Assembly: GCA_003173855.1 (NCBI GenBank)
Contig: PPGI01000010.1
Coordinates: 148,696 to 212,695 of the forward strand
Reading direction: 5' to 3'
Length of the DNA: 64,000 bases
Source: Candidatus Zambryskiibacteriota bacterium
GTDB lineage: Bacteria; Patescibacteriota; Minisyncoccia; Phycocordibacterales; DATDWN01
In this document: in pieces, positions 1 to 64,000 of the stretch
How the letters are laid out: each line of letters starts with the position of its first letter
How positions within the stretch are numbered: the first letter of the stretch is position 1
Position numbers and translations under genes: made by a program
The notes under the pieces: generated by a model
Seen by the model: only the letters and a program-made list of their open reading frames with translations
Database searches by the model: none
Told to the model about the DNA's origin: nothing

Positions 1-28
1 TACACCTAGATTAAAAATAAATTATGAA

Positions 29-484
29 TTAGCTTAAGAGAGAATCAACAACAGATTTAACGGTGTCACCATCAGCTTTGCCTTTAAGTTCTTTCATAAC
101 AGCGCCCATAAGTTGTCCTGATTTTGATTTATCTGTAATACCAAGCTCTTGCATTTTCTTTTTTGCAACAATCTCGACTTCATCTTTTGACATCATTTGT
201 GGCAAATATGTTTCAAGAATAGTTAATTCTGCTTTTTCATGCAGTGCAAGTTCGTCTCTTCCACCTTTAGAAAATTGCTCAATTGAATCCTTTCTTTGTT
301 TTACTTGCCGTCTAATAACATTTAAGGCTTCATCGTCCGTGAGCTCATCAGTTGGCATTCGTTTTAAGGAAACAAGCTCATTTGTAAATGCACTGACAAG
401 TCCGCGAACAACATTTAGCCGGACAGTATCTTTATTTTTCATTGCTTCCTTTATTTGATTTCGAATATCTTGATGAATTGACAT
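29..484 (-). CDS. yqeY: GatB/YqeY domain protein
   Basis: 151 aa; sequence typical of YqeY/GatB C-terminal-like family (helical, KGKADG..VK motif region). Confidence 0.75.
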   Translation of the reverse strand: MSIHQDIRNQIKEAMKNKDTVRLNVVRGLVSAFTNELVSLKRMPTDELTDDEALNVIRRQVKQRKDSIEQFSKGGRDELALHEKAELTILETYLPQMMSKDEVEIVAKKKMQELGITDKSKSGQLMGAVMKELKGKADGDTVKSVVDSLLS

Positions 485-899
485 ATTATTTAATTATTAA
501 AAAAATTCCAAAAAAAATAACGATCATTATAATAGTCCAGAAAATTTTTGGATGCTTTAAATAATGCACCAATAAATAATACATCATTTAGTCGCAAGAG
601 TCATTTTTTAGAACATACAAATTTATTTATTACAAGTAGCTAAAAAATTATTATTATGTAGACTTCAACAAGTAGTGGACTTTTAATTTTTAGCAGAACT
701 ATTTATAGCAGATGCGGACTAATATTGTCCAACTTCTGATTATCTGCGAAATATTTATATTCCACTACTCTTAATAGTTAATTATTCTCATCATTATGAG
801 ACATTTTTTCTTATGGTAGATATTATATATCTCCTTCTCTTTTTTATGATTGTTCGAGAACTAAAAAAATAAACAATTATTATAAATTAATTAAATTAT

Positions 900-1952
900 A
901 TGGAAATTATAATCGGTATATTAGCATTTATTGCTGGTGCATTGTTTTTTTATTTTACTAGGCCAAAAAATATTGATAATCAATCACTAAAACTTATTCT
1001 AGAACAAGTAAATGAAGTAAATCGTAATGTAGATAAAAAATTAGGAGAAGGAACTAATCTTATGTTTAATTCTTTTTCTGAATCACAGAAACTTGCTTCA
1101 GATATACGAGATCTGGTTCACAAACAACTATCAGAAGTTGCAAAGGAACAAGTAAAAACAAATGAAGCCACGACTAGGTTTATGAATATTGCTGAGCAAC
1201 TATCAAATCTTGAGAAAGTTTTAAAACATCAAAAGCAAAGAGGAAATCTAGGCGAAGCTTCTCTTGAGCTTATTTTGTCTAACATTCTTCCTCCTGGTTC
1301 ATATAAAATGCAATATCAATTACAAGGAGGGGGAACACCTGATGCTGTAATTATTACTAAAGAAGGGATTGTACCTATTGATGCAAAATTTTCGTTGGAT
1401 AACTACAATCGTCTATCAAACGAATCAGACGAAGTTAGAAAAGTTGAGTTAGAGAAACAGTTCAAGAATGATTTGAAGCTTAGAATTGATGAAACAGCAA
1501 AATATGTTCGACCAAAAGATGGGACCTTGCCGTTTGCTTTTATGTACATTCCAGCTGAAGCAATATACTATGATTTATTAGTTAATGAGGTTGGTTCAGT
1601 AAAAGTTAATACTAGAAACCTTATCGACTACGCTTATAATGAAAAGAAAGTAATTATAGTTTCTCCAACTACTTTTGCAGCATATTTACAATCTGTATTA
1701 TATGGTCTTAAAGCATTTAAAATAGAGGAAACAGCGAAGGATATAGTAAAAAATGTTGAAGCTCTATCAAGACATATAAAAGCGTACGATGAGTATTATA
1801 GAAAACTTGGTATTTCACTTAATACTGTTGCTAATCACTATAGTGCTGGCTACAAAGAATTAAACAAGATTGATAAAGATGTTTTAAAAATAACAGGAGA
1901 AGGAATGGGGATAGAACCTCTAGTTGTAGAAAAATCCTTAATTGAGAATTAA
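900..1952 (+). CDS. rmuC: DNA recombination protein RmuC
   Basis: N-terminal TM helix, long coiled coil, C-terminal RmuC nuclease-like domain with PIDAKF motif. Confidence 0.7.
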   Translation: MEIIIGILAFIAGALFFYFTRPKNIDNQSLKLILEQVNEVNRNVDKKLGEGTNLMFNSFSESQKLASDIRDLVHKQLSEVAKEQVKTNEATTRFMNIAEQLSNLEKVLKHQKQRGNLGEASLELILSNILPPGSYKMQYQLQGGGTPDAVIITKEGIVPIDAKFSLDNYNRLSNESDEVRKVELEKQFKNDLKLRIDETAKYVRPKDGTLPFAFMYIPAEAIYYDLLVNEVGSVKVNTRNLIDYAYNEKKVIIVSPTTFAAYLQSVLYGLKAFKIEETAKDIVKNVEALSRHIKAYDEYYRKLGISLNTVANHYSAGYKELNKIDKDVLKITGEGMGIEPLVVEKSLIEN

Positions 1953-2016
1953 AGAATACTACAAAAACTTGCAAAATAGGGCTAATTTGTGTAGTATTTG
2001 GCCATAATTAAAAAGT

Positions 2017-2334
2017 ATGGAATTTGCAGTTATAGAAACAGGTGGCAAGCAATACAAGGTCTATCCAGGCCAAAGTCTAAAAATTGAGAAAATCAAAGGT
2101 GATTTTAAGGTGGGTGATAAGCTTGTTTTTGATAAAGTAATGCTTGTTGAAAGCGGCAATGATACTACAATCGGTACTCCTTACATTGCTAAAGCAAAGG
2201 TGGAAGGAACTCTGGAAGAAATGGGACGATATCCGACAGTTGAGGTGGTTAAATACAAGCAAAAATCTCGCTACTATAAAAGAAATGGTCACCGACAGCC
2301 ATACTTTAAAGTAAAGATTGGAGCTATTAAATAA
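2017..2334 (+). CDS. rplU: 50S ribosomal protein L21
   Basis: MEFAVIETGGKQYKV... canonical L21 N-terminus; followed by hairpin terminator. Confidence 0.9.
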   Translation: MEFAVIETGGKQYKVYPGQSLKIEKIKGDFKVGDKLVFDKVMLVESGNDTTIGTPYIAKAKVEGTLEEMGRYPTVEVVKYKQKSRYYKRNGHRQPYFKVKIGAIK

Positions 2335-2338
2335 AAAA

Positions 2339-2364
2339 CAGACGCCAGCGGGGCGTCTGTTTTG
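2339..2364. terminator. Rho-independent terminator (bidirectional) after rplU
   Basis: cagacgcc-agcgg-ggcgtctg stem followed by TTTTG; A-run upstream allows function on both strands. Confidence 0.7.
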
Positions 2365-2390
2365 CTAGGCGCTCTTTTCAGAGCCCTCAA

Positions 2391-2576
2391 TCAGGCATGC
2401 CATTGATTGTGTCCATGATTTTTTTGTGCAAGCCAATCCCACATGAATTGAGCTTGTTGAATCGAAAAGCCTCCACTGGCAATAGCTTGCTGAATAAACC
2501 TTTGCTTTGCTTCTTCAAGTCGTTTTTCTTCTTGAAATTTTTGAAGCTTATCTGCAAATGACATCAAACCCTCCAA
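2391..2576 (-). CDS. hypothetical small protein (61 aa)
   Basis: ORF directly downstream of recR on same strand; no recognisable motif. Confidence 0.35.
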   Translation of the reverse strand: MEGLMSFADKLQKFQEEKRLEEAKQRFIQQAIASGGFSIQQAQFMWDWLAQKNHGHNQWHA

Positions 2577-2591
2577 TTTGATTTTACTATT

Positions 2592-3200
2592 TTACTGTCG
2601 ATTTTTCAATGCATTTTTTATTGTGTCTGGGTCAGAATATTCAAGTTCTGTGCCAAGGGATATTCCACGACCAAGTGTTGAAATTTTAATAGTATATTTG
2701 TCTGTCAGTGGTTTTATGATTTCTGTTAAATATGAAAGAGTATTTTCACCCTCGGGATTATAATTTAGAGCAATAATAATTTCTGAAAGACCATTTTTTA
2801 TTCTTCTCTCCACTATATTTGTTAAATCTTTTTGCCTGATTTTTTTATCTGGATTTTTTTCTAAAATTGGAATTGTTCCACCCAAAATAAAATAATAACC
2901 ATTATAAAATTTAGTTTTTTCAATATTTTCAAAATCAACATCATGCGAAACGATCATTAACGTACTTTTATCACGATCCTGATCCCGGCAAATCGGACAA
3001 GTCTTTTCATCCCCTGGAAAAAAACGAAAACAACTATCACAGAGTCGAACAGTTTTGCGAATATCTAAAATCAGCTTCGACAGCTCGCTTAAATAAGCAG
3101 GATTTCTGTTTAAAAGATAATAAACAAATCGTTTAGCTTGTCTCGGTCCGATTCCTGGAAATTGCTTAAAGAGTTCAATCAGTTTCTCGATACTATCCAT
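2592..3200 (-). CDS. recR: recombination protein RecR
   Basis: HhH N-terminus (FPGIGPRQA), C4 zinc finger (CDSC..CPIC), Toprim domain. Confidence 0.9.
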   Translation of the reverse strand: MDSIEKLIELFKQFPGIGPRQAKRFVYYLLNRNPAYLSELSKLILDIRKTVRLCDSCFRFFPGDEKTCPICRDQDRDKSTLMIVSHDVDFENIEKTKFYNGYYFILGGTIPILEKNPDKKIRQKDLTNIVERRIKNGLSEIIIALNYNPEGENTLSYLTEIIKPLTDKYTIKISTLGRGISLGTELEYSDPDTIKNALKNRQ

Positions 3201-3233
3201 AACAGGAATAATATCACAACCCTGGTTTATTAT

Positions 3234-4628
3234 TTAAAATTCATTAAACTCTTTATTACTGTGTTGTTTATCTATACTTTGAAATGTTGTTTTTTGAGCA
3301 TTAAAAAATAATTCAACTCGTCCAGTTTCGCCATTTCGATGTTTTTCAATTAAAATTTCGGCAATATTAGTTTTTTCTGACTCCTCTTTATATTTATCTT
3401 CGCGATGAATGAACATTACAACATCTGCATCTTGCTCGATTGACCCTGAATCACGAAGATCTGATAGGCGAGGGCGACCGCCACGCTGCTCTACTGCTCG
3501 AGAAAGTTGTGAAAGGGCAAGCACTGGCACCTCAAGCTCTCGAGCAAGATTTTTAAGCGAGTGGGAAATTTCTGTCACTTGCTGAACTACATTGTCACTT
3601 TTTGTATTTGTTGGAACCATTAATTGCAAGTAATCAACAACAATTAATCCTAAACCTTTTTCGCTTTTTAATCGTCGGGCAATTGAGCGCATTTTCAAAA
3701 TGTTGTTTCCTGGCTGATCATCGATGAAAATTGGAGCCTTATTTAGTCTATCCAAGGACTCGCGAAGTGCTTGGAAGTCATTTTGCCGAGATAGTCTGCC
3801 AGTTCGAAGCTTCCAAGCATCAACATTTGATTGAGCAGCAAGCATACGATCAACTAACTGTTGTGAACTCATCTCAAGCGAGAAAATTCCGACATTAACG
3901 TTGTTATCAACTGCTGCTTGTCGGGCAATATCAAGTGCTAGAGAAGTTTTTCCTGTTGATGGGCGACCTGCAAGAATAATAAGATCTGATTTTTGAAGTC
4001 CAGAAAGTTTGTTATCAATATCAACAAACCCTGTCGGTACACCTCGAATGCCAACATTGTCAGAGTGCAGTTTGTCCAATCTGTCCCAAGCTTCAGCAAG
4101 TTCTTCAGCAATAGCCACAAATTTGTGCGTCGTATTTATATTTGTGACTTCAAAAAGTTTTTTCTCTGCACTGTCAAGCATTTCCTCAAGTTCTTTTTGT
4201 TCATCATAGGCTACTTGAGAAATATGATCTGATGCTTCAATCAAACGTCGCATCATATATTTTTTCTGCACTATCAGTGCATAATATTGAGCATTTGAAG
4301 ACGATGGAACAACATTAACGATTTCAGTTAAATAAGTATTACCGCCGATCTGATCAAGCCAACCTTTTTCTTTTAGTCTCGAAGATACTGAAAGCAAATC
4401 AATAGGAGATCTTTTCGAGAAAAGTTCAATCATTGTCTCAAAAATGATCCTATGTTTTTCAGAATAAAATGAGTCTGCGTTAACAATGTCATTAATATCA
4501 AAAAGTGCATCTGGCCGGAGCAGAATTGAGCCAAGGAGCGCCATTTCAGCTTCCAAATTTTGCGGAGGAATACGTAAACGGTTTTGAATTGTCTGCGTTA
4601 TGATTGTCTGCTTCATTTCAATAATCAT
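3234..4628 (-). CDS. dnaB: replicative DNA helicase DnaB
   Basis: N-terminal DnaB domain (PPQNLEAEMALLGS), Walker A GRPSTGKTSLAL, RecA-like C-terminal domain. Confidence 0.95.
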   Translation of the reverse strand: MIIEMKQTIITQTIQNRLRIPPQNLEAEMALLGSILLRPDALFDINDIVNADSFYSEKHRIIFETMIELFSKRSPIDLLSVSSRLKEKGWLDQIGGNTYLTEIVNVVPSSSNAQYYALIVQKKYMMRRLIEASDHISQVAYDEQKELEEMLDSAEKKLFEVTNINTTHKFVAIAEELAEAWDRLDKLHSDNVGIRGVPTGFVDIDNKLSGLQKSDLIILAGRPSTGKTSLALDIARQAAVDNNVNVGIFSLEMSSQQLVDRMLAAQSNVDAWKLRTGRLSRQNDFQALRESLDRLNKAPIFIDDQPGNNILKMRSIARRLKSEKGLGLIVVDYLQLMVPTNTKSDNVVQQVTEISHSLKNLARELEVPVLALSQLSRAVEQRGGRPRLSDLRDSGSIEQDADVVMFIHREDKYKEESEKTNIAEILIEKHRNGETGRVELFFNAQKTTFQSIDKQHSNKEFNEF

Positions 4629-4827
4629 TTTATCATGAGCATAATTTATTTTGTAAATTAAGAAATATAGAACAACCTGTGGATTAAATACGGCATTTCT
4701 GCTATAAATATTTTAGAGGTGATGCATGTTTGAAATTGCTTGGCGAGTTTGCCGCGTCAATCGTGTAAGATTGCTTCTCGTTGCAGTTCTTTTGCCAATG
4801 TTTTTGATTGTTTTTCAATCACTCAAA

Positions 4828-4849
4828 TGACCCGGATTTTTCCGGGTCA
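4828..4849. terminator. Rho-independent terminator (bidirectional) after cysS
   Basis: tgacccgga-tttt-tccgggtca 9-bp stem flanked by T-runs on both strands. Confidence 0.7.
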
Positions 4850-4851
4850 TT

Positions 4852-6216
4852 CTATTTAGGTAAAACTTCTGCTCCTTCTTCTCGATCGTTAACTAAAAAA
4901 CCAAGTTCTTCAATTTGCGCTCGAATCTCATCACTAGTTTTAAAATCTTTATTTTTTCGAGCTTCCTCACGTTTTAAAATCATATCTTTAATATGTTCAG
5001 GAATTTCAAAATCCTCTTTTTTATCAAGCTTTAATCCTAAAATTTTATCAAAATTTAAAATTGTAGATTTTTTGCCTATCGCATGTTCATCACGAAGTAA
5101 TTCAGAAATAAGGGCAATGACTTTTGCCGTATCAAGATCATCATTAACAAAACTTTCAAATTTACTTTTATAGGCTTCGTTTATTTCACTGGAGTCATTA
5201 AGTTCACCAATTTTCATTCTTAAACGTTTCAAGGCATTTTGAGCTCCCTCTAATGCTTCCCAGCTGAATTGAAGTTGGGAAGAGTATCGGGCAGTCAAAA
5301 ATAAATATCTCAAAGCTAGGGGATCAACATTTTTTTCTCGCAGAGTCTCTAATGTTATGTAATTTCCTTCTGACTTTGCCATTTTGGCAGAATTAACATT
5401 TAAAAAGGCATTGTGAAGCCAATAGTTTGCAAGTGGAACACCATAAGCAGATTCGGATTGAGCAATTTCGTTATTGTGATGAACTGGAATGTGATCAATT
5501 CCACCTGTGTGAATATCAAAAGGCTGTCCAAGATATTTTCGTGACATTGCCGAACATTCAATATGCCATCCCGGGAAGCCTTTGCCGAACGGAGCATCGT
5601 ATCCAAGCTCATTGTTAAATTTCCATAGAGCAAAGTCACGAGGATTTTTCTTTTCAGGATTTAGACCAATCCTACTTTTTTCCACATCCGAAAGATTTAT
5701 TTTTCCAAGTTTTCCGTAATCTTTGTACTTCGATATATCGAAGTACAGCCCATCAGAAGTATTATAAGTTATTCCTTTTTCAATAAGTTTTTCAATTATT
5801 TCAATATCTTCTTTTATATGATCACTTGCAAAAGGGAAGTGCTCTGGAGTTTCAATGTTTAAGGCATTCAAATCCTCTTTAAATTTTAAAAAATAAAAAT
5901 CTGCCACTTCTCGCATAGCTTCAAGCGTTATCGGTTTTCCTTCTCGTTTGAGTGCTTTGGTCATTTTATCCTCACCAGAATCCTCATCACTTGAGAGATG
6001 GCCAATATCTGTAATGTTTATTACCTGATCTACTTTATATCCGTTGTATTCAAACATTCTGCGCAAAATATCAGCAAAAACATAGCTGCGAAGATTGCCA
6101 ATATGAGCGTAATCGTAAACAGTCGGTCCACAATTATAAATTCCGATTAAATTTTCATTAATCGATTTAAATTTTTCTTTCTTTCCGGAAAGAGTATTTT
6201 CTAAAAAAATATCCAT
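4852..6216 (-). CDS. cysS: cysteinyl-tRNA synthetase
   Basis: class I HIGH (HIGN) and KMSKS-type (KMAKS) motifs, CysRS-like zinc-binding cysteines. Confidence 0.95.
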
Positions 6217-6217
6217 G

Positions 6218-7051
6218 TTATCTTAATATCGCAATCAAAATACTTATTATAAATAGTACAGCGCCAATTAATGTCCAACGTTTGATAGTCTCATTTTGTT
6301 TAGCAGTAAGAAGGGAATTGTCTGTATCGCGTAGCTCTTTTAGCATATCCATGTTTGATTTAATTGTCGTATTGATCTTCAAATAATCAAGAATAATCGA
6401 ATCCATTTCTTTTGCAAAATCTTCGCCAAAAATTTCATTGCCACGACGTTTCAAAGTTTCCAAAATTTCGTGGTGTAAATCTGTCACTCGTTTGAATTCA
6501 AGTAGAGTTCTTGTAATTTCTGAAATAGAAACAACCATTTGGCGCTCTTTATTTTCAAAAATTTCTTTGGTAATTTTCTCAATATTGTCCTCAATTGCTT
6601 CGAGCTCTTCAAAAACACTGTTATATAACTCGCGAAGCATTCTAACAAAAATTTTATGTGAGCCAGAAGTTTGATTATTTTCCAAGATCTCTTCAACTTC
6701 CAAATCTTTGCCAAGTTTGTGCAAGGCATCAATTGTGTCATATCGTGCAGTAATCAGTGCGTCTTTACCAACAATAAAATCAATTTCTTGGTTTGATTCT
6801 GCAGAATGTGTGTGTTTCCAAGCAGGGAAATGAAGAATTAAATATACATATTCCTCGTGAAATTCGATTCGGGGTTTTGGCGTTGCTGCAGTCAACTCCT
6901 TAGCCACAAACGGATGAATGTTGTATTTGTCCATTAAGGAGTGGATTTCTTCCGGAGTGCCGTGATCAATATCAATCCATGTTTCTCCACCCAATTTGTA
7001 AGTTTTTATCATAACCAAATTATATAGAAAAATTAACTTATTGACCACCAC
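6218..7051 (-). CDS. CorA-like Mg2+ transporter family protein (atypical: single C-terminal TM, no GMN motif)
   Basis: N-terminal CorA cytoplasmic-domain-like sequence (TWIDIDHGTPEEIHSL...FVAKEL); ends with one hydrophobic helix; stop overlaps cysS start. Confidence 0.5.
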   Translation of the reverse strand: MVVNKLIFLYNLVMIKTYKLGGETWIDIDHGTPEEIHSLMDKYNIHPFVAKELTAATPKPRIEFHEEYVYLILHFPAWKHTHSAESNQEIDFIVGKDALITARYDTIDALHKLGKDLEVEEILENNQTSGSHKIFVRMLRELYNSVFEELEAIEDNIEKITKEIFENKERQMVVSISEITRTLLEFKRVTDLHHEILETLKRRGNEIFGEDFAKEMDSIILDYLKINTTIKSNMDMLKELRDTDNSLLTAKQNETIKRWTLIGAVLFIISILIAILR

Positions 7052-7057
7052 ATTTTT

Positions 7058-8305
7058 TTGCGAGATAATGTATTAAATATGGAAGTTTTCAAGTTTCGCG
7101 CTTACATTATTGGTGGTCTCCTAATTCTCGGGGCCGTATTTTTTTCAGGATTCTACATTGGTGATCAATCAGGCAAGCATTCAATTGCCCAATCTATTAT
7201 TTTAAATTCTACGTCGACAGATGAGACTATTGATTTTGCACCATTTTGGAAGGTCTGGAATGCTATAAACGAAAAATATATTCCAACAAACAGTACATCA
7301 ACTAACAGTGTGGTTTCAAACCAAACTCGGGTTTATGGAGCAATTTCTGGAATGGTTGACTCGCTTGGCGATCCTTACACAGTATTTTTCCCACCGGTTG
7401 AAGCGAAACAATTTAGTCAAGAAATTGGCGGCCAAATTGAGGGTGTTGGAATGGAAGTCGACGTTGTTGACGGAGTCTTAACAGTTATTTCTCCTGTAAA
7501 AGGCACTCCGGCATACAATGCTGGCATGAAAACTGGAGATAAGATTTTAAAAATTAATGATACAATTACAACAGGACTAACTACACAACAAGCAATAAAT
7601 ATTATTCGAGGCAAAAAAGGAACATCAGTCACGCTCACAGTTTCCCGCACGGAGATTAAGGATCCATTCCAAGTAACAATGGTTCGTGATGTTATAAATC
7701 TTCCTACAGTTGATACAGATACAAAAGGTGATGTCTTTATCATTAAACTTTACAGTTTTTCAGCAATTTCACCGAATTTGTTTCGTGATGCTCTCAGATC
7801 ATTTGTTCAATCAGGAAAATCTAAATTAATCATTGATTTGCGCGGGAATCCGGGCGGTTATCTTGAAGCGGCTCAAGATATTGCTTCGTGGTTCCTGCCA
7901 ACAGGGGATGTGGTTGTAAAAGAAGAATTCCGTGATCCAAATGATGAGCAAATTTATCGTTCAAAAGGTTACAATATTTTCAATGATCAATTAAAACTTG
8001 TTATTTTAATTGATGGCGGTTCGGCTAGTGCTTCAGAAATTCTTGCCGGTGCATTGCATGACCATGGCATTGCCACTCTTATTGGCGCACAGTCATTTGG
8101 TAAAGGTTCTGTTCAGGAACTTGTGCAGATTACATCTGATACTTCTCTAAAAGTAACCATTGCAAAGTGGCTCACACCAAACGGCATTTCTATTTCACAT
8201 CAAGGTTTGACTCCGGATATTGCTGTTAAGCTCGATGAGGATGCTTTTAAGAAGGGTAACGATACCCAATTAAACAAAGCATTAGAATTCCTAAGCTCAA
8301 AATAA
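7058..8305 (+). CDS. ctpA: carboxyl-terminal processing protease (S41, PDZ domain)
   Basis: N-terminal TM, PDZ (GMKTGDKILKIND), S41 motifs IIDLRGNPGGYL and GGSASASEILAG; start may be the ATG at 7079. Confidence 0.85.
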   Translation: MRDNVLNMEVFKFRAYIIGGLLILGAVFFSGFYIGDQSGKHSIAQSIILNSTSTDETIDFAPFWKVWNAINEKYIPTNSTSTNSVVSNQTRVYGAISGMVDSLGDPYTVFFPPVEAKQFSQEIGGQIEGVGMEVDVVDGVLTVISPVKGTPAYNAGMKTGDKILKINDTITTGLTTQQAINIIRGKKGTSVTLTVSRTEIKDPFQVTMVRDVINLPTVDTDTKGDVFIIKLYSFSAISPNLFRDALRSFVQSGKSKLIIDLRGNPGGYLEAAQDIASWFLPTGDVVVKEEFRDPNDEQIYRSKGYNIFNDQLKLVILIDGGSASASEILAGALHDHGIATLIGAQSFGKGSVQELVQITSDTSLKVTIAKWLTPNGISISHQGLTPDIAVKLDEDAFKKGNDTQLNKALEFLSSK

Positions 8306-8342
8306 TTTTGAAAGAATTGTGCTTTGTGTTAATCTAGTTTGC

Positions 8343-8786
8343 ATGAAAGTTATATTACTGAAAGATGTTGCCAAAGTTGGCAGACGATACGATATCAAAG
8401 ATGTTTCAGATGGCTTTGCTCAAAACATGCTCATTCCTCGAGGCATGGCACAAATTGCTACTCCAAGTGCTATAAAAAATGTCGAGATGATGAAATCTCG
8501 GGACTTAACCAATAAAAAAATTGAAGAAGATTTGCTTTTGAAGAACTTGGATACAATTAAAAATTTAAAAATTTTTTTGAAAGAAAAAGCCAACGACAAA
8601 GGTCACTTGTTTAAAGGCATTACGCGCGAAATGCTTGCTCACGAGATTGAAAAAGAAACAAAATTCAAATTAAATTCTGACTCAATTATTTTAGATAAAC
8701 CATTAAAAGAAGTTGGCGAGCACAAAGTTTCTATCGAAGCATTAGGAAAGAAAGCTGAATTTAGTGTCGAAATTAAAGCAGCTTAG
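8343..8786 (+). CDS. rplI: 50S ribosomal protein L9
   Basis: [13 protein letters not shown]... canonical L9 start; track ORF begins at upstream GTG 8319. Confidence 0.85.
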
Positions 8787-9055
8787 ATTACGTGAACAAC
8801 TTTCTTTGAAATTGTTTTTGAATCAAAACTAGTTTTTCGTCTTATTCCAAATTGAACTGTACCAGCAGTTAGTGCAAATAGTGTGTGGTCTTTTCCAATG
8901 CCAACATTTCTGCCAGGCAAAACATCTGTACCTCGTTGTCGTATGATAACTGAACCAGCAGAAGCTTTATCTCCATGCGTCAATTTAACCCCAAGGTATT
9001 TTGGATTTGAATCGCGCCCGTTTTTTGATGTTCCAGCTGACTTTTTATGTGCCAT
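8783..9055 (-). CDS. rpmA: 50S ribosomal protein L27
   Basis: [24 protein letters not shown]... canonical L27. Confidence 0.95.
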
Positions 9056-9076
9056 GACTTATGTTAAGTTAGTCAC

Positions 9077-9424
9077 ATGAATATACAGGAATTCGTCGAT
9101 AAAATCAAGCCTTTATTCTGGATTCTACTAATTGCTATTTTAGGGCTAATTATATGGGAAGTTTTAAAAATTTCTGATTTAGAATCAAAACAGAGCCCAA
9201 TCCGCATTATTTACGGCAATGCAAGCTCCACATCTCTCATTCCTGCATCATTTGAAACAACAACTGCTGAAGTAATCGGTTCAAAATCTGGTAAAAAATA
9301 TTACTTTCCATGGTGTAGCACTGTCTCGAAAATTAAACCTGAAAATCAAGTCCACTTCGCTTCGATCGAATTAGCAAGATCAGCGGGATTTGTAGCTGGT
9401 GGTAATTGCAAAGGCTTGCAATAA
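9077..9424 (+). CDS. small membrane-anchored protein with C-terminal Cys-containing (YFPWC...GNC) domain
   Basis: N-terminal TM helix; C-terminal KxYHxPxC-type motif; immediately upstream of MacAB-like operon. Confidence 0.45.
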   Translation: MNIQEFVDKIKPLFWILLIAILGLIIWEVLKISDLESKQSPIRIIYGNASSTSLIPASFETTTAEVIGSKSGKKYYFPWCSTVSKIKPENQVHFASIELARSAGFVAGGNCKGLQ

Positions 9425-9465
9425 TCTTAATTGACCTATGTTTAAATTTAAGTTAATGTTTCAAA

Positions 9466-10728
9466 ATGCGTTTTAAACATCTCTTAACATCCCTGAAACT
9501 TGGCTTTTTTCTTGCTATTCGCCAAATCAGACGGTCATCAATTGGAACGACTGCACTTATTATATTTGTGATGACGTTAACGTTTTTAAACCTTGTTGTT
9601 ATTCGTGGTGTGCTGGTCGGTCTCATTGAGTCCTCAACCCAAGTTTATCGAGAAAGATATTCTGGGGATGTTTTTATTTCTGTTCTTCCCAAAAAAGAAT
9701 ACATCGAAAACAGCCCAAACATTATTGAAATTGTTAAAAATTTGCCATGGACTGATACATATTCTGCTCGTTACGTTCAAGGAGGCAAAATTGAGGGAAC
9801 ATATAAGGAGCGAATTGATTTTAAAGACAAAGCGAACGAAGCAGCTGCCCAAATTGCCGGCATTGATCCAATTGCTGAAGATCAAACTACAAACTTGTCT
9901 ACAAAAATAATCGAAGGCAGCTATTTGACTCCGGATGATACCGAATCAATTTTGGTAGGAGCAAATCTTTTGAAAAAATATTTAGCTTTTGAATCTCCGG
10001 CATTTTCAAATCTTTCTGATGTAGCTGTCGGTTCGCAAGTCAGGCTCACAGTAAACGGCAATACTCGCGAAATGACTATTAAAGGCGTAGTCAAAAGCAA
10101 AGTTGATGAACTAGATTTACGTGTTTTTATGCTCGACTCGACTCTGCGAACTTTGATTGGCAGAACTGATTACAATGTTGATGAGATTGCTATCAAAACA
10201 AAACCTGGTGTTGATCCATATATTGTAAAAAATGCCCTGCTAAATAGCGGAGTAGGAAACACGGCTACTGTTCAAGTATCTGAAGAAGCTTTGCCGAAGT
10301 TCTTGAAAGATATTAAAGACACTTTTGCTCTGCTCGGAAATGTTATTGGCTCAATTGGCATTGCTGTGGCTTCGATTACAATTTTTATTGTTATTTATAT
10401 TAACGCTATAACTCGCAGAAAATTTATCGGCATTATGAAAGGCATTGGCATTGATGCTGTGGCTATACAATTTTCTTACATCCTGCAATCCATTTTTTAC
10501 GCTTTCATGGGAGTAGTTTTAGGAATGCTATTTCTCTACGGATTTCTTGTACCATTTGTCGATGCTCATCCGATTAATTTTCCATTCAGCGACGGAATAA
10601 TTGTTGCTGAATATTCTGCAACAACAATACGAGCAATTTTGCTAATAATCACCACTATTATTGCTGGCTACATTCCAGCACGGTTAGTTGTAAAGCAAAA
10701 CACACTTGATGCAATATTAGGACGATAA
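9466..10728 (+). CDS. ABC transporter permease, FtsX/MacB family
   Basis: N-terminal TM, large periplasmic loop, C-terminal 3 TM FtsX-like region; operon with ATPase and adaptor. Confidence 0.75.
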   Translation: MRFKHLLTSLKLGFFLAIRQIRRSSIGTTALIIFVMTLTFLNLVVIRGVLVGLIESSTQVYRERYSGDVFISVLPKKEYIENSPNIIEIVKNLPWTDTYSARYVQGGKIEGTYKERIDFKDKANEAAAQIAGIDPIAEDQTTNLSTKIIEGSYLTPDDTESILVGANLLKKYLAFESPAFSNLSDVAVGSQVRLTVNGNTREMTIKGVVKSKVDELDLRVFMLDSTLRTLIGRTDYNVDEIAIKTKPGVDPYIVKNALLNSGVGNTATVQVSEEALPKFLKDIKDTFALLGNVIGSIGIAVASITIFIVIYINAITRRKFIGIMKGIGIDAVAIQFSYILQSIFYAFMGVVLGMLFLYGFLVPFVDAHPINFPFSDGIIVAEYSATTIRAILLIITTIIAGYIPARLVVKQNTLDAILGR

Positions 10729-10729
10729 T

Positions 10730-11416
10730 ATGAAAATAATCGATGTAAAAAATCTGACCAAATCATACAAAAGCGGGGAATCAGAACTCGTAGTTTTAAA
10801 GAACTTGGATCTGAATGTTCCAAAAGGACAATTTCTTTCGATTATTGGCAGATCAGGTTCCGGGAAATCAACACTTCTTTATCAGTTGGGACTTTTGGAC
10901 AAGCCAAATTCTGGCGAAATAGTAATTACAGATAGACATGTTTCAAAATTAACTGACGACGAACGGACAAAATTTAGATTAAATAAACTCGGATATGTTT
11001 TTCAAGATTATGCGCTTATACCTGAATTGACTACTCTTGAAAATGTCTTGATCCCACTTTTGATGCAGGGTCTTAAACCAGAATCTGCGAGAACTAAGGC
11101 ACTAGACTCTTTGGAAAAATTAAATTTGATGGACAAACTAGATAGCTTGCCAAGCCAACTTTCGGGTGGTCAGCAACAAAGAGTTTCCATTGCTCGGGCT
11201 ATTGCTCATTCTCCTGAAATTATTTTTGCAGACGAGCCCACAGCTAACCTTGATACTGAAACATCTGACCAGGTTCTTGAAGCATTTCTTGATCTTCACA
11301 AAAAGGGCCAAACCATTATAATGGTCACTCACGAGCAGGAATATGCTGATCTAACAGATCGGGTAGTGCTATTATCAGACGGGAAAATCGTAAAGGACGA
11401 GCTTAACAAAAAATAA
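10730..11416 (+). CDS. ABC transporter ATP-binding protein (MacB/LolD-like)
   Basis: Walker A GRSGSGKST, signature LSGGQQQRVSIARA, Walker B IIFADEPT. Confidence 0.9.
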   Translation: MKIIDVKNLTKSYKSGESELVVLKNLDLNVPKGQFLSIIGRSGSGKSTLLYQLGLLDKPNSGEIVITDRHVSKLTDDERTKFRLNKLGYVFQDYALIPELTTLENVLIPLLMQGLKPESARTKALDSLEKLNLMDKLDSLPSQLSGGQQQRVSIARAIAHSPEIIFADEPTANLDTETSDQVLEAFLDLHKKGQTIIMVTHEQEYADLTDRVVLLSDGKIVKDELNKK

Positions 11417-11417
11417 T

Positions 11418-12896
11418 ATGAAAAAAAGAATAAATACTTTTATAAATTGGATAAAATCTCATAAAATAATTTCCGGAGTTGTCGCTCTGATTTTGCTTTT
11501 TATTCTTTATAAAATTGTTTTCCCAGGTGGAACACAACATGAAACTTATATTGTTAAATCTGGCGATGTTGTTCAAAAAGTTATAGTTAATGGAAATACA
11601 AGACCCGTTGATTCCGTTGATCTTTCTTTTGAGACGTCGGGTACAGTGGCCAAAGTTTACGCGCCTTTAGGCACCAGAGTTCAATCTGGCCAAACATTGG
11701 TTGCTCTTGATTCAGGAACAACTTATGCAAATTATTTGAAAGCTAAAGCTAACCTTCAAGGTGAACAAGCTAAACTGGATGATTTAAAAAATGGCACACG
11801 TCCGGAAGAACTTGCTGTTTCTCAAACTGAGGTCGACAACGCTCAAACCGCTGTAAATGATGCCGAAAAAAGTTTACAGGGTAAAGTTGTTGATATTATA
11901 AATAATAATGTTGACCAGCTTTTCTCAAATCCTCACACAAATATTGCGACAATCAATCTTGTTCTCTACGATTCTGACCTAAAAAACAAAATTAATAATG
12001 AACGAGTTGTAATGGAAAATGTTTTAAATACTTGGTCAGCAAATAATGTTGAAACTTATTTTCCGCAAGTTTCTAGTTTTATTGATCATGTGGCACTTGC
12101 TGTAAATACTCAATCTGCATCACCAACCTTGTCACAAACAACCATTGATGGTTATAAATCTGCACTATCATCTGCTCGAGCTTCGCTCGTTTCAGAAAAG
12201 CAATCACTTAATAATGCCCAGGCTTCATTGATGGTCGCAGAAAAAAATCTTGCACTTAAAAAAGCTGGTGCAACTCCAGAAGCAATTGCTGCCGAAGCTG
12301 CTCAAGTTTTAGAGATGCAGGCACAGTTTGAAAGTGCTTCTTCAGAATTATCTAAAATGACTTTACGCTCTCCGCAAAATGGGATTGTTACTCGAGAAGA
12401 TGCTAAAGTTGGCCAGACTGTCACACCCGGAACAGTTGTAGTTTCTATTATTTCCGATAATAATTTAGAGATTGAGGCAAATGTTTCCGAAATAAATATC
12501 GGCAAGGTTGCAATTGGCAATCAAGCTGCTATCACTTTTGATGCATTTCCTGGACAAACTTACGAAGGAAAAGTGACTTACATTGAACCAGGCGAAACTA
12601 TTGTTGATGGAGTGGTAAATTACAAAGTCAAAGTTGCATTTTCAAAACTTTATCCAGAAATAAAAAGCGGATTGACCTGCAAGCTCGAAATTATCACTGG
12701 TACAAAAAACAATGTGCTCGTTGTCCCGCAATATTCTCTTAAAACAAAAGACAACGAGACTTTCGTTTTAAAAAAGGAGGGGAAAAATTATGTTGAAGTT
12801 CCTGTGACTGTTGGATTAAAAGGCCAGGATGGTAGTGTTGAAGTTATATCTGGATTAATATCAGGCGACATAATTGATACAATTTCAGTAAAATAA
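11418..12896 (+). CDS. HlyD/MacA-family periplasmic adaptor (membrane fusion protein)
   Basis: N-terminal TM, biotinyl/lipoyl-like hairpins, long Q/A-rich coiled coil, beta-barrel C-terminus. Confidence 0.7.
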   Translation: MKKRINTFINWIKSHKIISGVVALILLFILYKIVFPGGTQHETYIVKSGDVVQKVIVNGNTRPVDSVDLSFETSGTVAKVYAPLGTRVQSGQTLVALDSGTTYANYLKAKANLQGEQAKLDDLKNGTRPEELAVSQTEVDNAQTAVNDAEKSLQGKVVDIINNNVDQLFSNPHTNIATINLVLYDSDLKNKINNERVVMENVLNTWSANNVETYFPQVSSFIDHVALAVNTQSASPTLSQTTIDGYKSALSSARASLVSEKQSLNNAQASLMVAEKNLALKKAGATPEAIAAEAAQVLEMQAQFESASSELSKMTLRSPQNGIVTREDAKVGQTVTPGTVVVSIISDNNLEIEANVSEINIGKVAIGNQAAITFDAFPGQTYEGKVTYIEPGETIVDGVVNYKVKVAFSKLYPEIKSGLTCKLEIITGTKNNVLVVPQYSLKTKDNETFVLKKEGKNYVEVPVTVGLKGQDGSVEVISGLISGDIIDTISVK

Positions 12897-12920
12897 GGCT
12901 AACTTGAGGGATATTTTAAT

Positions 12921-12949
12921 TTGACGTTTTAATTTTTGAATGCTAATAT
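12921..12949 (+). promoter_or_regulatory. sigma70-like promoter (TTGACG-17-TAATAT)
   Basis: -35 12921-12926, 17-nt spacer, -10 12944-12949; GGAGG SD 12956-12960; ATG 12967. Confidence 0.5.
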
Positions 12950-12966
12950 TTGTACGGAGGACTTTC

Positions 12967-13293
12967 ATGGTTCTGGCACGCATTTGTCGCTACATAGCAA
13001 CACGACCTTATGTAGGAGACGAGGAAACACTCCAAGTAATTGCTTTAGATGAATATGCGACGTACAAATTCATCAATTTTCAGAAATACGATAACGAAAC
13101 ATACTACTTTCCCTTCGAAGGACGTGACGATATTGTAGATGTCACACTTCCTATGCTCGATGCTGCTACAATAAGGAACCGCCTTGCAGAGATGAATGAC
13201 CATCTGGAATCGGAAACATCAGTGGTTATTGTCCGAAAGATTGACCCGTTGCAGGCTCATTTTGGAAAGTTCGGAACACACAACAGACGGTAA
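12967..13293 (+). CDS. hypothetical protein (108 aa), GC-richer than surroundings
   Basis: own promoter, strong SD, own terminator; no recognisable motif; track ORF starts at upstream ATG 12940. Confidence 0.5.
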   Translation: MVLARICRYIATRPYVGDEETLQVIALDEYATYKFINFQKYDNETYYFPFEGRDDIVDVTLPMLDAATIRNRLAEMNDHLESETSVVIVRKIDPLQAHFGKFGTHNRR

Positions 13294-13296
13294 GAT

Positions 13297-13326
13297 AAGG
13301 GCGCACGTCATGTGCGCCTTTCGTTT
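13297..13326 (+). terminator. Rho-independent terminator
   Basis: aagggcgcac-gtcat-gtgcgcctt stem followed by TCGTTTT. Confidence 0.7.
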
Positions 13327-13353
13327 TAGGCGATTTTTTGATAATCTTTTCGT

Positions 13354-14241
13354 GTGAAAGATTACACAATTATTTTGTTTTATAAATATGTCGATATAGA
13401 GAATCCGGAAAAACTCCGTCTGGAGCAACTTGATTTGTGCACAAAACTTGGACTTAAAGGTAGGATAATTGTTGCTAAAGAGGGAATTAATGCCACACTT
13501 GAAGGCACAAATGAGAATATTCGAAAATATCTTGATATTTATTTACAAGATTCAAGATTTAAAGACACACATATTAAAAAAAGTGCGGGAACTGGGAATG
13601 CCTTTCCAAAATTGAAAATAAAAGTCCGACCGGAAATTGTTTCAATGCATTTGAAAAGTGATTTTTCTCCAAATGAGATCACTGGAAAGCGTCTAAATGC
13701 AGATGAACTTAAAAAATGGTTTGAATCTGGAGAAGAATTTGAAATTATCGATATGCGAAACGATTATGAGTTCAAAGTTGGACGATTTAGAAATTCAATA
13801 ATGTCAGATTTAGAAAATTTTAGAGATGTTCCAAAAGTTCTAAATGGTTTGAGATCTTTGAAAGAGAAAAAAGTTCTGACAGTTTGTACAGGTGGCGTTC
13901 GATGTGAAAAAGCATCAGGATTTTTAGTTAAAAATGGTTTTAAAGATGTCTATCAGCTGGATGGCGGAATAGTAAGTTATATTGAAAAATACCCTGGACA
14001 AGAATTTGAGGGGTCACTTTATGTTTTTGATAATCGAATCACAATGACTTTTGATAATGATCTAAATCACAAAGTGGTTGGTAGATGTGAAAAATGTGGA
14101 ATTTTGTCGGAAAGATATGTTAATTGCAAAAATCCGGAATGCAACAAACATTTTCTGTGTTGTGAAAATTGTTCAGAGTCAGATGGAAAATCTTTTTGTG
14201 GAATTTCTTGTTTTGAAAAAATTTCTCTGTTAGAAAAATAA
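13354..14241 (+). CDS. trhO: rhodanese-domain protein, tRNA uridine(34) hydroxylase TrhO/YceA family
   Basis: UPF0176 N-terminus, rhodanese active-site CTGGVRCEKA, Cys-rich C-terminal zinc-ribbon-like tail. Confidence 0.7.
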   Translation: MKDYTIILFYKYVDIENPEKLRLEQLDLCTKLGLKGRIIVAKEGINATLEGTNENIRKYLDIYLQDSRFKDTHIKKSAGTGNAFPKLKIKVRPEIVSMHLKSDFSPNEITGKRLNADELKKWFESGEEFEIIDMRNDYEFKVGRFRNSIMSDLENFRDVPKVLNGLRSLKEKKVLTVCTGGVRCEKASGFLVKNGFKDVYQLDGGIVSYIEKYPGQEFEGSLYVFDNRITMTFDNDLNHKVVGRCEKCGILSERYVNCKNPECNKHFLCCENCSESDGKSFCGISCFEKISLLEK

Positions 14242-14415
14242 TTTTTCTGTGGATAACTAGGCTTGATTTTCATTTACACATCAGAATTTTACGCTACAAT
14301 AAAAATGTGGCAGGATTTTTTGAAAAAAATTTCCGAAATAAAAATTAAAAATAAATTTTCCAAAAAATAAAAGAAAAATGAAAGTTATATAAGTTCAGTT
14401 TTCTTTTTAATGTAA

Positions 14416-14444
14416 TTGACAAGACAACAAAAAATTGGTAATTT
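14416..14444 (+). promoter_or_regulatory. possible promoter (TTGACA-17-TAATTT)
   Basis: perfect -35, weak -10; AGAGGA SD before ATG 14462. Confidence 0.25.
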
Positions 14445-14461
14445 ATAACTAGAGGATAATT

Positions 14462-14800
14462 ATGATTACATTTTGGTTACTAGTACTGGCAACCGGAGCG
14501 CTTGGGACTGTAGCTGATATCGCTCTGAATAAGTGGACAAAGGTGAGCACTACAGCCTGGTGGTCATGGAGTGCGCTGCTTTTCATTGTATTCATGACTT
14601 GTTTTGGCTTGATAATTAAATTGGCTAAAACAAGGGGTTATGGCCTCACTGTCCCTGTTTTGTTTGTTCTGGCGTTTGACATTCTTGGGGTAGCAATCTG
14701 GGATGTTCATGTTGAGAACAGTACATTTACCCCACTACAGTGGACTTCACTTGTTCTCGTAACAATAGCGATTATTGGTTTCGAGATAAAAAGCTTCTAG
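14462..14800 (+). CDS. small 4-TM membrane protein (SMR/DMT-like)
   Basis: 112 aa, four predicted hydrophobic helices. Confidence 0.5.
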   Translation: MITFWLLVLATGALGTVADIALNKWTKVSTTAWWSWSALLFIVFMTCFGLIIKLAKTRGYGLTVPVLFVLAFDILGVAIWDVHVENSTFTPLQWTSLVLVTIAIIGFEIKSF

Positions 14801-15366
14801 ACCTTGGCCAGCGCTTTCTTGGTGCTGGCCTTTCGCTTTTGTGCATTAATATTCAACAGATAATTTGGGATCAAACCTTCTTTTTTGTATTTTTCTACAA
14901 TAATTTTTGGCAGATCTTTAAAACCATGTATACTTCCACGACAAACTTTGTTTCCACACCTGCAAATTATATTTTTTGCTGTGACATCATATTCAAGTGA
15001 GGCATAATCAAAAGTTAGTTCCTCACCTTTAGTTATTTTCTGCCTGGCAACAACTCTGATGTAAGGCCTTTTATGATTTTCGACGATTTTAATAACAGTA
15101 TTTGGGTCGCACGAGTGATTCAAATAATGTCCGAAGTCGGATTGACCATCGTTCCGAACTGGTTCAATATTTCGATCTAAATCAATAGCAAAAGAATATT
15201 TTGTTCGTTTTTTCTGTATTGGACCAGTTACAAGAAACAATAACTCTCCCTTTTTAAAATCTTTTTTGGTTACAACTCCAAGTTGATTTTTAAGAAAATT
15301 ACTGTTTCTAACCACAAGAGTATTAGTTTCTGGCAAAATCGTGCCAGATATCTGTTTTTGATTCAT
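14797..15366 (-). CDS. SET-domain protein lysine methyltransferase
   Basis: hallmark SET motifs NHSCDPN and GEELTFDY, followed by post-SET CRCGNKVCRG; lysine-rich tail. Confidence 0.8.
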   Translation of the reverse strand: MNQKQISGTILPETNTLVVRNSNFLKNQLGVVTKKDFKKGELLFLVTGPIQKKRTKYSFAIDLDRNIEPVRNDGQSDFGHYLNHSCDPNTVIKIVENHKRPYIRVVARQKITKGEELTFDYASLEYDVTAKNIICRCGNKVCRGSIHGFKDLPKIIVEKYKKEGLIPNYLLNINAQKRKASTKKALAKV

Positions 15367-15367
15367 A

Positions 15368-15751
15368 TTAAACTCTCGTTACAACTGAATGTGTCTCGGA
15401 TTTTGCTTTCCAAAACCCCATGCAATATTTTAATGCTACATCAGGATCAAATTCTTTACATGAAAAAAGATTTAAATAGACTGCATTGAGCATAGGAAGT
15501 GGGTGACAAACTACGTTGCTTGTTTCGATAAATTGAAATCCAGAGATTCCTCTCAAATGCGGAATATCAGAAGTGTCCTCCCAAAAAAATGGGTCTCCAT
15601 GTCTTTTCATATCAACTAAATCACATAATTCAACGAAAAATTTTTGAAGTTTTTCTCTGCTTAAATCAGAAAGATCACAACCTTTTAAATCCATAATCAG
15701 CTCAAGTCCATAATTTCCTTTATATCCAAATTTTTGTTCTGAATTTTTCAT
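15368..15751 (-). CDS. pyruvoyl-dependent S-adenosylmethionine decarboxylase-like protein (SpeH / class 1 AdoMetDC family)
   Basis: aligns to SpeH: GLELIMDLKGCD (LLVELWGCD), GISGFQFIETSNVVCHPLP ([20 protein letters not shown]), NLFSCK (DVYTCG); translationally coupled to SET gene. Confidence 0.65.
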   Translation of the reverse strand: MKNSEQKFGYKGNYGLELIMDLKGCDLSDLSREKLQKFFVELCDLVDMKRHGDPFFWEDTSDIPHLRGISGFQFIETSNVVCHPLPMLNAVYLNLFSCKEFDPDVALKYCMGFWKAKSETHSVVTRV

Positions 15752-15819
15752 GCTTGATACTGAATAAGTTAATTATTATAATGAATTATTATACATGATA
15801 ATTTAAAGTTGTCTAAGTT

Positions 15820-16638
15820 ATGAATAAAAAAGTGCATAATCTGTATATCACTCTACTTTGGGTACTTTATGTACTATTTATCGGCTGGTTTTTATGGATC
15901 TATCTAAGCAAAACCTCTGATAATCCAAATAATATTTACACTAATTTTTATGGCGTGATACCCCTTCTTGGAGGATTTTATGGTTTATGGTTATCAAAAT
16001 ATTGGGGAGGATGGAATAGTAAAGTTGGAAAGGCAGTGATACTTCTATCGAGCGGTTTGGTTACATGGGGAATAGGAATGGTCATTTGGCTTTACTATAA
16101 TATTATTCTACATGTTGATATTCCATATCCATCTTTGGCTGACGCTGCATTTATTCTAAGTTGGCCATTATGGGGAGCAGGGGCTGCTTTTCTTTCCATT
16201 GCTACAGGAGCAAAACTAGGTATGAGAGAAGTTAAGGGACGAGTAATGCTTTTCATTATTCCCATAATTGTTATTACCTTCTCATATTTTTTCCTAGTAA
16301 CCATTGCTAGGGGTGGGGTAGTCAGTGATTATCTTGGATTTTCAAAAACTTTTTTCGATGTGGCATATCCCGTTGGAGATGTTGTCATTTTAAGTATTAC
16401 ACTTTTAGTTTTCGGACTTTCATATAAATATTTTGGTGGAATATATAAAAAAGCTATTTACTTTATTTTGTTTGCATTTGTTATGAATTATTTTGCTGAT
16501 TTCACATTCTCATACACCACAACTTTAGGAACTTATTACAACGGAAGTCTTGCTGATGCCTTGTTTGTAACGACAATGACTATTTTAAGTACAGGTATTA
16601 TATTGCTAGATCCTAAAAAACTTGATCATCATAATTAA
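15820..16638 (+). CDS. hypothetical polytopic membrane protein
   Basis: about 7-8 predicted TM helices; no motif recognised. Confidence 0.5.
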   Translation: MNKKVHNLYITLLWVLYVLFIGWFLWIYLSKTSDNPNNIYTNFYGVIPLLGGFYGLWLSKYWGGWNSKVGKAVILLSSGLVTWGIGMVIWLYYNIILHVDIPYPSLADAAFILSWPLWGAGAAFLSIATGAKLGMREVKGRVMLFIIPIIVITFSYFFLVTIARGGVVSDYLGFSKTFFDVAYPVGDVVILSITLLVFGLSYKYFGGIYKKAIYFILFAFVMNYFADFTFSYTTTLGTYYNGSLADALFVTTMTILSTGIILLDPKKLDHHN

Positions 16639-16639
16639 A

Positions 16640-16924
16640 ATGCCTAAATTTGATCAAATCGCAATAAAAATAATTAAGGAACAAGAATTAGTTGTCGGAC
16701 CTTTAGCATGGTCGGAAGCAAAAAAAGTCCAAGGTCTCCAGGTAATTGATGATAAAAATGGGCAGGTTAGCTTCAATGATTCAGATCAAAAAGGAGTAAT
16801 TAACCGGCTAGTTGACCAGTATTCAAAGCTTTTTGGTAAGGCTTCTCGTGAAGTTTGCCGGGAAGCAGCGGCATCATTAATAGCTAATCTTTCGCCACAA
16901 GAAGTACCATCAAGTCTTGAATAA
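16640..16924 (+). CDS. hypothetical protein
   Basis: 94 aa from ATG 16640 (track ORF begins 16622); no motif. Confidence 0.4.
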   Translation: MPKFDQIAIKIIKEQELVVGPLAWSEAKKVQGLQVIDDKNGQVSFNDSDQKGVINRLVDQYSKLFGKASREVCREAAASLIANLSPQEVPSSLE

Positions 16925-16930
16925 TTTCAT

Positions 16931-17755
16931 ATGACTGACCAGGATAACAATCAAATTTCTCCGGAAGAATATAAAAAGATTACTGAATCAATGTATAATC
17001 AGAATCTGGAACTAGCCAGACTCTATAAACAAGTCGATAGTCTTAATCACGATCTTAGTCTTGCCAATCAGAGTCAGGCGAATTTGATGCACTTTATGAA
17101 TCATCAGATCAAAGGTCATTTTGGGAACGCTCGAAATATTTTTGCTGAGCTTCTGACAAATGATTACGGGGAAATACCGGAATTTGCCAAACCTTTTCTC
17201 GAAAAGGGTCTTGAGGAAACCAGAATGGGAGTTGATTATGTGCAGAGTATTTTAAAAGGTGCAAGTGCTGAAAACGGTACGCTCCCTTACGATATGAAGC
17301 AAATGGATTTAAAAAGGGTTGTTGAGGAGGTAGCAAATAAACAAAAGGAATTTGCGGAAAAAAAGGGTCTTAAGTTCAGTCTCGAAATTGGGGACGGTAC
17401 TTACAATATTAATGGTGACGAAGTTCAGTTAGGTGAAGCCATTAAAAATCTATTAGACAATTCTATAAACTACACAATAAATGGTGAAGTAAAAGTTTCG
17501 CTTATAAATTCTAATAATTCAGTACAAATTAAGGTAGAAGATACGGGAATTGGAATTGATCCGGAGGACAAAGACAAACTATTTAAATCTGGCGGACGAG
17601 GAAAAGATTCTCAAAAAATAAATGTAAATTCTACTGGATACGGACTTGTGTTTGTTAAGGGTGTTGTTGAAGCGCACAAGGGACGAGTTTGGGTCGAATC
17701 GGAGGGGGTTAATAAGGGATCGACTTTTTTTGTAGAACTCCCAAAAACTTCTTAA
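16931..17755 (+). CDS. cytoplasmic sensor histidine kinase (HisKA-like + HATPase_c)
   Basis: coiled-coil N-terminus, H-box region (MNHQIKGHFG), N/G boxes (LLDNSINYT, DTGIGIDPED, GYGLVFVKGVVEAHKGRVWVESE). Confidence 0.65.
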   Translation: MTDQDNNQISPEEYKKITESMYNQNLELARLYKQVDSLNHDLSLANQSQANLMHFMNHQIKGHFGNARNIFAELLTNDYGEIPEFAKPFLEKGLEETRMGVDYVQSILKGASAENGTLPYDMKQMDLKRVVEEVANKQKEFAEKKGLKFSLEIGDGTYNINGDEVQLGEAIKNLLDNSINYTINGEVKVSLINSNNSVQIKVEDTGIGIDPEDKDKLFKSGGRGKDSQKINVNSTGYGLVFVKGVVEAHKGRVWVESEGVNKGSTFFVELPKTS

Positions 17756-17773
17756 ATACGGTACAATCCCGGC

Positions 17774-18475
17774 ATGTCGCAAGAGCATGTTTGGGAAAGG
17801 GAATACAGAAAGCCAAAATTGTTGACCAAACAAAACAAACCGCAGAACGATACGGTCAGATTTGTCGAGTTTTTAAAGAAAAAAGCCAAAGTTAAGGCAG
17901 AAGGTTTGCGAGTGCTGGATCTTGGTTCTGGGGCAGGGCGAAACAGCTTTTATTTTGCAAAACTTGGAAATCAGGTCAGCGGGCTTGAAATTTCGAAAAC
18001 TGCAATTGATGTGGCTAGAAGTTTTGCTAGAGATGCCAATTTACGTATTGATTACAAACGACAGACTATCGGAGACATTTTCCCATATGAAAATAATACT
18101 TTCGATATTGTACTTGATGTAGTTTCATCAAACTCGCTAACTGAAATTGAACGAGAGATTTATTTATCTGAAGTAAACCGCGTTCTAAAACCAGGAGGAT
18201 ATTTTTTCGTAAAAGCTTTGTCAAAAACAGGGGATTTGAATACCAAATATTTGCTCAAGCAATTTCCCGGCAAGGAAAAAGATACTTACAAAATGCCAGA
18301 TTTAGGAGTAGTGGAACGCGTCTGGTCCGAGAAAGATTTTATTGAATATTACTCTAAATTTTTTAAAATTTTAAAAATTGGGCGTAAAACAAACTATCCG
18401 CGTATGAATGATAGGTCCTACAAGCGCAACTACTGGATATCCTATATGAAAAAGGAAAGTATTGACATTAAATAA
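17774..18475 (+). CDS. class I SAM-dependent methyltransferase
   Basis: motif I VLDLGSGAGRNS, acidic end of beta2 (GLEIS), motif post I. Confidence 0.75.
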   Translation: MSQEHVWEREYRKPKLLTKQNKPQNDTVRFVEFLKKKAKVKAEGLRVLDLGSGAGRNSFYFAKLGNQVSGLEISKTAIDVARSFARDANLRIDYKRQTIGDIFPYENNTFDIVLDVVSSNSLTEIEREIYLSEVNRVLKPGGYFFVKALSKTGDLNTKYLLKQFPGKEKDTYKMPDLGVVERVWSEKDFIEYYSKFFKILKIGRKTNYPRMNDRSYKRNYWISYMKKESIDIK

Positions 18476-18512
18476 ATTTATGTTATTTTAATGTAAGAAG
18501 GGAGAATGACTA

Positions 18513-19094
18513 ATGACAAAACAAGAAGAGGATATCTTAAGAGACAACAGGCTCTTCTTAGGTGATGACATTGGAAGGAAAAGCTTCTTCTATGTTCGAG
18601 AAGCAATTATGCTAAAGATGTCACAAGGGAACCCGACTCTCACCATTCATCTATCGAGTAATGGTGGAGACGTAGCCCCAGGTCGTGACATATTCGATTT
18701 CCTCAAGTACTACCCCGGAAAGAAAATTGGAGTTGGTCATGCGCTTGTGGCATCGACGGCTGCAATTGTCATGCAGGCGTGTGATTGGAGAGTTGTGACC
18801 CCATATACCAATGTGCTCATCCACAGTGTTTCAGGAACGAGGATCACATTAGAAGTTATCCAGAATTCCGACAAAATGAAAAAATTTGTCGAGGAATTGG
18901 AACGAGTTCAAGGAATATCTACTCAGATTCTTTCATCAAGAACCAAAAAAACCGCCAAGCAGATCATTGAAATTTGTGAACAAGATGCTTCGATGTCGGC
19001 TGAAGAGGCAAAGGAATTTGGTCTTATAGACCAGATCATTGTCACTGAAGCAGACATACGAGCACCTTGGATGGTGAAAGAAGAAAAAAAGTAG
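18513..19094 (+). CDS. clpP: ClpP-family serine protease subunit
   Basis: aligns to ClpP: HLSSNGGDV (INSPGG), VAS*TAA (AAS*MGA), IHSV (IHQP), EFGLID (EYGLVD). Confidence 0.7.
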   Translation: MTKQEEDILRDNRLFLGDDIGRKSFFYVREAIMLKMSQGNPTLTIHLSSNGGDVAPGRDIFDFLKYYPGKKIGVGHALVASTAAIVMQACDWRVVTPYTNVLIHSVSGTRITLEVIQNSDKMKKFVEELERVQGISTQILSSRTKKTAKQIIEICEQDASMSAEEAKEFGLIDQIIVTEADIRAPWMVKEEKK

Positions 19095-19101
19095 CCTCAT
19101 G

Positions 19102-19140
19102 CAGAAAGCTTCGCGCTTCGCGTGGGGCTTTTCTGTTTAT
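19102..19140 (+). terminator. Rho-independent terminator
   Basis: nested GC hairpins (cgcg-ctt-cgcg inside cagaaagc/gcttttctg) followed by TTTAT. Confidence 0.5.
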
Positions 19141-19162
19141 TAAAATTTGATAAACTTACAAT

Positions 19163-20116
19163 ATGACAAAAAAAATTCTACTTTCTGGGGTAAAACCGAC
19201 GGGGCGGCCGCATATTGGAAACTATTTTGGGGCAATGAGGCAGTTTGTGGCTATGCAGAATCTTTATCAATCACTATATATGATTGCCGATTACCATGCG
19301 CTTAATTTCATTCAGGATAAAAAAGAAATGGAAGAAAATATTTTGGGAGTTGCAATGGACTATCTTGCACTTGGCCTTGATCCACAAAAATCAATTATTT
19401 TTAAGCAGTCAGATATTTCTGAACATACGGAATTGACTTGGATTTTTGACACTATTACGACCATGCCATATTTGATGCGTGCACATGCTTATAAAGATGC
19501 GGCTGCAAAGGACAATGAAATAAATGTCGGTACTTTTAATTATCCGATGCTCATGGCAGCAGATATTTTACTCTACGACACAGACGTTGTGCCTGTTGGT
19601 CAGGATCAAAAACAGCATATTGAATATGCTCGTGATACAGCGCAAAAATTTAACAATGTTTTTAAATCCGAAATCTTTAAATTACCTCAAGAAAAGATTC
19701 TTGATGATGTGGCAGTTGTCCCTGGGACTGATGGACGCAAAATGTCTAAAAGCTACGACAACACTATTCCTTTATTTGCCACTGAAGCTGAAATAAAAAA
19801 AGCAGTAATGAGTATTGTGACTGATTCATCTGGAGAAAAGCCTGAAAATGTTTTTGCAATTCATAAATTAGTTAAACCAGAGTCTGAACTTAGTGCATTG
19901 TATGACCAAAATAAAGGCAATTACAAAGCATTAAAAGAAGCCTTAATTTCTGATCTGGAAGATTTTATAAAACCACTTCGAGAGAAAAGGGAACAGTTGG
20001 AACACGACAAAGAATATGTACTTGATGTCCTTCGTGAAGGAGACAAACGGGCAAAAGCAAAAGCCGAGAAAAAAATGGAAGAAGTTCGCGAAGCAATCGG
20101 AGTTAAACTATATTAA
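19163..20116 (+). CDS. trpS: tryptophanyl-tRNA synthetase
   Basis: class I, HIGH-type PHIGNYFG, KMSKS, TrpRS length 317 aa. Confidence 0.9.
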   Translation: MTKKILLSGVKPTGRPHIGNYFGAMRQFVAMQNLYQSLYMIADYHALNFIQDKKEMEENILGVAMDYLALGLDPQKSIIFKQSDISEHTELTWIFDTITTMPYLMRAHAYKDAAAKDNEINVGTFNYPMLMAADILLYDTDVVPVGQDQKQHIEYARDTAQKFNNVFKSEIFKLPQEKILDDVAVVPGTDGRKMSKSYDNTIPLFATEAEIKKAVMSIVTDSSGEKPENVFAIHKLVKPESELSALYDQNKGNYKALKEALISDLEDFIKPLREKREQLEHDKEYVLDVLREGDKRAKAKAEKKMEEVREAIGVKLY

Positions 20117-20119
20117 TCA

Positions 20120-21811
20120 ATGCTGGCGCCATATGCAAGCTCATATTTTCTTGGAAAACTTGTAGATGGAATAATTAATTTTGCAAAAGCGGGCTCACAA
20201 ATATCTAACTACAATCAAATTTGGTTTTTACTATTTCTATATGTTTTTGTTACTTCTTTGCCAAATCTTTTAGGAAATATTCAATACTATTATAGAAGAG
20301 TAATATATTCAGTTTTGGCTATTGAACTAGATGTATCCATTTTAAGAAAAAGAGAGGCGATTGATATCGCAACTTACGAAGACCCTGCTTTCCAAGATTT
20401 AAATCAACGAGCTTTTCGCAATGGTACTGGCCCAATTTATAATGTAACAACGGGACAATTAGAAACTTTGTATTCGATAACCAGTTTAATAGTTGGTACT
20501 GTAATAGCGGTACATTTTAATCTTTTCATATATGCCGTTGTGCTTCTATCAGCTATCCCAAGCTTTTTTGTTGATATGAAATTTGCATCTCGAAGTTGGA
20601 GTATTTGGGCAAAAGATTCACCTGACCAAAGAAGATATGCAGACTTAAGACAACATATTGTTTCTAGAGTACAACTTTTTGAAATAAAATTGTTACAGGC
20701 AGGAAGAAAAGTATTTGATTGGATAGAAAAAATTCTTATAAATTTTTATAAAAATCAGCTTCAATTTGAGAAAACAAAACTTTATCAGTCATCAATAACT
20801 GATGTTCTTTCGGCCATTGGCCTTATGATTGGATTATTTCTATTAGTTAAACAAGTTATTATTGGAACTGTAGCTGTAGGAGGTCTTGTTTATCTAATTG
20901 GTACATTTTTCAATGTTAGATCTGCTATAAGCTCACTTTTAACTACTATTTCAAATCAGTATGAAGATAGTTTAATTACAAATGACATAATTGATGTCAT
21001 GGAGACAGCACCGGTCATTATTGAAGCAAGAAATCCGGTTCCATTAAAACTTAAATCTGCACCAGAAATCGTATTCGAAAATGTTGGTTTTAAATATAGA
21101 AATTCAGATAAGTGGAGTTTGAAAAATTTGAATTTAACATTCAGTGCAGGTGACAACATTGGTCTTGTTGGCAATAATGGGGCAGGTAAAACAACATTAG
21201 TAAAATTAATATCTAGAATTTATGATCCTACAGAAGGCAGAATTCTTATAAATGGCATTGATCTGAAAGATATTTCCATTCAAGAATGGTGGTCATATCT
21301 TGGAATTATGTTTCAAGATTATGCAAATTATGATTTCCTGGTGAAAGATGCAATTTCGATTGGAAATCCAAATAAACCCACAAATCTCACTAAAGTAATC
21401 GAGGCTGCTCATACGAGTCAAGCACATTTATTTATTGAAGAATGGGAAAAGAAATATGATCAGCAGCTTGGTGTAGAATTTAGCGGAAAAGAGCCGTCGA
21501 AAGGTCAAAGACAAAAACTTTCGATTGCAAAAACTTTATATCGTGATGGATTTGTAATGATTTTAGATGAACCGACTGCTTCTGTTGATGCGGAGTCTGA
21601 ATCAAAAATATTCGACTCAATTGAAAATTTGCCAAAAGATAGAACAGCAATTTTAATTTCTCATGATTTTTCAACAATTTCTGCTTGTGACAAGATTTTT
21701 GTTTTAGATGATGGAAGATTAATTGAGGAAGGTGATCACAAGCACTTGATGTCGCTTAAAGGTAAGTATGCTGAGCTTTACAATTTACAAGCTAAAAGAT
21801 TTAAAAAGTAG
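20120..21811 (+). CDS. ABC exporter, fused permease/ATP-binding protein
   Basis: 6 TM N-terminal domain, Walker A GNNGAGKTT, signature SKGQRQKLSIAK, Walker B ILDEPT. Confidence 0.8.
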   Translation: MLAPYASSYFLGKLVDGIINFAKAGSQISNYNQIWFLLFLYVFVTSLPNLLGNIQYYYRRVIYSVLAIELDVSILRKREAIDIATYEDPAFQDLNQRAFRNGTGPIYNVTTGQLETLYSITSLIVGTVIAVHFNLFIYAVVLLSAIPSFFVDMKFASRSWSIWAKDSPDQRRYADLRQHIVSRVQLFEIKLLQAGRKVFDWIEKILINFYKNQLQFEKTKLYQSSITDVLSAIGLMIGLFLLVKQVIIGTVAVGGLVYLIGTFFNVRSAISSLLTTISNQYEDSLITNDIIDVMETAPVIIEARNPVPLKLKSAPEIVFENVGFKYRNSDKWSLKNLNLTFSAGDNIGLVGNNGAGKTTLVKLISRIYDPTEGRILINGIDLKDISIQEWWSYLGIMFQDYANYDFLVKDAISIGNPNKPTNLTKVIEAAHTSQAHLFIEEWEKKYDQQLGVEFSGKEPSKGQRQKLSIAKTLYRDGFVMILDEPTASVDAESESKIFDSIENLPKDRTAILISHDFSTISACDKIFVLDDGRLIEEGDHKHLMSLKGKYAELYNLQAKRFKK

Positions 21812-21834
21812 CCAGTTTATGCTAAATTAGCTAT

Positions 21835-23124
21835 ATGGAAAGAGTTAAAAATAAGGATATTGGTGAATATGTCGGAAAGGAAATAACTATCTATGGTTTT
21901 GCACATACGATACGTGTGCAAAGCAAGATTATATTTATCTTAGTTCGAGATATCACAGGCATTGTCCAGACTGTTGTTGAGGCAAAAAGTGAGGCGTTTG
22001 AAACAGCAAAAAATCTCTCGCATGAATCAGTAATAAAAGTTACAGGTCAAGTTAAAGAAGCAAAGCAAGCACCAGGTGGGTTTGAGCTGAATGTCTCTAA
22101 TATCGAGGTTTTGTCAGTTGCTGATCCGGAACTTCCAATTCCAGTTGTTGTGAAGGGCGGGGAAGAAACAGAAGCACCAATAAGACTTGATTATCGATGG
22201 ATTGATCTTCGTAAACCAGAAAAAGCTAAAATTTTTAAAGTGTGGACTGAATTAGAAAAAGGATTTCGAAAATATTGGAGTGATAATAATTTTATCCAAC
22301 TTTATCCACCAAACTTTCTTAAAACCCAATCTGAATCAGGAGCAGAAGTTTTTACAGTAAACTATTTTGATCGCCAAGCTTATTTACCTCAATCTCCACA
22401 GTTTTACAAACAAATGGGAATTGCTTCTGGTTTTGAAAAAGTTTTTATGGTAGCACCAGTTTTTCGTGCAGAACCATCATTTACCACGAGACACTTAACA
22501 GAATTTACTGGTTGGGATTTTGAACTGGCGTATGTCAAAGATCATCACAGCATAATGGACGAGGAAGAAGGAATGTTGGTCGAAGGTTTTAATCAATTGC
22601 TAGAAACATTTCCTGATCTTGATATTACTGTTCCATCGCGGCCATTTCCGAGACTAACAATGGTTGAAGCAAAGAAGATTTTAAAAGACGAGGGTATTCC
22701 AAGTCCAGAAGAACACGATCTATCTCCAGAGGAAGAGCGAGCAATTGCTGATTATATAAAAAAAGAAAAAAATCACGATTTTGTTTTCATAACTGATTAT
22801 CACAAATCAAAAAGTGCGTTCTACCACATGAGACTGGAAGAAGAACCTGACAGATCTCGCAGAGCAGATCTTTTATATCGTGGACTTGAAGTGACAACGC
22901 TTGCTCAACGTGAACATAGACCAGAAATATTAAAAAAACAAGCAGAAGAAAAAGGGATGTCTCTTGAACCATTAACAGACTACATTAATTTTTTTCGATA
23001 TGGTTGCCCTCCACATGGCGGCGGTGGTATTGGTCCAGGTCGTTTGGTTATGAAAATTCTGGATTTGCCTAACGTTAGGGAAGCAACATATCTCCCTCGA
23101 GATGTTAAAAGATTGAATCCTTAA
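21835..23124 (+). CDS. aspS: aspartyl-tRNA synthetase, archaeal/eukaryotic-type (AspRS2)
   Basis: class IIb: N-terminal OB fold, QSPQ motif (LPQSPQFYKQ), motif 2 FRAE, motif 3 GGGGIGPGRLVM; QSPQ favours AspRS over AsnRS. Confidence 0.75.
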   Translation: MERVKNKDIGEYVGKEITIYGFAHTIRVQSKIIFILVRDITGIVQTVVEAKSEAFETAKNLSHESVIKVTGQVKEAKQAPGGFELNVSNIEVLSVADPELPIPVVVKGGEETEAPIRLDYRWIDLRKPEKAKIFKVWTELEKGFRKYWSDNNFIQLYPPNFLKTQSESGAEVFTVNYFDRQAYLPQSPQFYKQMGIASGFEKVFMVAPVFRAEPSFTTRHLTEFTGWDFELAYVKDHHSIMDEEEGMLVEGFNQLLETFPDLDITVPSRPFPRLTMVEAKKILKDEGIPSPEEHDLSPEEERAIADYIKKEKNHDFVFITDYHKSKSAFYHMRLEEEPDRSRRADLLYRGLEVTTLAQREHRPEILKKQAEEKGMSLEPLTDYINFFRYGCPPHGGGGIGPGRLVMKILDLPNVREATYLPRDVKRLNP

Positions 23125-23247
23125 AATTATCTCATCTGCGTTGTTGAACTTCAAAAAATGCTCGTCACTTTACTATTTGTAAAGCTCCTCACATTTTCCT
23201 CGTCCGCCTAGCATCTAAAGCAATTTTCCTGATTTAAGAAATTCAAA

Positions 23248-23256
23248 TGTTATAAT
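23248..23256 (+). promoter_or_regulatory. extended -10 promoter (TGtTATAAT) predicting a leaderless scpA mRNA
   Basis: TG at 23248-49, TATAAT 23251-56; ATG of scpA at 23263, 7 nt downstream. Confidence 0.45.
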
Positions 23257-23262
23257 CTAATT

Positions 23263-23991
23263 ATGGACTCGGAATTTCAGGTCAAAACTCACATATTTGA
23301 AGGGCCGCTTGATACTCTGCTTTCGCTGATTGAAAAGCGGAAACTTTTCATAAATGATATTTCACTTGCTCAAGTGGCAGATGACTATATTGCTTATGTG
23401 AAATCGCTAGAGAATTTTCCAATTGCAGATTCAGCCCATTTCATTTTGATTGCCTCCACACTTGTACTGATTAAATCAAAATCACTTTTGCCCACACTCG
23501 AGCTTTCAGAAGAAGAGCAGGGAAGTATTGAGGATTTGGAAAATAGATTGAAGGAATATCAAAAGTACAAAGCTTTAGCACGACATTTACGAGACAGGTT
23601 TGGTATTAATGTCGAATATTTGCGATTGCCATCAAAAGATCAGATCATTGTTTTTACTCCAGATAAAAATATTTCAGTAGAAAGGATTCAAGAAACAATT
23701 CGATCCGTTCTTGCCTCCATGCCAAAGCAGGAGCTTGTTCCAAAAGCCATTGTTCAAAAAGTTATTTCACTTGAAGAAATGATAGAGAGTTTAACTAAAC
23801 GAATTCAGACAAATCTAAAAATGAGTTTCAAAGAATTTTCTCAACATGGTAAAACAGAGAAAGTAAATGTCATCGTTTCATTTTTAGCTATGCTAGAATT
23901 AGTAAAGCAGGGAATTATTCAGGTTAGGCAAGATAGGGATTTTCATGATATTGAAATTGAGTCACAGTCAGTTGGAATACCAAGATATTAA
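23263..23991 (+). CDS. scpA: segregation and condensation protein A
   Basis: FEGPLDTLLSLIEKRKL... ScpA N-terminus. Confidence 0.85.
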   Translation: MDSEFQVKTHIFEGPLDTLLSLIEKRKLFINDISLAQVADDYIAYVKSLENFPIADSAHFILIASTLVLIKSKSLLPTLELSEEEQGSIEDLENRLKEYQKYKALARHLRDRFGINVEYLRLPSKDQIIVFTPDKNISVERIQETIRSVLASMPKQELVPKAIVQKVISLEEMIESLTKRIQTNLKMSFKEFSQHGKTEKVNVIVSFLAMLELVKQGIIQVRQDRDFHDIEIESQSVGIPRY

Positions 23992-24111
23992 TTTCTTTCT
24001 CACCATGACTTTTTCATCACCGGAATAATTTTTTGCTAAAAATTTTCCTAGCGCTCGTGATTCACTCACTCCGCGATGCGCTGAAAAAATCATGGTTCGA
24101 CAAAATTAATT

Positions 24112-24666
24112 ATGAAAGAGTCAGAATTAGTAAAACAACTTGAAGCAGTTCTTTTTTATCTTGCTGAACCTGTAAGTATTAATTTTCTTTCAAAAACGTT
24201 GGAAGTTTCTAAAAAAGAGATTGAAAGTGCAATTCGAGAATTAGGTACTGATTTAGAAAAAAGAGGAACTAGATTAGTCGTACATGATGGGGAAGTAACG
24301 CTTGTTACAGCTCCAGAATTTTCAGGTCTCATTGAAAAAATAGTTAAAGAAGAACGCGAACGAGATTTAGGGAGAGCTGGAATTGAGACATTAGCTATCA
24401 TTGCCTACAAAGGACCAGTGACGAAAAAAGAAATTGAATATATTCGTGGAGTTAACTCTCAATATGCCTTGCGAAATCTTCTTTTGCGAGGTTTAGTTCA
24501 AAAAAAAGCTGCAACTGGTGACGAACGTATGGTAATCTATACTATTACAGGTGACACTTTGCGTTATTTAGGCTTGAGTAATATTTCTGAATTGCCTGAA
24601 TACGAAGAAATCCAAAAACAACTTGAAGTAAGTGAAGATTCTGAAATAAAAGAGGATGGAGAATAA
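24112..24666 (+). CDS. scpB: segregation and condensation protein B
   Basis: tandem winged-helix ScpB pattern (LEAVLFYLAEPVS; GIETLAIIAYKGPVTKKEI). Confidence 0.85.
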   Translation: MKESELVKQLEAVLFYLAEPVSINFLSKTLEVSKKEIESAIRELGTDLEKRGTRLVVHDGEVTLVTAPEFSGLIEKIVKEERERDLGRAGIETLAIIAYKGPVTKKEIEYIRGVNSQYALRNLLLRGLVQKKAATGDERMVIYTITGDTLRYLGLSNISELPEYEEIQKQLEVSEDSEIKEDGE

Positions 24667-25612
24667 TAACGATCAAATTCCAGGAATACCAAAATGGATG
24701 CTTGTGATGAATGCTTTCATCATGATCATTTTGCTTTTACTTTTCTTTCTAATTTACGGTGCGACACACAAGCCAATTTCGAGAGTGGTTCGTGAAGAAA
24801 ATTTAGTTAAAAGTGAACTAATACCGTTAGAAAATGTTCCAATTCTTGCAAAAGCAGCTTTTGTTTATGACGTTCGAGAAAACAGAGTAATTTACAAAAA
24901 AAATGAAGTCGCCCAGCTACCTTTAGCCTCTCTAACAAAACTGATGATGGCTCTTACGGCTGTAAAAATTTTCTCGAAAGATTCGCACATTATGATTAAG
25001 AAGGAATTTCTAGAGGAAGAAGGTGATAGTGGGCTCTTGGCCGATGAATCCTGGAAATTAAAAGATTTGCTTGATTTTTCTCTTGTTGTTTCTTCAAATG
25101 ATGGGGCACGGTCAGTTGCTTCGGTAATTGGTGCCTCAAATTTAAAAACAAATAACTATGAAATGGGTCGCAAGGAATTTATTAATAAAATGAATGTTAC
25201 TGCCCAAGATTTGGGACTGAAACAAACTTATTTTGTAAACGAAAGTGGACTTGATATTGGTGATGTTAGCGGCGGCTACGGATCTGCAATGGATATTGAA
25301 AAATTGATGCAATATATTTTAATAAATAACCCTGAACTTCTTGAAGCTACAAAATATGCAAGCCTTTCGATTGATTCGATGCACGGAGTTCACATTGCTA
25401 AAAACACCGATCAAGATATAAAAGTTATTCCTGGATTAATTGCCGGTAAAACTGGTTACACCAGTCTTGCTGGTGGCAATCTGGCTGTAGCTTTTGATGC
25501 TTCAATTGGACGGCCAATTATTGTTGTTGTTCTCGGTTCAACCGAAGCTGGAAGATTTAGTGATGTTGAGACTCTAGTGAAAGCAACACTTGCTTATATA
25601 AACAATTCTTAA
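24656..25612 (+). CDS. dacA: D-alanyl-D-alanine carboxypeptidase (S11, PBP5-like)
   Basis: SxxK (ASLTK), SxN (SSND), KTG (KTGYT) motifs; N-terminal TM. Confidence 0.85.
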   Translation: MENNNDQIPGIPKWMLVMNAFIMIILLLLFFLIYGATHKPISRVVREENLVKSELIPLENVPILAKAAFVYDVRENRVIYKKNEVAQLPLASLTKLMMALTAVKIFSKDSHIMIKKEFLEEEGDSGLLADESWKLKDLLDFSLVVSSNDGARSVASVIGASNLKTNNYEMGRKEFINKMNVTAQDLGLKQTYFVNESGLDIGDVSGGYGSAMDIEKLMQYILINNPELLEATKYASLSIDSMHGVHIAKNTDQDIKVIPGLIAGKTGYTSLAGGNLAVAFDASIGRPIIVVVLGSTEAGRFSDVETLVKATLAYINNS

Positions 25613-25678
25613 TGAGGTAAGACAGCCAAAAAAGCCTTATTTTTGGACAAATTTCGGCTTTTTTAGTAGAATCGGGTA

Positions 25679-27511
25679 ATGTGCGGAATTGCTGGAATTC
25701 TTGGTGATAATATTCGTGATAAGGAGATTGTCATAGGCAAAATGACTTCGCTTTTAGAGCATCGAGGGCCTGATGATCAGGGTTATTATATTGATAAATA
25801 TGTCGGTCTTGGAATGCGTCGGCTTGCAATTATTGATCTAGAGCATGGCCGCCAGCCGATTACATCTGAAGATGAGAAGCTTGTAATTTTTTTTAATGGA
25901 GAAATTTATAATTACAAAGAGCTTCGTGAAGAACTGTCTGATTACAAATTTAAAACTGATTCTGACACAGAAGTAATTTTACATATGTTTGAAAAACATG
26001 GCCATGCAATGCTGCCTCGTTTGCGTGGCATGTTTACATTTTGCATTTACAATAACGAAACAAAAAAAGTTTTCATTGCGCGAGATTTTTTTGGAATTAA
26101 ACCGCTTTATTATCTATCCGAAGGTGAAAAAATAGTTGCTTTTTCATCTGAAATAAAAAGTTTTCTCGAATACCCAGAATTTAAAAGAGAGGTAAATGAT
26201 GCAGCTGTTTATAATTATCTTTCATTTCAATATAATCCATTAACTGAAACATTTTTTAAAAATGTTTATAAACTTCCTCCTGGTCATTTTCTTTCAATTG
26301 ATTTAAATAAAAACGAAACAGTTATCGAAAAATACTGGTCATTTTCATTTGATCAAAAAAATAATCTCGAAGAAAAATATGTGACTCAAAAAATTAAAGA
26401 AACTATCAAGGATTCGGTCTCGCATCACATGATCGCAGACGTTCCTGTCGGAGCGTTTCTCTCAGGTGGAATTGACTCAAGTATTATTGCAACAAGCATG
26501 CAGGAAATCAGGGGAGAAAAAAAGATAAAAACTTTTACTGTCGGCTTCACTTCACTTTCAGAAGGCAAAGAATCAAAACAAACATCTGATTTTCTTGAAA
26601 CGGATCATACAGAAATCACTATTACTGCAGAAGAATATTTTAAAGCATTATCTGATGCCGTTTATCATTTTGATGAGCCTGTAGCCGATCCAAGCGCAAT
26701 CGGGCTTTATTTTCTAGCAAAAGAGGCTAGAAAGTCAGTCAAAGTTGTACTCTCTGGAGAAGGTTCTGATGAATTGTTCGGCGGTTACAATATTTATTTA
26801 GCCCCTATGGCGTCAGAAAAATTCAAATGGCTGCCAAACTGGATATTAAATTTATTTATTAGTTTGCCATTTGAATATTTTGGAAAAAATTACCTAAGGC
26901 GAGTAAAAATGAAACTCGAAGATTGGTATTTTGGACAAAAATATTTTAATGAATCAATTTTTCAGAGAAACGAAATTGAAAAAATTTGGCTTGAGCCTCA
27001 ACAAAAATTTTTAAATCTGAATTCTTTGTACCGTGAGTCTCAAGGCTTAAGCGAATCGACCCAGATGCAATATATTGATATATATACCTGGCTAGTAGGC
27101 GATATTTTAGCCAAAGCCGACAAAATGACTATGGCCCATTCACTTGAGCTGCGAGTGCCATTTCTTGATATTCCAGTCTCAAATCTAGCAAAAACATTGC
27201 CAGATAAATTTAAATGGCGAAATGGAATAACCAAGTATCTTTTACGTGAAGCATTTAAAAAAATAGTTCCAGAAAAAACTCGAATGAGAAAAAAACTAGG
27301 TTTTCCAACTCCAGTAGGGAAGTGGTTTACCAAAGACAAAATTGATTTATATCTTACAATTTTAAAAAACAAATATATTGAAACACATTTAAACACTAAA
27401 GAAATTAAAAAAATAATTGACGATCATTTAAATAAAAAAAGAGATAATTCGAGAAAAATTTACCTGCTTCTTATGCTTGCATTGTGGTACAATGAATTTA
27501 TAGCAAAATAA
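25679..27511 (+). CDS. asnB: asparagine synthetase (glutamine-hydrolysing)
   Basis: N-terminal MCGIAGIL nucleophile, PP-loop SGGIDSS. Confidence 0.9.
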   Translation: MCGIAGILGDNIRDKEIVIGKMTSLLEHRGPDDQGYYIDKYVGLGMRRLAIIDLEHGRQPITSEDEKLVIFFNGEIYNYKELREELSDYKFKTDSDTEVILHMFEKHGHAMLPRLRGMFTFCIYNNETKKVFIARDFFGIKPLYYLSEGEKIVAFSSEIKSFLEYPEFKREVNDAAVYNYLSFQYNPLTETFFKNVYKLPPGHFLSIDLNKNETVIEKYWSFSFDQKNNLEEKYVTQKIKETIKDSVSHHMIADVPVGAFLSGGIDSSIIATSMQEIRGEKKIKTFTVGFTSLSEGKESKQTSDFLETDHTEITITAEEYFKALSDAVYHFDEPVADPSAIGLYFLAKEARKSVKVVLSGEGSDELFGGYNIYLAPMASEKFKWLPNWILNLFISLPFEYFGKNYLRRVKMKLEDWYFGQKYFNESIFQRNEIEKIWLEPQQKFLNLNSLYRESQGLSESTQMQYIDIYTWLVGDILAKADKMTMAHSLELRVPFLDIPVSNLAKTLPDKFKWRNGITKYLLREAFKKIVPEKTRMRKKLGFPTPVGKWFTKDKIDLYLTILKNKYIETHLNTKEIKKIIDDHLNKKRDNSRKIYLLLMLALWYNEFIAK

Positions 27512-27512
27512 G

Positions 27513-28565
27513 ATGATCAATGTTTTAAAAGTTGTCGTTCCTTCTGTTCTAGCTTTCTTTTTTGGAATAATTATTACCCCTTTTTTTACAGATATTTTCT
27601 ACAAATACAAAATGTGGAAAAAATCTCCGCGTACAGAATCAAACATTACTACTGGCGATTTTGCCAAAGTTCATAACACCCATGCAGAGCTCTCAACTCC
27701 TAGACTCGGTGGAATGATTATTTGGGTTTCAGTAATTCTCACAGTCCTTGCAATCTATTTATTTTCGATAGTTTTCCCCTCAGATTTAACCATAAAATTA
27801 AATTTCTTAAGTAGAAATCAAACAATAATCCCGCTGGTTGCACTTATTTTGGCAAGTCTTATCGGATTGGTTGATGATCTGCTTCAGATTTTTGGCAAAG
27901 GAACATACGCAAAAGACCCTTTATTTTATCGAAAAATTAAAATTGCTTGTATTTTACTCATTGGTCTAGCAATAAGCTTTTGGTTTTATGACAAACTTGA
28001 AGCAACTGCCATTCATATTCCGTTTGATGGAGAACTTGAGCTTGGACTGTGGTTTATTCCATTTTTTATTTTGGTAATGCTCGGAGTTTTCTCAACAAGT
28101 GTTATAGACGGCATGGACGGTCTAGCAGGCGGAGTTCTCGCTATTATATTTACAGCTTATGCTGTTATTGCCTTTGTTCACAATCAAATCGACATTTCAG
28201 CTTTTTGCTCAGTTATAGCAGGTGGAATACTTGCTTTTCTTTGGTTTAACATTCCTCCCGCGAGATTTTATATGGGAGAAACAGGAATTCTTGGTTTAAC
28301 AGTGACACTTTCTGTGATTGCATTTCTTACAAATTCTGCCTTACTGCTTTTAGTTATTGGTTTTCCTTTAGTTATTACTTCCTTGTCAGTTATTATTCAA
28401 ATTATTTCTTATAAATATTTTGGCAAACGACGAGTTTTTAGATTAGCGCCGCTTCACCATCATTTCGAAGTAATTGGCTGGTCACGAGAAAAAATTGTAA
28501 TGCGTTATTGGATTATTAGTGTAGTTTTTGCAATTATTGGTGTGATTATTGCACTCATTAGTTAA
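27513..28565 (+). CDS. mraY: phospho-N-acetylmuramoyl-pentapeptide transferase
   Basis: 10-TM GT4-family, DDxxQ (GLVDDLLQI) and DGMDGLAGG motifs; position upstream of ftsW-murG. Confidence 0.8.
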   Translation: MINVLKVVVPSVLAFFFGIIITPFFTDIFYKYKMWKKSPRTESNITTGDFAKVHNTHAELSTPRLGGMIIWVSVILTVLAIYLFSIVFPSDLTIKLNFLSRNQTIIPLVALILASLIGLVDDLLQIFGKGTYAKDPLFYRKIKIACILLIGLAISFWFYDKLEATAIHIPFDGELELGLWFIPFFILVMLGVFSTSVIDGMDGLAGGVLAIIFTAYAVIAFVHNQIDISAFCSVIAGGILAFLWFNIPPARFYMGETGILGLTVTLSVIAFLTNSALLLLVIGFPLVITSLSVIIQIISYKYFGKRRVFRLAPLHHHFEVIGWSREKIVMRYWIISVVFAIIGVIIALIS

Positions 28566-28571
28566 TAAAAA

Positions 28572-28597
28572 GGCGACACCGAAGTGCCGCCTCGTTG
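28572..28597 (+). terminator. putative terminator hairpin after mraY
   Basis: ggcgacac-cgaa-gtgccgcc (one mismatch) followed by TCGTTG. Confidence 0.35.
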
Positions 28598-28643
28598 TCG
28601 GAACTAAATTGATACCTGTTCCGACTCCCTTCGACTTCCTTGT
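28597..28643 (+). repeat. conserved hairpin + CT-rich motif, copy R2
   Basis: gtcggaac...gttccgac hairpin then TCCCTTCGACTTCCTTG; near-identical to copy at 40418-40466. Confidence 0.5.
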
Positions 28644-28873
28644 CTGTGCTTTCGGATTTCTCCGCGCCATAAGCCGTAGATGCCAACCACAGTTGACACA
28701 ACGACACTGACGATAAATAGAGGATTTCTCAAAAAATTGGCGAGAGCCTGATTGATCATGATCTCTCCCTCATATTGAATCTGAAATCATAATGACATGT
28801 TGTCATTTATTTAGCAATATATAATCCACAGATATAAAAGGCCTTAAAATGTTATACTTTTAGAGAATTTACC

Positions 28874-29977
28874 ATGAAAAAACTGAAGTTTGATATACCT
28901 TTTTTTATTTCCGTCCTGATTCTTGTTATTGTCGGGTACCTTATCTTTTTTTCCGCATCAATGGGCTTGCTTTCAAGTCAGGCAGCAAAATATAAGGGAG
29001 TAGCCTTCAACCAGACAGTTTTTGGTCTCATTTTAGGTTCCATTGCTTGTTTTATTACAGCAAATATTGATTATAGAATTTATCGAAAATTTTCATTTTA
29101 TATTTTTGTTGGATCAATAATTGCAACATTGCTTGTCTTTGTTCCACATCTTGGTGTTGGTCATGGTGGGGCAAATCGCTGGATTTACATCGGATCTTTC
29201 TCGCTTCAAACATCAGAATTTTTGAAAATTGGCTTTATAATGTTTTTCTCTGCTTGGGTTGCAAAAGCAAAAGACAAAACAGGAACTTTAAAAGGCGGTC
29301 TTATTCCATTTGTAATTTTAATAGGAATTGTTGGTGCGATTCTTTTAAAACAACCAGATACTGATACTTTTTTGATTATTGCTTTTGCTGGATTAGCAAT
29401 ATTTTTAGCAGGAGGTGGAAAGTGGAATCATATACTTTTAATGGGACTTTGTGGTCTATTGGCATTAACGATACTTGCCTTTGCGAGACCATACGTTATG
29501 AGTCGTATTAACACTTTTCTAAATCCAAAAGATAACGCACTTGGTAGCGGTTACCAAATACAACAATCACTGATTGCAATTGGAAATGGCGGAATTTTTG
29601 GTCGCGGTTTTGGCCAATCAGTTCAGAAGTTTAACGTTTTGCCAGAACCAATAGGGGATTCGATCTTTGCAGTTTTTGGAGAAGAGTTTGGATTTTTAGG
29701 AACAGTTTCGTTAATTTTATTGTTCGTATTTTTTGCATTTCGCGGTCTTAAAATTGCCGGTCAAATTCCGGATGCCTTTGGTAGACTTATGATTGTCGGT
29801 ATTGTTATACTGATTGTGTCTCAAGCTTTTGTAAATATTGGAGCAATGGTTGGTGTACTGCCTCTTTCTGGCATTACGCTCCCATTTGTCAGTCATGGTG
29901 GGACGGCATTGTTTATGACATTGGCTGAAGTCGGAATTATCCTAAATATATCAAAATCGCGAAAAATAGTTAAATAA
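28874..29977 (+). CDS. ftsW: SEDS-family peptidoglycan glycosyltransferase FtsW/RodA
   Basis: 10 TM, SEDS pattern; between mraY and murG. Confidence 0.85.
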   Translation: MKKLKFDIPFFISVLILVIVGYLIFFSASMGLLSSQAAKYKGVAFNQTVFGLILGSIACFITANIDYRIYRKFSFYIFVGSIIATLLVFVPHLGVGHGGANRWIYIGSFSLQTSEFLKIGFIMFFSAWVAKAKDKTGTLKGGLIPFVILIGIVGAILLKQPDTDTFLIIAFAGLAIFLAGGGKWNHILLMGLCGLLALTILAFARPYVMSRINTFLNPKDNALGSGYQIQQSLIAIGNGGIFGRGFGQSVQKFNVLPEPIGDSIFAVFGEEFGFLGTVSLILLFVFFAFRGLKIAGQIPDAFGRLMIVGIVILIVSQAFVNIGAMVGVLPLSGITLPFVSHGGTALFMTLAEVGIILNISKSRKIVK

Positions 29978-29982
29978 TTGAT

Positions 29983-31122
29983 ATGAAAATACTTCTTACA
30001 GGTGGCGGAACTGGCGGGCATTTTTATCCAGTCATTGCGGTTGCACAGCAAATTAATGAGATAGCTAAGGAAAATCGACTAGTTCGTCCAGAAATTTATT
30101 TCATGTCTACAGATCCGTACAATGAAGGATTACTTTTTGAAAATAATATTCAATTTGAACAGGTAATTTCTGGAAAAATTCGCCGAAAAAAATCTTTAGC
30201 CAATCAATTTTTAAATTTTTTTGATCTTTGGAAGATTTTCTTCGGATCAATCGAGGCTATTTGGAGAATGTTTGTTATTTATCCAGATGTAGTTTTTTCT
30301 AAAGGTGGTTACGCTAGTTTTCCGGCACTATTAGCTGCAAGAATTTTGCGAATTCCAGTGGTTATTCACGAGTCAGACTCTGAACCTGGCAAAGTAAGTC
30401 GTTGGTCATCTAAATTTGCTCAGAAAATTGCCATTTCATATCCTGAAGCTATTACATTTTTTCCAAAAGACAAAACTGCATATACCGGAAATCCACTAAG
30501 AAAAGATATTGAAGAAGCTCTACCTTCGGGAGGTCACGCTTTTTTTAATTTTGATCAAAATATTCCTACAATATTAGTGCTTGGCGGTTCGCAAGGTGCA
30601 CGATTTATAAATACAATAATAATGGATTTGCTGCCAGAATTGATCGAAAAATATCAAATTATCCATCAAACCGGAAAAAATAATTACAAAATTATTTTAG
30701 AAACCCGGGATGTGGTTCTTGCAAAAAATCCACACATTGATCGCTATAAGCCATATGACTATTTAAATACTATTAATCTGCGAGCAGCAGCTGGAGCAGC
30801 AGATCTAATTATCTCTAGAGCTGGGTCAACTATTTTTGAAATCGCTTCTTGGGCGAAACCTTCGATTATCATTCCAATTCCAGAAGAAACTTCTCACGAT
30901 CAAAGATTAAATGCTTATTCATACGCTCGGACTGGCGCGGCAGAAGTTATTGAAGAAAAAAATTTTTCACAAGGTGTTTTACTTTCGGAAATTGAAAGAA
31001 TTATTTCTGATAAAAATTTAAGAGAAAAAATGTCAACTGCTGCTAAAAATTTCGCGAGGCGCGATGCAGCACGGTTAATTGGTCAGGAAATTATGTCTAT
31101 CGCTATTGAACATGAAAAATAA
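29983..31122 (+). CDS. murG: UDP-N-acetylglucosamine--N-acetylmuramyl-(pentapeptide) pyrophosphoryl-undecaprenol N-acetylglucosamine transferase
   Basis: MKILLTGGGTGGHFYP N-terminus, GT28 C-terminal domain. Confidence 0.9.
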   Translation: MKILLTGGGTGGHFYPVIAVAQQINEIAKENRLVRPEIYFMSTDPYNEGLLFENNIQFEQVISGKIRRKKSLANQFLNFFDLWKIFFGSIEAIWRMFVIYPDVVFSKGGYASFPALLAARILRIPVVIHESDSEPGKVSRWSSKFAQKIAISYPEAITFFPKDKTAYTGNPLRKDIEEALPSGGHAFFNFDQNIPTILVLGGSQGARFINTIIMDLLPELIEKYQIIHQTGKNNYKIILETRDVVLAKNPHIDRYKPYDYLNTINLRAAAGAADLIISRAGSTIFEIASWAKPSIIIPIPEETSHDQRLNAYSYARTGAAEVIEEKNFSQGVLLSEIERIISDKNLREKMSTAAKNFARRDAARLIGQEIMSIAIEHEK

Positions 31123-32428
31123 CGAAATAGTTGTAAGAATACCTCCTTCACCGACTGGCTATTTTCACGTAGGAAGAGCAAGGACAGCGTTGTTTAACTA
31201 TTTGTTTGCCAAGAAAAATGGAGGCAAAATTGTTTTTCGTATTGAAGACACTGATAAAGAACGTTCAAAAAGAGAATTTGAAGAAGACATTGTTGAAAGT
31301 TTAAAATGGCTCGGAATAACTTACGATGAAGGCCCGTTTCGGCAGTCAGAAAGAAATGATATCTATCGAGAGTCCATTCAAAAAATGATAAAGAATGGTT
31401 CAGCTTACATTTCCGAAGAATCTGAAGGATCGAATAAGGAGGTGGTTCGCTTTAAAAATCCTGGAGGAAAAATAAAATTTGAAGATATTATTCGTGGTGA
31501 AGTTGAAATGGAAATTGATGATTTAAAAGATTTTATTATTGCAAAAAATATAGACGAGCCTCTGTATCATTTAACTGTTGTTGTCGATGATTTTTTAATG
31601 GGAGTTACACATATTATTCGAGGAGATGATGGTATTTCAAATACTCCTAGACAAATTTTACTTCAGGAGGCTATTGGTGCCCCTAGGCCAAAGTATGCAC
31701 ACGTACCCCTAATCCTCGCGCCAGATAAAAGTAAGATGTCAGCAAGACATGGTGCAGTTTCACTTCGAGATTTTAGGGAGGCAGGTTATCTTCCAGAAGC
31801 AATAGTCAATTTTCTAGGGCTATTAGGCTTTAATCCTGGTGGAGAAAGGGAAATTTATAAAATGTCTGAACTGATTGAGGTTTTTGATTTAAGCCGTGTA
31901 CAAAAGGGTGGTGCTGTCTTTAATACGGAAAAATTGGATTGGATAAATAAAGAGCACATAAAGCTTCTGTCTGAAAAGGAAAGGAATGAAACCATCAAAA
32001 AATATTTAGAAAAAAACGGATTCAAAAATCCAAACCCTAAAATATTTCCAATTATTTTTGAACATATTTCAAAATGGGGTGATATAGACAAAATGACTAG
32101 GGAAGGGGAGTTGGATTTTTATTTTAAAACACCTGAATACGAAACTCACCTACTCTTCTGGAAAGGGAAGGAAGATAAAGAAACAACTAAAAAACATTTA
32201 AATTGGATTCTAGAAAAAATTTCAACTGTTGACTTTGAATCAGTAGAATCTGCAAAAAATTTGATATTTGATTATGCAACAGAACAAGGACGCGGTGAAG
32301 TTCTTTGGCCTCTTCGCGTTGCCCTTTCTGGTAAGGAAAAGTCTCCTGATCCGTTTACTTTACTATATGTTTTGGGGTCTGTGGAGAGCAAAAAAAGGAT
32401 AGAAAATGCTATAAATAAACTGTCGTGA
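31112..32428 (+). CDS. gltX: glutamyl-tRNA synthetase
   Basis: class I HIGH-type PSPTGYFHVGRAR, KMSARHG; start at ATG 31112 (track begins at upstream alt start 31079 overlapping murG). Confidence 0.9.
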   Translation: MKNNEIVVRIPPSPTGYFHVGRARTALFNYLFAKKNGGKIVFRIEDTDKERSKREFEEDIVESLKWLGITYDEGPFRQSERNDIYRESIQKMIKNGSAYISEESEGSNKEVVRFKNPGGKIKFEDIIRGEVEMEIDDLKDFIIAKNIDEPLYHLTVVVDDFLMGVTHIIRGDDGISNTPRQILLQEAIGAPRPKYAHVPLILAPDKSKMSARHGAVSLRDFREAGYLPEAIVNFLGLLGFNPGGEREIYKMSELIEVFDLSRVQKGGAVFNTEKLDWINKEHIKLLSEKERNETIKKYLEKNGFKNPNPKIFPIIFEHISKWGDIDKMTREGELDFYFKTPEYETHLLFWKGKEDKETTKKHLNWILEKISTVDFESVESAKNLIFDYATEQGRGEVLWPLRVALSGKEKSPDPFTLLYVLGSVESKKRIENAINKLS

Positions 32429-33684
32429 AATGGAAGTTAGTTTGGTTAATTATAATTTTTTCACTTGGAATTAAGGTGTATGCAGATACACAGGAAGATT
32501 TGCAATCAAAAATTGATGAGCGAAATCAGCAAATAAAACAACTTGAACAAGAAATTAGCCAATATAATTCTGAGGTAACCAATGCTTCAAATCAGGCAAG
32601 AACTCTTCAAAATACTCTAAAAACCCTCAATTTAACTCAAAGAAAAATAGGCGCAGATATTAGCTTAACTCAAAATAAGATCACGAAAGCCAATCTTACC
32701 ATCGATCAGCTTAGCGGCCAGATCGAAGACACAAAAGCTCATATCGATCTTAATAAGAAAGCAATTGCTAGTGCTATCAAGTATGATCAATCCATCGAGG
32801 ATATTGGTATTGTTGGAATAATTTTATCAAAATCAAATATTGGTGATATTTGGAATGACCTTGATTCAACACATGAGATACAATCGACAATTCGTAATAA
32901 ATCTAAAGAACTTTCTCTCCTTCAATCCAATATAGAAAACCAGCAAAGTGCTGTTACTGATCAAAAAAATAATCTAGTTCGACTGCAAAAAGATCTAGGT
33001 GGTAAACGCGAAGCTATTCAGGAAACTGTTAAGGAGCAAAACAGCTTGCTAGTTCAAACAAAAAATAAGGAACAAACATTCAAAGATTTAGTCCAACAAA
33101 AGGAGATTCAAAAAGCTCAGTTTGAAAAAGACGTCTTTAATTTCGAATCGCAGCTTCACTTACAAATTGATAAAACAAGCTATCCCGCTCCACAACACGG
33201 AATTCTCTCATGGCCATTGGATAATGTTTTTATAACTCAAGGATTTGGTAAAACCGTTGGTGCAGAAAAATTATATGTTTCCGGCTCGCATAATGGTGTT
33301 GATTTTAGAGCTTCAATCGGAACAGCTGTAAAAAATGTCCTGGCTGGCACAATTGTTGGCACTGGAAACACTGATGCTTACCCAGGCTGCTATTCATTCG
33401 GTAAATGGGTTATGGTCAAGCATGACAACGGCCTTTCAACTATTTATGGACATCTTTCAGCAATAAGTGTATCTAATGGAGACCATATTCAAACCGGTGA
33501 TTTAATTGGATACACTGGCAATACTGGCTATACAACTGGCCCGCATCTCCACATTAGTGTTTATGCTACTCAAGGTGTTCGAATCGAAAAATTTGTAAAT
33601 AGTAGGGGCTGTAAAGAAGCAATTTTGCCTTTAGCAGATACTGCTGCCTACCTTGACCCTCTAGCCTATTTTCCAAGCTTATAA
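32425..33684 (+). CDS. M23 family metalloendopeptidase with N-terminal coiled coil (EnvC-like)
   Basis: signal/TM, long Q/L-rich coiled coil, M23 motifs HNGVDF and GPHLHISV. Confidence 0.85.
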   Translation: MKWKLVWLIIIFSLGIKVYADTQEDLQSKIDERNQQIKQLEQEISQYNSEVTNASNQARTLQNTLKTLNLTQRKIGADISLTQNKITKANLTIDQLSGQIEDTKAHIDLNKKAIASAIKYDQSIEDIGIVGIILSKSNIGDIWNDLDSTHEIQSTIRNKSKELSLLQSNIENQQSAVTDQKNNLVRLQKDLGGKREAIQETVKEQNSLLVQTKNKEQTFKDLVQQKEIQKAQFEKDVFNFESQLHLQIDKTSYPAPQHGILSWPLDNVFITQGFGKTVGAEKLYVSGSHNGVDFRASIGTAVKNVLAGTIVGTGNTDAYPGCYSFGKWVMVKHDNGLSTIYGHLSAISVSNGDHIQTGDLIGYTGNTGYTTGPHLHISVYATQGVRIEKFVNSRGCKEAILPLADTAAYLDPLAYFPSL

Positions 33685-33759
33685 AAGGGGATAATCCTCT
33701 TACAACATCAAATATTAATGGTATAATTTTTTTAGTTATTAGCACATTAATTATTTGTT

Positions 33760-34359
33760 ATGTTTAAAAAAAATAAGCAAGAAATTTATGTCGGTGTCGG
33801 AATTCTAATAGTTCTTGTGATTATTATTGCTTATTGGTTGCAAGACAACACAAGTTATACAGTTGTTCCTGTAAACCAATATTCGCAATCTGGGCAGCAA
33901 GGATCAAAAAATGTTGTTTCAAGTAAAAATGTTCTTCCAATTTATACAATAATCGTAGGCGGAAGCACAAATACTTTTGAATTGCACGCACATGATATTG
34001 CTGGACTACATACCGGCCCAACAGGAGTTGCCCAGCAAGGACTCCCTCTTTATGAAAGCAAGATTCCTGGTTCAAGTTTTGCAATGTCATCAAATCAAGA
34101 GACTTTAATTCTAGATTCTAAGAATCCATATACAGTCGATATTTATGGAAAATCGCCATCATTTATAAATATTACTGTTATGGTGTCAAAAGCAGGGGAT
34201 AGCAAACCAACTATTTATGTCTCCCCTAATAATTTCCAAACTGTTTATGGTTCAAAAACAACTATAAATCTGCCACTAGGGAATGGCGTTCCAGTTCTTC
34301 AAATTGATACTAACAGTGACGGTGTAGTTGATTCACAAGTTACAATGAAACTTCAATGA
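33760..34359 (+). CDS. hypothetical membrane-anchored secreted protein
   Basis: N-terminal TM; no motif recognised. Confidence 0.45.
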   Translation: MFKKNKQEIYVGVGILIVLVIIIAYWLQDNTSYTVVPVNQYSQSGQQGSKNVVSSKNVLPIYTIIVGGSTNTFELHAHDIAGLHTGPTGVAQQGLPLYESKIPGSSFAMSSNQETLILDSKNPYTVDIYGKSPSFINITVMVSKAGDSKPTIYVSPNNFQTVYGSKTTINLPLGNGVPVLQIDTNSDGVVDSQVTMKLQ

Positions 34360-34534
34360 TAATTAAAGTCATCAGTATAGTCATGGTACCAAAGATATAT
34401 TGTGCGACATACTCTAATTCTACTTCCCTCAGAAAATAAACAAGAAAAAAGGAGAAACCAAAAAATAAGACTTCTCTTCCCTAAAGATTTAGACCGATAA
34501 AAAGTAAATAATATAAGACAAGACAAAAACAAAA

Positions 34535-34562
34535 GCTCCCTATTTCGGGAGCCTTTGTTTTT
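34535..34562. terminator. Rho-independent terminator (bidirectional)
   Basis: gctccc-tatttc-gggagc stem with A-run upstream and T-run downstream. Confidence 0.6.
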
Positions 34563-34566
34563 AAGT

Positions 34567-35043
34567 TTATTTAGAGTTTATTGCTAACTGACTTGATTCA
34601 AGTTTCGCTGCATCTGTTTTACCCCAACAAGCTTTTGAAGACTTCCAAGGAGCTGTTCCTTTATCCTCGTAAAGCTCACGGGCATATGCAGTGTTACCAG
34701 AAATTGTGTAGATATCGTAGTTCTCCGAAGTCGCTCTATCCAAGTGATAATGTTCGTTGATTTGCATCACACCAACATCTTCTGGATTAACTAAACCTCT
34801 ATGAACATCACCATCAGAGTCTAATTGTCGGAAGTGTGATTCACATCGAGCAATTTCGATCATAACAGGAATGTCTTTGAAGTACTGTCTTACATATTGT
34901 TCTGTAGACATGAGATTCTCTACATCCTTGTTGTCAATCTGCCTAACAAGTGTACTTTCAGTAACACTGTTTTCTATCTTCGGAGTTGTTGTCGGCATTA
35001 GTGTACTGACCCCACCCGTAATAGAATTCAAAACCATAAACAA
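34567..35043 (-). CDS. secreted lysozyme-like / transglycosylase-like domain protein
   Basis: signal peptide; IARCESHFRQ ... GVMQINEHYH pattern reminiscent of transglycosylase-like (CES..Q-I) folds. Confidence 0.45.
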   Translation of the reverse strand: MFMVLNSITGGVSTLMPTTTPKIENSVTESTLVRQIDNKDVENLMSTEQYVRQYFKDIPVMIEIARCESHFRQLDSDGDVHRGLVNPEDVGVMQINEHYHLDRATSENYDIYTISGNTAYARELYEDKGTAPWKSSKACWGKTDAAKLESSQLAINSK

Positions 35044-35308
35044 ACTGATAGCTGTGAAATTAAGAATACTCTTTGCTTAAGTAATAATTCTGTAAGACTG
35101 CTTTAACGGAAAAACTCAGATTTCCTGAGTTGGATATAGTATAACATATTCATGAATAATGTCAATGTTTAGGACACGAAAGTACGTTTTGTAAAGTCCT
35201 AAAATATGGCTCTAACTAGCTGTCAAATTGGCAAATTCATAAGACATTATTTCTAAAAATTAATCAAACTTTACAGATTAGTTACGTTATTTTACACCAA
35301 ATTTGAGC

Positions 35309-35812
35309 TTAAACGAGCATCAAAAGGGCTACTGGCACTAAATTCCACCAAATTAATCGATTTTGAGTGAATAATGAATCAAATTGCTCTGAATAATTGT
35401 GAAGGACGTCATAATTAATAGTTGTATAAGAAAAAACGATTATTAACAACACAAAAGCTAATGATAGAAATGAAAGTCTTAAAATTGATGTATTTCCATC
35501 TGCCTTAATAAATCTATCAATAATTATTGTAATTAAAACTAAAATAATTGAGAAAACTAACAACTCATTTATGACCTGTGCAAAATCACCTTTTAGGACA
35601 ATTAATTTATCTATATAAGGAAAAGTCTTATATATAAGAGTAGTTGGATAGAAAGCAAGAATAATGGAAACGAGTCTTCCCCTGCCGAAATAAAGTGAAA
35701 ATGCGAGAATCAGAATAAAAAGACTGCCTATAAATAAAGTATCACTTGAGAAATAACGAAAATAGCCAAAAATCTTTAAACCAGAACCCAGAATATTGTG
35801 CATACTGGCCAT
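35309..35812 (-). CDS. hypothetical membrane protein
   Basis: 4-5 predicted TM helices. Confidence 0.45.
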   Translation of the reverse strand: MASMHNILGSGLKIFGYFRYFSSDTLFIGSLFILILAFSLYFGRGRLVSIILAFYPTTLIYKTFPYIDKLIVLKGDFAQVINELLVFSIILVLITIIIDRFIKADGNTSILRLSFLSLAFVLLIIVFSYTTINYDVLHNYSEQFDSLFTQNRLIWWNLVPVALLMLV

Positions 35813-35819
35813 ACACTAA

Positions 35820-36893
35820 TTATATCCCTTCTTTTTTCAGACTTTCAACTGCCTTTCTAGCATCTTTTGATAATCTTCTTGGAATTAAGATGTGAACTTT
35901 TATCAAAATATCTCCGCGATTGCCTCTATCAGATGGAACACCTTTGCCTTTGATGCGCAAAATATCTCCGTGAGCTACTCCTTCGGGAATTTTTAGCTTA
36001 ATATCACCATCAAGAGTTTTGATTAGCTGTTCACCTCCCAAAAGTGCATCTGAAAGTTTTACATTTAAGTCCATGATCAAACTATTTCCTTCTTTTCGGA
36101 AAACTTGATGTTTTTTAACATAAATTTTGATATAGAAATCTCCTGACTGACCACCTTTAACAGCTTCGCCGGCTCCGGAAAGTCGAATCATTTCGCCGTT
36201 ATCAATTCCTTTTGGAATTTTTACTTTAATTTCTGTTTCCTTTTTGTAAACACCCTCTCCATGACAAACATGACATTTAACTCGGGGGATTTTCCCTGTT
36301 CCATGGCAAGTTGAACAAGTAGCAGTTGATTCAAATTGGCCAAAAAAGGTTCTTTTTACTTCCCTAACAGTGCCCTTTCCGTTACAAATTGTACAAGTTA
36401 TGAGTTCAGAGCCCTTTTCTGCACCTGAACCGTTACAATTTTCACAAGCCGAAGTCTTATTTAAGAGAATTGTCCTCTCAACACCAAAAACCGCCTCTTC
36501 AAATGAGAGTTCAACATCAAGCGAAATATCTCTGCCTCGTTTTGGTTCCCGTCTTCGTGATGAACCACCAAAGACATCGTTGAAAATATCTCCAAAATCG
36601 AATTCAAAACCATTTCCACCTTGTGTAAATTGAGAAAAATCGAAACCTCCAAAACCAGATCCGCCAGAACTTGCGCCAGCTGAACTGAATGTTCTGCCAT
36701 AAGCATCATACTCTGCTCTCTTTCGATCATCAGAGAGTACAGAATAAGCTTCATTTATTTCTTTGAATTTTTCTGCGTCTCCTGTTTTTTTGTCGGGATG
36801 ATATTTGTGAGCTAGATTACGAAAGGCTTTTTTTATTTCTTCCTTGTTTGCTTTTTTGTCGATGCCAAGAATTTGGTAATAGTCTTTTGCCAT
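35820..36893 (-). CDS. dnaJ: chaperone DnaJ
   Basis: J domain with HPD (YHPDKK), G/F-rich linker, four CxxCxGxG zinc-finger repeats. Confidence 0.95.
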   Translation of the reverse strand: MAKDYYQILGIDKKANKEEIKKAFRNLAHKYHPDKKTGDAEKFKEINEAYSVLSDDRKRAEYDAYGRTFSSAGASSGGSGFGGFDFSQFTQGGNGFEFDFGDIFNDVFGGSSRRREPKRGRDISLDVELSFEEAVFGVERTILLNKTSACENCNGSGAEKGSELITCTICNGKGTVREVKRTFFGQFESTATCSTCHGTGKIPRVKCHVCHGEGVYKKETEIKVKIPKGIDNGEMIRLSGAGEAVKGGQSGDFYIKIYVKKHQVFRKEGNSLIMDLNVKLSDALLGGEQLIKTLDGDIKLKIPEGVAHGDILRIKGKGVPSDRGNRGDILIKVHILIPRRLSKDARKAVESLKKEGI

Positions 36894-36987
36894 ATTATTT
36901 TTACATTATATTCTTTTTGAATTTTCTGTGAACTTGACTCTAGGTTAGTTTTATTCTGTCACCCAATTTTAATGTAGTTTCCTTGAC

Positions 36988-38880
36988 TTATTTGTTATCT
37001 TCTGGTTTCTTTTCTTCAAAGTCAGCATCGCGGACTTTTTCCTCTTCCTTTGGTGACGTCTGACTCTGTTCTTGGGCGGCTTTATTTAGAATTTCTCCAA
37101 TTTTTTGAAGTTCAGTTGATAGAGTTTGAGTCGAGGATTTTATTTGGTCAATGTTTTCCCCATCTTTAGCTTTTTTTAGATCGGCAACTTTTGTTTCAAT
37201 TGAGTTTTTAAGGTCAGCCGGAACCTTATCACCTGCATCCCGAAGAGACTTCTCTACTGTATAGATTAGCTGTTCTGCAATATTTTTAGCCTCAACAAGA
37301 TCTTTTTTCTTTGCGTCCTCACTTGCATGAGCTTCGGCATCTTTTTGCATTTTATCAATGTCCTCTTTTGAAAGACTTGAACGTGCTTCGATTCGAATTG
37401 ATTGCTCCTTGTTTGTTGCCTTGTCCTTTGCTTTGACAGAAAGGATACCGTTTGCATCAACATCAAATGTCACTTCAATTTGTGGCATGCCTCGCTGAGC
37501 TGGTGGGATTCCATCTAGAATAAATCGTCCAAGAGATTTGTTGTCAGATGCCATTGCTCGCTCTCCTTGCACAATATGTATTTCAACTTGAGTCTGATTA
37601 TCTGCAGCTGTAGAGAATATTTGTGATCGAGAAGCAGGAATTGTGGTATTTTTATCAATCAATTTAGTTGCCACTCCTCCCATAGTCTCGATTCCAAGTG
37701 AAAGTGGAATAACGTCGAGCAAAAGCACGTCTTTAACATCACCAGAAAGAATTCCTCCCTGAATTGCTGCTCCAAGAGCTACAACTTCATCAGGATTAAT
37801 TGATTTGTTTGGTTCTTTGCCAAAATAAGCTTTCACTCTTTCTTGAATTTTTGGCATTCGAGTCTGACCTCCTACCAAAATAACCTCATTAATCTGGCTA
37901 GTTGTGAACCCTGATGATTCAAGTGCTCGTTTTGTAATCTGCATTGCGCGCTCAACCAAATCGCTAGCCAATTCTTCTAGTTTTGCTCGACTAATTTTAA
38001 TAAGAAGGTGTCGTGGGCCAGAAGCGTCTGAAGTTATAAATGGAATGTTTACTTCAGTTTCGACTGCCGTTGAAAGTTCAATTTTAGCTTTTTCTGCTGC
38101 TTCATCTAGTCTCTGCAAAGCCAAAGTATCTCCTCTTAAATCAATCCCAGAATCTTTTTTAAATTCGTCAGCCAAAAAGTTAATGATTTTCTGATCGATA
38201 TCTTTTCCTCCTAGATGTGAGTCCCCATCTGTTGATTTAACTTCAATTACTGCATCCCCTACCTCAAGAATGGAGATATCAAATGTACCGCCACCGAAGT
38301 CAAAAACAGCTATTTTCTCCTCTTTTTGACCTTTATCGAAGCCGTAAGCCAGAGCTGCGGCTGTTGGTTCGTTTATAATGCGAAGGACGTTAAGACCGGC
38401 AATTTGACCTGCGTCTTTTGTCGCTTGTCGCTGTGAATCGTTAAAGTAAGCTGGCACAGTAATAATGGCATCTGTTACCTTTTGACCAAGCTTTGCTTCA
38501 GCATCGGCTTTTAATTTTCCCAGAATCATTGCTGAAATTTCTTCTGGAGAGTAATCTTTATCTCCCATGTGGACTTGTACACCGCCTGTAGCAGATTTTT
38601 TCACTTCAAAAGGCACTATTGCTTTATCTTTTCGAACGGCTTCATCATCGAAGTTGTGTCCGATAAATCTTTTAATTCCGAAAACTGTATTTTTTGGGTT
38701 TGTTACCGCTTGCCTTTTAGCAAGAAGTCCAACTAGTCGCTCACCAGTTTTTGATGTAGCTACTATCGAAGGAGTTGTTCTTGCTCCCTCTGAATTTTCT
38801 AATATTTTCGGCTGTCCAGCTTCCATGACTGCGACAGCACTAAATGTTGTTCCTAAATCTATTCCTATTGTTTTACTCAT
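36988..38880 (-). CDS. dnaK: chaperone DnaK (Hsp70)
   Basis: [33 protein letters not shown] signatures. Confidence 0.97.
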
Positions 38881-38927
38881 ATTTGAAATATTAATTATTT
38901 AATGTTAATTTCTAATTGGAGGTTTTC

Positions 38928-39149
38928 ATGAGAGCTATTTGGAATGGTTATCCAGACTACAAGCTTGTTTTAGTTGTTGAGACCGCCAGTGATCTTGAAG
39001 TTGTAACAAGATTCTGTGAGGATATGATCAGGCATAATCTCCAGTTCTCTATTGGTAATGCATTATCTATGCCTAGAGATCATAACGGTAATCCACACGG
39101 ATATATTCAGTTTGAGGGTCGACCTCAAACTGAATCCACCCCGCATTAA
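38928..39149 (+). CDS. hypothetical small protein (73 aa)
   Basis: GGAGG SD 7 nt upstream of ATG; stop lies in loop of terminator hairpin; may overlap dnaK promoter region. Confidence 0.35.
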   Translation: MRAIWNGYPDYKLVLVVETASDLEVVTRFCEDMIRHNLQFSIGNALSMPRDHNGNPHGYIQFEGRPQTESTPH

Positions 39150-39170
39150 TGCGGGGTTCGTTTTATATAA
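39138..39170 (+). terminator. Rho-independent terminator
   Basis: ccccgcat-ta-atgcgggg stem followed by TTCGTTTTAT. Confidence 0.65.
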
Positions 39171-39456
39171 AAGTTGGTGCACGAGGTTTAGAACCTAAAG
39201 AATAAATTCCAACTAAAACTATATAAGGATTATTTAGACTAAATTTAACTTCATTTTCTAAAAAATTAATATAGTCTTTTTCTACATCTCGTAAAAGAAT
39301 TACTCTGTTTGGATCGTCTAAATATTCAAAATCCACCAGCTTTGCTTTTAATCTTCCTGAATTTTCGTATATCCAAAATCTTGCACGAACCAAATTCCCG
39401 TTCTTGTCTTTAAGAACTTTTTCAATATATTGTGAATTTGATTTAACTATTTGCAT
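39163..39456 (-). CDS. hypothetical protein (97 aa) between grpE and dnaK
   Basis: contiguous with grpE stop; no motif. Confidence 0.4.
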   Translation of the reverse strand: MQIVKSNSQYIEKVLKDKNGNLVRARFWIYENSGRLKAKLVDFEYLDDPNRVILLRDVEKDYINFLENEVKFSLNNPYIVLVGIYSLGSKPRAPTFI

Positions 39457-40059
39457 TTAATTTTCTTTATATTCACCAACTTTAACTTTCGGTGGACGTA
39501 TCTCCTTTCCATTTAGTTCATAACCAAGCTTTAAAACCTCCAGTATTTTACCATCGTCTGATGGCTCGTCAACTTTAACGGTTTCTACAGCGTCATCTCT
39601 CCTTGAATCATACATTTCTCCTATCGGATTTATTACTTTGAGCCCGTGAGAGGTCAAAATATTGTTAAGTTGAGAATGAATGTATTCGACGCCAACTCGC
39701 CAATTTTTATCGACTTTTTCCCAAGCCACTTTGTTTTTAAAAGCACTTTCAAAAGAATCAAGTACAGGCAAAAGTTCCGAAATAACATCTGCTTTGGCGA
39801 ATTTAAGAAATTCCCGCTTGTCTTCTTCATCCTTTCTCCGAACATTTATAAATTCTGCCTTATCTCTCTGCCATTTATCCAATAATTCAGTATTTTTCTT
39901 CTCTAAATCCTTAATTCGTGCCTTAAGTTTTTCGATTTTTTGGGTGTAATCTGGAGCTGTTACTTCTGCATTATCTTCAAAGACCATATCGTCTCCTGGA
40001 TCAGTGTCCAATTCATCAGAGCTATCGTATTCTTTGGAATTTTTTTCTTCATCTTTCAT
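39457..40059 (-). CDS. grpE: nucleotide exchange factor GrpE
   Basis: coiled-coil tail and GrpE C-terminal beta domain pattern. Confidence 0.9.
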   Translation of the reverse strand: MKDEEKNSKEYDSSDELDTDPGDDMVFEDNAEVTAPDYTQKIEKLKARIKDLEKKNTELLDKWQRDKAEFINVRRKDEEDKREFLKFAKADVISELLPVLDSFESAFKNKVAWEKVDKNWRVGVEYIHSQLNNILTSHGLKVINPIGEMYDSRRDDAVETVKVDEPSDDGKILEVLKLGYELNGKEIRPPKVKVGEYKEN

Positions 40060-40149
40060 AATGTGGAGTTATTTTAACATTAAATTTATGATGGTCAAAT
40101 TAAGTTGACAAGTAGATTAAAAATGTTACCCTATGTGAGGAGGTGTGTA

Positions 40150-40359
40150 ATGAATTTAAAAGAAGTTGTCATTTTTGTTCTAAGAAAAGGAGTTCCAGTA
40201 GATATTGTATCTGATGGAGATAGAGAAGCACTGGAGTTTGTCTCAAGTATTGAACCATCAAGTGCTTGGGTAAATGCAACACTTATCGATTCTGAAGATG
40301 AAAGTCGAGAGGGTGTACTCAGACTTAAATGGGAGGACATAAAATGTAACCGCTACTAG
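40150..40359 (+). CDS. hypothetical small protein (69 aa)
   Basis: GAGGAGG SD 5 nt upstream of ATG 40150. Confidence 0.4.
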   Translation: MNLKEVVIFVLRKGVPVDIVSDGDREALEFVSSIEPSSAWVNATLIDSEDESREGVLRLKWEDIKCNRY

Positions 40360-40417
40360 ATTTTGAAAAATCGCAAGTGGCGGTTTTTCATTTATCTCTT
40401 GCTCCAATTAGGAGTAC

Positions 40418-40466
40418 TCGGAAACCGACGGTTTTCCGACGTTCCCTTCGCTCACTGCCTTCCTGC
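40418..40466 (+). repeat. conserved hairpin + CT-rich motif, copy R1
   Basis: tcggaaa-ccgacggt-tttccga hairpin then CGTTCCCTTCGCTCACTGCCTTCCTG; homologous to 28597-28643. Confidence 0.5.
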
Positions 40467-40507
40467 ACAGGAGAGAGCCTTCTCTCCCGACCCCACACTC
40501 ACCTAAG

Positions 40508-40540
40508 TGGTCAAAAACAAAAACTCCCTTTCGGGAGTAT
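40508..40540 (-). terminator. Rho-independent terminator after rpsI
   Basis: actccc-tttc-gggagt stem, T-run on minus strand. Confidence 0.7.
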
Positions 40541-40544
40541 TTTG

Positions 40545-40958
40545 TTATCTTTTTGACCACTTAGGTGCCTTTCTAGCCTTCTTCAAACCGAATTTGCGTC
40601 GTTCTTTTGCTCGTGGGTCTCGTTTTAGATACCCGGCTCGCTTTAGAGTCTTTCTTAACTCCCCTTTGTGTTCTACCAAAGCTCGGGCAATTCCATGTCG
40701 TAGTGCTTCTGATTGTGAGTGAATTCCTCCACCGTAAATTTTTGCAGTGACTTTGAATTTAGAGTCCATGTCATTTAGAGGTTGTATTGCAGTATTTCTC
40801 ATGTCATCAGTTGGAAAATATTTTTCTAGATCTTTTTCGTTAATAACAATATGATTTTTGGTGCTAGGTGAAATTCGAACACGAGCAACTGAAGTTTTCC
40901 TTCGGCCAACGGCTTCAAAATATTTTTCACTATGATGTTTTGTTGCTTCTCTTTCCAT
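40545..40958 (-). CDS. rpsI: 30S ribosomal protein S9
   Basis: YFEAVGRRKTSVARV ... GGGxxxQxxAxRHGIARAL ... KRDPRAKERRKxGLKKARKAPQFSKR. Confidence 0.95.
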   Translation of the reverse strand: MEREATKHHSEKYFEAVGRRKTSVARVRISPSTKNHIVINEKDLEKYFPTDDMRNTAIQPLNDMDSKFKVTAKIYGGGIHSQSEALRHGIARALVEHKGELRKTLKRAGYLKRDPRAKERRKFGLKKARKAPKWSKR

Positions 40959-40960
40959 AA

Positions 40961-41305
40961 TTATTCGGTAACTTTTAAATTATTCATCATTTTTGCTCGT
41001 AATTTGTTTTTGGGAAGCATTCCCCAAACTGCCTCTCGAAATAGTTCGCTGTAACCCTTTTTAGAAATAACTTCAGACATAGTTGGTTTTCTTAGACCTC
41101 CTGGATAGCCTGAATACCGAGCGTAAGTCTTTTGAGACTTTTTGTTCTCAGTTACCAATGCTTTGCTTGAATTTACAATCTCAACTTGAATATTTGGGAT
41201 TTTATTTCGTGCAAAACTAGTTAAATTCTTGCCCATTAAAAGCACGGCGGCTTCAGTTGCCACTCGCCCAATCTTTTTATTTTGTGCGTCAATTGTGTGC
41301 TTCAT
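40961..41305 (-). CDS. rplM: 50S ribosomal protein L13
   Basis: L13 pattern; operon position before rpsI. Confidence 0.85.
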   Translation of the reverse strand: MKHTIDAQNKKIGRVATEAAVLLMGKNLTSFARNKIPNIQVEIVNSSKALVTENKKSQKTYARYSGYPGGLRKPTMSEVISKKGYSELFREAVWGMLPKNKLRAKMMNNLKVTE

Positions 41306-41307
41306 AT

Positions 41308-41655
41308 CTATACAAATTCAATTACGGCCATAGGTGCCCCATCAGAAAGTCTCTGTGGGAGTTTTGTAATTCTTGTATATCCACCAAGGCGATCTGCATA
41401 CTTTGGAGAAAGATCTTTAAGAATTTTTGTAGCTCCATCTGTACCAATTTTTGAAGATAGCATTCGTCGTGATGCTACTCCGGGATTTCTTCCAAGACTC
41501 ACAAGCTTCTCAACATAAGGTCTGATTTCCTTTGCCTTTGCTTCTGTAGTCATTATTTTTCCATTTTTAACAAGAGATAACGCCAAAGACTTGATGAGAC
41601 CTCGTCTAACCTTTCGAACTCGTCCAAATTTTCTGTTGGCGTTGTGATGTTTCAT
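41308..41655 (-). CDS. rplQ: 50S ribosomal protein L17
   Basis: MKHHNANRKFGR... canonical L17 start. Confidence 0.9.
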   Translation of the reverse strand: MKHHNANRKFGRVRKVRRGLIKSLALSLVKNGKIMTTEAKAKEIRPYVEKLVSLGRNPGVASRRMLSSKIGTDGATKILKDLSPKYADRLGGYTRITKLPQRLSDGAPMAVIEFV

Positions 41656-42602
41656 TATTTTAATGTAATTCCAAATGTTCCTAAAACTTCTTTAATTTCA
41701 TTTAGTCCTTTTGCACCAAGACCTTCAATTTCCAAAATATCCTTTTCTTTCTTTCGAGCAAGGCCGCCGACAGTTCGAATGTTTGCATTTGAAAGTGCGT
41801 TTTGTGTTCTCGCAGAAAGATTAAGTGTTTCGATTCGAGTTTTCAGTGCATCATCATCCATCGGAGTCTTTTGTGACTCTACTGAAGGTGAAGGCATAAT
41901 AATTTCCTCTTCTTTAAATCCAACGATAGCCTTAAGTTGGTTGATCATTGTTTCGATTGATTTCTCAAGGGCTTGTTTTGGGGTAATCGTTCCGTCTGTT
42001 TCAATAAATATTTTTAACCGATTAAAATCTGTTCTGTCTCCAACTCGCATGTTTTCTACTTCATAACTTACGCGTCGAATCGGCGTAAAAATTGCATCAA
42101 GTGTAATTTGGCCAATATCAACTCGATTTTTTTGAATTTCTTCTTTTGGAACAAAACCTAATCCTTTTTGAGAAGTGATCTCCAAATCAAGTTCAGCATT
42201 TTTATCGGTTAAGGTTGCAATAACTAGTTCAGGATTGAGGATTTCAACTCCGCCTGGCAGTTTAATATCTCCTGCAGTTACTTCTTTTGCGCCTTTTGTC
42301 TTAAGTGTAAGAATTTGAGGTTCATCACTAACAATATTTAATCTAATCTTTTTTAGATTTAGTAAAATAGTAATGGCGTCTTCTTTGACGCCAGAAATAA
42401 CAGAAAATTCATGTGGAATGCCGTTAATTTTGACTGCGATCACTGCTGATCCAGGCAAAGACGACAAAATTATTCTTCGAAGTGAGTTTCCAAGTGTATG
42501 GCCATAACCAGGGTACAAGCCATCAATTTCGTACTGTCCGGTAAAGTCAGCTTCCGAGACAATTTTTGGCTTTGAAGGTAATACGATTGTGTAGTCCGAC
42601 AT
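41655..42602 (-). CDS. rpoA: DNA-directed RNA polymerase subunit alpha
   Basis: alpha NTD pattern (GxTLGNxLRR), alpha CTD HhH (EIEGLGAKGLNEI). Confidence 0.95.
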   Translation of the reverse strand: MSDYTIVLPSKPKIVSEADFTGQYEIDGLYPGYGHTLGNSLRRIILSSLPGSAVIAVKINGIPHEFSVISGVKEDAITILLNLKKIRLNIVSDEPQILTLKTKGAKEVTAGDIKLPGGVEILNPELVIATLTDKNAELDLEITSQKGLGFVPKEEIQKNRVDIGQITLDAIFTPIRRVSYEVENMRVGDRTDFNRLKIFIETDGTITPKQALEKSIETMINQLKAIVGFKEEEIIMPSPSVESQKTPMDDDALKTRIETLNLSARTQNALSNANIRTVGGLARKKEKDILEIEGLGAKGLNEIKEVLGTFGITLK

Positions 42603-42674
42603 GTTGCTTTTTAAGTTAATATTTAAAATTAGGCTTGTAAATTCTACATTATTTGGCCATTTTCTGCAAGTGAC

Positions 42675-43280
42675 TTATCTACTGTAAAACTCCACCACTG
42701 TATTTAAATCAAATAAATTCTCAGTTTTAGCTAACTGTGGCGGGCCAACAACTTCTGCTACCTTTTTAGCACTATCAAACTTGACCCAAGCAGGAACTGT
42801 AATGTCCTTTAGACGATCGTCGATATTTGTAAATATTGGTTTCGCTTGGGATCGACCATTTATTGCAATTTTATCCCCCACCTTAAGGTGATGTGCCGGA
42901 GTTGTTACTCGTCGGCCATTAACTGCAATATGACCATGAGAAACCATTTGTCTTGCAGCACCACGAGTTGGAGCGAGGCCAATTCGATAAATTATATTAT
43001 CTAAACGAGATTCTAAAGCCTCATAAATATTTTGAGCAGGACTTCCTGATTTTTTAGCCATTCCAGCTTTTACATAGTTTGCAAATTGCTTTTCCCCAAG
43101 ACCATAAACATATCGAGCTTTTTGTTTTTCATTCATTTGCAAGCCGAATTCTGATTTTGGCTTCATAAAAGTTCGCTTACCCTTTCGCTCCAAATGAAGC
43201 GCATACTTTTGAGTTTGAGTTTTCTCAAAAACTGGAGCTCCAAGTCGTTTTGCGATTTTATATTTTGGTCCTGTTATCAT
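42675..43280 (-). CDS. rpsD: 30S ribosomal protein S4
   Basis: start at internal Met MITGPKYKIAKRLG (S4 N-terminus); S4 RNA-binding domain; track ORF extends 21 codons upstream. Confidence 0.9.
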   Translation of the reverse strand: MITGPKYKIAKRLGAPVFEKTQTQKYALHLERKGKRTFMKPKSEFGLQMNEKQKARYVYGLGEKQFANYVKAGMAKKSGSPAQNIYEALESRLDNIIYRIGLAPTRGAARQMVSHGHIAVNGRRVTTPAHHLKVGDKIAINGRSQAKPIFTNIDDRLKDITVPAWVKFDSAKKVAEVVGPPQLAKTENLFDLNTVVEFYSR

Positions 43281-43287
43281 AAATTTA

Positions 43288-43716
43288 TTATACTCGTCGT
43301 GGTTTCTTTGGTTTTGGTCCGTTGTGAGGTACAGGAGTAACATCTTTAATTGAAGAGATGTTAATTCCCTTTGAGATAAAGCCTCGAATTCCTGACTCTC
43401 GGCCAGAACCTACGCCTTTCACCACAACATAAGCCTCTTTCATGCCCATTGTACTTGCTTTTGAGCCAATGATTTCACCCACCTTAGCAGCAGCAAAAGG
43501 TGTGCCCTTTTTTGCTCCTTTAAAGCCGATAGAACCGCTTGAAGATGTGGCCAAAACATTGCCTTTTGGGTCAGTTAGGACAAGTTTTGTATTGTTGTAT
43601 GTTGATTCAATATAAAGGCCACCTGTATCAACTTTCTTTTTGGAAACAGAAGCAGTCGTCACGACTTTCTTTTCGGACTCTCCACTTGATTCTGTTACAA
43701 TTCTTTTCTTTCCCAT
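43288..43716 (-). CDS. rpsK: 30S ribosomal protein S11
   Basis: S11 pattern (GxAxIxSTxNNTxxTLTD; FKGAKKGTPFAA). Confidence 0.9.
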   Translation of the reverse strand: MGKKRIVTESSGESEKKVVTTASVSKKKVDTGGLYIESTYNNTKLVLTDPKGNVLATSSSGSIGFKGAKKGTPFAAAKVGEIIGSKASTMGMKEAYVVVKGVGSGRESGIRGFISKGINISSIKDVTPVPHNGPKPKKPRRV

Positions 43717-43721
43717 ATTAA

Positions 43722-44099
43722 TTATTTCTTTTCGGCTATCTTGCGGCCCGTACCCATAGTTTTCTTAGCACCACGTCTAGTTCGAGCATTTGTTTTTGTT
43801 CTCTGTCCTCGTGATGGAAGGCCACGCTGATGTCGCATTCCTCGATAAGTTTTAATATCTTTTAGTCGCTTAATATTTCCAGCAACTTCACGTTTTAAAT
43901 CTCCCTCAATTTTGAAAGTCTCGATTGCTTTTCTGATTGCATTCTCCTGATCAACAGTAAGCTCTCGAGGCTTTACTCCATAAGAAACTTTGGCCATATC
44001 CAAAATTTTATGAGCTCGTGGTCGACCAACTCCGTAAAGGATGGTCAAGCCAATTTCAATTCTTTTTTCTTCTGGGATTGTAATTCCTGCTACTCGCAT
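43722..44099 (-). CDS. rpsM: 30S ribosomal protein S13
   Basis: MRVAGITIPEEKRIEIGLTxIYGVG. Confidence 0.95.
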   Translation of the reverse strand: MRVAGITIPEEKRIEIGLTILYGVGRPRAHKILDMAKVSYGVKPRELTVDQENAIRKAIETFKIEGDLKREVAGNIKRLKDIKTYRGMRHQRGLPSRGQRTKTNARTRRGAKKTMGTGRKIAEKK

Positions 44100-44111
44100 A
44101 TTAAATATAAT

Positions 44112-44228
44112 TTATCCTTGGCGTTGTTTGTGGCGTGCATTAGCTTTGCATACAACATAAACATAGCCCTTCCTTCGAACGACCTGACAATAGGAACACA
44201 TCTTTTTTACTGAAGATTTTACTTTCAT
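44112..44228 (-). CDS. rpmJ: 50S ribosomal protein L36
   Basis: manual translation of minus strand: [38 protein letters not shown] (38 aa); below the ORF-track length cutoff. Confidence 0.85.
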
Positions 44229-44236
44229 ATATTCAG

Positions 44237-44458
44237 CTAAACTCGTTTTACGATGCGGCCCTTTCCACCGTATGGATCGACCTCAACCACAACTTTGTCT
44301 CCTATCAAAACTCGTATCTTATGCAATCTCATTTTTCCTGACAAATAAGTGAGCATTTCCTCTCCATTATCATCCCTTTTTACTTTAAAGAAAGTGTTGG
44401 GTAAAGTTTCAATAACTTGTGCTTCGATTGTAGATAGTTTTTTATTCTGATCTTGCAT
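44237..44458 (-). CDS. infA: translation initiation factor IF-1
   Basis: S1-like OB fold, 73 aa, canonical IF-1 sequence. Confidence 0.9.
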
Positions 44459-44534
44459 TAAATTAACACTTACCCAAAAGGGCGTGTAATAAAGGCATAT
44501 TACAAAATATGGCTATATAAGTCAACACATTTTC

Positions 44535-45905
44535 CTAACTAGGGATAGTATTAACAATTGTCACCTTTTTAGGATCATTTGGGATAGTTTGATTCCAGAA
44601 TGGTCGAGTGACAACCCAGGCTTCTTGAATACTTGGGTAGCTGCCGATAACTACTTTGGCATTTTGCTTAGATAGACCTAAAAGATCAGTTTTAAGCTTA
44701 TTTTGATCATAAATCCAGACTATATTTGGCTGACCAGAAAGGTTAAATGTAACTTGAGATGTATTGTTTGAAATACTCGTTGAAGCTGTCTGGTAGCTGA
44801 ATTTAAGATTATCAAGATTAGTAATCTTAACCATACTTGCATCTGTTTGAGGTAAAATTTGAGCGAGTATTGCTTTAGTTAAAAGCGCTCTGTCAAAAAT
44901 AACTGCAGTGGCAACGCCTGATTTTTTAAGGACAGGCCCGGTTTGCGTATTGGCTTCGGTCACGGGATCAAGGTCATAAACAAGACTTTCTTTGTAAAGA
45001 ACAAAGTTTGCGGGAATTTGGGCAGTGATATCACGAGAAAGCGAATCTTTAAGTGAAGCGCTCATTTGTGATTCTGATTGACTCATTACGTCTTTTGAGA
45101 AAACTTTTTGAGTACCGGAAAAACCACCAGTCATTTCTGTTTTTGATCTCGCATAAATTTTTGTATATTTTGGATCGCCCTTTAGCCCTGGAAGAGTGAA
45201 ATCTTTGAGTCCAATGTTGTATTCTTGACCAGCCTTATCAGCAATAACAGAGGCCTCAACTGACCCTGCAACAGTAGTCCCATTTTTAGTTTCCATTCCT
45301 GGAATAATAATTGGATTTATAGCTCGAAAAATCAATCCTTCTGGGGTTTGGAATCTCGTCGTGGCTACCAATTTTTGCGGTTCAGTTGAATAATTATTGT
45401 AAATAACAATTTTTCCGGTAGCTTTTTGGTTTACTATTTGCTCGGAAGTAGCCAAAGTCGGATCGAGATCTTTTTCTACATCTTTGTTCACTGTAACAAC
45501 TTGGAATCCCAAATTTGCTGCAACATCATTTTTTGCAGTAAATATGCTGTTTAAATTTTTCACATCTTGTTTTGGTGTAATAGTAACTTCTGCACTTTTA
45601 AATAATGTAGAAATTCCAAATGCAACAATCATAACTAGAAGGGTACCTGCGATATAAAGCCATTTTTTTGATTTCTTTTTTGGTTCATCGTATTCATATT
45701 TGTACGATGGAATTTCCACTCTAGGTTTAGGTACCTGCACTTGTGGCACTTCTACCTCTTCTTTTTCCTTAATTACTTCCTTTTTTATAGTGATTTTTGT
45801 CCTCTTAGGAGGTTCATCGACGACAGTACGCTTTTTAGACGCAATTTCTATATTTCTTATAGACTTTTTTGGAGGAATAATGTCCTGAACTGGCTCTTTT
45901 TTCAT
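44535..45905 (-). CDS. hypothetical membrane-anchored protein with Lys-rich cytoplasmic N-terminus
   Basis: K/E/P-rich low-complexity N-terminus, single TM, ~350 aa extracytoplasmic domain. Confidence 0.5.
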   Translation of the reverse strand: MKKEPVQDIIPPKKSIRNIEIASKKRTVVDEPPKRTKITIKKEVIKEKEEVEVPQVQVPKPRVEIPSYKYEYDEPKKKSKKWLYIAGTLLVMIVAFGISTLFKSAEVTITPKQDVKNLNSIFTAKNDVAANLGFQVVTVNKDVEKDLDPTLATSEQIVNQKATGKIVIYNNYSTEPQKLVATTRFQTPEGLIFRAINPIIIPGMETKNGTTVAGSVEASVIADKAGQEYNIGLKDFTLPGLKGDPKYTKIYARSKTEMTGGFSGTQKVFSKDVMSQSESQMSASLKDSLSRDITAQIPANFVLYKESLVYDLDPVTEANTQTGPVLKKSGVATAVIFDRALLTKAILAQILPQTDASMVKITNLDNLKFSYQTASTSISNNTSQVTFNLSGQPNIVWIYDQNKLKTDLLGLSKQNAKVVIGSYPSIQEAWVVTRPFWNQTIPNDPKKVTIVNTIPS

Positions 45906-45961
45906 ACTTTTTCCATTTTAACTCACTGTTTGCTCTTTGCCAAGAATTTATTGTTGAGAAA

Positions 45962-47161
45962 CTAGTTGCGCATCATTTTGCTATAAAAAATTGCTAAAAT
46001 TGCGATAAATGAATCAACTACATTTGAAGATGCATTTTTATAAAAAGGTGAAAGCAATTTATTATTTATATTTACAATATCCACATTTTTCCTAAAGTTT
46101 TGAGTCTGGTCATTTTTTGTAAGTTTTAAAAACTTACAGTATAGATCAAGAATATCCTCATCAGCTGTTAAATAAATTCTCCCTGGGAGAAAATAATTGG
46201 GATCAAGTTCACTTAACGCCTGTTCAAGATAAATACTCCATTCTTTTTCTATATCAGAAATAATACTTTGCATTTTTTCAATATGTTCGGGATCAAGTTT
46301 TTCTAGTATGTATAAATGAAGTGTTGATTCAGCCAGCTCATATGTTGTATTTAGCGATTTTGCAATATGTCTCATTGCAAAATTTCTGCCGGAGGGGATT
46401 GTCACAGTTTGCATTATTACTTCATCCCGAACAAGAGTTATATCAGTAACTTCACTAGAAATATCCATGATTAAAAAATCACTGTAATTAATAAATATAT
46501 CGCGAAAAGCAGCAAACTCAATAAACGGAAAGGTATGCATTATGATTTTTTCTTTAGGAATATGCGTGTGTTTTAAAACAACTTGAGAAATAATATCGAG
46601 TGTTCTTTTTTCCAATACTGACATGAATAAATAAGCGTCTAACTGGGTAGCTTTTTTACCAATACTATTTTTTAACGGGTAACCGTTAATTTTTGTATTA
46701 ATGATGCTTGATTCAATAATTTCAAAATCCTCATCCTCATCTAGATTTTTTCTAAGCTCGTTTTCAAATGATGTACTTTCTTTATTGATAATATCTTCTA
46801 AAAAATTCTCGCTAATTACAAAAGGAACCTCTTGAGAAAGATTTAAACACATAGTTTTTGAATAAAACCATGGAGAGGAAAAGGAAAAGACAACGTGGGC
46901 AATTCTCTTTTCTTTATTTTTTAAAAAAGCGCTATTTAATCCTTCTTCAACCAATTTTTTAAAAGTTGAATCAAGATTCTCTAGAAGAATTTTTAAAAGT
47001 TCCTTGACTTGAGATTTTGGAAGAATTGGAAAAACGGATTTTGCCACATAAACAAATGTCGGTAATTCTGATTTAGAAAATACAACAATACTTCCTGTAA
47101 TACTTCCATTTCCAATATCAATAAGAATTGATATTTCTTCTTTTTCCTTCCCAAATAACAT
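45962..47161 (-). CDS. actin-fold ATPase, FtsA/PilM-like (divergent)
   Basis: phosphate-1 like ILIDIGNGSITGS and DISSEVTDITLV...IPSGRNF resembling FtsA/PilM ATPase motifs. Confidence 0.4.
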   Translation of the reverse strand: MLFGKEKEEISILIDIGNGSITGSIVVFSKSELPTFVYVAKSVFPILPKSQVKELLKILLENLDSTFKKLVEEGLNSAFLKNKEKRIAHVVFSFSSPWFYSKTMCLNLSQEVPFVISENFLEDIINKESTSFENELRKNLDEDEDFEIIESSIINTKINGYPLKNSIGKKATQLDAYLFMSVLEKRTLDIISQVVLKHTHIPKEKIIMHTFPFIEFAAFRDIFINYSDFLIMDISSEVTDITLVRDEVIMQTVTIPSGRNFAMRHIAKSLNTTYELAESTLHLYILEKLDPEHIEKMQSIISDIEKEWSIYLEQALSELDPNYFLPGRIYLTADEDILDLYCKFLKLTKNDQTQNFRKNVDIVNINNKLLSPFYKNASSNVVDSFIAILAIFYSKMMRN

Positions 47162-47165
47162 TTCT

Positions 47166-48479
47166 CTATTCTAACACAGCCTTGAATTTCTTTTCTCCGC
47201 CTTTTCTAGAGAGTTCTTGATGTTTTTTTAATTCATTAAAAAAGCCTTCCTCATCTATAGTACAATTATTTTCAAGTGCCAACTCTTTTATAAGTTCAAA
47301 TGGATAACCGTAGGTTGAGTACAACAAAAATGCCTTTTCTGCTGAAATAGAGCCGCCTTTTCTTAGATTTTGTTCAAGTATTTTTTTACCGGATTGAAGG
47401 GTTTTTAGAAATTTAATTTCTTCTTGATTTATAGTCTCACTTATTTCTGATGCTTTTTTATCTAATTCATAATCTGTTCCTGTGTAAACAGGAATAACAT
47501 AATCAATTAATTCAGACAATTTACTAGTAGAACCAAGTGAATTATAGTAATAAATCGCACGTCTTAATAATCTTCTCAAAATATAGCCTCTACCAGTGTT
47601 CGCCGGTTTAACAGAATCTGCAATCATAAAAGTTGAGGTGCGAATATGATCTGCAACGATCCGCATCCCTTTAATATCTTTTGATTTTGAATTTTCTTTT
47701 ATTTTTTGCATTACTGGATAGAATAAGTCAGTATCAAAAATATTATCTTTACCTTGAATAACCATAACTAATCGTTCTAAACCTGAACCCGTGTCAACAT
47801 TTTTTTGTTCAAGTGTGCCAGTAACTTTTCCATCTTTTTTCAGATACTGCATAAAAACATCATTCCATATTTCAACCACTTTTTGTTCATCATCGGCTTT
47901 TATATATTCCTCTTTTGTTAAATCCCCTAATCCATCCTTTGTAATGTCATAAAACATTTCTGTGTCAGGTCCACAAGGACCATTGTCGCCTACACTCCAC
48001 CAATTCGATTTAGCTCCCATAAAATAAATTCGATTTTCCGGTACAAATTTTTTCCATATCTCAAAGGCTTCAGTATCTTTTAGAGCATTTTCATCACCCT
48101 CAAAAACAGTTACATATAAGCGTTTAGGATCGAGACCAAATCCTTCAGTTTTAGATGTTAGAAGCTCATAACTCCATTTAATAGCTTCTTCTTTAAAATA
48201 ATCTCCGAGAGACCAGTTACCAAGCATTTCAAAAAAAGTATCATGAGTGTTGTCTCCAACTTCCAAAATATCTTGAGTCCGGACACATTTTTGAGAATTA
48301 ACCAATTTCCTCCCATCTGGATGGTTTTTCCCAAGAAGATAAGGGATTAATGGTTGCATTCCGGCAGTCGTAAATAAAACAGAATCTGTTTCGGGTATTA
48401 AAGAAGCTGATGGAATAATCACGTGCCCACGTTTTTTGAAAAATTCTAAAAATTTCTGTCGAACCTCGTTTGAATTCAT
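47166..48479 (-). CDS. alaS: alanyl-tRNA synthetase, catalytic fragment only (437 aa; no editing or C-Ala domain)
   Basis: AlaRS N-terminus FLEFFKKRGH...FTTAGMQP...CVRTQD...FFEMLGNWSLGDYFK; ends after tRNA-recognition region. Confidence 0.8.
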   Translation of the reverse strand: MNSNEVRQKFLEFFKKRGHVIIPSASLIPETDSVLFTTAGMQPLIPYLLGKNHPDGRKLVNSQKCVRTQDILEVGDNTHDTFFEMLGNWSLGDYFKEEAIKWSYELLTSKTEGFGLDPKRLYVTVFEGDENALKDTEAFEIWKKFVPENRIYFMGAKSNWWSVGDNGPCGPDTEMFYDITKDGLGDLTKEEYIKADDEQKVVEIWNDVFMQYLKKDGKVTGTLEQKNVDTGSGLERLVMVIQGKDNIFDTDLFYPVMQKIKENSKSKDIKGMRIVADHIRTSTFMIADSVKPANTGRGYILRRLLRRAIYYYNSLGSTSKLSELIDYVIPVYTGTDYELDKKASEISETINQEEIKFLKTLQSGKKILEQNLRKGGSISAEKAFLLYSTYGYPFELIKELALENNCTIDEEGFFNELKKHQELSRKGGEKKFKAVLE

Positions 48480-49084
48480 TTATATTTTTTTAGAATTTGA
48501 AAATCTTCCATTAACGTTTCTCGATTTGAACTGTTGTAAAGCGCTACAGCTGGATGATAAAACGGGATAATAGTAACTTTGCCATACTTTGTATCAGCTA
48601 CAAACTCTTTGCCGTGAATTTGAGTTATAGATCTAATCATATCCTTAAGGCCAAAATGTTCAAGTATATAGGCCATTGAAAACCGACCAAGTGTTGCAAT
48701 AACTTTCGGTTCAATAATTTCAATTTGGCGATCAAGAAATGGTGAGTAGAGCTTAATTTCTTCTTCTGCTGGATCGCGATTTTCTGGCGGGCGATCCTTA
48801 ACTACATTTGTAATGTATACATTACTGCGATTTAGATTAATTGACGCGAGCATTTCATCCAAAAGTTTTCCTGATCTGCCGCAGAATGGCCGTGCTGTTT
48901 CCGCTTCCGATTTTCCCGGAGCTTCCCCGATAAACATTATTTTTGCAGCGTGACTTCCCTCTCCAACAACAGGAAAATACTTATTTTTTCGTCTATATTC
49001 GTAAAGCGGTGACTCTTTAAAATTGACTAATTCGTCACGAATTTGCTTCATTTGATTGAATTTATGATCCGGAGCAAAAGACAT
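48476..49084 (-). CDS. uracil-DNA glycosylase, family 4
   Basis: GEAPG..E...ARPFCGRSG motif (family 4 GEGPG/ PFVG-like), HPAVALY; start taken at internal Met to avoid overlap. Confidence 0.8.
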   Translation of the reverse strand: MSFAPDHKFNQMKQIRDELVNFKESPLYEYRRKNKYFPVVGEGSHAAKIMFIGEAPGKSEAETARPFCGRSGKLLDEMLASINLNRSNVYITNVVKDRPPENRDPAEEEIKLYSPFLDRQIEIIEPKVIATLGRFSMAYILEHFGLKDMIRSITQIHGKEFVADTKYGKVTIIPFYHPAVALYNSSNRETLMEDFQILKKYK

Positions 49085-49089
49085 GCGAG

Positions 49090-49695
49090 TTATTTTATGT
49101 ATTTTTTCTTCCAAACAACAGAATTTTTTGGAAACCACCAATTATTTGAATCAATATCAGTTATTGCACGGGCAAGATCTTTGCCTTGCGGTGTTTTTAA
49201 TCGCTCAACTGCTCTCTGCATCCATTCAAAAGCTCTGGTATTGCCTGTATCTACTTCTTCCTTAAGAGAAAGAATCCACTCTAAATTATCGGCATCCTTA
49301 ACCAAAAGAGCTTCTTTTGATTCTCTTTTTTCATATTCTTCCAAAGTATTGAACATGTCTTTGCCAAACGGCACAGAATCAGAAATATCTTTGACAGCAC
49401 TATGCTCGCGTCGTTCAACATATTTTTGATGAATATGATTTAAATCAGAAATTCTAGTTTCTGAAATATCGTGAAAAAGGCACATTTTTAAAACCTTAAG
49501 TACATCAACTGTGCCATCCATTTGGGCTAGAGCATACCCAATAAAGGCCACGCGATTTACATGCTCTGCTACTGACTGTTTTCCTGTGCCTAGAAAATGA
49601 AATCCGCTTCGTGGAGTTTTTGCAAGCATGCCAACTTCAAACAGAAAATTTACAATGTCTCTATTTGCATTTCGATCTAATTTCCCTTTTTTCAT
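49090..49695 (-). CDS. HD-domain phosphohydrolase, YfbR-like 5'-deoxynucleotidase
   Basis: H..R motif (AEHVNRVAFIG) and HD motif (LFHDISE). Confidence 0.75.
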   Translation of the reverse strand: MKKGKLDRNANRDIVNFLFEVGMLAKTPRSGFHFLGTGKQSVAEHVNRVAFIGYALAQMDGTVDVLKVLKMCLFHDISETRISDLNHIHQKYVERREHSAVKDISDSVPFGKDMFNTLEEYEKRESKEALLVKDADNLEWILSLKEEVDTGNTRAFEWMQRAVERLKTPQGKDLARAITDIDSNNWWFPKNSVVWKKKYIK

Positions 49696-50540
49696 TATAG
49701 TGAATCGATTTCATCCATTACCTTTGTAATTTTCTCCTGATTTAATCCAATTTCTCGTAATAAATCGGGTTTTGACTGGATCGTTTTGCATAATATCACA
49801 CCTTGATCAAGTAGAGCTTTTTTCTCGTGGCCATTTAAACTTACGAGACAAGTTAGCGGATGAAGTTTAGATTCCAAAATCATATCGTGCAAATTACCTT
49901 TTGGGGGATAATTCCAGCCGATCATCACTAGCCCACCCTGGCACGAGCCGTATTCAATTGCCGAAGATGTAAACTTAGTGTTTGTTATTAACCAACCTTC
50001 ATCAAGTTTCCTTTTTTGGCCAGGCTCGGCACCATAGTCAAATGTCATTTCGCGTAAATCATCAAATCGAGCCTTAACATAAAGTGCCACTTTTAGATCA
50101 GATTTTATTCCAAGCTCATTATGGAATTTTGCTTCAACCATAAGCAACTTTTCCTTGTTCCAGGCGATGACATCAATTTCGTGCTCAACACAAAATCCGC
50201 GTACAATTTTTCCAGTTTCAGTTGTAAAACCGCGCTCTTTAAAAATCTCTGCAACAAAATCTTCAAATGGAAAACCTGATGGTCCAAGCTCTTGAATAGC
50301 TCGTTTTAGTGAGTACCGAAGTGCAATTGGCTTCTCATTTTTATGTAAAAGCTCAAAAGCATGTTTATAAATCTCATGGGTTGTTGTGTTTTGCTCTAGA
50401 TGAGCCTTGAGGTGAGCAATAATATCAAAAACTATTTTTGATGAGGCTCCAGCACGTTTCAGAGAGTATTCCAATTTTTCAGGATCAAATAATTCGCGTG
50501 TTCCATCAGCTTTGAGAACATATATCTGTTCAGAATTCAT
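49695..50540 (-). CDS. ATP-cone domain fused to PD-(D/E)xK (Mrr-like) restriction-endonuclease-fold domain
   Basis: N-terminal ATP-cone pattern IYVLKADGTRELFDPEKLEYSLKRAG; C-terminal EIDVIAW...MVEAKF nuclease core. Confidence 0.6.
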   Translation of the reverse strand: MNSEQIYVLKADGTRELFDPEKLEYSLKRAGASSKIVFDIIAHLKAHLEQNTTTHEIYKHAFELLHKNEKPIALRYSLKRAIQELGPSGFPFEDFVAEIFKERGFTTETGKIVRGFCVEHEIDVIAWNKEKLLMVEAKFHNELGIKSDLKVALYVKARFDDLREMTFDYGAEPGQKRKLDEGWLITNTKFTSSAIEYGSCQGGLVMIGWNYPPKGNLHDMILESKLHPLTCLVSLNGHEKKALLDQGVILCKTIQSKPDLLREIGLNQEKITKVMDEIDSL

Positions 50541-50559
50541 ATGAGGATTATCTCACAAA

Positions 50560-50603
50560 ATTTTATTAAAACGAAAACCCAGCACTAGATTACAAGTGCT
50601 GGG
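50560..50603 (-). terminator. Rho-independent terminator
   Basis: cccagcact-(8 nt)-agtgctggg 9-bp stem followed on minus strand by UUUUCGUUUU. Confidence 0.7.
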
Positions 50604-50620
50604 CACTAATCAATCGTACA

Positions 50621-50851
50621 TCATATGGAACATTGTTCATGTTGAAGTATCTCCTGTCGAAGTCCTTCATCAGGAAGAAAGTCTTCGAGTTTTTTCCCTT
50701 CTTTGCTTACAAGATATATTGCTCTGGCAGCTTTCGCACAAACTTTAACAGTCCCACAACCTGGTTCTTGATTCACGAGTTCAAGCCATTCTCCGATTGC
50801 TCCTGATGCCGTCCTTGGCAAACTCATAAGAAACTTCCAATCTTTTATCAC
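50621..50851 (-). CDS. hypothetical small protein (76 aa)
   Basis: downstream of mnmA on same strand, followed by terminator. Confidence 0.4.
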   Translation of the reverse strand: MIKDWKFLMSLPRTASGAIGEWLELVNQEPGCGTVKVCAKAARAIYLVSKEGKKLEDFLPDEGLRQEILQHEQCSI

Positions 50852-50882
50852 CTTAACATTTTATTTGCCTGAACCCAAATTA

Positions 50883-52031
50883 TCACACTTCCTCTATTAT
50901 TCCTCCGCAAAGACAAACTTCGCCATCATAAAGTACTGTTGATTGGCCAACTGCCACTCCGTTTTGAGGATTGTCAAAAATAATATGGTAGCCATCTGAT
51001 TTTTTTTCGAGTGAGCAATTTTGTTTTTCCTGACGATATCTGATTCGAACAGAAGTTCTAACAGGCAGTTGAGGTTCTTTGCCTGAAATAAAATGTAGAT
51101 CTTTAACAACAATTTCTTTTGCAGAATATACTTTATCAGATTCTGTTTCCTTGTCTGCAACTGTAATGGTATTTTTCTCTAAATCTTTTGCTATAACAAA
51201 GTATCGCGGGTCATTTGGTGATTTTTTTGTAATTCTAAAGCCATGTCTCTCACCTATCGTATAAAGTATTGCTCCATCATGTTCACCAATAACCTCGCCT
51301 TGAGTGTTTAAAACTTTACCAGGCAAAGTTTTAATGTAATGCAATAAAAACTCTTTCATATCAACTTTTCCAATAAAACAAAGTCCTTGGCTATCCTTTT
51401 TCTCTGCTGTTGGTAATCCAAACTTTTTTGCAAGCATTCTAACTTCTGGTTTTGTCATTCCCCCAACAGGAAAAAGTGCACGACTTAATTGATCTTGATT
51501 TAAGGTGTAGAGAAAATATGATTGATCTTTATTTTTATCAACTGATTCTAAAAGTTGGTATTCTAACTCCGTTGAGTCAGAACTTTTTATAGGGGTTAGG
51601 GGTAGGGTCTGGCCTATCAAAAGTTCTGACGAATAAGGAGTTCGAACTTGTGCATAATGTCCAGTAGCAATAAAATCAGCTCCCATTTCCATTGCTTTTT
51701 TCAAAAACACTCCAAATTTTACATATTTATTGCAAAAAACGTCTGGATTAGGCACTCGACCAGCAGAATATTCGCGAATCATATAATCAACAACTTCTTG
51801 TTTGTATTCGATTTGGCAATCTAGAGTTATGAATGGTACATCTAATGTTGCACAAACTCGCATTGCACTTCGTCTCTCTTCTCGCCAATCGCAAAGTATG
51901 AAATCTGGATGCCAAACTTTTAAAAAAACTCCTGTAACATCAAAACCTTGTTCTTTAAGCAACGCCAAAGAAACAGAGCTATCTACTCCGCCAGAAACTC
52001 CAACAAAAACTTTTTTTCTTTTATTTTCCAT
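50883..52031 (-). CDS. mnmA: tRNA-specific 2-thiouridylase
   Basis: PP-loop VFVGVSGGVDSSVS, catalytic Cys region. Confidence 0.9.
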   Translation of the reverse strand: MENKRKKVFVGVSGGVDSSVSLALLKEQGFDVTGVFLKVWHPDFILCDWREERRSAMRVCATLDVPFITLDCQIEYKQEVVDYMIREYSAGRVPNPDVFCNKYVKFGVFLKKAMEMGADFIATGHYAQVRTPYSSELLIGQTLPLTPIKSSDSTELEYQLLESVDKNKDQSYFLYTLNQDQLSRALFPVGGMTKPEVRMLAKKFGLPTAEKKDSQGLCFIGKVDMKEFLLHYIKTLPGKVLNTQGEVIGEHDGAILYTIGERHGFRITKKSPNDPRYFVIAKDLEKNTITVADKETESDKVYSAKEIVVKDLHFISGKEPQLPVRTSVRIRYRQEKQNCSLEKKSDGYHIIFDNPQNGVAVGQSTVLYDGEVCLCGGIIEEV

Positions 52032-52069
52032 AATAACAGTTCAGGGGTCATGCTTGTGCGTGACCCCTG

Positions 52070-52363
52070 TTAAGTAAGGAGGGAAATGATCTTTGTAAAC
52101 AAGGTGTCTTTAAGAAAATCTTTTTGATTCCCGTTCTGACTGACCTTGTAATACACTGAACAAATCCCAGTATTGTACTCTCCTTTCGCCACCATATTTT
52201 CAAAAAGGCATCCTTCACCGTGCGGAGAATAACAAAAAACTGAACCATCTCTCGCAATTGTGATCAATTGCTTCTCCTTGAAGAGTGTATGACAGTGATC
52301 ACAAGCTGTCACGTTTCCATAATAGACACCATTTAAAGTTTTATCACCATTTGGCACATGCAT
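52070..52363 (-). CDS. hypothetical Cys/His-rich small protein
   Basis: CDHCH...CYSPHGEGC...C pattern suggests metal binding; no family assigned. Confidence 0.4.
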   Translation of the reverse strand: MHVPNGDKTLNGVYYGNVTACDHCHTLFKEKQLITIARDGSVFCYSPHGEGCLFENMVAKGEYNTGICSVYYKVSQNGNQKDFLKDTLFTKIISLLT

Positions 52364-52390
52364 GCCTCCGAACAGAACTATACCATAAAT

Positions 52391-53353
52391 TTAATTAAGG
52401 TACAGCTCAGCGTTCCGCTTATGTTGCTCAAAAGTTTGGGCATAATGAATTGTCCCATCACGGCTAGAAAGATAATAAAGATATTTTGTTGTAATCGGGT
52501 TAACTGCTGCAAAAAGCGCATCTACTCCTGGATTATCGATAGGCCCAGGCGGGAGACCTTTATATAAGTAAGTATTATAGGGAGAATTTATTTTTAAATC
52601 GTCAGCAGTCAATTGATAAGTATTTTTACCGTTTATGTAAAGAAATGTTGCATCGACTTGAAGTGGCATACCAAGTTGCAAGCGTTTCCATAAAATTCCA
52701 GCAATAATTCTCCTAGACTCTGTTGTTCGGGCTTCATTTTCTAAAATTGAGGCCATTGTGATTATGTCGCCGAGAGATTTTGTTGTTGTAGCAATTCCTG
52801 GAACACTTTTTATTTTTTCGTTAAATGTTTTCTCCATTTTATCAATCAGAACCTCTGGCTTAATTGTCGGAGAGACAAAATATGTATCAGGAAAAAGATA
52901 GCCTTCCTCTTTTTTTGCAATATTTAAAAAGCGTACTTGATTAAAATTAACCAAGTTTTTTTTAAGATAATCTGCAATTTGAGTGCTGTCCCATCCTTCA
53001 GGTATTGTAATTCTTGCTGTTGTTAAGTGAAAGCGGGCATGAACCAATCGATATGCAATATTTATTGGTCCGGCTTTTTCATCGAGCAAATAATCTCCAG
53101 CAATTACTCCCCTCTCGCCTCCTTGTAGAATAACTGCAGTTCGAAACCAAAAAGGCGATCGAATGATATGTAAACTTTCTAAATCGCTTGTTATCTTATC
53201 CAGTGACTCTCCGGAGTAAATTGTAACTACTTGACCCAAAGGAAATTCTTTTGGAACTTCAAAATAATATGAAAGTGCAGCGAATAAAATAAAAAGACCG
53301 GCAGATAGGAAAAGGATTTTTTTATTAGCTTCAAAAAATTTCTTGAATTCCAT
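52391..53353 (-). CDS. mltG: endolytic murein transglycosylase MltG (YceG-like)
   Basis: N-terminal TM, YceG domain with catalytic ILENEAR region. Confidence 0.85.
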   Translation of the reverse strand: MEFKKFFEANKKILFLSAGLFILFAALSYYFEVPKEFPLGQVVTIYSGESLDKITSDLESLHIIRSPFWFRTAVILQGGERGVIAGDYLLDEKAGPINIAYRLVHARFHLTTARITIPEGWDSTQIADYLKKNLVNFNQVRFLNIAKKEEGYLFPDTYFVSPTIKPEVLIDKMEKTFNEKIKSVPGIATTTKSLGDIITMASILENEARTTESRRIIAGILWKRLQLGMPLQVDATFLYINGKNTYQLTADDLKINSPYNTYLYKGLPPGPIDNPGVDALFAAVNPITTKYLYYLSSRDGTIHYAQTFEQHKRNAELYLN

Positions 53354-54597
53354 TATATTGGAATGTTGAATGGAGCCTCTGCTTTGCGAGATTCAATTCT
53401 AGCAAATGTTGGTGTAGTCGAAACTCCACCAGGGAAATGATACATGGTTGCCAGCTCTTCGGTGTTCAAAACGAAATATTTTTTATTATATGGTTTGTAA
53501 AAATAAGCTCGACGTTTGTAAGCATCAAGCAAATATTGCCTTGCTTTATTTTTTTTCTGATCGGAATACGCCATCCAAGGGAACCACTTGTAATTGTTTG
53601 GAATTCCACGTGCTGGCTTAAAACCATTTAGCGGTGAATTAAAATGCATTATCCCGCCAATTAAGCTCCCTATTCTAGAAGGATCAAAACTTTCTTTTGG
53701 TGAGATATACATCAGTCTAATGCCTGTATCAAAGCCGTTTTTGGAAACACTTCGAGCTAATGAAGTAATTTTTTCCTTATCAACATCATGAAGTGGGGCA
53801 CCTGTCCCAGGAATTACTTTGCCATCTGGGCCCTTCTCACCTTTCGCCGCATCTTGAATTTTTTTAATTTCTTCTTCAGCCCCTTTTTTCCATTTAAGAT
53901 CGGCGGCTTCACCTGTTTTTGGATCCTTATCTTCTTTTACGTGTGCCCGAATAATGATCTGAAGCCAAGCTTGCTCGCCGCGGCGAATTGCACCAAGTGC
54001 TTCAATCAATGGTGTTAATGGATCAATTTTAACTTCTTCTTTGGGATCTTTATCCATTCCATAATCAATATAGGTTTTTATCGGGAAATAATCTTTTTGA
54101 GTTAAATCAAATTCTGTAGCAAAAATATTATTTACTTCTGGATCAAAAACAACAGGCAATGTGTAATCTGGCACTTCGTATATTTCAATGCCGGGATATT
54201 GCGAGTAAAGATTAGCCTCAATTTGGCTCTTTGCTCCCTTTCTTGCCCAAATATAAAAGTGAACCGCTCCATCAATCGAAACAATTTCCAATGAAAACCA
54301 TGAACGAACTGATCCTTTCCAAAATTTTTCATACCAATTGCCTTCTCCAAGTGTAGAGTACAATCCAGAAATAAAAAATTCTGCAGCTTGTGGAGATTTG
54401 AAGATATCTTTTGGTAATTTTACTTCAAGCAATATATAAGTTTGAGCAGCAAAAAAAAGTGCTCGACGATATTGGACCCACAAATCCCAAAGAATTACTG
54501 CAGCGGCTGCCGGAACAAAAACATAAGCCGCATAATAGAGAATTTTGAAAGTAAGCAGCATTTGCGGGCTGCTAAATAGTTTAAAAATAGCGTTCAT
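53353..54597 (-). CDS. hypothetical membrane-anchored protein (414 aa)
   Basis: N-terminal TM; no motif recognised. Confidence 0.5.
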   Translation of the reverse strand: MNAIFKLFSSPQMLLTFKILYYAAYVFVPAAAAVILWDLWVQYRRALFFAAQTYILLEVKLPKDIFKSPQAAEFFISGLYSTLGEGNWYEKFWKGSVRSWFSLEIVSIDGAVHFYIWARKGAKSQIEANLYSQYPGIEIYEVPDYTLPVVFDPEVNNIFATEFDLTQKDYFPIKTYIDYGMDKDPKEEVKIDPLTPLIEALGAIRRGEQAWLQIIIRAHVKEDKDPKTGEAADLKWKKGAEEEIKKIQDAAKGEKGPDGKVIPGTGAPLHDVDKEKITSLARSVSKNGFDTGIRLMYISPKESFDPSRIGSLIGGIMHFNSPLNGFKPARGIPNNYKWFPWMAYSDQKKNKARQYLLDAYKRRAYFYKPYNKKYFVLNTEELATMYHFPGGVSTTPTFARIESRKAEAPFNIPI

Positions 54598-54651
54598 TTC
54601 TATATTATATCGCAGCCAACAAAAAACCCAAGCTTTTGCTCGGGCTTCTTG

Positions 54652-55692
54652 TTAGACAGTTACCATATACTTGCCATCTTTCTGCTTTTTGAAATATTTC
54701 GGATTTTGGAGATTGACCATGATTGTATTTTCTTTCACATATCTTTCCTTTAGAACTTTCTTTACGATCTCATCTTTTGTCATCGGTCCATTTTTTTCAA
54801 TAATTTTTTTGATGACATCTTTTACAACTCCAGACATGTAACCCCATTCTGAAAGTGCATAAAGTCCTCGTCCAACCAAAACAAATCGCGGATCTTTGAT
54901 AAGTTCGTTGTGAGTTGTAGCAACGTGAGCTTTCTTATGAAAAAGTTCAGTGATAAGTTTTGCCACTTCCCGGAAATGAATTGGTGAGCCATGTCGGCGG
55001 ATAACCAAATATGCATAATCTCGCATGCCTTTTGCATTAATATTTGGAGATTGTGTTTTGCCCCATTCACCCAGCTGATTTTGATCAATTAGTTTTGAAA
55101 GAGTCAGCCATCGTTTTGCAATTTCCTGATTTTTGTATTTTTCAGAAACATCTTTTAGGTGTTCTAAAAACTTCTCAACCATGTCTGATTCAAGCAAGAT
55201 TTCATCATCAGAAAGTGTTGCGTAAAGATTTCGTAGCGATGAATGGATCTTCTTTGATAATTCCTTATCAATTGTCCATCGATGCTTGAACTCATTATCT
55301 TCTTTTTCCTTTGTAAAATCCTCTCCAACAACTAATAAAAAGTGTAGCTGATTTTGTGTAGCCTTATCTTTTGCCAAATGCTTCAGCAAACCTTCTTCAG
55401 TGACAACTGAACCAAGGTTAGAAATAACTTCGCGAAGTTCATCAAAAGCTGCTTTCTCTTTTGTGTATTCTTTTGATTTGCGGATATTTATAATTGAGTA
55501 GTTTTCGATTTGTCGAACTCGTTCTCGAGTGATTTTGTATTTCTTGCCAATAGCTTCAAGTGTCATTCTTTTTGAGTCTTGGCCAAGCCCAAAACGTGAA
55601 GTGATGACATCTCGTGAACGATCTCCAAGTACAGACAAAAGCCTCTTTGTGACCTGTTTTGGCTTGAATGTGATTTGTGTTTTATCCGCCAT
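54652..55692 (-). CDS. sigma-70 region 4 (HTH) domain protein of unknown function
   Basis: N-terminal RFGLGQDSKRMTLEAIGKKYKITRERVRQIE matches sigma70 region 4.2; ~270 aa C-terminal extension unassigned. Confidence 0.55.
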   Translation of the reverse strand: MADKTQITFKPKQVTKRLLSVLGDRSRDVITSRFGLGQDSKRMTLEAIGKKYKITRERVRQIENYSIINIRKSKEYTKEKAAFDELREVISNLGSVVTEEGLLKHLAKDKATQNQLHFLLVVGEDFTKEKEDNEFKHRWTIDKELSKKIHSSLRNLYATLSDDEILLESDMVEKFLEHLKDVSEKYKNQEIAKRWLTLSKLIDQNQLGEWGKTQSPNINAKGMRDYAYLVIRRHGSPIHFREVAKLITELFHKKAHVATTHNELIKDPRFVLVGRGLYALSEWGYMSGVVKDVIKKIIEKNGPMTKDEIVKKVLKERYVKENTIMVNLQNPKYFKKQKDGKYMVTV

Positions 55693-55796
55693 AAGTTGTT
55701 TATTTAACCCAATAATTAAAGGGTTCCAAACGAATGTTCGTTATTTTTATCATTAGACCACAATTTAGTCAAGTCCTCTTGACTAACGTTAAATAA

Positions 55797-58394
55797 TTAC
55801 GCGACTACAAGATTTAAAAGCTTATCTTTGATGTAGATAATTTTTTTTATCTCTCTGTTCATTATCCATTTTTCAACATCAGGAAGTCCTCGAGCAATTG
55901 AAACAATTTCGTCTTGTGATAATCCTTTTACAATATGAGCTTCTGATCTTACTTTTCCGTTTATCTGCACAGCAATAGTTACCTCTTCTTCAAGCATTTT
56001 ATTTTTATCTGCTCTTGGCCAAGACTCTTGAACAAGCAAAGATTTGTGACCAAGATTACTCCATAATTCCTCTGTCATGTGCGGTGCAAAAGGGGAGAGA
56101 ATTTTCAAAAATAATTCAAAATCTGATTTAGAAATTTTATCAAGTTTATCCATTTCATTAACTAAAATCATCATTGCAGAGACTGCAGTATTAAATGCAA
56201 AGCTTTCAATATCTTCTGATACTTTTCGTATCGTTTTGTGCAGTGTTGCAGTAAATTTCTTATCTTGTTTTGCTTTTCGATTAACTCGCTCACTTAATCT
56301 CCAGACACGCTCAATAAACCGTCTCGATCCTATAATATTGTCTGTGCTCCATGGCATCGAACCTTCAAACGGTCCCATAAACATTTCATAGACTCGCAAA
56401 GTATCTGCTCCGTAATTTCGAACTACATCTCTCGGGTCAATGGTGTTTCCCCAACGTTTCGACATTTTTCGATTGTCCGTACCTAAAATAAGTCCTTGAT
56501 TTTTAAGTGTTTGAAACGGCTCGTCAGTTACCACTAAATCAAGATCTTTTAAAAACATATGCCAAAACCGTGAATATAATAGGTGTCCGGTTGCATGTTC
56601 TGCTCCACCAACATACATATCAACATTTCTCCAATAATTAATTGCTTTTCGATCTGCAAATGCTTTCTTATTATGAGCATCCATGTAGCGCAAGAAGTAC
56701 CAGCTTGATCCAGCCCAACCTGGCATTGTGTTTGTCTCAAGACCTTGTTTTACCCACGATTTAACAGCGGCCAAAGGAGATTCTCCAGTTCCTGTCGGTT
56801 GATACGATTTAACTTCTGGAAGTTTGAGTGGTAGTTCCCGATCACGAAGAGGAGTTATGGTTCCATCTTTATTGTGTCGAAGCGGAATCGGCTCTCCCCA
56901 ATATCTCTGCCTTGCAAAAACAGCATCCCTCATTTTGTATTTTGTCACAATTTTTCCACCAACAAATTCTGTAATTTTTTTCTTTGCTTTGTCAGTTGGC
57001 ATTCCTGTAAATTCACCTGAATGAATTAAATATCCATCACCTTCATAATGATCATACTCAAGAATAAGTTCTTGTGGAGCCATTGATCTTTTTCCATAAG
57101 GAATTGTTCTCAATCCTTTTTCATCATTAAAATTTATTTCAATAACTTTTTTAATCGGCAAATTGTATTTTTTTGCAAATTCAAAATCGCGTTCGTCATG
57201 CGCTGGTACAGCCATGATTGCTCCTGTTCCATAGTGAGCTAGAACATAATCAGCAACAAACAATGGAATTTTCTCTCCATTTGCGGGATTTATTGCTTTT
57301 ACACCTTTTAATTCAACCCCAGTTTTCTCCTTTTTATCATCAGTTCTTTCAGCTTCTGTTTTATTTTTGACCACTGCGATATATCGAAGTACTTCTTCTC
57401 TGTTATCTAAAACACCAATATGGTTATTATCAACTGCTAAAGTTACCCAAGGATGTTCAGGTGCTAAAACCATATAAGTTGCACCAAATAAAGTATCTGG
57501 TCTTGTAGTAAAAACTGGAATTCGACCAGGTTTTTGGCCATGATCAAAAACAATTTGAAATTCAATTTCAGATCCATCTGACTTTCCTATCCAATTTCTC
57601 TGGATTTCTTTTAAATGTTCTGACCAATTTAGTTTGTCTAAACCTGTAAGCAAACGATCTGCATATTCTGTTGTACGCAAAAACCACTGTCTCATTTGTT
57701 TTTTAACAACTGGATAACCACCACGTTCCGAAACTGGGCCTTTTGGTGTATCAACAATTTCATCATTTGCCAACACTGTTCCCAAAATTGGAGACCAATT
57801 AACTTCACTGTAGCCTTCATAAGCTATGCGATACTTCATCAACTCATCTTGTTTTTCTTTTTCACTTTTCATTTTCCAAGTTGAATCTTCCTTTTCGAAT
57901 TTCTTAACTAAAGTCTCAATCGGTTCAGCTTTATCTGTTTTTTTGTTGTACCAGGAACCGTACATTTTTAAAAACATCCACTGTGTCCATTTATAAAAAG
58001 CTGGGTCAGTTGTATTTACTTTGCGAGACCAGTCATACGAAAGTCCGATAATCATCAACTGACTTTCAAATGTTTTTATATTTTCCTCCACTGCTTTTCG
58101 CGGATGAATGTGATGCTCAAGTGCGTATTGTTCTGCTGGCAAACCAAAGGCATCATAACCCATCGGATGAAGAACATTAAATCCCTGCATTCGCTTCATT
58201 CGAGCATAAACATCAGAACCAATGTAACCCTTTGGATGACCGACATGAAGTCCAGTTCCTGACGGATACGGAAACATATCGAGCACATAATGCTTTTTCT
58301 TTTTTGAACTATTTGGAGTGAAATAGGCTTTTTTCTTTACCCAAGTAGATTGCCACTTTTTTTCGATTTCTAAATGATCGTATTCACGCATCAA
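55797..58394 (-). CDS. leuS: leucyl-tRNA synthetase
   Basis: class I HIGH-type (HVGHPKGY), KMSKS (KMSKRWGN), CP1 editing domain, 865 aa. Confidence 0.95.
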   Translation of the reverse strand: MMREYDHLEIEKKWQSTWVKKKAYFTPNSSKKKKHYVLDMFPYPSGTGLHVGHPKGYIGSDVYARMKRMQGFNVLHPMGYDAFGLPAEQYALEHHIHPRKAVEENIKTFESQLMIIGLSYDWSRKVNTTDPAFYKWTQWMFLKMYGSWYNKKTDKAEPIETLVKKFEKEDSTWKMKSEKEKQDELMKYRIAYEGYSEVNWSPILGTVLANDEIVDTPKGPVSERGGYPVVKKQMRQWFLRTTEYADRLLTGLDKLNWSEHLKEIQRNWIGKSDGSEIEFQIVFDHGQKPGRIPVFTTRPDTLFGATYMVLAPEHPWVTLAVDNNHIGVLDNREEVLRYIAVVKNKTEAERTDDKKEKTGVELKGVKAINPANGEKIPLFVADYVLAHYGTGAIMAVPAHDERDFEFAKKYNLPIKKVIEINFNDEKGLRTIPYGKRSMAPQELILEYDHYEGDGYLIHSGEFTGMPTDKAKKKITEFVGGKIVTKYKMRDAVFARQRYWGEPIPLRHNKDGTITPLRDRELPLKLPEVKSYQPTGTGESPLAAVKSWVKQGLETNTMPGWAGSSWYFLRYMDAHNKKAFADRKAINYWRNVDMYVGGAEHATGHLLYSRFWHMFLKDLDLVVTDEPFQTLKNQGLILGTDNRKMSKRWGNTIDPRDVVRNYGADTLRVYEMFMGPFEGSMPWSTDNIIGSRRFIERVWRLSERVNRKAKQDKKFTATLHKTIRKVSEDIESFAFNTAVSAMMILVNEMDKLDKISKSDFELFLKILSPFAPHMTEELWSNLGHKSLLVQESWPRADKNKMLEEEVTIAVQINGKVRSEAHIVKGLSQDEIVSIARGLPDVEKWIMNREIKKIIYIKDKLLNLVVA

Positions 58395-58549
58395 TCTATC
58401 CTATCAAAAATTCTAGCCTTATCAATTCTTATAATCAGTTAAATTGCCTCAGATGCTAGGCCGAGAAGATTTTTCGAGTGAGCCTTACAAGTAGTAAGGT
58501 GAACGAGAAAAATTGAACGAGAACAAAGCAGATGAGGTAATTTTACTGA

Positions 58550-59479
58550 TTATAATGGTTTTGGTGCAGGATACATATTAACTGGAATAGATTCCGAGAA
58601 ACAATAATGTCCAGCAGGATGATTCCAAGATTGATATCCGACAGGCCTCATATAAATATTAGGTTGTGATGCTTCTGGACTTTGAGAATTGAAATTTGCA
58701 CAAAGCTCGTAAGCTTTAGAACTTTGACCAATTAATTTGTACTCGTATGGATTACCTGTTTGCGGATCGTTAGGAATGCTTTGATATCCAGTTCCAGCAG
58801 CCAATTCACTTAGATTTTGTGGTAATGAACCTTTCATTGAGTAATAACTTTGAACATAACTATTTATATTTTGAAGGTCATTTACTTTCTGTTCATCGTA
58901 CCGAAGCAACTGCTGTGTTCGAGGAGAACCGATTACAGAAAAACCCCAAGTAATTCCGCCCACTACAATAACAAGTGCAACAATCGTCCAAACTTTTCTT
59001 GATGCAGAATTTAATTTTTCGCGAATATCTTGAATGTAATAGAAGAAAACAAGTAGAGTTAGAACAAAGAGACTAAAAACTTTCATCAGAAATCCTGTTG
59101 TCAATTCTTGTCCATCAATAAAGTAGTAAATAACTGTAACCAAATCTATTGCCATTGTTAATCCTGCTATAAAAAGTGTGATGTATGTTAGCCAGCGTCG
59201 GATTGGTAAATTTCTTTTTTGTGGATCTTTTACGTAGTCTCGCTCAAGTAACCACATTAACAAAATGTAAACTGGGAAAAATATGATCAGTGTTGCAACA
59301 GGCCAAGAAATTGTTCCAGAATAGGATCCATAATAGTAGCCACTGTTAACCTGTGGCCATGCACGGTTAATAACAGTAAACAAAAGATTAACAAGTGTGA
59401 TAACTACTGTATATAAAGCGACAATCGCTCCCAAATTTAAGAAAAAATCTTTTGCACTCGTTTTTTGATTTGGTTCCAT
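58550..59479 (-). CDS. hypothetical polytopic membrane protein with C-terminal extracytoplasmic domain
   Basis: 5-6 TM then ~110 aa soluble tail. Confidence 0.5.
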   Translation of the reverse strand: MEPNQKTSAKDFFLNLGAIVALYTVVITLVNLLFTVINRAWPQVNSGYYYGSYSGTISWPVATLIIFFPVYILLMWLLERDYVKDPQKRNLPIRRWLTYITLFIAGLTMAIDLVTVIYYFIDGQELTTGFLMKVFSLFVLTLLVFFYYIQDIREKLNSASRKVWTIVALVIVVGGITWGFSVIGSPRTQQLLRYDEQKVNDLQNINSYVQSYYSMKGSLPQNLSELAAGTGYQSIPNDPQTGNPYEYKLIGQSSKAYELCANFNSQSPEASQPNIYMRPVGYQSWNHPAGHYCFSESIPVNMYPAPKPL

Positions 59480-59548
59480 AATTTTTTATTAATTTTCTTC
59501 ATTTTAGCATAATTTAACCCTGCAAGCACTCAGCCTGCAGGGTCAAAA

Positions 59549-59743
59549 CTACTTCTCTCTCTTTGAGACTCGAAACTTCACGAGACCCATGTTTTTCCTA
59601 GCGAGATCACCAACTGCTTCCATCTCGCATCGCCCCATACCTACAGATTCTCGTGCTCGCGGATCCTCTGTCCTTGCATGGCAAATGCCATTCCGCGTAT
59701 CAAATCTAACTTCCGGATCACACTCGTACTCATAGTTATCCAT
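59549..59743 (-). CDS. hypothetical small protein (64 aa) in GC-richer patch
   Basis: ORF only; local GC elevated. Confidence 0.25.
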   Translation of the reverse strand: MDNYEYECDPEVRFDTRNGICHARTEDPRARESVGMGRCEMEAVGDLARKNMGLVKFRVSKREK

Positions 59744-59804
59744 ACAATCTCCTAGAGAGTTCTAGCTAAACTTTATCTTGATGAAGCTTAAATTTAGATG
59801 AAGA

Positions 59805-60809
59805 TTATATTTTAAACTCGATCACATCGCCGTCTTGAACTATGTAATCCTTGCCCTCTGTTCGTACGAGACCTTTTTCGCGTGCAGCAGCGTACGATCC
59901 AGCAGAAATTAAATCATTGTAATTTATGACTTCTGCACGAATAAATTTGTCTTTAAAATCGGTATGAATTGCGGTCCCAGCCATTGGTGCATTCCAACCC
60001 TTGGTAATTGTCCAAGCTCGAGTTTCATCAGCTCCAGTTGTAAAGTATGTGATCAAATTTAGAGTTTCGTAACTTTTTTTAATCAAATCATCAAAACCAG
60101 TTTGGAAAACCGGATCAACTATTACATTTGGTTTTGGCATATCTTTCGATATATCAAAAGATATGGATTCAGATGCTTCAGATGTATTTAGTGCATACAA
60201 AATTGGCTTTTCTGTTAGCAAATGCATTCCTTTCAATACGATTTTCTCTTCTGGAGTAAGTTCCACACTGTTTGCAAGCTTGCTATCTTCAAGCGCTAAC
60301 AAAACTTTTTTTAAAACTTGTTCCTCAAAAATTGCATCTTTTTTCCCAGCTTTAACATCCTTTCCTAAATTAGCTAATCTTTTTTTTACAGTTTCGGTAT
60401 CAGCTAAAATAAGTTCAAGATTTATAACCTCAATATCAGATAGTGGATCAACTTTTCCGTGAACATGAATTATGTCATCGTCTTTGAAAACTCGAACCAT
60501 TTCTAATATTGCATCCACTTCACGAATGTTTGAAAGAAATTTATTTCCAAGTCCTTCGCCTTCGCTTGCGCCTTTAACAAGCCCAGCAATGTCTACGAAC
60601 TCTACAACTGCTGGAATTGTTTTTGCTGATCGAGACAAGTCAGAAAGTTTTTGCAATCGATCATCCGGAACAGGAACAATGCCAACCGAAGGATCAATAG
60701 TACAAAATGGATAATTCTCCGCAGGCACAGACTTTTTTGTTAGTGCATTAAATAACGTGGACTTCCCCACGTTTGGCAGCCCCACAATTCCCATAGATAT
60801 ATTGGCCAT
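59805..60809 (-). CDS. ychF: ribosome-binding ATPase YchF (Obg-like ATPase)
   Basis: G1 GLPNVGKST, NxxE-type specificity region, TGS domain C-terminus (YIVQDGDVIEFK). Confidence 0.95.
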   Translation of the reverse strand: MANISMGIVGLPNVGKSTLFNALTKKSVPAENYPFCTIDPSVGIVPVPDDRLQKLSDLSRSAKTIPAVVEFVDIAGLVKGASEGEGLGNKFLSNIREVDAILEMVRVFKDDDIIHVHGKVDPLSDIEVINLELILADTETVKKRLANLGKDVKAGKKDAIFEEQVLKKVLLALEDSKLANSVELTPEEKIVLKGMHLLTEKPILYALNTSEASESISFDISKDMPKPNVIVDPVFQTGFDDLIKKSYETLNLITYFTTGADETRAWTITKGWNAPMAGTAIHTDFKDKFIRAEVINYNDLISAGSYAAAREKGLVRTEGKDYIVQDGDVIEFKI

Positions 60810-60849
60810 TCCTAAAATATGCCTTATTTTAAGCTCATTTTCAAGCTAT

Positions 60850-60878
60850 TTGACAATACTATTTTATCATGATAGTAT
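60850..60878 (+). promoter_or_regulatory. consensus sigma70 promoter (TTGACA-17-TAGTAT) driving GC-rich island
   Basis: -35 60850-60855, -10 60873-60878; AGGAGG 60885-60890; ATG 60897. Confidence 0.55.
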
Positions 60879-60954
60879 TTCTTTAGGAGGTGCCTCATGG
60901 TACTGAACGATCTGACACTGGGAGAAATGCTGGTACCCCACCCTTCTTCCCGAC

Positions 60955-61164
60955 ATGGTGCAGAAGTATGGAGACGGACCATTCAAAGTGGTCGGTCTCA
61001 ATCTCTGGACCAAACAGAACCCGAAGCTGTCAGTCGCTCCCTACAGAGTTACCCTCGAGCTTCCCAATGGAACTCGAGTGGAACTTGCCGGCGAGTGGGT
61101 CAGCCGCACCACACAAGACGACTGCGATATCTATGGCGGACCCTGTATCGGTGCAGACGCGTAA
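60955..61164 (+). CDS. island ORF A, hypothetical (69 aa); frame uncertain
   Basis: best GC3 and composition of three overlapping frames; but SD-ATG at 60897 is in a different frame (60897..61196). Confidence 0.35.
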   Translation: MVQKYGDGPFKVVGLNLWTKQNPKLSVAPYRVTLELPNGTRVELAGEWVSRTTQDDCDIYGGPCIGADA

Positions 61165-61182
61165 CAGTGGGAGTGTTCTTTC

Positions 61183-61268
61183 GGGTGAGTTGTTAACTCG
61201 CCCTCCTACCAAAGTTTTCAAATTAAGATTTATGAATTGAAAGTTTTGGTGGGACGAAATAGTTTCGT
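61183..61268 (+). repeat. structured intercistronic element, copy E1
   Basis: GC hairpin 61183-61203, 17-bp stem 61205-21/61237-53 pairing only with 3 G·U on plus strand, hairpin 61254-68. Confidence 0.7.
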
Positions 61269-61282
61269 CTTGCGGCTTCCCG

Positions 61283-61570
61283 GTGAAAGGTCGAAACGAT
61301 ATCATCGTGACTCCGCTCAGTTTCTTGGAAGAAAATCAAGGCATCAAAGAAGAGCATGTGAAGTACGAGCTTTCGAAACTTCACGGCTGCTCACCGTGCG
61401 ACATCACGATCTCGTTCTCACATGGAGTTCGAGCTCGTCGAGACGGAATTCCCAACAGTCGGGAGTACTACTTCGCTTCAAAGGCTGAAGAAAGAAGGTA
61501 CAAAGCCAGTCGTCGGTACTCACATGGTCTTGATCCGGACATGCCACCGCCGGGATGGATTCCCGATTAG
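61283..61570 (+). CDS. island ORF B, hypothetical (95 aa, GTG start)
   Basis: high GC3; stop 6 nt before E2. Confidence 0.4.
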   Translation: MKGRNDIIVTPLSFLEENQGIKEEHVKYELSKLHGCSPCDITISFSHGVRARRDGIPNSREYYFASKAEERRYKASRRYSHGLDPDMPPPGWIPD

Positions 61571-61576
61571 TTCTTC

Positions 61577-61650
61577 GGGCGAACCTTGTGTTCGCCCTCC
61601 CATCAAAGTTTTCAAAAGGTTGAAAGTTTTGGTGGGACGAATAGTTCGTC
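61577..61650 (+). repeat. structured intercistronic element, copy E2
   Basis: GC hairpin 61577-97 (different sequence, same structure), 17-bp stem 61599-615/61620-36, hairpin 61637-49. Confidence 0.7.
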
Positions 61651-61752
61651 TTGTTCTTTGTGAGGTGAAAAATGTTGTAGCGTTTCAATCCCTTTTTGAA
61701 TCTGACTTCTTTTGACTAAAACCAACAACATCCGAATTAAGAGGAGTGTACA

Positions 61753-62217
61753 ATGCAGAATCTCAAAGACCAACTCCTCCGCAGCGGACTTGTTTCAAAA
61801 GAACAGGTTCAAAAAGCGGAGGACGAACGTCGACAACAGGAAGCGCTGGCCAAGTTCGAGAAGACGTGTGAGCTACGTGACTTCGTCACAGCTTATCCAA
61901 AATTCAAGGACGGGCTTCGTGGACTTCCTCCTGACACGCCAATAACCATTGATCCAGAGCTCGAACAAAAGATGATCTGGGCCAGATGGCCACAGCGTGG
62001 CAGGAAGCTCGAGACAGGATACGGTTCACCGTATCTCGGTACGACTCTCGTTGTACGAATTGACCGACACACTGGCTTGGCACATCGATTCCCGATCGAG
62101 CCAGATCAGACTGGACGTCCAGTCTGGGAAATTGGCAGTAACCAATTTGCTCATTGCGATGTCGCTGTCGTCGAACAGGGCGAGAGAGATGTCGAGATCT
62201 TCGTCAAACTCGTCTGA
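61753..62217 (+). CDS. island ORF C, DUF2058/YaiL-like protein
   Basis: AAGAGGAG SD; N-terminus MQNLKDQLLRSGLVSKEQ resembles YaiL-family start; 154 aa. Confidence 0.5.
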   Translation: MQNLKDQLLRSGLVSKEQVQKAEDERRQQEALAKFEKTCELRDFVTAYPKFKDGLRGLPPDTPITIDPELEQKMIWARWPQRGRKLETGYGSPYLGTTLVVRIDRHTGLAHRFPIEPDQTGRPVWEIGSNQFAHCDVAVVEQGERDVEIFVKLV

Positions 62218-62230
62218 CCCACCTCAACAC

Positions 62231-62290
62231 GGGGAACAACGCGTTCCCCGTCCCATCAAAGTTTTTAATTAGATTGAAAATTTTGGTGGG
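62231..62290 (+). repeat. structured intercistronic element, copy E3
   Basis: GC hairpin 62231-49, 17-bp stem 62252-68/62274-90 with structure-preserving substitutions. Confidence 0.65.
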
Positions 62291-62315
62291 ACAATTAAGT
62301 TCATTGAGGTGACTC

Positions 62316-62561
62316 ATGCGTTTGCAAATGATTTACATTACTGAGTCTATGGGTTCGAATAAGAGTATTGAATTTCGTGACATAGATGACATCAGGAAAG
62401 TGCAGATGGAAATGCATTCGGGCTCACTCAAGTTTTCTGACCCAAGGATTCTTGCAATCGTTCCTGAAAAGTTAGCATTTGAAATTGCACTAGTATTCCA
62501 AAAGGAGTTGAAAATAACAATTTCATGGTCAGCATCGAGCGAGCATGACTTCCAAAAATAG
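62316..62561 (+). CDS. island ORF D, hypothetical (81 aa)
   Basis: GAGGTGA SD 4 nt upstream; followed by strong terminator. Confidence 0.5.
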   Translation: MRLQMIYITESMGSNKSIEFRDIDDIRKVQMEMHSGSLKFSDPRILAIVPEKLAFEIALVFQKELKITISWSASSEHDFQK

Positions 62562-62569
62562 AACCTGAG

Positions 62570-62599
62570 CCCCACGAATCGTTCGTGGGGTTTTTGTTT
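62570..62599 (+). terminator. Rho-independent terminator ending island operon
   Basis: ccccacgaa-tcg-ttcgtgggg 9-bp stem followed by TTTTTGTTT. Confidence 0.8.
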
Positions 62600-62633
62600 A
62601 TAAATTTTACATAAATGAGAAAGGCACCTTTTT

Positions 62634-62894
62634 TCACGGTGCCCTTCGAAGTTGTACACGAGAATGAACAAGTCGTAGTGGCTTTATGACAGATTTCATT
62701 TCGCTGCCAGAGCAAATGTATTCGTGGCTGATTTTTCTTATTGTCTGATCAAGAAATTCAACCGTAATGTACTCAATCTCGAAAAGAGGATCCTCAAGAT
62801 TGATGATCTTGCCTGTCTGCCACTTCTGTTTTCCCTCATCAGTGAAAACATCAACGCTTGCGCCCAGATCAAACTGAACCTGGTAATTTTCCAT
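62634..62894 (-). CDS. hypothetical protein (86 aa)
   Basis: ORF convergent with island; no motif. Confidence 0.35.
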   Translation of the reverse strand: MENYQVQFDLGASVDVFTDEGKQKWQTGKIINLEDPLFEIEYITVEFLDQTIRKISHEYICSGSEMKSVIKPLRLVHSRVQLRRAP

Positions 62895-63044
62895 CCAAGA
62901 ATTCTGGACGCTAACACTTACAATTTTGAAAGCTTACGTAGCTTCTATATAGTGCGTCTTTACAGTCCAAATAATATCGCCTGGTCCAATGTCCATCGCT
63001 CACCTCTTTTCGAATTATTAAAAATTTAGAAATCTTTGTCAAAA

Positions 63045-63422
63045 TTATTCTCCAGTTTTTCCAATGATTGATTCGACAGCATTAGTTATTGTTTTTAGTG
63101 ATTCATCAGATTTTACAATGTAACCGCGAACACCATGTTCAATACCAGCATTGACTTTATCAGACCCAGAAAAATTGGAGGTAATTAAAACAGGAATTTT
63201 ATTGTTTTCTCTATCTTTTTGCAAAATATTTAAAAAATCAATCCCACCAAGTTTTGGCATCATTAAATCAAGAATAATTAAATTTGGCTGTTCTTTTTCT
63301 GTCATCACCAATCCTTCTTGGCCATCTGATGCCGATATAACTTCGTAACCAGCGTTTTTTAGAGCTCCTGACGTTGTTTCTTGAAATGTCGGATCATCAT
63401 CAATTATCAATATTTTTTTCAT
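63045..63422 (-). CDS. single-domain response regulator (CheY-like receiver)
   Basis: DD pair (IIDDD), phospho-acceptor D (ILDLMMP), T (LITS), K (GYIVKS). Confidence 0.9.
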   Translation of the reverse strand: MKKILIIDDDPTFQETTSGALKNAGYEVISASDGQEGLVMTEKEQPNLIILDLMMPKLGGIDFLNILQKDRENNKIPVLITSNFSGSDKVNAGIEHGVRGYIVKSDESLKTITNAVESIIGKTGE

Positions 63423-63431
63423 AATAATATT

Positions 63432-64000
63432 TTAACTTAACGGGAGCACGAAGTAAAAGTTCGAGCCTACGCCTAATTCCGACCAAACACCAATCGAACC
63501 CCCATGACCTTCAACAATTCCCTTGGCAATTGCAAGTCCCAGTCCTGAGCCTTTCTGCCCAGTTTTTGGTTTGTTACCAAGCTGTTTAAATTTTGTAAAT
63601 AATTCTTTAGTTGCACTCTCAGAAATTCCCGCGCTGGTATCCGAGACTCCAACAACAATTGAATCAGCGAGGTTAACAAATTTATCTTCTGGCAATTTTA
63701 CAGTCAGTTTATCCGGCAATCGTGCTAATTCATCTGTAATTTTTGAACCAGCTTTGTGATGAAGTGCAAAAATATCGATCGTTCCGCCTGTGAGAGAAAA
63801 TTTAATGGCATTCGATATTAAATTGTTCAGCACTTGCTTGATGCTTGATTCATCAATCGGAACTTGTGGCGGCAATTCAGGATCATACAAAGCGATAATT
63901 TTTAATTTTGCATCATCTGCACTGGGTTTAAAGAATTCAAGGCGATTGGCAATTGCCTGTTTTATGTCTTTTGGTTCTTTTTTTACTTCAAACTTTCCAG
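63432..64000 (-). CDS. sensor histidine kinase, C-terminal part (N-terminus beyond window end)
   Basis: N box VLNNLISNAIKF, G1/G2 boxes (GSGLGLAIAKGIVEGHGGSIGVWSE); reading frame remains open to position 64000. Confidence 0.8.
   Translation of the reverse strand, partial: GKFEVKKEPKDIKQAIANRLEFFKPSADDAKLKIIALYDPELPPQVPIDESSIKQVLNNLISNAIKFSLTGGTIDIFALHHKAGSKITDELARLPDKLTVKLPEDKFVNLADSIVVGVSDTSAGISESATKELFTKFKQLGNKPKTGQKGSGLGLAIAKGIVEGHGGSIGVWSELGVGSNFYFVLPLS

Follow-up and report, generated by a model that had tools for sequence, protein, structure and literature searches.

The question raised by this locus is what the structured element is that recurs between its small genes, and what it does there. 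Patescibacteria (CPR) account for a large part of bacterial diversity, with tiny genomes and few recognised mobile elements, and gene acquisition and expression in them are poorly understood. Within the window, that is, the whole stretch of 64,000 nucleotides analysed here, the first-pass annotation had described three sense-strand copies of a module, and these are indeed found at 61183-61272 (E1), 61577-61659 (E2) and 62230-62305 (E3), all on the + strand. They belong to an array of small genes, called A to D, whose neighbours in the window encode LeuRS, DUF5671, a YchF-type GTPase, a response regulator and a kinase. The features of the array are as follows, with the hairpins of the modules called H1, H2 and H3.

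60850..60878, + strand: promoter-like site, TTGACA-17 nt-TAGTAT with TG before the second hexamer, the sole good match in 60700-62750.
60879..60896, + strand: first-unit leader, TTCTTTAGGAGGTGCCTC (sequence against the family consensus).
60897..61164, + strand: cassette gene A, frameshifted (ORFs, homologue comparison).
61183..61203, + strand: E1 H1, GGGTGAGTT-gtt-AACTCGCCC, a 9-bp GC hairpin (folding, H1 comparison).
61205..61253, + strand: E1 H2, 17-bp helix CCTACCAAAGTTTTCAA / TTGAAAGTTTTGGTGGG with a 15-nt loop (covariance model, 59.8 bits).
61254-61268, + strand: E1 H3, ACGAAA-tag-TTTCGT (folding).
61269-61272, + strand: E1 CTTG, at which the core CTTG/TTCTTT is broken and fused to the interior of gene B (comparison with relatives).
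61272..61570, + strand: cassette gene B, 5'-truncated, with the listed ORF at 61283-61570 (comparison with 135-aa homologues).
61577..61597, + strand: E2 H1, GGGCGAAC-cttgt-GTTCGCCC (folding, H1 comparison).
61599..61636, + strand: E2 H2, CCCATCAAAGTTTTCAA / TTGAAAGTTTTGGTGGG with a 4-nt loop (covariance model, 61.5 bits).
61637-61649, + strand: E2 H3, ACGAA-tag-TTCGT (folding).
61650-61659, + strand: E2 core, CTTGTTCTTT (homology of the C unit with the relative L067 starts at G 61653).
61660..61752, + strand: leader of gene C, GAGGTG plus a two-codon mini-ORF, ATG TTG TAG, at 61672-61680 (sequence).
61753..62217, + strand: cassette gene C, 154 aa, an intact ORFan (protein search).
62230..62250, + strand: E3 H1, CGGGGAAC-aacgc-GTTCCCCG (folding, comparison with the L067 orthologue).
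62252..62290, + strand: E3 H2, CCCATCAAAGTTTTTAA / TTGAAAATTTTGGTGGG (covariance model, 61.2 bits).
62291..62315, + strand: E3 3' part, weak, with GTTCATT at 62299-62305, then GAGGTG and the start of D (sequence).
62316..62561, + strand: last gene D, 81 aa, with no module after it (ORF list, homologue search).
62567..62600, + strand: intrinsic terminator of the array, a 12-pair stem (62567-62593) followed by a T-run (terminator scan).

The promoter-like site is orthologous to the one that precedes gene C in two relatives, L067 and L069, and CCTTATTTTAAGC...TTGACA is common to them. The scan of 60700-62750 gave no promoter match inside the array, and the only terminator-like site with a strong stem is the one after ORF D. 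Since the modules lie inside this single promoter-to-terminator unit, they are transcribed in the sense orientation. The leader of the first unit has the same arrangement of TTCTTT and Shine-Dalgarno site as is seen after each module.

Gene A starts with an ATG at 60897 beside its Shine-Dalgarno site and encodes MVLNDLTLGEML, the remainder of the protein being in the frame of the 69-aa ORF at 60955-61164; the intact homologues have 78-119 aa and start MV(L/I)NDL.L.E.V.WD...YGEGPF. The homology of gene B begins within the ORF of its 135-aa homologues, such that ca 42 codons are missing, and the gene has no Shine-Dalgarno site in the window. Judged against these homologues, both genes are decayed cassettes, A through its frameshift and B through the loss of its 5' part at CTTG. 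The leader of gene C is conserved in L067 and L069, where it lies directly 3' of the promoter. Gene C itself has three matches in 5.8 billion proteins, one of them being the window's own copy, and the homologue search for gene D returned only itself.

The modules are built on a common plan, which consists of a variable GC hairpin (H1), a 17-bp A/U-rich helix (H2), a small hairpin (H3), the core (C)TTGTTCTTT and then the ribosome-binding site of the next gene. They start 18 (E1), 6 (E2) and 12 nt (E3) after a stop codon. The pattern CAAAGTTTTYAA-N(2-20)-TTGAAARTTTTGGTGGG has three matches in the 64-kb window and none in 100 shuffles, and a scan of the window with the H2 covariance model gave no copy beyond E1, E2 and E3. 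As had been claimed, H2 has 17 bp with three G·U pairs in each copy, the differences between copies preserve the pairing, and a short third hairpin folds on E1 and E2; in E3, unlike these two, the third hairpin is not convincing. Two details of H1 have to be corrected. The sequences described as completely different are related (GGGyGA.../...TCGCCC) and differ by compensatory changes, and the E3 hairpin had been given one pair too short. The orthologue of the latter in L067 is CGGGGAGAC/GTCTCCCCG, which is also a compensatory change.

On the + strand, the calculated folding energies are −35.8 (E1), −35.4 (E2) and −38.8 kcal/mol (E3), with z-scores of −4.7, −6.2 and −7.1, while the corresponding energies on the reverse strand are −27.9, −29.4 and −26.8 kcal/mol. 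Together with the covariation of H2 discussed below, these values bear out the proposal of a conserved structure that folds better on the strand of the genes.

We now turn to the occurrence of the module elsewhere. Some 60 further distinct copies were found in Patescibacteria MAGs and groundwater metagenomes, a sample that is biased since the collection scans demanded exact H2 arms. All copies are on the sense strand and lie between small, mostly unrelated, GC-richer genes, and each extra copy found with the model shares its strand with the main copy at that locus. The modules are an undescribed, Patescibacteria-wide family of three-hairpin intercistronic connectors that join small reshuffled accessory genes into operons. 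Homologues with covariation are many, and no copy lies inside protein-coding sequence. Rfam (release 15, gathering threshold) gives no match in the window and hence no assignment; at relaxed settings only chance-level matches (E>0.2) appear there, and a scan of 20 related loci returned only tRNAs. Scans of viral contigs and of phage and plasmid collections gave no module match. That no named motif corresponds to the module, as the first-pass annotation had remarked, also agrees with the literature on the module sequence, CPR integrons, CPR structured RNAs and PARCELs, which holds no description of it.

The register of the module relative to the genes is quite regular. H1 lies a few nucleotides past the stop codon of each small accessory gene, with a same-strand ORF ending at most 80 nt upstream in 48 of 61 modules, and where another gene follows, H1 joins H2 within 1-3 nt. 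The spacing between the H2 arms ranges from 3 to about 50 nt. The core adjoins a Shine-Dalgarno site in 46 of 61 copies (background 14%), at a distance of 0-15 nt, and H2 lies within about 20-40 nt of the next such site. In 43 of 62 copies, a GTTC is present no more than 55 nt from H2 (background 18%), and 7 of 62 modules, E1 and E2 among them, have one immediately 5' of H1. Some modules (the second copy in L040, and L003/L029) directly precede a terminator and have no downstream gene. Further palindromes are nested in the H2 loops of L002:1402-1487 and L009:5727-5800.

The arrays also have a number of properties in common. There is one per contig, even on contigs of 369 and 484 kb with two exact copies each, and its GC content is 47-57% regardless of that of the host at 16 of 17 loci. 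The module sequence signatures are specific to the genome. The genes are co-oriented, promoterless, small and mostly ORFan, behind one promoter, and include toxin-antitoxin-type and regulator-type cargo. TrmB-type and PaaX-type regulators are the recurrent neighbours among 147 nearby ORFs.

Across the family, 96% of the H2 cells are paired and 10 of the 17 pairs show compensatory changes, a covariation score that was reached by none of 500 shuffles and lies far above that of slid controls. Pair 10 is a near-invariant G·U. H1 is present in all 46 copies, with unrelated sequences, and H3 in 51 of 58, with a mean ΔG of −6.4 kcal/mol compared to −2.6 kcal/mol for shuffles. In the orthologous H2 of L067, and in the second copy of L068, the G·U is lost and 6-7 arm positions are changed, with the pairing kept. 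The sequence conservation of H2 across classes is higher than what a nuclease that reads only structure needs.

The + strand is the more stable one in 32 of 46 copies (p=0.002), and H2 contains 133 G·U pairs that become A·C mismatches on the opposite strand. It had been argued that such pairs identify the module as an RNA structure. Such an asymmetry is seen in H2 but not in H1, which has 18 G·U pairs on the + strand and 24 on the − strand; in addition, pair 4 of H2 is an A·C mismatch in 14-17 copies, which would be G·U on the other strand. Because only H2 supports the asymmetry, and because of the pair-4 copies, the argument is weaker than it was taken to be, and folded sense-strand DNA would fit the same strand data.

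Important information comes from the comparison of the window with its syntenic relatives. The array content differs between them at the same chromosomal locus, and there are mosaic pairs in which one side of a module is shared and the other is different. With L067, L068 and L069, the edges of homology coincide with GTTC or CTTG. L067 opens its array with gene C straight after the orthologous promoter, the homology beginning exactly at GTTC and ending just before or at the GTTC of E3. Four informative junctions, a small number, fall after GTTC or CTTG; they follow GTTC for the C and D units of the window and for L067, and CTTG where E1 is joined to the truncated gene B. A systematic mapping of breakpoints with BLAST was mostly uninformative, since the crossover is hidden within the common H2-H3 wherever both partners carry a module.

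Gene C and gene B also occur as stand-alone genes, in L069 and L070, respectively, and there H1 is kept and followed by a normal terminator, with H2-H3 absent. H2-H3 is likewise absent after the last genes of the arrays in the window and L067. Taken together, the comparisons show that the module is the junction between independently assorting gene units. Instead of a local feature of one operon, as it was first described, it is a Patescibacteria-wide boundary of gene cassettes with junctions at GTTC or CTTG. As the connector is the only sequence common to otherwise unrelated units, it is also the place at which units are joined, exchanged and lost.

The H2 helix is found in one more context, namely as a 38-nt tip extension of helix h40 of the 16S rRNA in four CPR 16S genes (L008, L015, L035 and L043). 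Its arms match those of H2, with the G·U pair and the CCC/GGG base preserved, and the two 16S lineages that carry it are only ca 78% identical to each other in that region. Among the loci collected, none holds both the module and the h40 extension. Short insertions without ORFs have been reported in CPR rRNA genes (PMC11270868).

A number of known systems were compared with the module. Integron arrays, including the CALIN clusters in which the integrase can be absent, are alike in having co-oriented, promoterless, mostly ORFan small genes behind a single promoter, a structured and strand-biased site 3' of each gene, sites that are similar within a genome, content that differs between close relatives, toxin-antitoxin- and regulator-type cargo, and, in attC, a GTT-containing core at the unit boundary. 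However, no recombinase family, IntI included, is found among the families matched by at least two of the 147 neighbouring ORFs, and the last gene of an array usually has no module. The module lacks the inverted R''/R' boxes (RYYYAAC/GTTRRRY) of attC; its 3' core GTTCTTT has pyrimidines where R' needs purines, no AAAGAAC complement is present at its 5' side, and the second copy of the core, where there is one, is a direct repeat. It has three independent hairpins with an unbulged H2, compared to the single imperfect hairpin with bulged bases of attC, its central helix is conserved in sequence across classes, and it folds better on the sense strand, where attC folds from the bottom strand. An attC site is ruled out by the core boxes and the hairpin architecture.

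The RNase III hairpins of the phage T7 early region and of lambda are, like the module, stable hairpins between cistrons of one transcript, whose flanking hairpins could stabilise the processed ends, and the rRNA intervening sequences excised by RNase III sit as helix-tip insertions in rRNA genes, as the same helix does here. In these sites, however, there is no shared conserved sequence, while H2 is conserved, has only 17 bp and is a putative cleavage site, and they are not boundaries of mobile gene units. REP/BIME elements, which stabilise upstream mRNA, are imperfect palindromes just past stop codons within operons as well. They differ in being species-specific and dispersed in tens to hundreds of copies in both orientations, whereas the module is confined to one array per genome, always in the sense orientation, and is common to several Patescibacteria classes; in the window, the three copies in 64 kb all lie in one 1.1-kb stretch. 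No Y1 transposase is among the recurrent neighbour families in the about 8-14 kb around each array. IS91-family elements use the target and cleavage tetranucleotides 5'-GTTC and 5'-CTTG and have imperfect subterminal palindromes beside the GTTC cleavage site (PMC13181058). The CTTGTTC that follows H3, and the few junctions after GTTC or CTTG, may correspond to these ends. Unlike such elements, the array units are single small genes without a transposase domain; no transposase gene, of the HUH Y2 type or any other, lies in or near an array, and no origin-type end was identified in the module units.

Several other candidates were rejected. CRISPR arrays have repeats of about 28-37 nt and regular short spacers, while the modules are 394 and 653 nt apart (start to start) and the intervals hold protein genes. 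PARCELs (palindromic amphipathic repeat coding elements) are part of coding sequence and are translated into amphipathic peptide repeats (PMC2996958), whereas the intergenic modules occupy the space from a stop codon to the next Shine-Dalgarno site, which excludes this and any protein-coding explanation. An intrinsic terminator at the modules is excluded by the absence of a direct U-tract, and the scan reports none there. The TTGAAA of the 3' arm could be thought of as the −35 element of a promoter, but no consistent −10 element is present at 16-18 nt across families and no promoter was returned by the scan. An operator for a TrmB-type regulator does not agree with an arm spacing of anywhere between 3 and about 50 nt, and such a gene is absent from the window; the palindrome in the promoter region of L025 is different from that of the module. 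Finally, GUUCUUU as an anti-Shine-Dalgarno sequence would form only about six weak pairs, two of them wobbles.

What, then, does the module do? The best reading, held tentatively and at somewhat less than an even chance, is that of an intercistronic RNA processing and insulation module that also serves as a recombination joint. A processing or stabilising role had been suggested in the first-pass annotation, and, as far as can be judged from sequence, it remains the best mechanistic reading; it fits the presence of H2-H3 only where another gene follows. In this scheme, H2 in the polycistronic mRNA would be recognised by a double-stranded-RNA-binding factor, either an RNase III-type enzyme or a sequence-specific protein, and cutting in or beside H2 would separate the cistrons. 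H1 would be retained as a protective 3' hairpin of the upstream message, while H3 with UUCUUU-GGAGG would form the start of the downstream message, providing both its 5' end and its translation start region. The processing would insulate unrelated, horizontally acquired genes from each other, and units could be exchanged, joined and lost at the connector via homologous recombination.

This reading is supported by the transcribed context, a single promoter and a single strong terminator with no promoter match between them, and by the sense-strand bias of the folding, the G·U pairs and the orientation. H2 also appears to be used at the RNA level, as the tip extension of h40. On the other side, classical RNase III substrates have about 20 bp or more, compared to the 17 bp of H2, whose conservation exceeds the need of a structure-only nuclease. 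H1 has no G·U asymmetry, pair 4 is A·C in a number of copies, and some modules stand before a terminator with no gene behind them. Homologous recombination, in turn, would be expected to scatter the junctions over the shared sequence, whereas they gather at a specific tetranucleotide, which looks more like site-specific cutting.

The module could instead be a recombination site that acts as folded sense-strand single-stranded DNA, analogous to attC or to the hairpin-plus-tetranucleotide ends of HUH systems (IS91 family, IS200/IS605, Rep proteins), which we consider possible but rather unlikely. H2/H3 would be the recognition element of an enzyme encoded in trans, cleavage would take place after GTTC or CTTG, and the unit between two direct-repeat sites would be excised as a circle and inserted 3' of another GTTC, giving an integron-like cassette array without the integron integrase. 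The array architecture, the varying content at one locus, the GC content that is independent of the host, the single array per contig and the genome-specific signatures, as in chromosomal integrons, all speak for this option. Conserved hairpin mismatches are typical recognition features of enzymes acting on single-stranded DNA. The junctions after GTTC (C and D units, L067) and CTTG (E1 and truncated B) agree as well, these being the two target tetranucleotides of IS91-family elements (PMC13181058). However, no recombinase, integrase or HUH gene recurs among the 147 neighbouring ORFs and none adjoins the island in the window, the features of attC are absent, the site is usually missing after the last gene of an array, the left ends of the units have no origin-like hairpins, and the helix in the 16S rRNA is left unexplained; the informative junctions are also only a handful, with the crossover hidden where both partners have the module. 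A more far-reaching proposal, speculative and in our judgement unlikely, is an unrecognised Patescibacteria cassette system without the integron integrase, in which GTTC-bounded units with a sense-strand three-hairpin site would be moved by a GTTC/CTTG-cutting HUH-like enzyme, or via processed-RNA intermediates whose ends are the unit ends, and in which the helix shared with h40 would connect the expression or the mobility of the cassettes with the ribosome or with the rRNA-processing machinery.

The 16S helix could also mean that H2 mimics the extended h40 of the organism's own rRNA and binds a protein that belongs to the ribosome or associates with it, or else the machinery for 30S assembly or processing. 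The translation or stability of the accessory genes would then be controlled by free ribosomal components, similarly to r-protein autoregulation by rRNA mimicry. The recurrence of the H2 arms in 16S genes with so divergent surroundings, the conservation beyond structural need and the short distance to the next Shine-Dalgarno site are in favour, but no collected locus carries both elements, the flanking genes are unrelated to ribosomes, and the orthologous helices that stay paired without the G·U and with 6-7 changed arm positions argue for a structural rather than a sequence-specific reading, making this explanation improbable. We find it quite improbable that H2 or H2-H3 is a selfish miniature palindrome (REP, MITE or RPE type) that inserts beside or into the loops of GC-rich hairpins without a host function. 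It would explain the two unrelated hairpin contexts, after the H1 of gene ends and in the h40 loop, and the nested palindromes in the H2 loops of L002 and L009 and the GTTC 5' of H1, which resembles a flanking repeat, point the same way. But the copies are few and clustered, always in one array, they are strictly sense in orientation and in fixed register to H1 and the next Shine-Dalgarno site, the viral, phage and plasmid collections have no matches, and orthologous copies change in a compensatory manner, which indicates purifying selection on the structure. That the module is an unusual factor-dependent terminator or attenuator, tuning the read-through into downstream cassettes, is highly improbable. 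H1 does resemble a terminator stem right after the stop codon, and the last array genes end in a similar hairpin with a T-run, but no U-tract follows H1, H2 or H3, canonical terminators close the arrays in the same organisms, a separate terminator follows H1 in the stand-alone units, and with no internal promoters predicted, termination would silence the downstream genes. The view in the first-pass annotation that the module is not a simple terminator is thereby upheld.

What the connector family points to may be a novel signal for RNA processing, a novel gene-cassette system, or both. It marks compact, promoter-proximal arrays of GC-richer ORFan genes that vary between close relatives at the same site. 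If the processing and insulation reading is true, the module would be a new and widespread cis-element and a way into the study of mRNA decay in organisms that do not grow on their own, whereas if it is a recombination site, it would represent a cassette-capture system outside the integron paradigm. The helix shared with 16S h40 is a concrete, testable link to a trans-acting factor. In either case, a search of CPR genomes with a covariance model built on the module would find their flexible gene pool.

The island, a GC-richer stretch in the last 3 kb of the window (47.7% GC against 35.7% in the rest), holds four small genes, A to D, and three copies, E1 to E3, of a module that consists of a variable GC hairpin (H1), a conserved 17-bp helix (H2), a small hairpin (H3) and a core sequence. 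Since scans gave one promoter, one strong terminator and no internal promoter match, the island appears to be transcribed as one unit, A-E1-B-E2-C-E3-D, in which the elements would be transcribed in the sense orientation. The features that delimit it are:

59805-60809, minus strand, YchF-type GTPase gene, one border of the island
60850-60878, plus strand, promoter, the only good plus-strand match in a sigma-70-type scan
62567-62593, strong intrinsic terminator, the only one in the scan
from 62634, minus strand, genes forming the other border

The first-pass annotation had placed three structured RNA elements between the island cistrons, and the pattern scan, the arm alignment and the predicted folds all agree with these positions. 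The two-arm pattern has three matches in the window and none in shuffles, the 3' arm alone has no window site outside the three elements, and the arms are invariant when the element regions are aligned. Folding of each copy, which had been asked for, gives the hairpin series as predicted, with z-scores of -4.7 to -7.1, and in RNA folding the plus strand is 6-12 kcal/mol stabler than the minus strand.

We now turn to the wider family. The elements have no Rfam match at gathering or relaxed thresholds and the arm sequences were not found in the literature searched, in keeping with the earlier statement that no named motif matches; the module belongs to no known family. By exact-pattern scanning, the three-part module was also located in Kaiserbacteria-, Saccharibacteria- and Niyogibacteria-labelled MAGs and in 56 metagenome contigs, mostly from groundwater, and ca 46 distinct copies were left after chance and rRNA matches had been discarded. 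The window itself is assigned to Patescibacteria on the strength of these module-bearing relatives and of its gene content. Viral, phage and plasmid collections yielded no module. Contigs of 369 and 484 kb contain two exact copies each, both within one array, which means that the module is clustered and not dispersed. With an H2 covariance model, diverged copies came to light in these loci too, always on the strand of the main copy (giving six copies in locus L004 and three each in L037 and L002), and no fourth copy in the window. The covariance model and wider search that had been proposed as a check thus revealed a large family with covariation, not a local repeat.

H1 is a GC hairpin of 6-14 bp, almost purely Watson-Crick, that is present in 46/46 copies with many unrelated sequences and ends 1-3 nt before H2. 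Among 43 distinct H2 sequences, 96.2% of the cells are paired and both-side changes occur in 10 of the 17 pairs; the covariation score was reached by none of 500 shuffles, and with the partner shifted by one column the pairing falls to 62-66%. Pair 4 varies among A-U, A·C and G-C, and pair 10 is G·U in all 54 copies of the first set and in 41/43 of the wider set (the exceptions are G-C), but the sequence conservation of H2 is overstated here, since the collection scans demanded exact H2 arms, a bias that the model-derived and protein-anchored copies correct only partly. H3 is found in 51/58 copies, with a mean dG of -6.4 kcal/mol vs -2.6 kcal/mol for shuffles, and in some families it also uses the GGG that closes H2. 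The core GTTCTTT (at most one mismatch) lies within 55 nt downstream in 46/61 copies, against a background of 14%; it is often written CTTGTTCTTT and stands 0-15 nt ahead of GGAGG and the next start codon. A same-strand ORF ends at most 80 nt upstream of 48/61 modules (median 34 nt). The sense folding is the stabler one in 32/46 copies (plus strand, p=0.002), and the source of this asymmetry is the 133 G·U pairs of H2; H1 shows none.

Some further observations concern the module. A second, unrelated perfect palindrome, e.g. CACTTTGATACATCGATGTATCAAAGTG, is nested in the H2 loop at L002:1402-1487 and L009:5727-5800, and the H2 apex tolerates or attracts insertions. Directly 5' of H1, GTTC(TT) occurs in 7/62 modules vs 5% background (window 61173-61180 and 61570-61576; also L031, L037, L004 and L071), so that direct GTTC repeats stand on both sides of the module. 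At L025:4726-4790 there is an orphan H3-like hairpin with TGTTCTTT, which lacks H1 and H2; ahead of it, a stop codon is followed at once by GTTCTTA, and the 260 nt ahead of it (4465-4725) contain no convincing ORF. The hairpin may be a remnant junction.

Several pairs of loci have the gene, H1 and H2 in common on one side of the module and are wholly unlike beyond it, or vice versa, and the clearest junctions were found through proteins and not through the arm pattern. L066 and L067 are related to the window and syntenic with it (DUF5671 - YchF / promoter - array); the first gene of their array, immediately downstream of the orthologous promoter, is a C homologue with 75% identity, and a different 169-aa gene comes next. 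The nucleotide homology between the window and L067 begins precisely with the G of GTTCTTT (window 61653, L067 2222) and stops just before the GTTC after E3 (window 62296, L067 2858). In L069, the same promoter, leader, gene C and H1 are found with a normal terminator instead of H2-H3. Gene B stands alone in L070, where it has a promoter, H1 and terminator of its own and lacks H2-H3; it is the first gene of the array in L068, followed by a full module, and in L071 a B-like gene is flanked by modules on both sides. H1 travels with its own gene, and H2, H3 and core are present where two genes are joined. The informative junctions, only four or five in number, lie immediately 3' of GTTC or CTTG. 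Between orthologous modules the changes are compensatory: H1 of E3 is CGGGGAAC/GTTCCCCG in the window vs CGGGGAGAC/GTCTCCCCG in L067, where A-U replaces U-A at H2 pairs 12 and 13.

The conserved leader of gene C has a Shine-Dalgarno site and a two-codon mini-ORF, ATG TTG TAG, ca 70 nt before the real start, which may be a start-stop element regulating C:

window 61663-61680, Shine-Dalgarno site and mini-ORF
L067 2232-2249, Shine-Dalgarno site and mini-ORF
L069 346-363, Shine-Dalgarno site and mini-ORF

A smaller GC-richer patch (0.43-0.45) lies at window 59450-59800, between the DUF5671 gene and ychF, with a 64-aa ORF at 59549-59743 (minus strand). L066/L067 have a cupin gene at this place, making it another variable spot.

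Two of the island genes look damaged. Gene A (60897-61164) belongs to a family of widespread small proteins, MVxNDLxLxExVxWD...YGEGPFxVVGL...AGEWF, and is frameshifted after ca 12 codons; these follow a Shine-Dalgarno site at 60885-60890, from 60955 on, the remainder is read in the +1 frame, and a deletion seems to have removed some 4-6 codons, which spell VWDREA in homologues. Gene B (61272-61570) is ca 42 codons short at its 5' end when set against its homologues of 135 aa in L068 and L070, the CTTG of E1 being fused to the interior of the gene, and no Shine-Dalgarno site was found for it. It is probably a dead cassette.

The genes flanking the modules are small and very diverse, with 72 distinct proteins and 60 of 67 clusters singletons; by eye, the translated sequences look similar to receiver domains, HicB, sigma-70 region 4, deaminase, MOSC and zinc ribbons. 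Except for one relative of B, they include no homologues of genes A-D. Among 5.8 billion proteins, B has three matches, C three (one being the window's own copy) and D none besides itself. Over 17 arrays (the window and loci from L001-L070), array GC is 47-57% vs 33-50% for the hosts, and the array is richer than its flanks in 16/17 loci. This independence of host GC suggests that the cassettes come from a common pool outside the hosts or are constrained in their composition. In one large group of at least 16 loci (e.g. L025:2506-3905 and L001:6329-7141, and 14 others), the 5' side of the array has a TrmB-type regulator gene, divergent from or co-directional with the array, which encodes a winged-helix protein of 250-270 aa with an unassigned C-terminal domain. 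Next to it there is often a PaaX-type protein bearing a Cas2-like domain, and rny (RNase Y), hup and the CCA-adding enzyme gene are within 1-4 kb. The window has no TrmB-type regulator.

Four pattern matches lie inside 16S rRNA genes of CPR bacteria:

L008:5343-5388, H2 helix in 16S rRNA
L015:4101-4152, H2 helix in 16S rRNA
L035:4984-5032, H2 helix in 16S rRNA
L043:212-259, H2 helix in 16S rRNA

Alignment to the bacterial SSU model reveals 38 inserted nt in the terminal loop of the helix at model positions ca 1149-1170, which is h40; the H2 arms, G·U pair included, lie in this extension of 30-40 nt. In the h40 region L008 is only ca 78% identical to the other three. According to a survey of rRNA genes in CPR bacteria, short ORF-less insertions are numerous there, and some are suggested to be intervening sequences excised by RNase III (PMC11270868). 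L043 also has, at 484-899, an extra segment of ca 416 nt relative to L015 and L035, probably an insertion or intron of the kind known in CPR rRNA genes.

Our best reading, which we hold tentatively, is that the module works in the mRNA, between cistrons, and is where units recombine. H2 would be the helix for recognition and cleavage, H1 and H3 would shield the new 3' and 5' ends, and UUCUUU-GGAGG would start translation of the next gene; units would recombine at the module, since it is the only sequence common to them. The absence of H2-H3 after last and stand-alone genes, the strictly sense orientation and the use of the helix in rRNA fit an action in mRNA, and the mode of action would resemble that of RNase III intercistronic sites. 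The RNA interpretation of the first-pass annotation is supported in part, by a covarying, sense-biased helix, but the strand asymmetry comes from H2 and does not extend to H1; the analysis bears out the underlying observation and takes it much further.

The main competing explanation, possible but doubtful in our view, is a single-stranded-DNA recombination site. In its favour are the population genetics of the arrays, which are integron-like, and the junctions at GTTC/CTTG, the two target tetranucleotides of the IS91 family, whose ends have imperfect palindromes beside the cleavage site (PMC13181058). However, no associated enzyme was found, no recombinase family recurs among the array neighbours, and the module does not conform to the attC definition. 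A protein-binding site mimicking rRNA, to which the h40 helix is relevant, is improbable; a selfish palindromic element is slightly more so, and an unusual terminator is very improbable.

In their organisation, the arrays resemble integron cassette arrays, and it seems rather unlikely that the module marks a truly new cassette system. The comparisons establish the module as a conserved, sense-biased, three-hairpin boundary between gene units in promoter-to-terminator arrays of genes that circulate horizontally.
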